In this document: one piece after another, positions 1 through 64,000 of the stretch | Numbering within the stretch: the stretch's first letter is position 1 | How the letters are laid out: every line of letters begins with the position of its first letter | NCBI GenBank assembly: GCA_965153455.1 | Contig: OZ234494.1 | Coordinates: 9,176,001 to 9,240,000 of the forward strand | Direction: 5' to 3' | Origin: Sphagnum compactum | Taxonomy: Eukaryota | DNA: 64,000 bases | The notes under the pieces: model-generated | Database searches by the model: none | Seen by the model: the letters and a program-made list of their open reading frames with translations, nothing else | Told to the model about the DNA's origin: nothing | Made by a program: the position numbers and the translations under genes

Positions 1-9
1 CATCACTTA

Positions 10-383
10 GAGCATCTCTGGTGGTGCTCAGTATGTGATACTGCACAGTAAAATTGGATGAAGAAAAGTCAAATAATGCTGGCTTGGCTGAGGAAAATGG
101 TTTTGGCTCAGCATAATTTCACTATTTGCTGTGGCTGGTAAATGGCACAGCACCATTGTGCACCTTCAGAAAAGAGTGTAATTAATATGATCTGACTGAT
201 GCTCAGTGTTTCTGATTGGCTCATCATAATGATTGGTCCAGGTGGTTTGCTATTAGTAGTCCCCCACCTATTTGCTATCCTAGTTTCAGGTTTATGGGTG
301 GGACTGCAAAAAAGTATATAACTAAACTTGGATGTGAAAAACATTTTTGCAGGGTCACATACTGAGCACCGCTGGAGATCCAC
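10..383. mobile_element. Tourist-like (PIF/Harbinger-type) MITE
   Basis: Imperfect ~35-bp terminal inverted repeats: left GAGCATCTCTGGTGGTGCTCAGTATGTGATACTGCA vs reverse complement of right end GTGGATCTCCAGCGGTGCTCAGTATGTGACCCTGCA. TTA flanks both sides (7-9 and 384-386), the typical PIF/Harbinger TSD. No coding capacity. Confidence 0.75.
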
Positions 384-1275
384 TTAGCTCGCCCTAATGG
401 GATCACCTGGCACCTTACCCACAAGAGCTTAACCATACCATAGTACATGATTGTCAATCAATTGGTTTGTCTCGAAGTTCTCCATGCACCACCCTTCTCA
501 AGTTCTGCCTGCAAAGAGAACATGGGAGGTAAAGGGCGAGAGTGAAACCAACACCAGATAATGCACCATGCAAATTGGATGATGGTATGTAAACAGAAAA
601 CTTTTTTCTTATTATGTTCTTGTACTGTAACTAACCACAGTGGTCACCTAATAACTATCCACAAAAAGCACATCCACCTACCTAGTAATCACCAAGTGTC
701 TTGCCTACTTACATATATACATAGAAATACTTATATTAAAGTTATCGGTAAAGTCAGGAAACGACGACACCAGGACCCCTATTTGGTCACATAGGGGATG
801 ATGAGATTTCAAAAAACAGGGGAAAAAAGGACACTGGGCTTCAACCAATCACTGCTGCTGCTATGTGTACTGTAACGATAAATGTTCTCGAGCCTCGTGC
901 ATTTAATCTTGAGTCTGAGAATTTCATACCCTTATTTAGAAAAATTTCATGACTTTGCCGATAACAGACAGGAGGCAACGAAGCATCAAAATGAGGGACA
1001 CAACAACTTTATGAGACTTTATGGAATAACTCTATTACCTACTTACTTATCTAAGATACTAACCCAAGAGACTGCCTCCTAGTTAGGCCCATCCTTGCCA
1101 TTAGTGACACAAAACCATCAAGTCTCATCCCTGGCTGTTGTCACCCAGTATTCTCTGCGGCTCGCCGCAGGCTCGCCGCGCCCCCGGTGCTTTGGACACG
1201 TATCAGAGAGGCGCTTGTTTCCTTTGTCCGAATGCTACTTTTTTTAAGTTAATTCTTGAGCGCTTTCTCTTGCTA

Positions 1276-3582
1276 ATGATGGATCTATGCCCTGATGCTG
1301 CAGATCAACAGAACTCGAAGCTCAATGAGTTCGTTCTGGTCTCTAGGAGGATCAGGAAGGCGGGGCTTGGTACTCACGCTTCCTCTCCAACGGACAGAAA
1401 AAGCTCACCGACTGCCAACGGCTCTTTTGTTTTTGCATCGCCAGAGTATCGCGAAGCTCCTTCCAAGCTCATCTCCCCCTTCTCTGGGGATGCGATCGGC
1501 AAGGAAGGAAAAATCGCGAGCTCAGTTCAGGCGTTTTCGGTTGTTTCCCAGGATCTTTCGAGGCTCCAGCTGCAAGGCAAGGAGGCGCAAGCTTCCCCGG
1601 CCAGGAGCGATGGCGATGGCGAACCTCGAGGAGATCCTCTTCAACGGTCGGCTACGCCATTCGCGCCTCTGGAGGTCGCGACAAAAATCCGAGAGAGCAA
1701 ACCCGAAAGCTCGGGCGTTTTGCGCACCCATCAGGTACCTCCGAAAGGAGATTCTTCCCTTCCCCACAAGTCAGATTTTGCTTCTGTACCTGCAGGTCTC
1801 GGAAGAAGCTCGGAGGGCTCGGAGACTACCGCTGCCAGGCAAACGGAAAGGAACGACCTCTCCGCCGCCAGGGCAAAAGCTCCGAAAGCAAGGAACTCGC
1901 AACGGAAGAATTCGAGCAACTCAGTGATCACCCCCTTGCCCCACTCTCTGATCGTGCAGCCAGGCACCGGGACAGGTGCCGCCTCCCCCGAGGGGGAGGC
2001 GGCCCAAGGCCCATCGCCATCGCCAATTGATTACAGCTTGGAAGTAGAAGCGGATTTTCCGATAGACCTAGTGTTGATGATGAAGGAAAACGCGGCCAAA
2101 AAAACAAGAAGAACTGTTATTGGAAGGACTCTAGGGGGCAGAGCAACGCTCAAATCCTTGCTCGACTGCCTCAAACTACATCTCCCGATACCACTTGTCT
2201 CGATCACTCTCCTCACGAGGGGGTACTTCGAGATTTTGTTCGAAGAGGAAGAGGGCGCCAAGGCCACCAGACACCTAACGGCGGTTGAGTGGAGTGGCCT
2301 GAGCCTCTCCTTCTCGCGCTACGCCCCGAACTTCGACGTGAGCTCTCAGGGAGCCGAAGCACAACTCACGCATGCAATCAAGGTGCAATTCCCCGATCTC
2401 CACGAGGAATTCAAGAACACCAGAGCTCTGACATTGATGGCCAGTAAGCTCGGGGAGGTCCTAGAGATCGAGGCGGCGGACTCGTACATCAAAAGGCCCG
2501 CCGGGCCCATGGTAACGATAGAACTCAGAGACATCTCCAAACTCCCAGGATACATAAGGATTCCGTCAATGGCGGAAGGTACAGAGGACACAGTCACCAT
2601 AACGCAAAAAATTTTGTACTCAGGGCTCCCAAACCAATGCAGGAAGTGCAGGCACTTCGGCCACCACGCCCGAGCATGCATCACCAGCAGAAATAAACCC
2701 TGGGAGGGGGCACCAACACCCAACCCCTCAAACTCCAAGGGAGCAAATGGAAAGGAATTAGGAGGAGCCGGAGCTCCTCATCCGAGCAATGCTCAAGCCG
2801 GCAAATAGCTCCGAGCGCGAAACGCGAGGAGAAGCCAAGAGCATGCCGAGACGAACCAGAAGCAGCCAGAAGCTAGCAAGCAAGCAGGCCATCCCGCGCA
2901 GCCTAACATCCGTACCTCCTCCGATGCTCTACCCAACGCAGGAGCAGCACCAAGAAGCACAAAGGATACCTCCGAAAGCTTGGAAACCGACCAGGCTATG
3001 GCGGACCCAACAACCCCCCCAGGCCCCAGGCAAGCCAAGCCAAGCCCAACGGCCAGAACTCGCCCTGAGAACCCTCTCTTGGAGCAACCAAACTTTGGCT
3101 ACAGGTCGGAAGCTCCTCATCAGACATATCTCTCGGCCGCTAACGCTAATCCGTTCGCGGCATTGGAAACGATTAATTCAGAGGAAGAGGACCTCAAGCA
3201 TACTCAGGAGGAAACGGGCGAACGATGGGTTTTTCAAGCGAGCAGGAAGCAAGCTCCCAGACTTGTCTCGCCTAGGAAAGCTCCGCCCCCCTCTCCAACC
3301 CACACCCCAACGCAAGATTGCGCATCAGGAAGCAGAAGAAAGAGAACCCGCTCAGAGGTACACAACTCCTTCTTTACCTCTTTGGGCATCTCTGTACCCC
3401 CGGGACAAGAATACGCCAGAGCAAGAGTCTGGCCGGTTTTGTCCAGGGAAAGAGACAACCAGAAGGAGATTTTAGTCAATGTCAAGAGCAACGACTTGCC
3501 AAACCTTCCACTCCACATCAGATGCATGAGTGCATCCGAAGAGGAATGGACCCCGGCGTCGGCCCTTGAAGAGCTAACCTAA
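1276..3582 (+). pseudogene. Non-LTR retrotransposon (L1-like LINE) ORF1 relic, 3'-truncated, no ORF2
   Basis: GC-rich island. ORFs 1138-2808 and 2980-3582 are in the same frame, separated by a TAG at 2806-2808. It encodes an RRM/DUF4283-like region (VIGRTLG...LLTRGYFEILFEEEE) and a CX2CX4HX4C zinc knuckle (CRKCRHFGHHARAC) typical of plant L1 ORF1. Sequence switches abruptly to AT-rich after 3582. Confidence 0.75.
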
Positions 3583-5204
3583 GAAGATTTTAAAGGTTTT
3601 TTGCCCTATTTTTCCAACAAAATTCTGTTTTCTAAAATGCTAGAAGAATTATTATTTTGTTTTTTTTCTTATGTTTGTCCTAATTTAATTTTCTTTTGTT
3701 TTCCCCCTCTTTTTCCATTTTTTCTGGTTTTTAAATTTCCAAAATATGAAATTTGCTTTTCTATTTCCTTTATTTCCTATTTTGAATTTTTTTTCCCAAT
3801 TTTTCTTTTTTTTAAAATCCAGTAGATGATATATATTCATACCCATATAATTTTTTTGGGGTTTGGTTTCCATTTTTCAAACTCACATACAATGTGTATG
3901 ATGTGTTTGATGCAAACTTTGAATAACTATGAAATACCAATTTGTAACCCATGTCATTCACTCTAATTGTATCATTATCAATTTTACATTCATCAACATG
4001 CTACTAAGGTGGTTACAACAAGAACTTATCAACGAACATATGGGGTGTTTCATGAAAGTAATTTTAGAAAGGGGTTGCTTGAAGTTAGAGAGTAGCATGT
4101 ACATATTATTTAGGTTTCTTTGGCATAAACAATGGCATGGAATTCACGTTTTTATTTTTTGGACACTTAAAAAGTTTTGAGAGATGTGATATTTGCATCA
4201 ATACATATAAGTTTTGTTTTATTGCAATTATAACCTCACGTTTGTATTATGTTTGCATGCCTTGAATGTGAGCATTGTATTAATATTTTGTTGAAATTTA
4301 CCCTAAAAATACGAGTTTCAAACATATTGCAATGTTGCATTATTGTTCTAAAAAACCTTCAAAAATATAAAGTTCAATGTGAAATATTTGCATAAGGGTC
4401 ACAAGATAAACATTAGTTTTGTTAGAATGATTCTGCAATACCCACATTTAAAGCATAAAATGTCAATTGGTATGTTTGGATGGTTTGTGTAATATTCAAA
4501 TGTCGAGCATAAAATATGTATGTTCAATGAAAAAAATGATGATAAAATAAAAAATTGTGATCAATAATAGAAGAAATAATTTAAAACAAAAAAGAAAATA
4601 ATAATTTAGTAAGAGAAATTGTTTTTTAAAAAAAATTAATTAAAATTGGGAACAAAAACAAATAAAGAAAAATAAAATGCTAGCGTTTTGGTCACAAAAT
4701 ATATAATAATTATTGAGGTGTATTGTATTTCAAATAACATTATTTTCATATGTGGGTATTGAATTTTGTGATTGGACCTTCCACTATTTTAGTTCCTAAC
4801 AATAATTACCAAAATATGCAATACCTACATGTGGGTCACAAAAGTTGATCAAATGTGCAATACCTGCATTTATGGGTTATCATTTATTGACATAAAAACA
4901 TCCAATATGATTAAAATGGTTGTTAGTTCATTTAATGAAATACTTTCATATTTTGTATATCATACATTGACAAACATTAACATTGTGTAAATGATAGGTA
5001 GGTAGGTGGGTGGGTGGGTAGGTAAGTTAATAGGTATGTAGGTAGGTTGGTGGTTAGGCAGGTAAGTATGTACACAAATAAAAAACCAATGAGGTCAATA
5101 ATGTAATTAGGTCAATAAGATAATTAGATCAATAGGGTATCCAAAAAATTATATTAAAATATTTTGTATTGAAAGTAGTCTTTGAGTTAATTTTTTAAAA
5201 TATA

Positions 5205-6075
5205 AAAGTGTTGTCAAAGGTAGAGGTTTTGCCAATAGATATAAATTTAGCCATGAAAAAATTTAAAAATTTTCAAAAAATGAAAATTTAACCAAAAATA
5301 AATAAAGGTCTTGCCAACAAGTAGAGGTTTAGCCATGAAGAGATAAAATTTTGCCAATAGGTATAAATTTAGCCATGAAAAAATTCTAAAATTTTCAAAA
5401 ATTGGAAATTTAACTAAGAAAAAATAAAGGTGTTGTCAACAAATAAAGGTTTAGCCATGAAAAGATGAAAGTTTTGCCAAGAGGTATAGGTTTAGCCAAG
5501 AAGAATTAATTTTTTTTCCAATTTATAGAGGCTTAAGCAATAAAAAGTAAAGGTTTTACTAAAAGGCAAAAGTTTAGCAAAAAACAAATAAACATTTTAT
5601 TAAGGTTTAGAGGTTTAGTAAAAAAGAACTAAAAGTTTCTCTAAATGGTAGAGGTTTAGCTAAGAAAAGATATAGGTATTATTGAAAGTTAAATATTTAG
5701 CTAAGAAGAGGTTAAGGTTTTGTCAAGACATATAAGTTTAATCAAGAATAAATAAAACTTTTGCCAATGTTTAGTGGTTTAACCATGAAAAGATGGAAGG
5801 TTTGTCAAAAAATATAAGTTTTGCCAAGAAAAATTAAAAGTTTTGACAAAAGGTAAAGGTTTAACCAAGAAAATATATAAGTTTCGTTGAAAAATAACGA
5901 TTTTATTATGAAGAGATAGAAGTTTTACCAAGAGATAGAGGTTTAGCTAAGAAGATAAATCTTTATAACACGTAAAAGTTTAACCATGAAAAGATGGAGA
6001 TTTTGCCAATAAGAGTTAAAAGTTGTGCCTAAAGACAAAAGTTTAGCTAAGAGAAAAGTTTAGCCATGAAAAAAC
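5205..6075. repeat. Degenerate AT-rich tandem array (~20-bp subunits, ~40-bp dimers, one ~120-bp higher-order duplication)
   Basis: Recurring GGTTTAGCCA(T/A)GAA and GGTTTTGCCAA motifs; ~5225-5345 closely resembles ~5346-5470. Confidence 0.7.
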
Positions 6076-9000
6076 AGAGAATAGGTAAGTAAGGGGTTGG
6101 TATGTAGAAACAAAATGTAGGTCAATAATGTAGCTAGGTCAGTAGGGTAACTAGGGAATTAGGGTGATTATGTTGGAGGGTAGTATGGTCAGGGTTGAGA
6201 AAAAAACACCCAAAAAATAAAAAGGATCAAAGGTCAGCAGCCCAAAAAGGTTGATTGTGTTACAATGTTGGACAGCAGGGTCAACTGGTGCACTGGTGAG
6301 TGCTGGTTCACTCTGGCCCTCATCCCCAAGATGAGAACTGAATTACAAACTAAAACTCGCTTACATTAGTTGACAACATCCCAAAGGAAGGGGCAAAATG
6401 ATCTTTAATCATTTATCTTGGTAATTGAGTTAAGAGTAAATAAACCCATTTGGAATTTTGAACAAAACCGTCCTTTTCTCAAGGTTCCAGATGACGGCGG
6501 AGAACCCATCTCTTGATCACTTGATTCTATTTGATGTGTCATGCGCTACTACATTGGCACCCAAAACTATTGAAACTAGTAAAATCACACACATGAAACA
6601 TGCACACAATCCAATGTACTCACTTACAAACTGCATGAATCCACAGTTCAAAACATACATAAAACAAAACTTGGGACCAATCCAACATCCTCCGATGCCC
6701 TTGGTGTGCTCCAAAAATCTTGAAAATGCTAAAGCTGAGACTCCAGATACACTTATTGGGAATCAACTTTCAAACATGAAAAAGCTGATACTTATTCACA
6801 GTGAATAACAAATAAACCCTTACCAAAAAAAATTAATGTTTTGGAATAATACTTGATACCAGCCTTGGGGAGCGGGGGGAGGAGATAATTTTCACACTGT
6901 GACAACAAAAACAATGTGGAAATTCAATTTTAAGTGTAAATTCGAAAAGAATTGCCCAAATCTTGAAAATTGTCATCAAACTTTCAAAACCACAAAATTT
7001 TATTGTTAAAAAATTATTCTAAATTTAAAAATTAGAAATTAGAAAACAATAAATAAATAAAAACCTGCTTGACACATGTGACTTTGCCAAAGTTTATTAA
7101 CAAAGACACCAAATGAGAGAGGAAGTGAGAGTACAAGAGGAGAGGGCCTAAGTCTAAGTTGAATGCAATAAAGATTGTTGAAGACTAGGGGACTGATTGT
7201 CAATAACCCACCTCAACTACCAACTACGTGTAACAAGTTTGCAGCAGGAGATCCTATTTGGATACTATTTGTATTGAAGCAAAAAGGAAATGGAAATTTT
7301 CTTATATGGAATCCCCAGGAATGAAATCAAAGAGAAGAAGGCCTTATGTATGTCATGAATAATTTTGGGCTTGAGGTTTGACAGATATTAGTCATGTGCA
7401 CAACAAACGGATGTGCAATGACATCTTCACGTTGATTCACAGTTGATTCACATAGCTACAATGTTTCCCACCATTAATTCACATCACATGTTCACGTGGA
7501 CCAAAGTGGAACCAGCAGCCGACCAATTGTCTCATCTAAGAAAAAACCTGAATAAAACATCAAAACTGGTTTGGTTTATACATTCTGCATTGCCTAGAAT
7601 AAAACCATTGCAGAAAAAGGAGTAGCAATTCCTAGAAGAAACCACAGAGAACAAAGATTAACCAGCAGGGAACACTGGAATTGCTAGGAGCTCTGCAACC
7701 AGTGATTGCACTTCATCAGTTCGGTGTGATTGTCAGTTTCTAATTGCCAGCAGAGGCTCGGTCTCAGAATAGACAGAAAAGCACCGACCTACTCATCCAT
7801 GTTTATGGCACTCTCTCAGTGATATGTTAGTCATGCCACAGAATCAGACACCAGCTGCTCAGACACAAGCCTGACATATATCTGAGATTGCAAAGAAAAC
7901 TCCACAACAACCAATTTTGAAGGTGGTAATTATGTCAGTTCCATAGAGTCAAGGAAAGAATGAGCAAACCACAGGAACTGTCAACATACATTTGACACAG
8001 AACTTAGTCCCTGTTTCATAGGAGCCCAAAATTTGTTGAGGCTGCTGAACATGGAGCTGCTAGTTCTGCATCATAGCAGTCCCAATCAAGCAGCACATCA
8101 CTTCTGGATTGAAAATTTTCTCCTATGCCTGCATTGCTGCACAACTGTGGCATTTCAAATGGCTCCAAATAAACTAACAGAACAAAATAGATCTTCAGGA
8201 GCGTTTTTAGCCCATTTCATAGCCCCTGGAACTCTAAACCTCAATGTGAAACTAGTTGTCTGAGCATCAGACAGACGGTTCACTAGCGAGTAGCTATTCT
8301 GGGAGGATGGAGAACTAGGAGGTATTGAAAGTTGCTCACCCCATTACAAACAGACTATATCTAATGCCTCTGCAATCAAGCAAAACCAAGTACAGAAGAG
8401 GACAGTACGTTGAATTGAAGCATGCTGATGAGGACAATCCATGAGGCGTAAGGGTGGCTGTACTTGTTGCTAAAGTGAAACCAAGCGTGTCTTTGCCATG
8501 TGAAGGTGGACCTCCATCAACTTGTTCAAATCCAACCAAGTTGAAGCCTTTCATCTGTAGTCAGTGGGCTTCCATAAGCTCATTCTCTGGCACATACACC
8601 ATCAAGATACCACCTCTAGCCAACAAATTGAGGTCAGAGTCAAATTTGTGTTCACCCACTGTGGTGATTGAGCTTACACAACATGTCCCATGGCAGAAAG
8701 AGAGGGGCAAAGAATGTGCCACAGTTTGGTTAGTTTCAAACAAGCTTGAAGTCAACCTGCCTTACTTTCCTTTTAAGAGTACTCCAAATATTTCTGTAGC
8801 TTGCTGACTTCCAACAGCCACATTTGGTGTCTGAAGCTAGAATCATGATATCTTCTCTTGAGAATCTCTCGGATTGCATCCTTGGGACAATCCATGCATT
8901 GATCAGCATTTGATATGGAACCAAGCCACTGCTGCTGCTGGTCAAAATCTGGATAGAGGCCAAAAGCTCATAGATGATGCACACTTTGTATGCCAGACTG

Positions 9001-9351
9001 GTAAAAGTGCTGCTGCTTTCTACCTTTCACCATGAAAAGGATGTGCCATGGGAAAAGCCATAGTGATGACCAGTTGCTTGCAATGTAAGCAGAATCATGC
9101 CATTCATAAAACATTCATTTTTTCCTGTACCCATGCTAGCCTCAACCCCCAAAAACTCCTCAGTACAACAGACAATCCTAGACCCATGGTGGCTGAACCA
9201 TTCAACCATGCCATCTTAACATGGACAAGTAAACTTCTCTCATCCAAAAACCTCCAATCAAAAAAGGGCCAAAAGAACTTATAAATGTACCAAACAGAGA
9301 GCACCAGTGACTTTGTGAGCAGAAGAACATCTTACCAGATGTAGAGGACCA

Positions 9352-12300
9352 TTATCCACCTGTCACTGTCTTTTGAACAGCAACCCACACTTGCTTCTGC
9401 GACAACACATATGGGCAGGTTTAGGTGTTTTGGGATACAGACAGCTGTTCACACAAGACATATTTGAGGACTGTCATCAAAAATTAAATGAGAGCAGAGA
9501 ATGCATCCACATACCTCATTGATTCCCAACATGGGAGGACCTCTCCCTCTTTTCAATGGTTTGCTTGCAAGCTCTACTCCACTAATGGCTACTTCCCCCT
9601 CTCTAGGGCCTTGTCCATTTCGCTCATGACGACTCCCCTGCCTATGACCACCACCTGTACCTCAAGCAAAGCTGCTGTTAAGTCTCTAATAATATGTTCC
9701 TTCATGCACTTATCAGACTTACTGAATACTGACAATCTTGACCATTACACAGTATTCCTGCCTCAAATGGAAAGCCCACTCCTGTCTGACTCCATATTTC
9801 ATTCCATATGGGCCAAGGCTGTAAAATGTAAATGAATGAGTGAGTACCATGTTCATTCCAATAGGGCCCCTCTTGCTTCCTTCTATCCTCCATTACTGAA
9901 GGTTGTGGGGGCACAACTGCATGGTCCTCATCTTCCTTATTTTGTCTGCCACCTGGGGATTTTCCATTAGTATCATTTTTCAGATCCCCTTGACTTGGCA
10001 CCTGTATATCCTGTGCTGTCAACATGGCTCCTGTGGTCATGCCTCCTCGCCGAGAACTTTGACTTCTGGTCTCCACATACCGAGTTTTTCCATACATAGA
10101 ACTTCCACTGCCTACTCCTGCCAACATAGACATCAGTGAGCAGCTCATTACACAACATTCAAGCTACTCTCCTCTTCACCAGGGGAAAAAAAGGCTTTAG
10201 CACCTTAGCCCACTTCAACCCAAGAAAATTTCAGCCATAGAGATGCACCTTCCCACAACATGGCCATCTGATGGTAGTCTACAATGATCTGCAAAATCTA
10301 ATGGGGCATCCACCATCAAAACATTATGTTGAACAGTTCAAAAGACTTTCATTCATACCTGAACTTTGCTGAGACTCTGAGCCTCGCCCATTAGATCCTG
10401 ATTTCACACCCTGTTTGTGATGGTTTCCATTCTCTCCCTCCTCTCCCTTGGGAACAGCTTCAATTTCTGAACGTGAATTCACCAGTGGAGACTCAGGTGA
10501 AATCACAGCTGCTGGTGTGGGGACTGCAGAGGAAATACCAGATGATGCTTCTGAACCAACTGCAACAGTGTCAGAACGACGTCGGGGGGTCCAGACTGGC
10601 CGATCAGGCCTGTCTTTGTTCCTCAAGTGCCTTGCATCTTGGCGATCAGACACAGAAACAGATAGAACTCCATCACTTGCAGCCATGTTGCTACCCTTCT
10701 CTTTGACATGATTTGACCCACCGATGTTATCATTCTGAGAGACACCAGATTCCACCTCTGAACTTGTAGACGGAGGCAGAAGGAGAGAGACAGTCTGATC
10801 TTTGCTGGCCAGGCGAATAGCATGTGGACGTGGGGGCCACTTCCCTGCTCTCTCCAATGGCTGCTGGGACAATCCCTTTGGGTCCACAGGGATGGATGTT
10901 GTAGCACCTCCATGTTGAGACAAAGCAACCTGTACACGGTCCCTTACTGACAAGCCTGCTTGAGGAGAGGTCTTTCCTGATTCCCTGCGATGACTTTGTT
11001 TGGATGTGGAATTGGTGATGGCTGCACTTGCTGCTGCTGTGGCCCGAGAAGCTAACACTACCTGCTGCAGCTGCACACTGCCTGATGTCCCTTTTGCAGA
11101 TGCTGGGCTGCGATTCCGTTGGTTTGGAGCCAAATCCCCACATGAATCATCACTCAGCAGCGCAGTGCCCACTTGTCCAACATTCTGGACATTGCATGCC
11201 ATGGAATAACTTCTTATGAAGAGCAAAAGGAACTACTGACAAATACTTTGATTCCTCAAAGGCAGTAATCACAGGGCAATGACAAGAAACACATCCAATA
11301 GATCAACATGCCTCAGTTATACCAGTTCTAACCAACACTGAAATACAGCAAGAAAACTGCCATCAAACAGACCCGGTGGTCAAGATGCAAACTTTGGAAC
11401 CAATTGCAAATTTCTGGCACTTACTGTTGAAGTTTGTTTATCCTTGTCTTTAGAATTCAACACTTGCTTCTTCTTGGAATCCCTTTTGCTTGCTTCTTTT
11501 GCATCTCCATTAGCTATAGCTGTATCACCTGGACTTGCCACCAGAGAAAAACCCTTTCCAAGCAATAGCCCTCCAATCCCAGATTGCTCCACATCACCTG
11601 CCAGGCCATGCATTGCTCCACTATCTGAACCTGTGAGCAAAGCAGATAACATGATCAAATGGTTTGCCATGACCCAAGAATTATGACTGCTCACTACTTT
11701 GCTGTCAAGCACCTCTGGTGTAGGCAACAGAAATGAAGCCATAATGGAATGCTTTCAGGAAATAGCCTATCTTTAGATTCACATACAAATGGGGCATATA
11801 TACAACCAGAGACGTCAGGCACATACCTGCTGGTGTTTCTGAAGAATCCTTTAGTAAGATGATATGCTCCTTGGTGGGGTCCATGCGTGAGTTTCCAACA
11901 TTGCCCCTGAAAGGTGAGGCTGCAATTACAACAGCATCCCGCAAAGATTTCTTGTCTCTGCCTTCATTTATTTCCCTTTTTTTCCTATACATCAGGATCT
12001 CCTTTTCTCTGCGTTGCTGCTCTTCTTGTCGGGGATTTGCCCCATGAGACACCACTTCCTTATTAGCCACTGCACTCTCTGAGACATGCTGCACAGGTCA
12101 AAGCCCTCTCATCAAGATTTTCTCCAGACTCAGAAATCAGGCAGACATGATATATGTATAAAAAGAGGTACAATTGACTCCATATCCCCAATCCAAACCC
12201 AGCTATAAGCATGCACCATTGCTCCAAACACATCAACAACCAGCTCTAGTATACCCAATTGGTTACTTGGTATAGCCATACTACCAGAAGCATCCTTGTG

Positions 12301-15300
12301 AGACCTTATTGAATTCAAATATGCTTCAGGTTCCTGAAGGGTACTTACAGTTGGAGTACCAGGCCTGCTTCTATCTGAACTTCGTCGCTGCGAGAGATTA
12401 TAAGTCACAGCTCCGGCATTGCTAGCCCGGGCAGCTATCTTGGTATTTGCTGATATAGCCCTCTGCTTTCACAGCTCACAAGCAACTTGTCATTCCACAA
12501 TGCACTACATTCTATTCGAAGTCCATGAGCTACAAAATATTCCATGGCTTCTTCTTCCCAGTTCCATTTCATTGGCCTGGATGTTGGGACTGTTCCTACA
12601 CACCCAGTAAGAGGGTGCAGTCCCAGCATCCACAATTGGCATATTCATATAATCACAAGCTTAGTACATATTCTGAAGTCCTCAATACTTATGATTCTAG
12701 TAAACCTGTAAAGAATTGCAAGATGATCCTACAATAAGGGAGTGGATATTTCAAATCTGACAAGAAAACAACAATAATCCGCAAGCATGAAAAGGAAGAA
12801 ACCCCACCCTAAACAAGACCAATAGGCATTCTAAGGAGAGGTTTGAACAACAGCAACAGTCCTATGCATGTTCAGGGCAACCATCAGCCTATTCATGCAG
12901 ATCTTTAAATGGCTGATAATGGTTGAAGTCAAGTCCAACAACGCAGCTGCCAAACTATTAGGTGCCAGTCCCTATATTCACATGCCAATTGAGAAGCATA
13001 TGAACACACTGCACAACCACCATCATCATACTCCCCACAAATAGGCCAGAGGTGGAGGGGACATGCTGATGGACACCTTACTCAATGCATGTAGATGAGG
13101 GCCAACAGGACAACAGTGAAGTAAACACCAAATGTCTGGGAAAAGCTTGAAGTCGAAGGACCCCTGGGCTCACAAAGAAGCACCAGTGAGCTTAACGTTC
13201 AAGAGATTGTAAAGAAGAGAACCTGAGGTGCAAATCTGGCAGCCCTCCTTTGTCTTACAAACTCCATCAATGGAGTAACAATGACAGGGTCTTTAGCTGC
13301 CCCTGAAGCTGTCCATAATACCATGACAGGCATTAGATCAGGACATCAAAGTGCTCTTGCAAAAGGAGCTGTGCTATGGCATCATTGAGGCAGCCCTAAC
13401 TATGAAACTATGATCAATCAAGACAGAGGAAATACTAGATGTGCAAATAAACAGCCATCTGATATCAATTAGTCAGAGATGGACTTCAGGGAGTGTTGAC
13501 ATAACATCACACTGAGATATCCACCATGCCAAAGCTCTCAAAATAACTGACTGCTGTATATTATGCAGGCAACTAATACCACCTCACACCACACACCTAA
13601 AGCAGCAGCCTTTTCAGCTTCTTTGCGCTCCAGCTGCACTTCTGCACTGGGCAGATGATCCATTGGTTTTTCTAGCAACTCCAAAAAAGCCAAGTAGTCC
13701 GAATCTGCATTGATTTATCTCACATCAGAAGCACTCCAAAATTTTGGGCAACAGACTCACCATCAAGCAACTACATTGTCCCAAAAAAGTCTCCCAGAAT
13801 CAAATCCCTGCCAGGATGAACTCTGGACAACTACTTTCCAGTAAAATGAGGCTAAAACCCAACTTGTGAGTCAGGCTTCATTAGAAGCTTGCCTTTCGTG
13901 ATAGTACCCTCCCTGGCATCCTTCTTGGATCGAGGTTTTGGCACACGTTGATGGGGAGCATATTCCACGAGTGCCTTGTACTGAGTCCCTGTGTTTTAAA
14001 ATGATCTCCTTGGTCAGACAAACATGAGCCAGTCAATTTTGCAAACAGAACATATAGACTTACTGAGTAGAGATGTTTGTCTGACACTCCTAGCTGCAGG
14101 TCCACTGCATAAGCAATGAAAAGAAAAACCTGGAAACTTACCTTTCTCATTGACAAAGATATGGCCATTGAAAACCTCATAGAAGTCAATAACATCCTCC
14201 ACTTTCTTAAAGTTGATATAAGCCCGTGAATACACCTGACGCTTATGACTGTGGAAACATGTACAAATACAAACATGCAAAAGCAGCATTAGTAACAATG
14301 CAAGACAGTGTATTCTGGTCAAGGATGGCATGGACCCATATGAAAACACCTAGATCACTGCAATTTTCTTCACATAAATCAGGGCCAAGTATGAGAAAAT
14401 CCTAAGAGATGATGGATTCAAACAGGTTTGCTCCACCAGGCATATCTTTTAAACATGCCCAAAGAGCTGCTCAAACACAAACATCACATCATTATTTTTC
14501 CCTTGCTTCTGAGGTTCCTAAGCAATTCAAAATTGAGGAACTGACTGTGGCCTATCTCAGTCAACACATTAGTCACACATAAGTTGAGAAGACAGCTGTT
14601 CAACAACATCCATCACTCAGAAACCTTAATGAGACAGATAGATCTTCATGAATATTGAGAGCTTCTGCATCCTTATAATTTACATGAACATGAATAGAAT
14701 TAAGATGACGATAACAAGGATTTCAGATCCTAAAACATATCATCAAACAGGAAATAGAAGACAGAAGAAGGGAAAAGCAGGGAGATCCAAACCTAAGAAA
14801 CAGAGAAAAGACTGAAGCGCGGTTTGAACAACAGTGACAGACACATGCATGTTCACTAACCTTCAACAGCAATATATATGGTGGTGACCAGCTAGTGTAC
14901 CATCCCCACTGAAAGAGAGAGAGAGAGAAATCTATTTATGTATATATATGTATGCAGAGATTGGTACACAAGTGGTTTACAACAGACCTTGGATTCCTTT
15001 CATGCTTTAGATTATGGAAAGGAATCCAAGGTCTTTTTTGAGCCTACACGTGAACATCCTTGCAGAGCCACAAACTACTGATTGAAACAGAGTAAAGCTA
15101 TGCAGGGAAGGACATACTGCAACTAAAAGCAAAACACTACGGATGGAGCACACCAAGCCACTGTACACCAGAATTACACCTAGTTCCACAAACAAGGTAA
15201 CATGAAACACCAGTACATGCTGAATACAGGTCAAATCTGCACAGCACAATTGCCAATTCGCAAGATACCCTGTCTAATCTTATGAACTGTCAGAAAGGGC

Positions 15301-16026
15301 TGTTGCAAGCACCACAACAGCGCTTCTGCAACTATGCAATTCTGCTTTGACACACTTCCAGATTGATTAATTGGCAAAATACTGCTCTTTGTGCTTATTG
15401 TGAGCATGAACCATCCATAGAATGTCAGAGGATCAGAAGGTTAACAAAAAGCAGTTTCTAGTCATCATCAGGGTACAGGGAATTCAACACTGAACCCTCT
15501 TCTTGTATCCCAATCAAGATGTTTTAGGGTATGTAGAGCTAAATTGGTGGTCTTTCTTAATCTTTTAGTCACAAGAGGGCTTCCTATTCATTCTAGCCTC
15601 ATAGCACAGGGGAAGAACCAATCCAAGCTGAAAACCTGAGACAGAAAAAGAGAGAGAAGGGCACATACAACGAATGCCCGTGATAGCAACGGAAAGGTGG
15701 AAATTTCGCAAAGAGGGCGGGCAAAAAAAAACCGGACTCTTTTAAATCGACAACCTAGACAAGAGACCAAAAGACAAGACGAGAAAAATAACAACGAGAA
15801 ACACGACCTTCACAGGCCAAGCCGACTGAAATCCACTCAGAAAACACAATTCAACGGCCAAACGCAAGAGGGAAAAAGAGGCTCGCCTAGATTTTCCGGG
15901 GTGGAAAGCAAACCAGGTAATGGTCCCAGCATACTTGGATACAATCTGGTCGTGTAACGCCGAAGAAGACAAAGAAGGAGGCAGATGGCGGAGCACCACT
16001 TTGGTGCGCGCCTGCGTTTCCTTCAT
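9352..16026 (-). CDS. UPF3: Regulator of nonsense transcripts UPF3 (Smg4/UPF3 RRM domain), multi-exon
   Basis: Spliced translation MKETQARTKVVLRHLPPSL...HPGKSSHKRQVYSRAYINFK...FNGHIFVNEKGTQYKALVEYAPHQRVPKPRSKKDAREGTITKDSDYLAFLELL...LPSAEVQLERKEAE...IVTPLMEFVRQRRA; later RNKDRPDRPVWTPRRR; C-terminus NEKQVWVAVQKTVTGG*. Exons include 16026-15887, 14248-14142, 13988-13893, 13704-13597, 13308-13223 and last coding exon 9396-9352. In-frame upstream ATG at 16089 is an alternative start. Confidence 0.92.
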
Positions 16027-17155
16027 AGCACTTTCCAGGCTCCGTCTTCTCGCACTACTTCCTTGCCATTCTTGTCCCATCCGCACCATCTCTCCTCCTC
16101 CATGTGCTCCTAAGACCCACCCCTCCGTCTAATCCTTCTGTCTTTCTGTGCGTGACTCTCTGGCTCTCTCTCTCTCTCTCTTCCCTTCTCTCCCACACCA
16201 TCGCCATGGCTTCTCCAGCTCCAATCTTTCTTCCAAGCCTCTCCCAGACCTAAAACGAACCTGAATCCGCGTCTATGCCTTGCTATCCTCTTTACCGGAG
16301 CTCCTGATCTGAGCCAGAATGGCCCATCTACCGAGCCTACCACCGAACCAGATGAGACCGAGTCAATTGGAGCGATGGTATTGCAAGGGCTGCAAATTTT
16401 CTTTTTAAGATTAATAATTTCCAAAAAAAGAACTCAACTAAATATTTCTGACAGGGATTGAAGTTTGAACTGTGAACCACGGTCAGATGGTTATATATTT
16501 TTACCCTGCCCATCTCATCTGCTTGCTTCTTTACCGGCCTTTTATCCACCTTTTCTAGAAGGGATAGGTAAAAGACTAAAAGACACTTTTGGGTAGTTTC
16601 ACAAAATGTGTGAGGGTGGTAGGTATAAGAGATTGGTAAATTAATTTTTCACACCATAACGACCCACTAGTATTTTTCTAATCCATGCAAAGGGCACCTT
16701 TGACCGACCCCTTTGTAAAATTTCTACCTCTCAACATAGGCACCTTATGCATAAGGTTCCTTGCTTTTGATGAAGCTTACGCATAAGATGCCTCCTCTCG
16801 TTTTAAACAAAATTGTAGATGTCCATTTTGCAATCAAAATGTTAATGGGTTTTTTATGTTGGGTAGAGACTAGTGTTGGGTGATTCTTGACTTACAATTT
16901 TTGTTTTGCATCCACCATGGAGGATAGTTTTGAGTGTAATTAGGATATTTGTATAGGGGAAGGCACTCTTGTTAGTGCCTTCCCTTGCATAATGGTTGAA
17001 AGCCTTGATATGTTTATTCAAATTTTCATGCACAATAAAAATGGTCTAGATTAATTTACAAAAACATATTCTATCTATGCATCATGTCATGCAACAACAT
17101 CCTATTTCGTTGTCAACATTAATTGTACAAGGTTATCAATGTTCCTCATTGAATA

Positions 17156-19591
17156 TATTACGAGAAAATGTGGTGATTTGCAATTGGCTTTGCAACTCAG
17201 TTTTTAACTAGTTGCAATGACCATTTGTAGCACATTGTAATTCAATGTCTTTTTGTTCAAACTTGACTACTATCAAACAAATCGCATGAGTTGCAACGAA
17301 TGTAGTTTGTATGTAAAATTGTATACATATACAACTTATGCAACTCAATTCGAATTGTGCAACTATTGTGCAATTTTTATGTAACTAATTTGCAACTACA
17401 ATGATAACATCAAAATGTTATTTTTTATCAATCCATTAAAATTTGAGACATGACATTCTGGGGATTTTTGGGTGAAATTTATTTATGTTTTGAAATGTTG
17501 ATCTCCACCATTCAATATGAATTATCCATTTTATATGGCTTTAAAGTGTGACATGTCGTGTATTCGAAAATTGCCACATGGCATGTTAATTGAATTTTGA
17601 AAAAATATTTCTTTATTTAAATATTTAGGTAGGTCGATATATAGGCATAGGTAGGTAGGTCGGTAAGTCCTACCTACCTAGGTATGTAGGTAGAAATTAA
17701 GTAAATAGTACATACTTACATATATCTAAGTAAGACTAGATACGTAGGACCTACTTACATTACAAACCTATTTACCTACCTAGGTAGGCAAATAAGTAAA
17801 AAAATAAAAAGGTAGGTGAACTAAAAAATAACCATGTTTAAATTTTTATTTTATTTTATGTTTTGTCTTTAATGTTAAGTTATTTTCAAGTCATCCCAAA
17901 TTAACACATGTATTTTAATGTGAACACACAAAGTACTGACACTTTCTTTATATCATTTGTGAATTGAAATTCATTAACAACATGTGGGTTAAATTTTTTA
18001 TTTGCACAATAGTTGCAAACTAGGTTGTGATTAGAAAAATAAAATTTATCACATTCTTTATGTTCATTTTTAATTTAGTAAAATGTGCAACTTAAAAATT
18101 GATTATTTAATAATTATATGTGAATGTATTATCAATAATAAATTATCCCAAATAATCATTCTAATCAATCTAATTTTTGAATTAATCAATCTAATTCAAT
18201 TATTTATTTATTTGTCAATAATTTAATAATTTCAATTCAAATTAAATAATTAATCATTTGGATTATTTATAGCTAACTAATCTAATTTAGATAATTAGAT
18301 GATTGGTGAATTCAAATAATTAATTTTCAGATATTTTAATTTAGATAGTTAATTATTTAAATAAAAAATTTGACAAATTACCTAAACTCAGATAATTAGT
18401 AATATATTACCTAATTTTCATTTTTAAAAATTACATATCTAAATTAATGAACAAACTAATAACCTAAATTAATTTAATTAATCATTAATAGTTAATTATT
18501 CAGCCTAATAAATTAATTCATAATAGTTTGAAATTTTAAATATAAATGAAAAGTTAATATTGAATAAATTATTGAAAAATAATTCAGGTAATAATAAATT
18601 ATAAATAATAATTATGAATTGGGTAGAAGACATAATTTTCAAATAATTACTTATCTGAATTAATCTATTTAATTCAGATAATTTGTTAGTTAGTAACCTT
18701 AGATAATTTCCTCTTTGATTTCAAATAATTTATAATCAAATAACTAATTATCTTAATTTAAATAATCATTTATTATTATTTTTTAAATTAATTATTGAGT
18801 ACCTAAATTTCAAGTAATTAATTATCTGAGTTTTATTTTAAAATCCAATTTTAAAATTAGTGAGTTAGTTAATTATTAATAAAATTATTTATTTGACTCA
18901 ATTAACAAATTGATTATCTGAATGAAATTGATTGATTCATATTAACTATTGATTCTTTAGGCTAATTAATTAGTTCACAATTATTAAGTAAATTAAATAT
19001 TAGTTAATATTTAAAAGTTAATAAGTTATTGAAAAAATATTTCATTATTAAACATTAAGGATTAAATATGATTTTTTTATTTTATTAATTTATTAATGGA
19101 TGAACAATAAGTGCAAAATAATGGAAAAATAATAATTGTATAATGGCAACATAATGACATAACTAATCGTATCAATGGAAACCATAGTTGACAACTAATT
19201 ACAAATGTTATATTTAATGGACAATGAAAATGTGCACATGTGGCATGATCATATGTGTCAATATTGCACATTAGTTGTAATGTAATTAATGATTGGATGT
19301 TACATTTACATTAGTGGTAATGTAGTTGCCACATGTATTTAAAGTGCAATTTGCTAAAAAATCAAACTTGATTGATTACATTTATATGTATGATGTGTAT
19401 ATTATTACATTGTATAAGTGTCCCATTTGCAACAAACTTACAACTACATTACAACTCCTTGATTTTATAATGTGACATTTTATTTATTAATTGCACATCT
19501 TTTCATGTTTTAATTGTTATGTAATTGTATATTAATTGTTTTGGAGCTCTAGTTGCAAGGTGTTTTTTAACGGACGTTATTTCTCATAATG
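17156..19591. mobile_element. Possible decayed non-autonomous CACTA-type element
   Basis: Left end TATTACGAGAAA and reverse complement of right end CATTATGAGAAA both resemble CACTACGAGAAA via C-to-T changes. 3-bp flanks are ATA/GTA. Many subterminal TTGCAAC/GTTGCA motifs; very AT-rich non-coding interior. Confidence 0.4.
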
Positions 19592-21239
19592 GTAACATCA
19601 CATTATTGGGGCATTGAATTTGGACCAAATTAGGCCAATTGATTAGGTCATCAGTAGAAGAAAAATTACATTTTACAGTTAGTCCTTATAATTAAATTTT
19701 AGTTACAAACAACATATACAACTAAGACCCTCTAGTCAAGAAAATCAAATTGCATGCAACCATAATTATAAACGGCATGGATTATGGTTTTAGCTTTTGA
19801 ATAATCTTATGTGTATTATCATTTGTGATTACCATGCCACTTTTTTAGTGAACAATATGATTGAACGATATGTTGGCATGTGTCAACAATTTTTATTATT
19901 TTATTCTTTAATGCAATCTTGGTGAAAAATCTAAAACATTCAATTTGTGTATTCATGATTATGACACATGGCATATCCATAAGTATTTCATATTTTGTTT
20001 TCAATTATAGATATAAACATTTAGTTCAGTAGGAATGTACGTAGGTATATAAATTATGTATGTAATAAATACCTAATTATCTATGTTAATTATGTAGGTG
20101 GGCAGGTTATACATGTAGTTAATTTTTATTTTATTTTTTGGTTTAACCTTAAAGGTCATTCCATTTTGATTTATTCATCCCAAATGACATTTGCTTTCAA
20201 ATTATATCGTGTTATTTTAATGATGTAAACTGCACCTTCTTATATAGTTTACAAAACTTGGGTTCCACACTATTACGCACTACTAGTGACAATGAAATGA
20301 CACAAAAGAAATAAGGGTTTACATTTGAAACCTTTGTTATTTTCAAATATATAGGATTCAAATTGTACAAAATACCATCTAATTATCATCCAGAGGGAGA
20401 TTTAATTAGCCACCCTTGTTTTTAATTCATTGAAATTTTGGAAGCAATCAAGATGGATAAACATTAAATCAATTAAGCAAGTGGGGATTAAATCCTTGAA
20501 TTAGGTATTGAAAGGAGAAATTTTTATTGGAAAATAGCTTAATCTCAAAGAAAATAAAATGTAAATTTCTTGAAATAATCTCAACATATTCAAATGAAAT
20601 AGCACATATTTACACTTGTATGAAATTACATGTAAACATGTGTATGAAATTGGAAAGACACAAATTTTTATTTTTATTTTGAAAGGACACAAAAATTCCA
20701 AAAGACATTAAGAAAAATAAAGAAATTTGTTTCTTTTTTGATATCTTAAAATCCATAAGGACATTTTGAAACATTATAAGTTGTAAAATGTTTAGTTTTT
20801 AAAAATTCCGGTTAGGAATCGACCTTTAATAAATTTGCAATTTGGAATTATCTTTTTATATGACTTACAACTATAACCCATCCCACCTAAACCAACTCTA
20901 ACGAGATCATCGTCATTATAATTAAAGGGATGGCAAAATATATGGGATATAGTTTATAGGTGCAACCTACACTATAAGGAATCATGTCCATTCCCACGCA
21001 TGCGTATGCAACTTTTATCCAAATCAACCATTCTTGTGATTTTATATATGATAGTCCTTCGTGGCACTTGGTAAAAACAACTTGTAGTTGCATAAATGAC
21101 TACAAACTGGTTTGTAGTTGCATATGCAACTTATATTTATAATTAATGTCAATTTGGATGAAAATGAAAATGAAAAATGCACTTATATCATTCATTTTTA
21201 ATGGCATCCCAAAATAGATGAAAATGTAGTTGTTTCTGT

Positions 21240-21470
21240 GATTTGGAAGGTGGTTCATAAATTATTAGACACTTCATAACATCTTTTCAACTTCATTTGC
21301 AACTATAAATTTCAATTGCAAATGCACTTGTAATTAAATGTGAAAAAAAAAAGTTGACCATTGAAATTCCTAGATTTGGTGGTTTAATCATTTTCCTGTA
21401 ACTTTTTTCAATGAATTAACCATTAAATGTGTAATAGGGAATGGTGGGCTTGTGAAAATTATAAAGGACC
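21240..21470 (-). repeat. Inverted, diverged copy of the AT-rich repeat into which the LTR element inserted
   Basis: Its reverse complement aligns across 25885-26029 and 34254-34335: CACATTTAATTACAAGTGCATTTGCAATTGAAATTTATAGT vs CACATTTAGTTAAATGTAT|ATATATTTGTAACTTGGATTTATAGT. Confidence 0.65.
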
Positions 21471-23639
21471 CATGGCAATTAATGGTAGAAATAAGGCTAG
21501 GTATGTAATAAGTAATATGTATGTGGTTAAACAATATGTATTTTATCATGTTGATATGTCATAATGTTTTTGAATTGAGTAGACTAGGTATTAAATATTA
21601 AGTAGTATATAAGTAGGTTAATTGATTGTAGGTATTCTATTGTGTTGAATGAAATAAAGTTATGTTTAATTAATTAATTAGGTTAGGTAATTATTCAATT
21701 ACTTAATTATAAATTGTAAAGTAGTAAGTAGTAGGCAATATTAATAAGTATTTTATCATGTTGATATATATGATTTTTTTGAATTAATTACTTAATTAAG
21801 TAGGCAATGTAATTTATTATTGAATAGGTTACATAGTAGGAGTAATTTATGACCCATTCATAAAAATTATATAGTGAATGTTATATATAACATACATTTA
21901 ATGTTGATACAATTATAATCTATTATAAGCAAAATTGTATATATAATTTTAAAAATCAAATAGAGGTGATATGTGATTTTTTTTTTACATAAATTTTTTT
22001 TCATAATTTTATGTAAAACTTTAGATATCATATGTGTAAAAATAATAAAATTTATAGATCCATAGAATGAATTATTTATATGGCATCAATCAATATTTAA
22101 AAATTAAAATTGATATCCAGAATAAGCTTCTATATTAGAAATAATATAGTTAATAAAAGAGATTTTATTATATTTTTATTTTAAAAATTATTATCCATTT
22201 ATAAGTTATGTATGTGAATATATTATATATCACACATTTTGATTATATTATATTGGTAAAACTATGATATACAAATATATATATAACATAATTTTTAGAA
22301 TCAAATGAAAGTTCAAGGTATGAAATTTATTTATTAATATTATCTATTTATAAATCATGCAATTCGATTTTATTTTCCATGGAATGGTCATTGAAATTGT
22401 ATTCAATAACAAAATTCAATTTTTTTCTTTTCAAATCCCTTTATGTTTTTAAGAGGAAAAAACATATTTGTGTACATTATTCAAAAAAAATTAATCTTAG
22501 TTTTGATGTTGTTAGTTGGACAAAATTTTAATGATAAACTATGGATCAAAAATGATGGTTTGTTTAATGTTTTAAATGAAGTAATTTAAATAGAATGTAC
22601 TTTGTTTTTTGGCACAACAAGTTCAATGGCTTAGTGATAAAAAAACTGATTTCCTTCCTTGGGGTTCAAAGATCAATTCTCACAAATGACATGGGTTGTG
22701 ATTTATTTAACAACCTAAACTCATTTTTTAAGCCTAACCTATGTAATGACACATGTCAACATAGTATATGAACTTAATGAAATTAGCAATAATATAAATA
22801 TACATATCAAAGAATAATAATTATATGTATATATATTTCAATTACATTGTTGAATCATAAAATTGGTCACAAAATGACAATGCCATGTAAGTTGGTTTGG
22901 ATAGATGAAAAGTTCATGTAAGTTACATCTTTATGCAATTACCATTGCAACTTGATGCCTCATATTGACTTCGTGACTTGAATTTTATGCAATTTGTTCA
23001 AAACGACGAAGCTTTGTGATAAGTTGCATGTGATAATTACTATTAAAAATTAGTTGTTAATCCAATCATTTATTTGCAAATTCCTTGTAATGTTAATCAC
23101 AATTTAATTACAACCTAATTTGTCATTATGTTGCAATAATAAAATATATCCCATATTTTTTTTGTCTTCCTTTTTAATTTCTTAAATTATATGATTATGT
23201 GTGCACTAAAACATTTTAAATTCATTAAACTTTGGCCAACCTTGGCTAAATTTTGTTTTTTTAATTAATTTTCTGGTCATGAACACAAATTTGGAACATG
23301 ATTTTAAAAAAACTTAATGAATTTTTCTCCTGAGGTAATTAATTGGCAATTAATTGATTAAATATGATTTAATTATGAATGTGCAAAATTGAAATTGTTG
23401 ATTTTTTAAAAGGCCATTTTAATTAAGAATATAAATTTTAATTTTTTTAATTTTTAAAATTCCTAAATAAACTTGAAGCCATATATTAGAACATGCAATT
23501 GATAAACATGAAAAAAATAACTTATAGTTGTGAAAACATTTAACAAAAAGGGCCCAAATTAATGATTTGGTTACTTTTGGTTCTTTAACCATTCTTTGAC
23601 ATGGTTCTTAATGGTACAACCCAAGGATGGGTTTGCCCA

Positions 23640-23905
23640 TTAGCTAATGAACAAACAGACCTATTCACACAAATATGCCATGCCCTTATTGGAAGAGACC
23701 TCTGATGCTCTTAAATAAACCAAGGTTTTCACTACATTGGAATTCTTATTTGGCTATAATCAATTGTTGTTGAAGGAGGGTGACAAGGTCAATATGTAAT
23801 ATTTTGGACAATATATGCAAATCAAAAGGACTGTTTGTATCTATGGCGATTCTTGTTTTTACATTTGAAAAATGCCCTTATAGAATTTCAAAGAATTAGG
23901 ATGTA
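23640..23905 (+). pseudogene. Highly decayed Ty3/gypsy reverse transcriptase fragment
   Basis: Translates to KYAMPLLEETSDALK*TKVFTTLEFLFGYNQLLLKEGDKV...KDCLYLWRFLFLHLKNALIEFQR, recognisable as the gypsy RT 'YPMP...FSTLDL.SGYHQ...MPFGLKNAP..FQR' segment, with stops and frameshifts. Confidence 0.7.
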
Positions 23906-26029
23906 TACAAGTGACAAAAATCTATCCATGACTTGTCCACTAGATGATGTACATGTGATGATAAATAATAATTTAAGTTTTGTAATAACAATAATATAAT
24001 CATGACAACTACTTAATCTAGTTGGGCTAAGTTATGGTAGGCAATTATTTTAATGTAAGCTAGGTTAGAATATGGAACCTAACATAGGTTACATATGTAG
24101 ATAATAGGTAGGTAGGTAGGCCTAGGATAAATATTTGGGTGTAGATAGGTAGGATCCTAGATTTATTTCATGAATACAAGTTTTTTTTATATCGGTTCAT
24201 CCCATATATCTCATGCATTTTGAATGTTTGAAGTGCAAACCATGAGTAATCCATTCTTTCAACTACCAATATAATTTACAAAACTGAACTTGTTAACAAA
24301 TGATATGGGATAAATCGTAATGAAAGGGATTAGAACACTATGTAATATTAAAGTCAATAAGTAAACCACCATACACTTAAAAACCTAAAGGAGGTTGAAT
24401 CATCACATATCAATCTTTTGTTATAACATTGAAAGAAATTTTTAACCTTCTAGCTAACATTTCCAATGCCACAAAAAACGCTCACTGGTTAAGGAATGAG
24501 GCAAATATGAGTTGTTTCATGTAAAGGGGTTTATATTTCATGGTAAGCCTATTAAAATAATTTAGGATTTTGAAATTAAATTCTTTGGTCAGTTCCATTG
24601 CCTTCGTAATACAAAGAAGTTTTGTAGATCCCTAGTTGACATCCATAGGTTTTTATATCATTACAAATGGATTAAAAATGAAGAAGTTATGGGGTTTGAA
24701 ACTTAAAGGGGTCTAAACTTGTTTTTCAAAAAAATTGAAACAAAATATCACTAGTAGTTTCCCTTTTTTTCTTGCATTTTCTTTTTTGCTCCTTTGCTTT
24801 TGATGCTTATAAAACAATTGTCCTCCTCCAATTTACACCCCAATCACATAAAAATTGTTCAATTTTATTAAAGGATGAGGAAGATATTGGAAAATGTTGT
24901 GTGCAGGTTTGTGTTGGTATTGAGTGGTTTTATCATATCACATCCTTTGTCCCATGTAGAAAAACATTGTCATATATTCACACAATAAAATACATATTGA
25001 TTAACCTACTATTTAGTCTACTTAATTAATTAATTCAAAAATATGACATATCCACACCATAAAATGTTTTCTACTTAGCCTACCTACATATTATATATTA
25101 TTTATCATATTTACTACTTACAACATAACTTATCTAATTAATTAAATTATACAAAAACACTTTCACATATCAACACAATAAAATGCCTACTACATAGTCC
25201 ACCTTAGATATCACCTATTACCTATCCTACTTACTAACCATTACTTATTGCTTAACCTACTTAATTAATTAATTACCCTACTACCTATCATTTGGCCTAT
25301 TTGAAGATTTAATTACATGGCCAAATGCATTGAACTAATGAATCTTGTTCTGTGTGGAATTTGTAATAAGTTAATATCCTAGACCACCATCATGAAAACC
25401 AACCTTTTTTTTCATGACTATATATATATACATATCCTTTAGTTAAATTAAAAATTAAAAATGTTAATGTCATATTTTTGGGAGATTTTCAATAGTTGGA
25501 ATTTGATTGAAATTTATGAAAGGACATTAGATTTTGTTACATGGTTGAAATAGGTAGTAAAAAATAAGTAGTTAAAAATTTACTTTCATTTTGTCTTTAA
25601 ACCAAAATTGGTTAAATTTTCTTGTGAATTAATGGCATTTTAATTTCAACAAAAAATTAACAAATTGAAACAAAATGCATTTTCAAGTAATGTTTAAAAA
25701 CCTTATCCAACTTAAATGACAACTATAATGAATTGTTTAGATTCACTCAAAATCATTTTTAAAAAAATCCGATCATTAATGCAACAATCCCATGTAACAT
25801 TTATTAAAAAACATGTTCACAACTACACAAAACCCTATTATGTTAGAAATTGTAAATAATGGTCCATTTATACCATTTCAAGTGGTCCTATGAAATTTTC
25901 ACAACCCTACCAAACCATGTTACACATTTAACACATAGTTCATTCAAGAACATTAAAGGAAAAAAATAGGATATTAAATCTTATAGCTTTATTTGCCAAC
26001 TCACTTTTTTCACATTTAGTTAAATGTAT

Positions 26030-26968
26030 TGTAATGCGAAGGTAGGTGGACAGATTCAGTGTGAACACTGAACTGTGTTTGGGATCTAGGTCTGTTTGAG
26101 GCGGCCACCTTTTGTTTTCGGCGCTCATTACTGCTGCATGGAGTGCATGGTTGCTTTCTCCCTTGCTTTGTGTGCTTTAGGATAATCTTGGGAGATGGCG
26201 GCGGAGAATGATGAATGCTGATGGTGCCGAATTGATGAAAAACGGGCGGTGACGACGAACGGTGAGGCTTCGGAGGGAAGCTTACGGAATCTCGGAAAGC
26301 TTTTGTGTGGCTCTGGAGGTGTGGAGTGCATCCTTTTCCCGGACGGCAAGAAGGTTTAGCTCGGAAGGTAGGAAAGAGAGAGGAGAGACAGACAATTTTG
26401 GTTGGTGTTAGAGGAGAAAGATCAGGAGGCTAGAATGGGATTAGGAGAATAATTTTGGGAGGTGTGTGGATCTGTAGAAGCTGGAACTGTAGAAGTTTGG
26501 TAGTTGGATAGACATGGTGATGGTGTAAAGCTCTATAGTTAGGTGACTTTGGCTGAACGCCTGAATTTCCGCTGCGCCTGGTAGTTAGTCAAATGGTTGT
26601 TGTTGCTGCAGAAGAATTAGAGAGAAAGAGAAAGAGAGTCGGAACAGCACTGAAGCTGTTGTTTTGTGAGTCTTCTGATGTCCCGAGAGCTTGTGCTTTC
26701 GAGATTGTACATATTTTGTAAATGCAATGGAAAGTTTCTTTGTTTGATACCTGTGTGAGCGGTGAAGAAGAAGAAGGATGCTTGAGGTTGGACGTGTTGT
26801 TGTGTCTGTACATCTCCGATCTGTGAGGTGGGGAGGAAAGAGCCGGTCAGTAGTTGTTGTGTGAGAAGGTTTGGAGTTCTGTGTGAGTAGAGAAGATCAG
26901 CAGAGTTCAGTCGACAGGGTTCGTTGGCCACAGTAGATGTGTTGTGCGTTCTATGGACCCCTCCTTTT
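26030..26968 (+). repeat. 5' LTR (lacks terminal CA, abuts PBS)
   Basis: Starts TGTAATGCGAAGG and matches 33306 onward. By-eye comparison gave 16 substitutions (all transitions) plus one 1-bp indel. Confidence 0.95.
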
Positions 26969-26986
26969 TGGTATCAGAGCATGGTT
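26969..26986 (+). promoter_or_regulatory. Primer binding site for initiator tRNA-Met
   Basis: TGGTATCAGAGCATGGTT; TGGTATCAGAGC is the canonical plant tRNA-iMet PBS. Confidence 0.92.
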
Positions 26987-27034
26987 CCGATGTCTGAGAG
27001 TTTGGTAGCACCTGTAGTGGTCTAGATAGAATGA

Positions 27035-27704
27035 ATGTCAGTGATCATGTCTTCGTCTAGTGGCGAAGGAGTTCCGGTGGAACCTGTGAATCAGGAAGAT
27101 CGTGAGCTGAACATCATCCGTAGATTTGATTTCGTCACTATTCAGAATGGCCCACAAAGAAGGGCGGCGATTCTGCGTTTCTTAGGATTTGGAGTTGTGC
27201 GTCTAGTAGGGATAGATCCCGACGAGGCTAGAGTAGGAGACATTGCTGTTGAGATAACGCATAGTGGTTTCCACACAACAGCCCGAGTTTGGCTGAAGGT
27301 TACCGATGGAGCAAGGGCCTGGGCCTACACATCAGAACTACAGGAGAACTTTTACTATACTTCCTACCTTGCGTAGGGTGGATCCTGCGTATTCAGCTAG
27401 ACAAAGTGCACTGCCGAGGCTGGGAGATATCTGGATCCCCAAGTCTGCAGCTTCACCGAATCACTTTGTGCGATTGTTCATACCAGGCATAGAAGACCTA
27501 TTTCAGGCGGGCGACCGATTGCTTCGGGTTGAACATAGTGGATCCCGATCCCGCCTCATTAGCTGGCGAATCTGGCGAAGCCAGAATGGCGAATGGAGAT
27601 TCCAGCAGGAATCAACTGATGAACAGAAGTTCGTTACTATTCCATCTGTTTATCCACCATTGAAGCCGATCCATGAAGGAGTGCAGGCCGAGTTCGATGG
27701 ATGA
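27035..27704 (+). CDS. Extra ORF of unknown function between PBS and gag (~222 aa if one +1 frameshift at 27350-27353 is corrected)
   Basis: ORFs 27035-27376 and 27306-27704 join as ...ELQENF/TILPTLRRV... when one T of the TTTT run is removed. The two halves share motifs. Confidence 0.6.
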
Positions 27705-27932
27705 ATCGGATCGCAGTTGGTTTTGTTTCAAGGATCAGAACCGAGTACAGGAGCTAAGATTCTGAGTGATTTTATTTGTGCATCTGTTTTCCTTTTGAAA
27801 AGCTGTGTGTGGGTGTGTGTGTGGAAGGGTTGGACTGCAGCAAATAAACAGTTGTTGAGTTTCTATATTTTTGAGGACTTTGTGTCTATAAGCAGTTTTG
27901 CAATTTTTCTGTCCTCATTACGCATCTGCAGA

Positions 27933-30900
27933 ATGACTAGTCCACAGGGCATGGACAAATTGTTCTGGGGGCGCGATCATGAAGACGTCAACGATTGGGC
28001 GGAAAGGCTCAGTATGGCTGCTGAGTTGCGCGACCTCAATGCGGACAAACTTTTCAAGATTGCCAAGCTCAATCTGAGAGGCAAGGCCCGGGAGTGGTTC
28101 AGAAAGCTGCAGCCGGCGCCGGCCGACTGGCTTGAGCTGAGAACACTGATTTTGCAGAAGTATGGCAATGTGGACACTGACGACATTCGAATGAAGCTCG
28201 ATGTCATCAAACAGGAACCCAAGGAGCGGGTGCAGAAATATTTTGAGCGATTGGATAAACTGTTTCAGCGGGGGAAAATTCCCGATGCCGAACAGAGGAG
28301 GCGATTTCTGGGTAAGTTGAAACCAGAAATTAGGAAGATATGTGTTGTTAGAACGTACGCTGACATAGAAGAGATGGTGGGTGCTGCCACAGAACTCGAA
28401 AGGGTGCTGGGTGAGCTCGGCGAAACTCCATTCGAACCTCTAAAGGAAGAGCAGGAGGAAGGAGTTGCAGAGACAATGATGGAAAAGCAAGTCAATGCTT
28501 TCAATGATACGCTTATCAATTTCATGAAGGGGAATGTGTCTAAACCAGTCGCATCATCCTCTTCCAGCATGTCTGGAGTGTGCCAAATTTGTAAAGGAGG
28601 AGACCACACCGCCATAGCATGTCCGAGGCTTAATGAACCCCGGCCCAAATGTGCCAAATGTGGGATGCCGCATAGGACAGAGAATTGTGGTGTGAAGTGT
28701 TCTTTCTGTGCAGGGTTAGGGCACTCAGAGGACAGATGCTAGAAGAAGCCAAGGGATGGGAAGACGCACCCCGGATCAGCTAACTTCCTAGAGGTGATGC
28801 TGGATGATGAGGAAGCGACCCTGCGCCAGCTTAACAAGCTGTGTGGGGGTGAGAACTTGTTCTCCTACACTCGGGTACCAAGAAGAAGAATGCCTGTGGA
28901 GGTGACACCAGCAGCGTCAGGACTAACTCCTGATCCAACAATCGAAGGAGCAGGAGCCAATCGGGAGGAGTCTGTCAGATCGAAGATTCTGTCCCATTTT
29001 ATTAAAGGGAAGATATCATTGACGCCAATGGAGACAGTGATGATGATACCAGGAGAGTTGGAGCACCTGGAGAATCTGGTGAAGGTAGCTTGGAAGAAGA
29101 AAGATGTGGAGGCTGTAAACACTCAAGTGTCGATGGTTTCAGCCGTCCCAACACTTAGACGTCTGTATATCAGCAAGACGCACAGGAGCAAAACGCTCCA
29201 CCTTTCGGTCGAAGTGAACCAGTGTTTAATTGAAGGACTGGTGGATACTGGAGCATCCATGTCAATCATGGCAGCTGCAGTAGTTCGAGAGCTGGGTCTA
29301 ATGCATTTAGTGTCTGGATCGGAGACATACAAGACGGCCTTAGGTGCCATTACACAGGCACTCGGCCGAATTAGTGAGGTACCGATAAAGGTCGGGGGAG
29401 TGCAATGCAGGATGACTTTCATGGTTGTGGATACGGATAGCTATGACATTTTACTAGGGCTTGATCTGCTGATCAAGATTGGCGCGATTGTGGATGTTGA
29501 GCAGGGACTGATCCAAGTCAGACGAGGTCCTGGGGCTGATGTGGAAGTGCTGCCACTCACCATGGTAAACTTGATGCAGAGATCGGACTCAGCCACTGGT
29601 GACTACAATAACGATTGTACTGGGAAACACCCATCTGGAGAATCGGAGGCAATGGACGGAGCGTCCTACTTGTCTCAACAGAGCATTAGTGAGCAAATCG
29701 CCGAACTGGAATCTGAGTATGATTCTGGCTCAAGCGAAGACTCTGATGAAGGGAATCAAGCGGTGGGTACGACTGAGGAAGAATTTGAGTTCGGGAATAT
29801 CGAACTTGAAAATTTAGTGTTGTCGGAGGGGCCACAGCAAATTCTGCAGCTCATGCTGCAGGACAAGGCTGCTGATTTCATGAAGGAGGAGGTCATTGAC
29901 AACGATGACTATGCTGACTGGATCCAATGGGCTGCTGATGCTGAGCAACGCAAGCAGAAGCCCTCGGAAGCAAGGAATGCAGGACAAGAATCTGTACTAC
30001 TGCAGTTTCAACAGATGGAGGTCGTTGACCCGTACGACTGTGTCAAGGAGCGAATCATGAAGAACCCCAAGGAGGATACACGGTGGGGCGAGATTTGTCA
30101 GAAGATTCGAATTGATCAGCACCTGGACAAAGGGATGGAACGACAGCTGTGGACAGTCCTAGAGCAATATCAAGAGGTATTCGCCTGGAACAAAGGGGAG
30201 CTTGGGTGTTGCAACGTTGGAGAACATCTAATCGACACACAAGGGTTCCCACCTTGTAAGGTAGCCCCTGGTCGATTGTCATATTGGGAGGAGACTGAGG
30301 TAAACAGGCAGATTAATGTGTTGGTTGAGTTGGGAAAAATGAGGCCAAGCAACTCAGCATACGCTTGCCGGGTAACTCTACCTGTCAAGAAGGATGGAAG
30401 CATGAGATTCTGTGGGGACTACAGACCCCTCAACTTACAAACTCGGAGGGATTCATTCCCTATGCCCCTAGTAGAAGATGTGATATCTCAATTGGGGAAG
30501 TCAGCATAGTTCACTACACTGGATTTACAATCGGGATTCTAGCAGATCAGGATGGCTCCTGAGGACATGGGAAAGACAGCGCTTGTTACCAAGAGCGGTC
30601 TGTTTGAGTGGACTGTCATGCCATTCAGACTCAAAAACGCCACGAGTACCTTTACGCGAACCATGACCGAAGTCTTCAAGGATTTGGGGAACTCATTCCT
30701 GAAAATTTTCGTTGATGACCTCAATGTCCACAGTAAAGAATGGCAGGATCATCTTCAACATCTGGGAGCTGTACTCTCTAGACTCAGGGAAGTGAACCTG
30801 AAATTGAACCCGAGCAAGTGCTGTTTTGCTGCAGGAAGTGTTGTTTTCCTAGGACATGTAGTCAGCAAAGAAGGGACTAGGCCTAACCCTAGTAAGATCG

Positions 30901-33260
30901 ATGCGGTACGGGAATTTTCGGCGCCTACAACAGTCGTCAATGTCAGATCCTTCCTAGGATTGACAGGGTACTACCGCAGATATATTAAGGGATATTCGAA
31001 ACTGGCAGGTCCTTTGTTTGAACTCACTAAGAAGGATGTGGTTTTTGTCTGGAACCAGGACTGCCAGAGGGCGTTTAACGCTTTGAAGAAGGCACTTATA
31101 GGAGCTCCAATTCTGGTGAGGCCCAATTTCAAGGAGCCCTTTTTCCTTGATGTGGATTGGTCGACCAAGGGAGTTGGTGCTATCCTGTCGCAGAAAGAGG
31201 GTAGATTCGAGAAGGTCATAGCCTACGCCAGCAAGGCATTGACGGTGGCACAAAAGAAGTTTCACCCCATGGAAGGAGAGTGCTATGCTTTGATCTGGGG
31301 AATCTTACACTTCAGACAGTACTTGCACATAACTCATTTCACATTGAGGACGGACCATAAGCCGCTCGAATGGTTGGCGACTGTATCAGATGCACATGGA
31401 AGAAGGGGTAGATGGATTGACCTGCTGCAGGACTACAGCTTCAAGATAGTCCACAGGCCAGGAGTGAGGCATGCGAATGCTGATGCCCTGAGTCGGAATC
31501 CAGTGGGGCAAGCTATGGATGATGAGGATTTCCATCAGGAAATCCAGGATGATCAGCACACACAACATGGAGTGGCCGAGACGGCTGAGAAGATATTGTC
31601 TGTTCGGCATGGTCAGCATATGGAGTGGCGTGGGAACAGGAGGCAGTTGAGGGAACATACTGAGCATCGCGGGTGTCGTCCCGGGATCAAACATTGGCAC
31701 AGCTCGGATCCCCACCACCTGTTTATGATTGAATTGGTGACTGCAACTGATTCAGGGGAGGAGGTGACCCCAAGCGCAGAACGGTTGGATGTAGCTGAGG
31801 ATGAAGACCTGGAGGTTGATCAGGGTAAGCAGAGACATTGGAAAGGCCAGGTCAGGTATTATAACAGAAGACAGCAGCTAGAACTGGTTCTAGCTGCTCA
31901 AGGAATGTCTGAGGTCGGAGGCCATGAAATCAACTTGACCATTGTGGATGAAGCAGACAAGAGTGGAGGTGAGATGAAGGGCCCTGACATCTGGCAGGAT
32001 ACGACCTGTCTGGCACTCTTGAAAGAAGGAGTGTTGCCAGAATTGATTGAACTTGAAGAGAGCAAGAGGGTGAGAAAAAGAGCAGCCAGCTACTGTTGGA
32101 AGGAGCAGAAGCTCTTCTTCAAGGATCTCTACGTACCCAGACCTGAGGAGAGGAGATCACTGGTACTGCAGATGCATGAGGATCTGGGACACTCGGGTGA
32201 ATAGAGGCTCTTGTCCGAGATCTGTCGAAGGTATTTCTGGCACTGTCGAACTGAGGACGTCAAATCGGTGGTCAGGAGTTGCCAGCAATGTCAGCTAGTC
32301 AAGAGTGAAGGAAGTGTCCGATCCGGGGATGAGAGGCTCAAAAGCATCCCTGTCTGTGATTTGTTTTACAGAGTGGCGATGGACACCGCAGGGCCACTGC
32401 CTGAGACCAAGGCAGGAAACAAGTATATCCTTGTGGCTATCGACCATTACTCCAAATGGTGTGAAGCCAAGGCCGTGGCGGATCATGGTGCTAGAACGGC
32501 AGCCAGGTTTCTTGAGGACGATTTGATTTGTAGATATGGAGTACCTGGTTTCATATTGATTGACAACGGAGGGGAGTGGGGTGCAGAGTTTGAAATTATG
32601 TGCAAGGACTACGCTATACAACATCAGCGCACTGCACCTCAATGGCCCCAGTGCAACGGGATGGCGGAACGCATGATCAAAACCATCAAGCATGGTATCA
32701 CAGTTCTAGCCACGAATCCTGCGAATGTGGATTGCTGGGATGAACACCTGGCTAAGGTCTTGTTTGGGTACAGATGTGGGGTCCAGGCGAGCACCAAGTT
32801 CTCGCCATTCATGGTTCTAACCGGTCGATCATCGCGACTCAGAGCTGACAACTATCTAAGTGCGCTGACTGGTGTTGTGGATGATGGAGTTGATGTTGAA
32901 CAGATTGCAGCACAATTCCTGGAAAAGGTAAGGCTCATAGCAAGCATACATGAGAGCGTATTGCTCAATGTAGAGCAGGCACAGAAGAGACAGCGAAGCA
33001 CGTATGCAGATAGGAAGGGCAAACACCTGTTTGAAGGTCTCATTGCTGGAGAGACTATGGTCAAGATGAAAAGGCCAGGCAAGAAGCGCGCGTTGGCCGC
33101 AAGCTGGGAAGGCCCATACCAGTTTGTTGGGCATGTGGATGGGAAAGGGAACTATGACTTTGAGGAAGGTTGTCGCCTGTGTATCGTTCAAGATGCTGAT
33201 GGAAGGCAGTGGGAGAGATCAAGGAGGGACCTACAGATCTACCACATGCAACCCGATTAA
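27933..33260 (+). pseudogene. gag-pol polyprotein in a single frame with four premature TAG stops
   Basis: ORFs at 27717, 28794, 30552 and 32211 share one frame. Retrotransposon gag, three zinc knuckles, protease LVDTGAS, RT (DYRPLN, FVDD), RNase H (DVDWS, TDHKPL), integrase HHCC and DDE core, GPY motif. Stops at 28740, 30507, 30540 and 32202. Confidence 0.93.
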
Positions 33261-33285
33261 GCCGAGCTGAGGGACTCAGCTGTTT

Positions 33286-33298
33286 AAGAAGGGAGGGG
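33286..33298 (+). promoter_or_regulatory. Polypurine tract
   Basis: AAGAAGGGAGGGG, 7 nt upstream of the 3' LTR start, preceded by hairpin AGCTGAG-GGA-CTCAGCT (33265-33281). Confidence 0.85.
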
Positions 33299-33305
33299 TT
33301 ACATA

Positions 33306-34253
33306 TGTAATGCGAAGGTAGGTGGACAGATTCAGTGTGAACACTGAACTGTGTTTGGGATCTAGGTTTGTTTGAGGCGGCCACCTTTTTGTTTTCGGCG
33401 CTCATTACTGCTGCATGGAGTGCATGGTTGCTTTCTCCCTTGCTTTGTGTGCTTTAGGATAATCTTGGGAGATGGCGATGGAGAATGATGAATGCTGATG
33501 GTGCCGAATTGATGAAAAACGGGCGGCGACGGCGAACGGTGAGGCTTCGGAGGGAAGCTTACGGAATCTCGGAAAGCTTTTGTGTGGCTCTGGAGGTGTG
33601 GAGTGCATCTTTTTCCCGGACGGCAAGAAGGTTTAGCTCGGAAGGTAGGAGAGAGAGAGGAGAGACAGACAATTTTGGTTGGTGTTAGAGGAGAAAGATC
33701 AGGAGGCTAGAATGGGATTAGGAGAATAATTTTGGGAGGTGTGTGGATCTGTAGAAGCTGGAACTGTAGAAGTTTGGTAGTTGGATAGACATGGTGATGG
33801 TGTAAAGCTCTGTAGTTAGGTGACTTTGGCTGAACGCCTGAATTTCCGCTACGCCTGGTAGTTAGTCAAATGGTTGTTGTTGCTGCAGAAGAATTAGAGA
33901 GAAAGAGAAAGAGAGTCGGAACAGCACTGAAGCTGTTGTTTTGTGAGTCTTCTGATGTCCCGAGAGCTTATGCTTTCGGGATTGTACATATTTTATAAAT
34001 GCAATGGAAAGTTTCTTTGTTTGATACCTGTGTGAGCGGTGAGGAAGAAGAAGGATGCTTGAGGTTGGACATGTTGTTGTGTCTGTACATCTCCGATCTG
34101 TGAGGTGGGGAGGAAAGAGCCGGTCAGTAGTTGCTGTGTGAGAAGGTTTGGAGTTCTGTGTGAGTAGAGAAGATCAGCAGAGTTCAGTCGACAAGGTTCG
34201 TTGGCCACAGTAGATGTGTTGTGCGTTCTATGGACCCCTCCTTTTTGGTTACA
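33306..34253 (+). repeat. 3' LTR
   Basis: TGTAATGC...CTCCTTTTTGGTTACA; terminal inverted TGTAA/TTACA. Confidence 0.95.
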
Positions 34254-34695
34254 ATATATTTGTAACTTGGATTTATAGTCATACTTCAAGTTGCATTAGA
34301 TGCCTTGTGATGTTTAATGGCCCATGAATCACATGATAAGACAAAAACAATTACATTTTCATTTATTTTTTGATGCCCTTGAAAGTGGATGATATAAACC
34401 TCGATGGGGACATCAAATCCACTGGCCTCCCCCGGCGGCCGACACCTCGATGAAGAAGGAGACGACGATGAAGCCCCGAACGAATGTAGCGGCGTTCGCG
34501 CGCCTGATTGCGATTCAAAAAATCTTGTTGCGGATCCAAATCACGAGGTCGCAACAAATTTCTGAACCCAAAAAAGAACAAAAAAGAATTCCCGCCAGCT
34601 CGGTGTGTCGCCGGACTTCTGCAGAGCTATGAATTCAGCTAGTTGGGTTGTACGTGAATGATTGAGAGAGAGAGAGAGAGAGAGGAGCAATGCGG

Positions 34696-37600
34696 ATGGA
34701 TGCGATGCGGGAGCTTTGCTCCTTGTTGGAGGGAAGGCAGGATGTGGCGACATCGGCAGGAATGGGTGTGCTTTGGCGACAGTGTCCGAGACCGGGGTTT
34801 TCGCTGCAGCAGGAGCAGGAGCAATCCTGTCGTCGTCTTCTGCATATCACGTGGCGGCAGTGTCTAGCTATCTTGCTGGTGGCACGCCTGGTAGCGCGAT
34901 CTTCTCTTGGTGGTTCTGGACATGATTCATCTCGTCAAATTTTTGAGCTTGTGTTGGAGTTTCTGCAAGCAGTGGCGACGGGGATTGTGATCGATGGTTT
35001 GACGACGTTCAATAGAGAGGAATTGGATCCTTACTTCGAGGAACTCATCGGCTACGTCGCGGAAGCCGTGGAGGACTATCCGTTTGTGTCCCCGGATGTG
35101 AGCGTTGTGGTTGCTGGTGTCATTGAGCTAGCCGTCGCAGCGACGGAGGAGGAGGAGGAGGAGGAGGGTGTGGTTGCTCTCTCTCGGAAATTCGATCCAG
35201 TGCTCAAGTCCCTTCTATCAGCATTGGCAAAGCGGTGCCCGGCGTTGCAAGATTCTGATGCGGAGCGTGTGGCAATGTTATTGTTGCAGCGATGGACGTC
35301 ACTGGGTCATCATAGATCTGTGAGCTCTGCGTCGCTCTCGAATGGGAGTCTTTCTAGTAACGGTTCCGTCTTGCTGCTGTGTCGCACGCCGGGATCTAAC
35401 GGGCACAACAGCAAGTGGTCTTTGGGGCATGAGGAGGCTGACACCGATGGACCAGTGGAGACAAGAAGACCGCAATCGGAAAGCCCGAATCCAGGAAACC
35501 CAACTTTCCATACCCCGAAGTCCACGCCTTCCAAAATAAGCCCCTTCGCGGACAATGGGGTCGGTGACAGTAGCGCAAGCTCCGAAAAGTTTGATGGAGT
35601 AGGGAGGAAGGTATCATGGGTGCAGCTTCAAACTGCGTTAGAATCCGAGACAATAGATTTTCTGGAGAGACAGGAGCTCGCATTTCGATTGCTTGGCCAG
35701 ATCATGCTCAAACCCACCTCTACCAAGGAAAAGCTTTCATCTCAGTTGAGCGCTACAGCAAGACAGCAGTTGAATGCTCTTCTACCCCTTCTCAAGGCAT
35801 GACATATTTCACCATTGCTCTTCCATTGATTTTGTTGATTTCTGAATTGATTAGCGCAGAAAGAAGAAAATCACCGAGTTCTAGCAGTAGTTAAATTCTG
35901 GGTGTTTAGGGTTTAGGGTTTATGCACCTGCAAGATTGATTGCCATCTCATTTCCCATCCACAAGCAATGTGTTATGCTGCTTTGCTTGAACAGGTACAC
36001 AAAAGAGGCCACCCAGTAGATGGATTGCCACTCTGTGTGAAAGTCAATGTGAAGTTGCAAACATTCCAAGCAGTGGCCATCCTGGAATTAAACTGGATAT
36101 CACAGGCGTTTAGTAGTGATGAGAAGGTGCATGCAAACCAGTCTGCTGGCAGCTTGATAAAAGACCCGATTCGAGAAGCTTTATCCTTGTTGATGGGGAT
36201 AGCAGATGCTTGCATTACATCACCATGGCGAAGGCTTAAATCATGTGAAGCTCTGTTTGAAGCTGTGGTCACAGGTGTGGCACGAGTTTCTGCTTACCAA
36301 AGCAGCCAGATGTTGAAGATTCTTCTTTTGCACTTCAAGACGCTTGTCTTGGCCATTTGTGCTCAGGTGTGACTGCAAGCATACAATGGTCTATGCTGTT
36401 TTTTGAGAAATTATTCTGTTCAATATGCTCTTGTTTTTCAAAAACCATGTAGATCTTTGAGGTTTGCATGTGACATCTGCCAACATGTATTTGTCAATTT
36501 GCTGGTTGTAGTGTGTTGTAAATTGTGACATTTCTGCAGGCAGATCTATTGGGGACAGGCCCAAGTCCTTTTTCTGAGAGTATTGTGAAAGCTGTCTGCT
36601 TGTTGGTTGATGCCGGCTGGAACTCAGACAGGGCAGCTGTTAAGTCTTTCCTTCTGACATTGGCTGCCTACGTCCGGGAGCGATTGGAGCAGGTGATGTC
36701 TTGCAGTTAGATTCTTTCACTTGATTTTGGATCTTCTACCTGCTTATAGCATATCCTTGCTCAATTCTATTGGAAAGCAGATTGAAAATTTGCATATGAA
36801 ATGCATGTATTGTGCTTCATCCTATCCCGCTGTCTGTATGGTTGACATGGCCTTAAAACCTTGAATTGCTAAACCCTCTGTGGGTGGGGAATTCTGAACA
36901 GGAAAAGAAGGAAAGGCCAATGACAGCAATGACCCAGCTTAATATCATACCTTTACTGGCTGATATGGCTGTCTTGCTGAACAAAGTAGATGTTGTCAAC
37001 ATTATATTACCTCTGTTCATAGAGAGCTTGGAAGTAGGGGATGCTTCTTCTCCTGGTCTTGTGCGATTAAGGGTATGTTGGAAAATCTGGTTGCAAATTC
37101 AAAGAATGCCATTTTTGCAAGTTTCTTGTTGTCATTCTGATGGTATGTATCACATTTGCTGTGGTGTCTGAGTGACAATAGAGTCATGGGGCTGCAGGTC
37201 CTGGATGCAGTAGCATGTATGGCATGCTTAAGATGTGATAAGTCATACCGGGAGGTTGTGGTGCTTCTGACACGTAGCTATTTCAACAATCTCTCGGTTG
37301 TTGGCTCCCCTCATAGCTGTATCATTGTTCCTGAAGTTACTACTGAGCGGTTGGAGGTATGGAACTTCTTCCCCACTGTTTTGGGCTATAACAAATGCAA
37401 TTGAAAAATTGGTTTTTGACAGCAGAGAATATTATCTGATCACATGTGAGAAGAAGTAACCCTTCTACAAGCAACCTCAAGGTTGAACTGCACCCAGCAG
37501 GAGGGATTGGGTCTTCATATCTGCTGGGTTGCATTTGTTAGATTATGCTCTGTTGACCCCACTACTGTGGGTGTGAGCACATCTGTGGATTGTGCAAGCA

Positions 37601-40600
37601 GACAAGCAGTTATGTTGCTATGTGAAAATAATGGGGAAACAAGAAAGGTCTTGCTTGAAGTGCCACATGTGATGGGTGTCGGGATGCAGACTCTTCCAGG
37701 AGCATTGCTGTGCATAGCCCAACGGCTGGAAACAGTCAAGTTACGATCTGATTATCGGCAGCGGTTACTAGTTCTATGCTCTGATGTGGGTCGGGCGGCA
37801 GAGGCCAAGGGAGAAAGGTTTGTATATTATCTCTTGGTGAAGGTTGTTTGGGTGTGTCAGCCAATGCTGATGGTTTCCAGTCTGTTGCAGGATGATCCTG
37901 TAGCCTGCATTCCAGCCAGGTTTTTGTAGAACATGTGATCACTGGTGCCTGTGTATGTCATCTCAATGGTGTACACACTGTCTTACTTGTCATACAGGTA
38001 ACGAGATGAAATCTTATGAGCTTGAGGTTGGTTTACAGGTGTGGAGTTGATTTTCTTGGACCTCTTCTTCCAGCTGTTGCAGAAATATGCTCAGACCTAG
38101 ATCCAATGCAGGAGGTGGAGCCGCCTCTCTTGAAGTTGTTCTGCAACCTGTGGTTTTACATTGCTCTGTTTGGCCTAGCACCTCCTATACGGAAGGCACA
38201 GTCAACACTAATGTTGTCCTCGATGAGTTTAGCCAGCCAAGGAACCATGAGTGGGATACAAGCATTAAGTGGCCCTTATGTGTGGAGCCCTGAGTGGGCT
38301 TCAGCTGTTCTCCGTCTGTCTCAAACCACTCCTCCACTTGTGAGTGGACTGACCCATTCTATCTTGTTTCACTAATACTTTTATGCACTTGACCAGATTT
38401 TGAATGGTTCAGATGCATCCCATGTGGAGAGTAGTGTTAACACCAGCTTCTGTTCAAACAGAGATTCAGGACCAGTGATACTCCTCTTGGAGGGATATGA
38501 CAACACATTATGTTTTGAAGTATTCTTGATGACTGTGACATGCTGACAGTAATGCTCAATTAAGATCCTCCAATGTCCCGTTATCAAGTTCAACTGTCAT
38601 CACTGGATGTGTTTACATACAGGTTGTGAGTTCAGTAAAGTGGCTGGAAGTTGAGCTGGAGCTCGATGCACTTCACAATCCAGAGAGTTCTCGTGGAACT
38701 GGCAATGAGAAGGCTGCAATTGCTCATCGTACTATCCTCTCTTACGCATTGGGTGGTCAAGTTGATGTGGCATCAATGTACAGCATTTCTGGTAAAGCAA
38801 CCTTTGAATTCGATTGAACTTCCAGTCAAAGAATTAGTAGTGCTTTCATTCTCGGCTATGTTGCTGTCATTCTCCAGCTCAGTATTCCCTTTTCAACGCA
38901 CAAGGTGTGTGAATTTGGATTGACCATTTTAGCTTGGAGTTGATAACTATAAGTGTTCGACTGTTTGTGCTGACACTGCTAAGACCTTCACATATGAACA
39001 CAAGAAGTTAGACTTTGGGGAATGTTTTTTTGCATCTAAACTTCTGAAAGTAAAGTGGTCTTAATGGGATGCTCAGTTTGTGGTTGATTGTTAAATAGGT
39101 GCAAAGGCTACTTACCTCTTGGCAGTTACGTACTTGGAGGTTTTACGGCTCCGGGACAATGGAGGATGCCTCAATAGCAATCAACCAGATGGAAGCTACC
39201 GAAGTGCTCTTATTTGTCTATTTGAGTATGTGGAGACCCCTGATTTGGTACCTGCTGTGTATCAATGTCTTACAACAATTGTCCAGCGTGCCTTCAGTGC
39301 TGCTTTGATACAGCTGGTACCTCACAAACATGTTATCCAAGCTGGGACCATTTTAGTGGGTGTTCTGCTTTTCAGATTGTTAGATGCATGCAATAAAACC
39401 CATGTATCTTGTTCAACTAGCAAGAATGATTATGAAAGATGCTGAGAAACATCTGGTTATCTACTCAAAATTGTGCTTGACTACTGTACTTATTTTGATG
39501 AATATTGTGGTTTATGTGAACTGTGATTGTCCTTTGGATATTCATATGTGGACCAGGGCAGGGGGATGGTTGTGTGACCTCAGATCCCTAAGGTACAACT
39601 TGTGCTTGCAGGAGGAGAAGGATTTGTCAACTGAGGAGGAGGTGAAGCACAAGGAAAGGGTGTTGATACTGCATGCACTATTCTTAATCAACCATACGAT
39701 ACATCCAGATGAAAATGTCTGTGAGATTGCCGACAGTCTTCTTGGACAGCTCAGAAACAAATTCCGGCAGGTATTTATTGTATGGCTCTCTGGATGGCGT
39801 ATACAGAACAATACCAATCGACATGAGGAATGTTAGAAGTCTGGTTTCTTATCCCAATTCTGGTTTTGATGGAGTCAGGTACTCTGGAATAAGCAATGCC
39901 TTGAGGCTCTTTTGGGCTTACTGTCTGAGCAACCCTCAGTTATGCAGAGTAATGACAGTGGGGGACTTTTGGCTTTTCAGTCACTGACACATCAACGAGC
40001 ACATGAATGGATAACATATGCTCTGTTATTTGCCCCCTGTACCACACAAGGTCTGCTACAGGTAGAACACCATATATGACAACATCATCTACTTGAGTGA
40101 GTGAGCTATCACTGAAATGTTTGTCAAGCAGTTAGTCAACATGCCTGATCTTTAGACAGGGATTGCTCAGTCTAGCTCATGGATCGAGAGGACAATCACA
40201 TTGCAATTCCCTGTGTGTTTATCTGAGTGACATCTGGACATCTACATACTAACACACTGGAAGGTGTAATAGTTCTTGGCAACTGACCCAAGTAACAGGA
40301 AGCAATTTTTTTGTGGGTGGTACTGATTTGCAGGAGTATATTCGTCAAGTGACCACTTACCAGAACGTGGCTCATTCAAGCAAAATTATTGCACTTTTGT
40401 CTGATATTCGGTTGTATCCCAGCACCTTTACCATGGGTTCCATGCCTGCAATTGCAGCTGCAGCAGCTGCTGCTGGGGGTAGTGATGCCAGCAGCTTGGA
40501 TGTGTTGTCAATGGGAATCACAAGTGCCAATGTAAAATCAAGGTATGCTGGAGAAATAGCTGGCATGAAGCGGCTTTATTCTGTGAGCATGAGCAGTTTG

Positions 40601-43600
40601 ATGTTAAGTGAGGTGCATGGCTTCAAAACCCACTCAGGGGGGAGGGGCTTAAATGGCATTGGTAGCATCCACAGTGGGGATGATGAAGAGGGCTCATTGC
40701 AAAGCATTTTGATCTCCCGTTTCATGCAGCAGCTTCAGCAGTTTGTGATTGATGCACAGCAGGGATGCTCGATCAGTGATGTAAAATATCGTGATGCATG
40801 CTTGCAAGCTGCTGCTCTTCTCCTATCTGAAATGGTATGGCTCTTGGTGCCCACCTTCTCTCCAACTGCCAGTGGACTGTAGGAATGTGTTTTGATTGTA
40901 AGCTTGGGTGCTCAGGAGAGTTCGCTCACCAGTCAGGTGACAAGGAGATAGGTAGTATGATTATCTGCAAGTTACATGAAACTGCTTCTGTGTTTTTGTA
41001 GAGCTCAGGTCATCTGGTGGTTTCAAAAGGAGCTTCACAGCTATTACGCCTGCTATGTTGGTGCCCTGCTCACATATTCACAGCACAAGTGATGGAAACT
41101 GGCGTGTTTGTGTGGACCTGGCTTGTTACTGCAGCTCCACAGCTGGGACCACTAGTCTTAGCAGAAGTAGTGGATGCCTGGTTATGGACTGTGGCTAGCA
41201 GGAATGGACTATTTGCAGGAGGCATTGACCACTCAGGTCCTGTTGCTCAACTCCGGCCCCAGCTCAGCCCTGGGGAACCATCAAACTTGCCTGCTCAGGG
41301 CGACCCTGTGGAAGGCATTATTGTACATAGATTGTGGCTTGGCTTCCTTCTTGATCGCTTTGCGGTGAGACTCCATTGGATACATGCTGGATGTTGCACT
41401 ATTACTGATAGTGGGGATTGTATTCAGAATCCTCTCCTCGTGGGATAGAATTCCTGCCCTCTCAGATTCTGGTCTTCATCAGTTGTGTCCTGTACTTAAA
41501 TGCATGTACACAATCTGAAGTATCTGACATGGTTTGTGCTACACATCTGACCTTGAGCCTTCCAGGTAGGAGTTGACAGTTGTGGTTGTATCAATGCAAG
41601 CTGCAAGAGCCCTTCTAACAAGTGATCCCATGGATGTGAATATGCAGGTTATGATGCACACAGGAGGTGACCAGATGCTGGTAATGGTTCGGTTGATTCA
41701 AGGATCTGTGCACAACCCATCTTCCTTGTCATCTCATCCAGCTGCTGCTGGAACTCTCTTCACACTCCTGCTTTTGGGCCTCAAAGTGTGTGACTGCCTT
41801 CTGCAAGCTAGTGCACACACTGAACATACTGGTGTGCAACTGCTTCAAGACAGTGTTTACAGGTACATACAACTTATGTGAATGCTGTAGAGTTGCTATT
41901 TGCTGCTCATGTCAAGAGATGTTCTTGATGGCCATGATGTGGTTAACTGTGCTAAAATGTCTGCTGAATGTGCAACCAGCTGACTGTGAAGCACATGAGA
42001 ATGAGAAAAAGTTGTTTAGATTCATTGGTGGTGTTCATGATCTGACTTCAGGCATTTGCACTTCTGAGGGTATATTTCACAGTTGATTGTATAAGAAGCA
42101 TGTCCAACATTGATTGAGTGGTTTTGTCACATTTGCCACATCTGTAAAATTTGGGTCAATAAGCCTCTAACTTTGAGTGAGGGAGTTGTCTGTGGGGAGG
42201 ATCACAGAGCTGCATTTCAGTGGTTTACAGTGGAACCAGGTTGGTATGAAACAGACACAGAGGGCTTTGCACAAGCAGAAGCCCTAGCAGTGGCAATCTT
42301 CACCCAACATTTTGCACTTGATCAGCCTATGATCTCCAGTCAAGATGAAGCTTCCATTCCCCTGTATACTGTTAGTGGAGGCCTCAGTGGTCCCCAATTG
42401 GCTTCTACTGCTAGCATGCAGGTGCGATAGTGGTTAAGATGCATGATCATTCTGGTTTTGCATGCCTCTTGTTAATCCATAAGCTTCTGTTTTCTGGAAG
42501 TTACATTGCCAGATAAAGCTCCTAGGGTGCATACTGAAGCTTGCTCCTGACATTTCTTCACCTTCCTGACATACGCATGCTGCTGATTCCTATCTTGGCA
42601 ACCAGTAAATGATAACTGACATATGTGATGGTATGGACAGACACAGATTGAGCATCCCATCTGGGCAAAAAGGCAAAAGCAACTATTGCTTATGCTCTGC
42701 CAACATGAAGCAGATAGGCTTGACACATGGGCCAACCCACTAAAGTAAAGTCCGCAACATTTAGACTTGGAGAAAATCATTGAGGATACAAGAATAGTTC
42801 TGGTTTTGTAACAAATCTGAGTTGCCTGATAACTGTTGTTGGTTTTTTTCTGTCTCATCATCACACAGATCACCAGGTTCCACTTATATAGCCTGAAAGT
42901 AACAGCAGTCATTGAAAAGAATGTAGTGCCTGGGAATAGCACTTTGGTTTGAATATGAAATATGTAGCTCATCAGCCTGGTTGTCTGATCAGGGTGCAAA
43001 CAGTACCTCATCTACAACAAGAGTCAGAGCAGTGGGGAACACATGTTAAGACAGCTTGGTCTCTGGACCCTCAAATTGCTTTAGCACTTGTTGCCAGATT
43101 TCCCAGTGCAACTACATTGAAGGCAGAGGTTGCATCCATGGTGCAGGTGTGTTTCTTTTGTTCTAGCGCTAACTCAACAACCTCAACCCTTTGCTGGAAT
43201 ATCAGTAGTAAGTCACCAACAAGTATGCTGATGCCTTGGTAACATTCAATGCAGGCACATGTCCCAGAGTTAATAAATTTGCCAGAAGCTCTACCCTATT
43301 TTGTAACACCGAAGGCAGTGGAGGAAGATTCAGTAGTTTTGCACTGGCTACTCCACTGGAAACCCTGCTCCATCACTTGTGCACTTAACTTTCTAACACC
43401 ATCTTATAAGGGCCACCCCCGTGTTATTGCATATGTGCTTCGTGTGATGGAATCTTATCCACCAGAACGGGTCACCTTCTTCATGCCCCAACTTGTGCAG
43501 GCCCTTCGTTATGATCAAGGAGTAAGTGCCCCATCTCTGGCCTTTTGAGAATTTCGAAAGTTCTCTTGCCAATTTCACAACTTGTGACTCACCCAAGGAT

Positions 43601-46600
43601 ACTACTTTGGCATACATTTTTTAGCATCAACACAACAGCTTTGGTAAAATTTCCAGAAGAGGTTATGTGCATTAGTCAAGGAACATCCTGATTGAACCAG
43701 TTTCTTTTCCGAAACCATCCTGATCCAAGACTGGTGGGATTTAGTGGTTGTCCAACTGCTGCATCCTCAGAATTGGGTTATTCCTGCGAGAATTGGTGCT
43801 TGGTTTTTAGAGACTGCTAGTAAAAAATGCAAGGCAAGTGTCATTGCTGAGTCTGGGTGGAGCCCTGTGGAAGCAGGGGATGTTGGAAGGATATTTGATG
43901 GCAGCTGCACAACAGAGCAATTTGTTTGCTCACATTCTGATATGGCAGCTTCAGGTACATGTTGCACAGAAAGTCATTCTTATAGTGTTCCTGTCACTGA
44001 TCTTTTGCATTAAATAATTCCCAAAAGGGGTTAGTCAGAAAAAAATGAAAACCATTCTATACAATACCTGACACTGATCTTCTGGAGTTAAAACAATTCC
44101 CAAAAGGGGCTGTTGGGAGAAATGAAAATCGTTCTTATACCATACCTGTTACTGATAGTCCAGTGTGAAATACTTCCCAAAAGGGTTAGTTGGAAAGAAG
44201 GAAAATTTTCCAGGTTTGAGTTTTCCAACCTATAGATATCAAATATGAGTCCTTTTCCTTGGGTTATTACTGCAAGTACTAAATACATACAGGACCTATT
44301 CAACTTATTCTTAAGTTTCAAAAATTCTGAAATATTAAAATGGGAGCTGCCATACCCATTTTCTGAAATAGTTAAAACATTTTGGCAGAAAAAGCTGCTG
44401 CTTTATCAGTGGCAGGTATGGTATCAAAGACATTAGTCATGTTCAGAGTTACATTTGTGGTCACAGCACCCATTTTTGAAATAATTTAGCATATTGGAAT
44501 AAACTGCTGTTCACCAGAGGAAGGTAAGGTAGCAAGGACACGTTCACAATTATGTTCATGGCCACTTCATTCTTTCTGATTTGACTTCTGTAAATTTGCA
44601 GGGAGAGGAGCCACCACCTGCAAAAGAAGCAGGGAAAGAAGAGCATGTCATTGAGGTACTAAACCAAACTTGGCTAATTTACCACATCACTGTTTGTTTC
44701 CTTTTCATGCGTGTGACTTAAAATGAGTCCTGTTAGCTCATGGTGTGAGCAACAAAAGCTCTGTTCATGTAGCTTATGGAAGCTCAATGCTCGGTTATAA
44801 GCAAGCAACCATGCTTTTTGATCTATCAGTAGAGGCTCACGATCCTTGATCTTCTTGGAAACCCCAAACCCTAAACCATGCTTTTTGGTCTATTAGTGCA
44901 AGCTCAAGATCCTTTATCTCCTAGGAAACTGTAAACCCTTTACCATGGTTTTCAGTTTATTAGTGCAACCTCAAGATCCTTGATCTGCTAGGAAACCCTA
45001 AGCCTTAAACCATGCATTTTGGTTTATTAGTGTGAGCTTCAAGATCCTTGATCTCCCAGGAATGCACTTAACAGGGCTGAGTACAATAGGATGGTTGTGG
45101 TGCCATTTTGGCACTCTCATGGGTAATTGGTGGTTTGTGGTTTTCCTTCATTGTTGCTTTGATTTTCTTAGCATTTGGGTTGAATTGTAATCTGTTGTCC
45201 ATCTGAATGGAACTGGCAGGGAAATGTGCTGTATGATTTGGTTCCAAGGGTGAAACAACGCATCACTGATAGTTTCACCCCAGAAGCAAATGATGTTTTT
45301 CTGCGTGAATTTCATTTCATTGACAAGGTGACCTCTATTTCTGGGGTGCTATACCCACTGCCCAAGGAGGAACGTCGAGCTGGAATCCGCAGGTTATGTT
45401 GGTCTACAAACCTCATTTTGCTAAATGTGAAGGTTTAAGACTATATGCATTTTCATGACCTACAATTGACCAAATAAGTGTAGGCTTGGGTGTGTCCCCA
45501 CAAGTTTACAGCCAATATGTGAAGTCTGAGCAGTTGGCTACTTGGAAGCAGCAATAGCAATTATCAACGGTGCAGACTGCTTGTCTTTTCAATGCACATC
45601 AATAGTGTGATATGTTGATGCACTTGTCTTCCCATGCAGCAGCATAATTTTGATGGAAAGTTTTACTTTGTGACAGGGAGCTGGAAAAGATAGAATTGGA
45701 AGGTGATGACTTGTACTTGCCAACGGCACCCAATAAGCTGGTCCGGGGCATTGAATTGGAGAGTGGAATCCCACTCCAGTCAGCTGCAAAGGTGCCCATT
45801 ATGATCACTTTCCAAGTTGTTGACAAGGATGGCAATCCTGATGATGTCCAGCTTCAGGCCTGTATTTTCAAGGTATATCTCATGTTTTTCTAACCTGCTT
45901 TGTGCTAAGATAGAGAGAGGAAAACCTCTAGTATGAAACCTTTTGCATTAAGATTCTATGTCTACAAGACACATAAGCCAACTCATGCCTAGCTTTACCT
46001 AGAGTGTCTCACTTGATCTGCCTCTACAAACTACCAATGGTGTCTGCAAGTCTCCACATTTGCCCCCCTAGTATATGAAGCCCACAATGTCTGCTAGAAA
46101 CTTTCCTGCTGGACTTTCTGGATGGAGGAGCTGCTCATGATAGGTGCACCGTGTCATGCCATTCCAAAGGCTATCTTCCTCCATAGATATGGCAGGGATG
46201 GCCCATGTGAAACTTTGGATCGTTTTATCCTGCAGCCTAATTGGTTTTCAGGGGAAAACAAAAGGGGACAATTTCCTTATCTAGCTTGTGCTTCATTGAG
46301 CAACAAGGGAGCAGGAAGGGTGTGTTGCAGGTGGGAGATGATTGCAGGCAAGATGTATTGGCTCTGCAAGTCATTGCCCTACTGAAGAACATATGGGAAG
46401 CAGTTGGCCTTGACCTCTATGTCTTCCCGTATGGGGTGCTTCCAACTGGCTATGGAAGAGGCATCATTGAGGTAAAACTCTCTTCCTCTTCCTTTTGCAT
46501 TCTGATTGACTGGTTTCCTAACTTGCTTATTGAATAATCAACAAGAGCAATCTCTCAAAACCAACATATGAGATGACACACACAGATGCATCTATTTTCT

Positions 46601-47693
46601 AACCAAAAAGGTTTTATATGCCTGTGCTGCTGATTTGCAATTTCTTTCTGTTTCTTCTAGTAATATGATGTTTCTTGACTAAAAGGTTGTGCCAAATGCA
46701 CGAAGCCGGAATCAAATGGGGGAGATGACAGATGGAGGGTTGTATGAGATCTTTCAACAAGACTATGGTCCAGTTGGATCTCCTTCCTTTGAACAGGCTC
46801 GCAACAATTTTTTGGTCAGCAGTGCTGGCTATGCTGTTGCAAGCCTCTTGCTCCAACCCAAGGATCGTCACAATGGCAACCTTCTTTTTGACAAGTATTT
46901 CCTTATTCATCTTCTACTATTTGTTCCTCTACATCATGTTATTTTCAACCTGCAAATTGTGAAAGCCTTCAGTAAATGCCTTGTTCAAGAAATGCAGGGT
47001 GACTGAAGTACCTGTGAATTGGTATGTATCAGTGAGGGACGATTAGTGCATATTGACTTTGGCTTTATACTGGAGACATCACCAGGAGGCAACATGCGCT
47101 TTGAGAGTGCACAATTCAAGCTGAGCCATGAAATGACACAGCTTCTTGATCCCTCTGGAATAATGAAGAGTGACATATGGAACTGCTTTGTCAGGTCTGC
47201 TCACTCATCTTTGTGCCTCACTTTTCTCTCAGCAATTGTCAAGCAACATGGTCCATCCTTGCAACTAAAATTTTATGAAACAATTGCACTGGTTTGCATT
47301 AGCATCTACAGTCTATCACTGGGACCATACAAAAGACAAGGAACAATGTTCTGGGGAAAGTGAGATTACAGGTAGTGTGAAGTCTGTTACTCGTCATAGT
47401 GCGGATAAGAAACTGAGGGGTGTGGGAATGGCAGCTTATGTGTGAAGGGCTACTTGGCAGCAAGGGTCCATATGGAGGGTATAATCAACACTGTTGCTCT
47501 CATGGTGGAGAGTGGACTGCCATGCTTCAGCCGTGGTGACCCAATTGGCAATCTGCGCAAACGATTTCATCCAGAAATGAGTGAACGCAGTGCAGCCAAT
47601 TACATGATCAAAACATGTGAAGATGCATACAATAAGTGGAGTACTGCTGGTTATGACTTGATCCAATACTTGCAGCAGGGTATTGAGAGATAA
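34696..47693 (+). CDS. PI4KA1: Phosphatidylinositol 4-kinase alpha (type III alpha), multi-exon
   Basis: N-terminus [11 protein letters not shown] (alternative ATG 34690); conserved blocks [47 protein letters not shown]; kinase motifs GDDCRQD, KDRHNGN, HIDFGF; C-terminus [13 protein letters not shown]. Exons have plausible splice sites and no lesion was noticed. Confidence 0.95.
43990..44210. repeat. Degenerate ~78-bp tandem repeat (about 3 copies) in a PI4KA intron
   Basis: CCTG.CACTGAT-like motif at 43990, 44067 and 44145; TTCCCAAAAGGG at 44018, 44097 and 44174. Confidence 0.7.
44808..45062. repeat. 67-bp minisatellite (about 4 copies) in a PI4KA intron
   Basis: ACCATG at 44808, 44875, 44942 and 45009; shared CTCAAGATCCTTGATCT and GGAAACCC/AAACCCT motifs. 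Confidence 0.85.
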
Positions 47694-49134
47694 AGAACAT
47701 CTGCCAGCCAACTTATTTGCATGATTCAAATTGTTGCATTCAGCATTGTACTCTCCCAGATTCATATTAGTGGACCAGATTTTCTGCCAAGCTAATTCTT
47801 GCAAATGTCTACCTAATCAGTTCATTCATCACTTAATGCTGTATCACCTAAGCTTTTACCACCTCAGGTTTAGTATGAGGATATCCATGGCACAAACCTC
47901 TTTGGTGTTAGGTGTCCATAGCAAATTGAGATGTGTACAAAACTATTCTCAGATGAGCTGCATGGAATCCTTTTTGTACCATAAAAAGCATGGCAGAAGC
48001 TTCATTTTTCTTGGTGCTCATTTTGTGGTTCATTTTCAATTTCAGTTCTCTTGAGTTGCAATCCTCTATATACAGAGGTAGCAAGCTGGAAAACTTTTTC
48101 AGTCCTTTACGTGAGGACTGTAAATTCCATAATTTGTGCTGTGGCAGAGGATTTTGTGTAAATCTCTACCACTTTCAGGCGTGTATGATTGATCCATAAA
48201 TCCAGCATACCTGATGAAGTTTCAGTCATGATACCTGATGAAGTCCAAAGAAAATTATTCTGCTATTCTGTCTGCTCAAGAAAAATCTTCATTTCTGCAA
48301 CAAGAAAAACAGACATCGTCAGAAGCATGCAAAGTCACATATACATATGTATAAGCAGTTACAAGAAAGGCATGATGAGCTCAATGAAGAAACACTCTTG
48401 AGAAGAGACAACAAGAGTTTGTCTCTGACCTAAGAATTATGATCCATCACAGGAAAGATCTTCAGGATCAGTCGGTCAATCTAGTTTTTTAAAGACAAAT
48501 GCTCAAGAACATGCCAAGGATTGTTTGATTTATCACATTGCTGTGATGCTAGCAGCTGGTTTCGAAATAACCCGTTTCTCACTTGGGTCGGTGTTCCAAA
48601 TTACAACTTGGCCTTAAAGAGCGCTTCGTTGGACGAATCCAAATTTCCAATTACACGTGGAAGATTCTGGTTGGTTATTCCTCAGTCGAGGCAACTTGGC
48701 CGATCTGACTCTTCAAAGTGAGAAAATTAAATATCCACAGAACGGACGACTGGATAGCTCCCACGTGTAATAAACCAACTGGATTGACCCTCGTCGCATC
48801 ATCAAGAGTCAGCCACCGCCACACTACGTTCTGCCCATGTTCAGAAGATCGAACGATCGAAAACTCTGCCCATCTTAGATCTACGGTGCTGACTATTCTG
48901 ACATGGATAAATGCTCAGAAGCTATGATTAACCGTTTGAAAAGTCATAGTTAATTCCATCCATAATCCTTGTCTCCTCCTTCTACATCCAATTCTATTCC
49001 GACAACTGTCTGCGCCCTCTGATTCCCTGATGCCATTCCAGACCAGAATCTTCCCCTACTACTGTATTCACAAATCCTTCCAAAGGCCATACGCGCGCGG
49101 GAGAAGAGAGACAAAGAGACTGTGTGAGTGCGCG

Positions 49135-49267
49135 CGAGAGAGAGAGGGCGAGAGAGAGCGAGAACGAGATCAAGAATTGCGAGAGAGAGAGCGAGAGAGA
49201 GCGAGAACGAGATCAAGAATTGCGAGAGAGAGAGCGAGAGAGAGCGAGAACGAGATCAAGAATTGCG
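49135..49267. repeat. 43-bp GA-rich tandem repeat, 3 copies, upstream of the NAL1-like gene
   Basis: GAGAGAGAGAGCGAGAGAGAGCGAGAACGAGATCAAGAATTGC; CAAGAATTGC at 49171, 49214 and 49257. Confidence 0.9.
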
Positions 49268-49698
49268 AAGTGCAGGGAGGAGGGAGAAGCGCAAGGGGGG
49301 GGGGACAGAAGAAAGAGAAGAGCAGAGGCAGAACTACTGCGACCGGCTGAGGAGTGGGTAATGATAATCTAAATGGAAAAACAAAATGGGACTGGGAAAA
49401 AGGAAGGTAAAGGTCTTAGAGTCTTGCTAGTTTGTGCGTGCGTGCGTCTGTGTTTTGTTTTCCCCCCTTCATGTGTGAAGGATTTGTTATTAGAATTGAG
49501 ATGATGGTGGGGAGGGGGAGACTGGAGATCGGGTGCTGGTTAGCTCTGAGAGAGAGATGATATTTGCATGTGGGGAAGGGAGAGAGTAGGAGTAGAAGAA
49601 GAAGGGATGGCGGTGGTGGGAGTGGTATGAGGAGAGGGGGGGATTGAGAATGAAATGGAGACTGAAGAGGAGGGGTGTTGGGGTAGCGCGAATGAAGG

Positions 49699-52600
49699 AT
49701 GGACATCACACGCTTGCTGCGTGCCACAGCTCGAAGTCGGGAATCGCCGATGGCAACACAGCCGGATGCTGTGCACTGGACTTACGTAACGGGGAGTCGT
49801 CCGGCGGGTTGTGAAAGCCCGCCTCTGCAACCGTTTGCATCGGGGGGACAACTTGAGAGCAGTGCGGCGTACGTGTTATGGCCTCCTTCCAGCTGGGTCA
49901 CGGGATCGGCGGAGGAGAGAGCCGCCTACTTCAATGAACTGCAAAAGAGAGTGGAACGGGACTGCGACGGCGATCGGATGCCAAGCGGACGACAAGCGTC
50001 CACTTTGTTTGACCTCATGACAATTCGAGCTTTCCATAGCAAGTCCCTTCGTCTCTACAGCCTGGGCACTGCTCTGGGCTTCCGGACACGACAGGGGGCT
50101 CTCACTAACATACCTGCCATCATCGTCTTTGTCGCTCGCAAAGTACACGGACAGTGGCTCCTCGATATGCAGAAGCTCCCAAGTATCCTTGAGGTATGTA
50201 TGTATACACACACATCTCTTCCTTCACCTGGTTCAACTTGCATGCGTACCACCTACGTACCCATGGCCGCGCTGGAGGGTCCTCTCCCTCCTCCCCTCCA
50301 TGCTATTCTTTTGTCTTTTCCAGTGTTGAATTGCAAATCCACTTTATAGTTTTTCTCCATGGATCAACTGGCCTAATCTCATGAGTGTTTTGGGGATGTG
50401 CAGGGTCCAGGCAGGGTTTGGTGTGATGTAGATGTAGTGGAGTTTTCATACTATGGACCTCCTGTGACCACTCCAAAGGAACAAATCTATACAGAGCTCG
50501 TTGAGGGTTTGCGAGGAAATGATGCATCCATTGGCTCTGGCTCACAGGTTTGAAACTATGAGAGCAAAATTGCAAACCCTGTTGCTAGACAGTGATGATG
50601 CATGCACATCAGAATTCTGTATCTTTTTTTACAGTAGCTGCAACTTTCGGTCGATTTGTGGAAGAGATTTTCATTTTCAGTTCTCAAGTGCTTTGTTTGT
50701 AGTGCATTTTCAAAGGTCTATTTTTCGGCTTCCACCTGTTTGAACATGGTGATTTTCCAGTGTAAAAAGGGCAGTAGTGACTGGTGCCATTTCAATTGAG
50801 ATAAACTACTAATTCTCAGCACTACAGTTGCAGACATACTCCTCCCAGTACCTTGTCAGAGACACAGCAGCAATATATGCGGAAGTCTCATAAAAGAGAT
50901 ATGTTAGAGTTGCGTTGTTCCATCTCGTCACGACTGCATCTTATGAAGAGCTTCTTCACAATACCTGAGAAGGAAGGACTCCCTCAGTTGCACTTTGTGA
51001 TGGAGCTCCACATTCAGAATGGACAAACCAGCAAGCTACTTGAGTTTGACAACTGGAGGGTTCAGTGACACTTCAGTGCCTCTTATGGAGCACCCCACAT
51101 TTTTTTGCTTCCAAGCTATGGGACAGCAACAAGACCAAAAAAGCAAACCTAACTAGAATCACTGTGGAAACCTTCAGGTGGCAAGTCAGGAAACGTATGG
51201 CACTCTTGGGGCTGTGGTTCAGAGCCAGATCGGATTTCGTCAAATTGGCTTCCTTACTAATCGCCATGTTGCAGTTGACCTAGACTACCCTGCCCAGAAG
51301 ATGTTTCATCCACTACCACCAAATCTTGGTCCAGGTGTGTACTTGGGTGCTGTCGAAAGAGCCACATCTTTTATCAGAGATGATCTGTGGTATGGCATTT
51401 TTGCTGGCATGAATCCAGGTATTCTTCTCTCCATCCTGTTTGAACTTGCGTTACTGTATACAAATGTAAATTTGCAGTATTCCATAATTCTTCTTACACT
51501 GGTGTTCTGTCTGCAATTTCTTACCACTGGTTAAGAGACAAAGATACAACTAAGTTTGCTTGAAGTCTTTTGCACTTTTCGCTCCATCCATGGGAAACCT
51601 TATGAGAGACTACTGGCGTTTTTATGAACGCCCTTTGGCTGCTTAATTGTGGCATAAGCAAGTAGTGCTTGTCACCTATTCAAACTTCTGTGATAGACCA
51701 ATGAGTTTACATCCACAAGTCTGGAAGATGTACCATTGGTCTAGATCTCACCATCAACATCTTTGACTTGAAGAAAATTCTTTATTTCCCTGTGGGAAAG
51801 GTGGCTGTCCTGGGTGCCTGCATAGTGGGGGATGACCGCTATTGTATGAGATGGTGTGGTTGTTCCCTGTTTGAGTTTGGGAAGCTGTTGGATTTCTATT
51901 GCCCAGCACATTCTTCATCCTCATCTGGAACTCATTAGTAACACCTTTCAAGACTTCTGGTGTTTCCAGAAACATGCCATTGGTTTCAGTCACCTCATTC
52001 TAAATGTAGAATGATGATGAGGCTTGCTATGTGTTATCAGCCCTAGCTATACATGCACTCAAGGCCAGGAGTGTAATTTTAAGGACCTTGGGCTGAGCAT
52101 TCTAGTTAGTGTTGACACTCAGCATTATCGTCTTCTTTTCTTGGTTCAGTCCATATGGTCTATTTGAGGCTGCTTGTCCCATAAGGTACTCCTTTGGAGT
52201 ATGCATGGCTGATAGAGTATGATGGATGTTGATTAGAAACCCATAGTAGTTAGTGAACTCTAATCTGAGGGATAAATCCAATTTCAAAGATCTCAGATAA
52301 ATCCAATAGCAGCTTCAAGATTGTGGATACAATAGGCATCCAGCCAAGATTTACTTACTGCAATTTTTTGGGGTTGGCCACTGTCCTGATTTGCAGAGAC
52401 CTTTGTGAGGGCTGATGGAGCATTTATTCCTTTCTCCGAAACATTTGATTTGTCAAAGGTGACAACATCACTAAAAGGCATGGGGGAGATGAGTGACCTG
52501 ATGCGTGTTGATCTGCGGGCTCCCATTGACAGCTTGATTGGTAGGCGTGTGGCCAAAGTTGGCCGAAGTTCAGGCCTTACAAGAGGTGTGATCATGGCTT

Positions 52601-53648
52601 ATGCTGTTGAATACAATGATGAAAAGGGCAATTGCTTCTTCACTGACTTTCTAATTGTTGGTGAGAGCAAGCTGACTTTTGAGCTGGAAGGCGATAGCGG
52701 GAGCCTGATTTTGTTGGCAGAGGGTCAGCATGCTGGATCCAAGCTGCGACCGATAGGGATCATTTGGGGAGGCACTGCAAACCGGGGACGTTTGAAGCTT
52801 CGCAATGGGCATGGGCCAGAAAACTGGACAAGTGGTGTTGATCTGGGTCGTCTCCTAGACATGCTCCAGTTGGACATAATTACCACCAATGACAATTTAC
52901 AAGGTTAGCTCTACCTGTTCATCAGAGCTCAAAGGTGTTAAGTATTCTTCATGTCTGTGAATTGTGTTGAGAAATGGTGTAAATGGGAAGTAGTAGAGTA
53001 TGTTACAGGTTGTCATTGTGGTGATCTGTCATCCAAAATGGTGGTAGCATCAAGCTCCTTCCTCTTGAAATGGTTGTGTCAACAGTAGGGCCATATGCCC
53101 AATATTCTTGTGTGATGCACAGCTGGAAATGGGTTAACAGTGACAGTCTGTGTGTTGCAGAAGCTATGAAGGTGCAACAGTGGTGCATGGCTTCTGCAGC
53201 GGACCTGTTGCCATCTGATGATAGTGGAGGAATACCTGATGGAGATGCCCCTGAAGTCACTAAACTTCCTGTGGCTGCTAAGGACCTGCTGTCAGTGGCC
53301 TCATTTGACACCATTGCTCGACCACGTGCCAAAGTGAAACAAGGATCAGTGGCTCTTCTAGATTCCAATTTGCATAATATGAATGTGAGGACAGCAGGGT
53401 CATCAACCCCAATACGCATGGACAGCATTGATGAAGGCTATGACTTGTCTCTTGCAATCTCTGCACACTCAGCCCCAGCACAGACACAAGCAGAACCATC
53501 TTATTTCAAGAAGCGAGAGCTGGCCATGAAAGAGCCAGGTATGGAGCTGGAAGGAATTGTAGGTGGCGATCCAGGTGGGGTTGCTCGTGTTGCCAATAAT
53601 GATCTCTTTGAACCACAAATGAAAAGGAATCGACCCTCTGCTCCTTGA
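49699..53648 (+). CDS. NAL1: NARROW LEAF 1-like trypsin-family serine protease, 5 exons
   Basis: Exons 49699-50193, 50404-50547, 51178-51418, 52397-52903, 53161-53648. Conserved LMTIRAFHSK..R.YSLGTA, WCDVDVVEFSYYG, VASQETYGTLGA; triad motifs TNRHV, RADGAF, GDSGS; GIIWGGTANRGRLKL. Confidence 0.9.
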
Positions 53649-55072
53649 CTGTGTGCAGCTAGCAACATCACAGTTTTGAAAAAACCCAATGTTTTCTGAG
53701 AGACACAGGTGAGGAAAACTGTTCACTCACATACACACACTTACACTTTTGTCATTGTTACGGAACAGTGTACAGTCCTGATACTTCTTGTGTTCTCTTG
53801 TACAACAGATTTTAGAACATATCTGCTCCTTAATTTTGGTATTGAGTTACGTGGATTTTTTTTGAGACACAGGATTTTTTTTTTCCGTCGGACATGGGGA
53901 CATGTCCACTATGTTGGTGTTTTGAAATTTGCTGTGGTCATATCCTTGTAAGTGAAATTGAAGGAGACTTGTTCTGAAGACAAACACTTGGGTTCAGTGT
54001 TAACAGCAAGATATGTGATTATTTTTTGCCACCCATCATGTGTGCTTGTAGAAATTTTTCATGATGGCAATTGATGATACAGTACAAAGTAATGTGATTC
54101 CATTGGTGTTACTGTATTGCAGAAGGGTACGTGTACATGCATTTAATAAGCAATTAATGAATTTTGGGAGAAAAGAAAAAAAGGGAAAATGAGTGAATTA
54201 AAATAATATCCAACAATTCTCTTTTCATTCCAATTTGGGGGTCAGTCTCCTACTTCAGCAACAATAATCCCAAACAACAAGCATAGCAACAATAAACACT
54301 TGATTGTTGTGTGTGCATGTTTTCATATGAGTGTGATTTTGTTGCTTTTAATATTGTTGGGCATCAATTTATATTATTTTGTTTATTTTGTTTCAAGTTT
54401 CATACTTTTTTATATTTATGAGTATTTTTTTAAATTAGTTTCTTTCATATTCATATATATATATATATATAAACATTTTTAAATATCATTTTTGGTGTAT
54501 GGCTAGATTTAGGTTTTAATTTTTTTTTTTGCTATACTTTGTCTTAGGACATCCCAAAAAAAGTTTATAGAACACACCTTTTTCAATACCTATTGTGGAT
54601 GAAATGTGAAACCATTGATTCAAATTGATGAAACTTTTATACATAAATATATATTGGCAATTGTATTTTTAATTTCTTTCGGTGCCATTAGTAGGGAAAA
54701 CATAAAATAGTATTATCAAGCAGATAAATGTAAATATAATCTCCAACACGAAAGTACACATGCTAGGCATCACCAATTCCCAACATGAAATCATGTTTTC
54801 AAATTTTTTTTCCAACTATGCCAAATGAAATGGTTGGGGGAATTTCCAAAACAAAGGATTTAGTGTTTACATTTTCATGAAATAGAGTCAAATGTTTAAC
54901 TAAAACATAATATTAAAATTCCAATCATGACCAATAAAAAAAGAAAAGGAGAGTTGCCAAAAAGAGAATTTTAGTTTTGCATTTTTGTAAAACATAGAGA
55001 AGTATTTAATTTAAATGTAAAATTAAAATGCCAACCATGACCATTAAAAAAAAAACACAAACTGGTTCTAGT

Positions 55073-55244
55073 CAGGGTTTTTCCAAAAGAATTCATTATC
55101 TCGAAAATTTGTGTAATTTTTCCAAAATTAGAAAAAAAAATCATTTGAATTTACTCTAAAAGAAACAAAAATTTCCTTAAAGTTTCCGAATTGTTTTGTC
55201 AAAAAAAAAGGACAAATTTTGTTTGGGGGAAAAAAAAAGCCCTT
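55073..55244. mobile_element. Possible short hAT-type MITE
   Basis: Ends CAGGGTTTTT / AAAAAGCCCTT (imperfect TIR) with 8-bp flanks GTTCTAGT and GTTCAAGT. Confidence 0.35.
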
Positions 55245-56128
55245 GTTCAAGTTCTAGTCGACGCTGGTTCATGATTCATCCACGAAGGCAGGGATTTAGG
55301 GTTTGTAATGGTGCGTGATAGTGTGGGGTATGGATAATTTCATCCACGAAGACGTTGTGTTTGTCATTGTAATGTGACCACGACGATGGCGCTCAAGCTT
55401 TTGCCTACGACACTTGGTGTTTGCTCACGCAAGGGTTTGTCGCAGCGCCATCGCAGGATCAGCAAACGGATCGCTCCCGCGTGCACGAAGCCAAGGAGCG
55501 AATCCAGCGGCGTTGTGTGGAGCGAGGGACCGGTAGTTGGGAGACGAAAAGGAAACGGCAGAGAAGAAGAAGAAGAAGAAGAAGCTGGAAGCTATGTTTC
55601 CTTGATGACTTGATTGGAGACTCAAGGAGCAAGGAAGGCGCGCATCGTTGTCGTGGGTGGACGGCGCGTAGATTGTTGCCTATTTCTTGAGGCTCTGCAG
55701 CAGGGCTTTTTGTTTTTTTTCATACTGGAGAACTGCGAAGAATAGTAGGAGAGGGGTGTTGTTAGTGCGAAGAAATGTTGATATAGGTCAAGGGTTTCGG
55801 GGAGGGCGGAGGGGGGGGGGGGGGGGGGTGGGGGGTGATTCTGTGCAGTGGGTGGGAAGTTGAGTGTACCTATCTAGGAAAGAATTTGTACATCTCCCGT
55901 TGGAGAGGAGAAAGAACGAGGGGCAGGAACAAATTGGAGTGACAGGGTGGTCAGTGAGAGAAACTGAAGCTGCAAGGTTACCTATACAGGTCGCCGACTC
56001 TCCATTGAGGTCGACAGTCGACAACACGAGAAGCAAAGGTTGTGTGAACCAAGAGTTTCAGAAACCAGAGTTTTGCCGAACAGAGCCTCTGGTTTTGTTT
56101 TTTTTTTTTGGGAGTTTCTTAGGGTTTG

Positions 56129-61490
<5,362 letters not shown>

Positions 61491-63749
61491 TTTAGGCCAG
61501 TTTTGGGGTTGAAGGTGGGCCTTGTTGCCTATGTCCTCCCCTTAGTCTTTGTGTGATCTTCATCTGTTTTCAGCAAATTGTAGGGCTCTCTGTCTGGCAT
61601 ACAGTCCAGATGGGGGATTTGGATGATGTGTAAATCAATGCTTTTGTGTTCTATTCTGGCAGTCTTTTTTTCTTCCTCAGATGAGCCTTTTTCCTAGTTG
61701 TATTTTTGGTTTGTATTTTCTGTTTTTCACTGTGTAACTGGTTACATCTATTGCAATGTCCAATGCCTAGTAAGAAAGACAACTCCACAGTTGAAGCCTA
61801 CTGTAGAAGTTCTTGAAGTGGAAGTTTCTCAGTGAGTGGTTGAGAATGGAGGTAAAGGAGGGGAAAGGGAGTGATCATCCTTATTTGTCATAGTTTTCCT
61901 CAGCTAGTTTAGTGCTCAAAACTGTTTAGTATTCTCGATGATGGTTTGTGAAGTAGGTCATTATGCTTATGGACCTTATTGTTGTCCAACAATGAATGAA
62001 ACACGAGGTTGTTTTGGAGAATGGAGTCGTAGAGTTTCAGCCATGCAATTCGGGTTCAGAGCTTGTGTATTTTTCAAATTAGAAGAGTGTCCATGTTGAA
62101 GTTTCATTTCCAAGATTTTTTGTGGGAGAAAATTCAGCTGTTTCTGTAAGCTGTCATTGTTTCAGTTTGTCTGAACTGGAATGCACTTGTGTTTTTTCAG
62201 AACCATGATGTGAATGACTTCTTGCAGGGTCCTTGGGCATACTAATTTTTAAGTGGTAGGTGTAAGGCCCACAGATTGGAGTGTTACCAGAATAAGGTAC
62301 TGGCCCAAGGCAGTAGTCAAGGCAGTGCCGAATTCTGGTAATGCAACTGTCCAAGGGCCTTACTGTGTGGAATGACCACTCAGCCTCATAGCTGATGTGC
62401 AAAGAAAAACTGACAGGCCCTTACAAAAATGTAAGAGCCTGCCCAGAGTTATAACATAACCTCCTCTGTCAAGAGGGGATCTTACGGATTTAAGGCTCCC
62501 TCCTAATACACTGCGGAATCCCAGCAAGGTCATTATTTGTAGAAGAGACATGTCCTTCGGGTGTGCTGAGCACAAGATGGGTGGGCAATGTCTGGGCACC
62601 TTAGCGGCGTGCAGATGTCAGTTCTGGGAGGAGTTGAACTTTGAAAGAGTGAGCAAACTTGATGGAGCTGTATGTGGTTTTCACAACTTTCTCTGTGGAT
62701 TTGTGTATTTGGAGATGAGATGAATCATGGCTATAGATGAGTTTGGAATTGTAGTTTTCAAATCAGAGTGGCATGTTTGGGATAGGAACAGTGGGCAGCT
62801 ATGTGCCTGCTACTTTTCTCTGTATAAGGGGTATGGAGCTCTGCATCCATTGCTTGAGAGTCTGGATTTGCTGCCTGGTTGGTTCTGCACCAGCCATGGT
62901 GATTGGATTGTGGTGGTGTGGCACTTTTGGGACTGGTTCTCAGTAGATTAAAAAGTGGCACATTCATTAGGGATTTCTTCCACTGAAAGAAACATATAAT
63001 CATGTACCCTTTTTTTGGAGCACATGATCACATGTTTCTGTTGCAGATTCAGTCCGTTTATGCAGGGCATTTTTGTAAGGAGGTCACATGGAAGACAGCA
63101 ATATTGCAAAGGTTCGGTGTGACTTTGCATGGAGCAGTAAATTCCTGTCATGTAGCTGACTGAATTCTTGCCTTATGTCAATTTCCAAGTGGTGAAAGTA
63201 GTGTCCCATTTCCAAGTTACATTATATCTCTTCGTCTTTTGACTGATTGCATAATGTAGTCAAGTGCAGTGATACCTTTGTATGTACACAGGCAACTGTG
63301 GTGTTGGAAGCTTGCTGTTGGAGTGTGGTTTGAGAAGACAGAGTTTGGATCCACCTACTTTTTGCGAGTCTTTGTTCCTTTTTTCTTACCTGCTTTTGCC
63401 TTGTTAGATGGTTGTATGTGCTGCCTGACCTGCAAATGCAAAGGAGAAACGGAACTCTTGAGGACCATGAATATGTTTCCACAGCATGCCTGCTGAAAGG
63501 AGATCACAAATCAAAGCTTCTGCTGGTATGTGACAAGATTTCTCAACCAAGGAAAATCTAGGATTGGAGCAGCACAGCTATTGCTTGACAAAAAAATCAC
63601 TATTACTGCAAAGATGAAGATGTGCCTTATTTAGTAATTGATTCCCAACATTCTGATTCTGCAGAGTTGATTCTCTGCAGATGAACTGAAATATACCTTT
63701 TTTCAGAATGTTCTGTGAGAGGAATGTGTTTCAACTGAAGGAGTGTTAC

Positions 63750-64000
63750 CTCAGCAAGTGCAACTTCTGCGTATGCAAGTTCACTTCGCAAGGATGAGAT
63801 AGTCTGTTGGAGTTCTTCATTTTTGATGCAGACCTCTGCTGCCTGGGTGGCTGTTGAACTAGTGTACCTCGCACTTCCGCGGAGTTCAGACCACTGAGGA
63901 CGTGGAGTCAAGTTATGTGATTGTCTCTCCACCCTCGCTATTTGCATGAGTTTGCTCTCCAAATCCAAGATTTTTTTCTTCGCTTTGTCAAACTCGTCCT
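63750..64000 (-). CDS. Internal exon of a coiled-coil protein, TSNAXIP1-like (partial gene continuing beyond the window)
   Basis: Open frame DEFDKAKKKILDLESKLMQIARVERQSHNLTPRPQWSELR...EVALAE ending at donor GAG|GTAAC. The TPRP.W motif after a coiled coil recalls translin-associated factor X-interacting protein 1. Downstream exons towards ~62154 are uncertain. Confidence 0.5.

Follow-up and report, generated by a model that had tools for sequence, protein, structure and literature searches.

Permuted LTR ends in a group of plant gypsy elements: a possible integration route through joined cDNA ends

Introduction

How can an LTR retrotransposon be integrated if the tip of its right end is not encoded beside its U5? 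This question is raised by an element occupying positions 26030–34253 of the window (the whole 64,000-nucleotide stretch of DNA that was analysed), whose 3′ LTR finishes in TTACA, while its 5′ LTR runs into the primer-binding site (PBS) without these five bases; TTACA reappears between the polypurine tract (PPT) and the 3′ LTR. A sequence-only reading of the locus proposed integration from the junction of a 2-LTR circle. Its sequence statements proved correct throughout and its observation is confirmed, and its interpretation is partly supported, as detailed below. In a literature search, such a permuted-end layout was not found described.

Structure of the window copy

By its sequence, the window element is a decayed Ty3/gypsy (Metaviridae) copy, as follows from its LTR pair, domain order, DDE integrase, PBS, and PPT (Table 1). 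Pfam domains are distributed over six broken ORFs in the order gag, protease, reverse transcriptase, RNase H, integrase; a tyrosine recombinase domain was not found by Pfam in the six ORFs, which carry an rve integrase instead. The latter aligns to the integrases of Ty3 (7q5b, E = 6e-11) and prototype foamy virus (PFV; 3l2q, E = 7.5e-8), and D, D, and E indeed occupy the aligned catalytic positions, located by the catalytic residues of the PFV reference, so that the DDE type named in the sequence-only reading stands. A chromodomain was not detected at E <= 0.1 in the integrase of the window or of the related locus L040, both copies being decayed.

Table 1. Features of the window element, with positions counted from the first base of the window
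Feature	Position	Strand	Remarks
Candidate target-site duplication, left copy, ATGTAT	26024..26029	+	vs ATATAT, 5/6 match
5′ LTR	26030..26968	+	TGTAATGCG...CCCCTCCTTTT; matches the 3′ LTR for 4 nt more (TGGT, to 26972), into the PBS
U5 end CCCCTCCTTTT	26958..26968	+	conserved; complementary to the PPT
PBS TGGTATCAGAGC	26969..26980	+	directly abuts ...TTTT
gag	27717..28742	+	broken ORF; Pfam Retrotrans_gag, E = 1.2e-10
Aspartic protease region	28794..30509	+	broken ORF; Pfam Asp_protease, gag-asp_proteas, RVP_2
Reverse transcriptase + RNase H	30552..32204	+	broken ORF; Pfam RVT_1, RT_RNaseH, RT_RNaseH_2
Integrase, DDE type	32211..33260	+	Pfam rve, Integrase_H2C2
Hairpin AGCTGAG-GGA-CTCAGCT	33265..33281	+	just 5′ of the PPT; fold -9.5 kcal/mol
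PPT AAGAAGGGAGGGG	33286..33298	+	
Spacer TTACATA	33299..33305	+	bases 1–5 = right tip of the element; forms the palindrome 33299-33310 together with the LTR start
3′ LTR	33306..34253	+	TGTAATGCG...CCCCTCCTTTT (34235-34245) + TGG (34246-34248) + TTACA (34249-34253)
Candidate target-site duplication, right copy, ATATAT	34254..34259	+	vs ATGTAT, 5/6 match

The two LTRs (943 and 944 nt compared) are 98.2% identical, with 16 mismatches, all of them transitions, and 1 gap. Their homology stops at ...CCCCTCCTTTTTGGT (26972 and 34249), beyond which the 3′ LTR reads TACA and gives way to the flank. The left edge is common to copies at different sites, since 12 reads of the raw-read run X23 bear unlike sequence directly 5′ of 26030 (agreement 0.61). 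The flanking hexamers of the candidate target-site duplication differ by one G/A transition, and in this single copy a 5-bp register is mismatched; among the 18 related loci described below, there is no complete copy. A 6-bp register would be unusual; such duplications are given for just 0.4% of plant elements in a published survey (PMC6317226).

The 5′ LTR continues as ATCAGAGC, that is, the PBS follows immediately after ...CCTTTT. This PBS, presumably that of initiator tRNA-Met, is the sole site of its kind in the window at one mismatch or fewer. For plant LTR elements, the same 12-mer is described as a conserved PBS that shows the usual complementarity to tRNA (PMC7215508). At the 3′ boundary, TTACATA stands between the PPT and TGTAAT, which creates an exact 12-bp palindrome, TTACATATGTAA. 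It occurs once in the window in its exact form; at one mismatch or fewer there are 3 matches, compared with a mean of 0.20 in shuffled sequences, 1 of 100 shuffles having reached 3. Palindromes of 12 bp are in themselves not uncommon; it goes beyond chance, however, that this one sits precisely on the PPT/LTR boundary, is identical with both LTR tips, and is conserved among other families. In addition, the U5 end adjoining the PBS (CCCCUCCUUUU) is complementary to the PPT, the predicted RNA duplex having -23.6 kcal/mol; both partners are invariant in our sample, so this pairing has no co-variation to assess.

Conservation of the layout in related elements

In a single metagenome scan, the U5 motif was matched at 47 loci, namely 18 related plant-like retroelement contigs and 29 unrelated chance matches. 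All related loci were fetched via the conserved U5 motif, so that canonical relatives without it would fall outside the sample, and the conservation of the U5 end is partly by construction; the spacer TTACATA was absent from the search pattern. Internal regions of the related contigs are only 67–83% identical to the window element, and for the 18 contigs as a set the internal identity is put at about 70–76%.

All four PBS-bearing loci (L024, L028, L029, and L042) have the direct LTR/PBS junction ...CCCCTCCTTTT-TGGTATCAGAG, and with the window included the junction ...TTTT-TGGTATCAGAG lacks TTACA in 5 of 5 cases. The 12-nt tRNA-type PBS is perfect in four of these five and matches at 11/12 positions in L042. 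The opposite border is equally uniform: each of the seven distinct 3′ ends in related loci (L019/L022, L025/L040, L030/L034, L033/L041/L053, L036/L055, L037/L056, and L047) reads ...TTTTTGGTTACA followed by unrelated flank. They correspond to six independent insertions, because the L033 and L036 groups have homologous flank in common. A PBS after a TTACA-type end was found at none of eight ends (seven related and that of the window); thus, a normal 5′ LTR end in sister copies, which the sequence-only reading had named as refuting its idea, was looked for and did not turn up in the sample. Moreover, the LTR of L042, which has the direct PBS junction, and those of L037/L056, which have the TTACA end and the spacer, agree at about 96% over a stretch of 352 nt, and a single family thus displays three of the four junctions.

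The spacer is conserved no less strictly, so the second outcome by which the sequence-only reading would have fallen, a spacer that varies, did not occur either. AAGGGAGGGG-TTACATA-TGT is invariant in the three intact related PPT junctions (L024, L037, and L040), each reading GGGG-TTACATA-TGT, which brings the count to 4 of 4 together with the window, although the LTR starts behind the spacer differ (TGTGACC, TGTAGCC, and TGTGACC in related loci versus TGTAATG in the window). The hairpin upstream of the PPT is near-invariant in the same three loci. Further, the sequencing runs of three organisms (X1, X9, and X12) contain contigs whose similarity to the window begins only at 33264/33265 and is lost after 33308 (1, 4, and 5 contigs behind this position); the block of hairpin, PPT, and TTACATATGT is thus shared by other LTR families. 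In X1, one contig from another variant likewise has CCCCTCCTTTTTGGTATCAGAGC... without interruption (its loose end lies at 26958 and its joint at 26986). Judging from these sequence comparisons, the permuted-end layout is a trait of the whole element group and not an accident of the window copy.

A possible mechanism: joining of the cDNA ends before integration

The expected cDNA ends can be derived from the established rules of reverse transcription. Priming by tRNA at TGGTATCAGAGC would set the right end at ...CCCCTCCTTTT, to which no more than a few bases of tRNA origin (TGG) could be added, and priming at the PPT would set the left end at TTACATA-TGT.... Integrated copies begin with TGT and finish with ...TTTT-TGG-TTACA. 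Since the U5 of a new copy comes from the 5′ LTR, the sole transcribed U5, and this one is without TTACA, the spacer behind the PPT must supply the right tip in each cycle, as the sequence-only reading had argued.

Starting from the observed layout, its cross-family conservation, and the DDE integrase, we infer a joining step, a cut, and a circle. The U5 end would be joined to the spacer and U3 start to give ...TTTT-TGG-TTACA-TA-TGT..., and the DDE integrase would cut this junction after CA on both strands (CA^TA^TG), producing two 3′-processed ends with 2-nt TA overhangs that would be inserted in the usual way. The joined form is most likely the LTR–LTR junction of a 2-LTR circle. To the reading as a whole, in which the integrated ends of this group of plant gypsy families are a circular permutation of those that reverse transcriptase can make and the joined ends are cut by a DDE integrase, probably in a 2-LTR circle, we give an even chance. 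If it is true, the two cDNA ends must apparently be joined before integrase cutting.

The sequence of the predicted junction is compatible with such a cut. The right end GGTTACA is an inverted repeat of the left ends TGTGACC and TGTAGCC (6/7), so the assembled junction would form a near-palindrome of 16 bp centred on CA-TA-TG; against the left ends TGTGACC, TGTAGCC, and TGTAATG, 7, 7, 7, and 6 of the eight innermost positions pair, the value of 6 belonging to the window. A natural internal twin of the junction, GGTTACATATGTGACC, is present in L024 and L040, which represent two families. An LTR–LTR junction molecule was not found among the joints listed (15 of 20), which are skips only and come from genomic or Hi-C runs that are not circle-enriched.

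Several points speak against this reading. The bases TGG (or TGGT) need an extra assumption, for example that a tRNA remnant is copied or that the template is switched. Every copy also bears the same near-palindrome internally, at the PPT/3′ LTR boundary, where the two final G of the PPT take the place of the GG of TGG, and an integrase that cuts the junction should sever the 3′ LTR as well, unless this site is protected, a difficulty that the sequence-only reading left unaddressed. Finally, 2-LTR circles are generally considered dead ends for retroviruses and Ty elements. The earlier proposal keeps its footing in the layout, its conservation, the supply of the tip, and the DDE integrase, and its specific choice of a circle competes with a linear route to the same junction.

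Alternative explanations

That route, which we consider possible but rather unlikely, is a template switch. The plus-strand 3′ end ...TTTTTGG would switch, via GG microhomology, to the minus strand where PPT and spacer meet (GGGG|TTACATATGT) and copy TTACATATGT..., giving a linear cDNA with a right-end extension that integrase would trim to CA; the same junction and the same cut would thus arise without a circle. The PPT ends in GG right before TTACA, the right end of the element reads GG-TTACA, and both sites have GGTTACATATGT. Such a switch would make host ligation unnecessary and would account for a constant junction without imprecise end joining, and the predicted pairing of the U5 end with the PPT would keep both regions together. 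However, the intermediate is wholly inferred, the T of TGG must still derive from a PBS or tRNA copy, and integrase would need to act at a site remote from any DNA end or on an extension that is partly single-stranded.

Non-canonical priming appears improbable. It might be supposed that the minus strand starts with a short piece, TGTAACC, for which GGUUACA at the PPT/spacer boundary serves as template, and that this piece is then moved to the UGG before the PBS, as in the primer translocation of hepadnaviruses, or that another, unknown variant of reverse transcription adds TTACA to U5. Formally, the bottom strand of the right end, TGTAACC plus AAAAAGGAGGGG, is the complement of GGTTACA at the spacer followed by the complement of U5, and the complementarity of the U5 end and the PPT is consistent with this. 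The conserved 12-nt PBS argues for ordinary tRNA priming instead, no primer is evident for the short start, and we know of no precedent among LTR retrotransposons.

The two remaining explanations are contradicted by the comparison of related elements. It is extremely unlikely that the right end is a copy of the first eight PBS/tRNA bases, TGGTATCA, with integrase using the CA within this copy, or that TTACA is target-derived: TGGTTACA and TGGTATCA do agree at 6/8 positions and both end in CA, but the right ends have TTACA (8/8) and the PBS has TATCA (5/5) without intermediates, and TTACA belongs to the element, since what comes 3′ of it is different at each site and TTACA is not the end of the 5′ flank in the window copy. 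A one-off deletion between TGGT microhomologies, by which the window copy, once inserted, would have lost TTACA(NN)TGG or its equivalent where the 5′ LTR meets the PBS, with the post-PPT TTACATA being coincidental, has a negligible chance as well and is refuted by the junction counts given above, even though the copy is decayed (six broken ORFs, 16 LTR transitions) and TGGT is present at both sites.

Comparison with known systems

In its coding capacity, gag-PR-RT-RH-IN with an rve integrase, as well as in its tRNA-type PBS, its PPT, and its integrated TG...CA termini with a short inverted repeat, the element resembles the canonical plant Ty3/gypsy elements as they are described in PMC6317226. 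Unlike them, it has a 5′ LTR without terminal TTACA, LTR homology that reaches into the PBS, and a conserved 7-nt spacer between the PPT and U3. The canonical linear-end layout of retroviruses, Ty1, and Ty3 needs the same terminal CA motif in the 5′ LTR, with the PBS 0 to a few nucleotides further on, whereas this motif is missing from all five junctions here; it also has the PPT abutting U3, with at most about 2 nt lost on integration, whereas 7 nt separate them in 4 of 4 cases here. Compared with retroviruses, the offset between internal and external LTR borders is reversed, the right tip being longer than the internal U5 border.

The formal order A1–internal–B1 A2 B2 recalls the split direct repeats of PAT-like DIRS and Ngaro elements, implying a joined or circular form that is re-opened at another point. 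This likeness, drawn in the sequence-only reading, holds only formally, as B is here just 5 nt long (plus TA), the enzyme is a DDE integrase in place of a tyrosine recombinase, and there is a candidate target duplication.

Long-range 5′–3′ RNA pairing beside the PBS and PPT is known from CYC5/CYC3 of Ty1 and the bipartite PBS of Ty3. In a similar way, the PBS-adjacent U5 end is complementary to the PPT here; unlike in Ty1 and Ty3, the predicted pairing partner is the PPT itself.

The closest counterparts of the proposed cut are provided by PFV and HIV-1, whose integrases, according to the experiments reported in PMC1180852 and PMC1905944, respectively, cut the palindromic LTR–LTR junction in vitro. 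In these systems, as in the one proposed here, a DDE integrase meets a palindromic junction of U5 end and U3 start, and both 3′-processed ends would result at once if the two strands were cut in staggered fashion after CA. Integration costs the PFV junction only two nucleotides (PMC1180852), as it would the predicted one. For the present elements, the evidence is genomic architecture. In retroviruses, the linear cDNA already has both integrase sites, which makes passage through a circle optional, and its use is disputed. The elements described here do not encode the right-hand site TTACA beside U5, and for them a joined form would apparently be obligatory.

Borders and content of the element

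The element under study is a decayed Ty3/gypsy copy, the features of which are collected in the table together with those of its relatives and surroundings. Its two LTRs are 98.2% identical, differing by 16 mismatches and one gap, and all 16 mismatches are transitions. Past the common TGGT, the LTRs continue differently: the 5′ LTR reads ATCAGAGC, with the primer-binding site (PBS) directly abutting ...CCTTTT, while the 3′ LTR reads TACA and then passes into the flank. The PBS 12-mer, which we take to belong to the initiator tRNA-Met, occurs only once in the window when up to one mismatch is allowed; tRNA genes, sought as a check on the PBS, were found neither in the window nor in 19 loci. The same 12-mer is described for plant LTR elements, in the consulted part of one paper, as a conserved PBS with typical tRNA complementarity (PMC7215508). 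At the other border, the polypurine tract (PPT) is followed by the spacer TTACATA and only then by TGTAAT, and this order creates the exact palindrome spanning the spacer and the LTR start. All sequence statements of the sequence-only reading (LTR ends, PBS, PPT, spacer, and palindrome) hold at 26030-34253.

Features of the window element, its surroundings, and related metagenome loci
Feature	Position	Sequence or remark
Tandem array	window 5227-5962	period of 41 nt; a 122-nt unit occurs in 13 overlapping copies
Junction-like motif	window 24087-24100	GGTTACATATGTAG; isolated, outside any recognisable element
5′ LTR (match)	window 26030-26972	943 nt; starts TGTAATGCG, ends ...CCCCTCCTTTTTGGT
U5 end	window 26958-26968	CCCCUCCUUUU; beside the PBS
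PBS	window, from 26969	TGGTATCAGAGC
Hairpin	window 33265-33281	AGCTGAG-GGA-CTCAGCT; perfect, 7 bp; past the pol stop codon, upstream of the PPT
PPT	window 33286-33298	AAGAAGGGAGGGG
Spacer	window 33299-33305	TTACATA
Palindrome	window 33299-33310	TTACATATGTAA
3′ LTR (match)	window 33306-34249	944 nt; same start and end as the 5′ LTR
Element end	window 34253	...TTTT-TGG-TTACA
L024, direct PBS junction	138-160 (of 1-3018)	
L024, PPT-TTACATA-TGT	2880-2899 (of 1-3018)	
L036, tandem duplication	2389-2450	21 bp, TGGTTACAGCCCCACTTCCTT twice; covers the right-hand end of the LTR and the start of the flank
L037, element-flanking DNA	5867-8423	~71% identical to window 17159-19276

The internal region keeps the gypsy order gag, protease, RT, RNase H, and rve/H2C2 integrase in six broken ORFs. 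When the integrase is aligned to those of Ty3 and PFV, D, D, and E stand at the aligned catalytic positions; no chromodomain was found in it or in the integrase of L040, a related metagenome locus. A protein atlas resolves the RT/RNase H matches only as far as Streptophyta-like clusters. Apart from the target duplication, for which one copy offers a candidate with a 5/6 match (ATGTAT vs. ATATAT) in a 6-bp register, every defining Ty3/gypsy feature tested is present; both layout features of canonical linear-end integration are absent. Such a register is rare in plant elements (0.4% according to the consulted part of PMC6317226). None of the related loci spans a full element or the beginning of a 5′ LTR with its flank, from which a further target duplication could be read, and no further copy of the element was found in the window. 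The resemblance to tyrosine-recombinase retroelements of the PAT/Ngaro type, pointed out earlier for the split repeats, stands as a formal likeness of layout and goes no deeper: the window element does not belong to that class.

At many sites, the window copy bears A/T where all compared reads and contigs show G/C (e.g., at 27957, G in 42 of 42 reads of the raw-read run X23). Judging from the sequence, this A/T excess, together with the transition-only LTR differences, appears typical of methylated-cytosine deamination in a silenced copy.

The U5 end and the PPT are complementary, and the energy predicted for their RNA duplex is -23.6 kcal/mol. By analogy with CYC5/CYC3 of Ty1, this pairing, both sides of which are invariant in the sample, could be a 5′-3′ cyclisation signal. 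The surroundings of the isolated junction-like motif resemble the loose end of one contig of set X9 behind 33310 (TGTAA, then CCCTAAATTAGGTTACATAT); the motif may have been left by a product almost devoid of LTRs, or have arisen by chance.

The layout in sequencing runs and metagenome contigs

The element was compared with one raw-read run (X23) and three contig sets (X1, X9, and X12) from three organisms; read depth in these runs gives no copy number. Twelve raw reads of X23 carry unlike, heterogeneous sequence immediately before 26030, so that the left edge TGT is common to copies at different sites. Among the matches listed for X1, X9, and X12, the match to the window begins at 33264/33265 in 7, 8, and 10 contigs and ends at 33308 in 1, 4, and 5 contigs, respectively, past which the contigs go into other LTR sequences, e.g., GACCGAAC... 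Hence, families that differ in their LTRs have 44 nt in common, comprising hairpin, PPT, and TTACATATGT. In X1, one contig, representing another variant, passes from unrelated sequence through CCCCTCCTTTTTGGTATCAGAGCATGGTT and jumps to 27174, which is again a direct LTR/PBS junction. Neither an insertion at 26968-26972 nor a backward joint from the LTR end, nor any molecule with joined LTR ends, occurs among the matches listed.

A single scan of metagenome contigs with the conserved U5-end motif plus either continuation returned 47 loci. Of these, 29 are unrelated chance matches, in line with the 18 found among prokaryote genome contigs, all by chance and in bacterial or archaeal records; the other 18 are plant-like retroelement contigs with internal parts 67-83% identical to the window element. 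Viral contigs yielded no relative by protein search and no pattern match. In this sample, which was gathered via the U5 motif and leaves canonical relatives without it outside, all four PBS-bearing loci (L024, L028, L029, and L042) show the direct ...CCCCTCCTTTT-TGGTATCAGAG junction, none having a canonical 5′ LTR end; they are different elements, L028 and L029 being only 79% alike. All seven distinct 3′ ends read ...CCCCTCCTTTT-TGG-TTACA and then enter unrelated flanks, two with a homologous flank being counted as one insertion; a PBS follows the TTACA end in none of the seven.

The PPT side provides independent evidence, since it was absent from the search pattern. The PPT junctions of L024, L037, and L040 all read AAGGGAGGGG-TTACATA-TGT, the spacer being identical and followed by TGTGACCGG, TGTAGCCGAAC, and TGTGACCGAAC, respectively, and a fourth family (L036/L055) has a decayed form of this junction. 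The LTRs of L042 and L037/L056 are ~96% alike, so that direct PBS junction, spacer, and TTACA end are all represented in one family; L024 has the PBS junction and the spacer within one contig, and L040 has both the spacer and the right end. The permuted layout is therefore confirmed in several families. Neither of the two results against which the sequence-only reading had staked its proposal, normal 5′ LTR ends in most sister copies or a variable post-PPT spacer, was obtained in these loci. A one-off TGGT-microhomology deletion in the window copy is rejected, because direct PBS junctions and the spacer recur in related elements.

The hairpin upstream of the PPT is near-invariant in L024, L037, and L040 and common to contigs of three organisms. 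Only ~2.7 kb with a single 644-aa gag-like ORF lie between the two junctions of L024, which is probably a short non-autonomous derivative keeping the same terminal layout. The tandem duplication of L036 is not present in its paralog L055. The similarity of the L037 flank to the window implies that the metagenome host and the window organism share a further repeat or homologous region.

From the layout to a predicted joined intermediate

During reverse transcription of LTR elements, both new LTRs receive their U5 from the 5′ end of the RNA, which derives from the 5′ LTR; the first base attached to the tRNA defines the right cDNA end, and the PPT primer defines the left one. No U5 serves as template except the one that stops at ...CCTTTT in front of the PBS, and the TTACA of the right tip is thus not inheritable through U5. 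Among the LTR borders, TTACA is otherwise present only in the post-PPT spacer, sited at the left cDNA end. Compared with the expected cDNA, TTACATA is missing from the left of the integrated element and TGG-TTACA has been gained on the right, which makes the element a circular permutation of that cDNA, and it follows that the U5 end must join the spacer and the U3 start ahead of the last cleavage. That an intermediate of the form U5-spacer-U3 is required can be strongly inferred. As an inverted repeat, the right end GGTTACA matches the left ends TGTGACC and TGTAGCC (6/7), implying that the GG of TGG is part of the integrase site. The assembled junction is predicted to form a near-palindrome of 16 bp around CA-TA-TG; staggered cleavage of both strands behind CA would yield exactly both observed tips with 2-nt TA overhangs. 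Ends that are 3′-processed with 2-nt overhangs are the standard substrate of DDE integrases.

Possible routes to the junction

Taken together, routes that pass through such a junction are probably correct. The interpretation given in the sequence-only reading is partly supported: the layout appears to require the joined form, of which the proposed 2-LTR circle is a candidate whose chances are about even. Here, the linear ends would be ligated into a circle carrying the U5-TGG-spacer-U3 junction. Alternatively, the plus strand might switch template from ...TTTTTGG to the minus strand at PPT-GG|TTACATATGT via the GG microhomology; this fits the data equally well and is considered rather unlikely. 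Both the circle and the template switch need the T (or TGG) to come from a copy of the PBS or tRNA. Any version of junction cutting also faces the same near-palindrome within each copy, where the PPT side meets the 3′ LTR (GGTTACATATGTGACC in L024 and L040); the integrase should cut this site too unless it is shielded by its flanks or by a bound primer.

A bolder form of the circle reading is tentative, with odds somewhat against it: that this DDE-integrase LTR group integrates obligatorily from the LTR-LTR junction, its att site being assembled only in the 2-LTR circle. The attachment site would be missing on linear cDNA, the U5 end, the tRNA-derived TGG, and the post-PPT spacer would be joined in the circle, and the integrase would then work as a site-specific endonuclease on the assembled palindrome.

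Four other sources of the right tip were rejected: a CA inside the PBS copy goes against the uniform TTACA and TATCA classes, a target-derived TTACA against the uniform TTACA class and the varied flanks, a second tRNA whose 3′ end matches has no support and is at odds with the uniform classes, and the U5 of the 3′ LTR is outside the template used for U5.

Implications and comparison with known systems

For about four decades, it has been debated for retroviruses whether the LTR-LTR junction is an integration substrate, a question judged mostly by biochemistry on viruses whose linear DNA integrates anyway, and the 2-LTR circle has been regarded as a dead end since the 1980s. If the obligatory-junction reading is true, the circle would be a productive intermediate here. 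These elements are a natural case of an arrangement that apparently bars integration from linear ends, since the site for the integrase on the right is misplaced in the genome. Should this be confirmed, at least one lineage would use circles or joined ends productively, the reading of plant eccDNA and mobilome data would change, and integrase cleavage of a palindrome could be tested in a simple system. LTR annotation tools that presuppose identical LTR ends and a PPT directly before U3 will set the element borders in this group incorrectly.

No description of this LTR layout was found in open-access papers, and the consulted parts of a survey of plant LTR elements do not mention it (PMC6317226). 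The closest precedent is the proposed cleavage of 2-LTR circle junctions by retroviral integrases: as reported in the consulted parts of the respective papers, those of PFV (PMC1180852) and HIV-1 (PMC1905944) cut the palindromic junction in vitro, and the PFV junction loses only two nucleotides on integration (PMC1180852), as predicted here. However, viral linear DNA already has both sites, so that the route via circles is a mere option there, and a contested one, whereas in the plant group the right site would not be on the linear product at all, which is the decisive difference.
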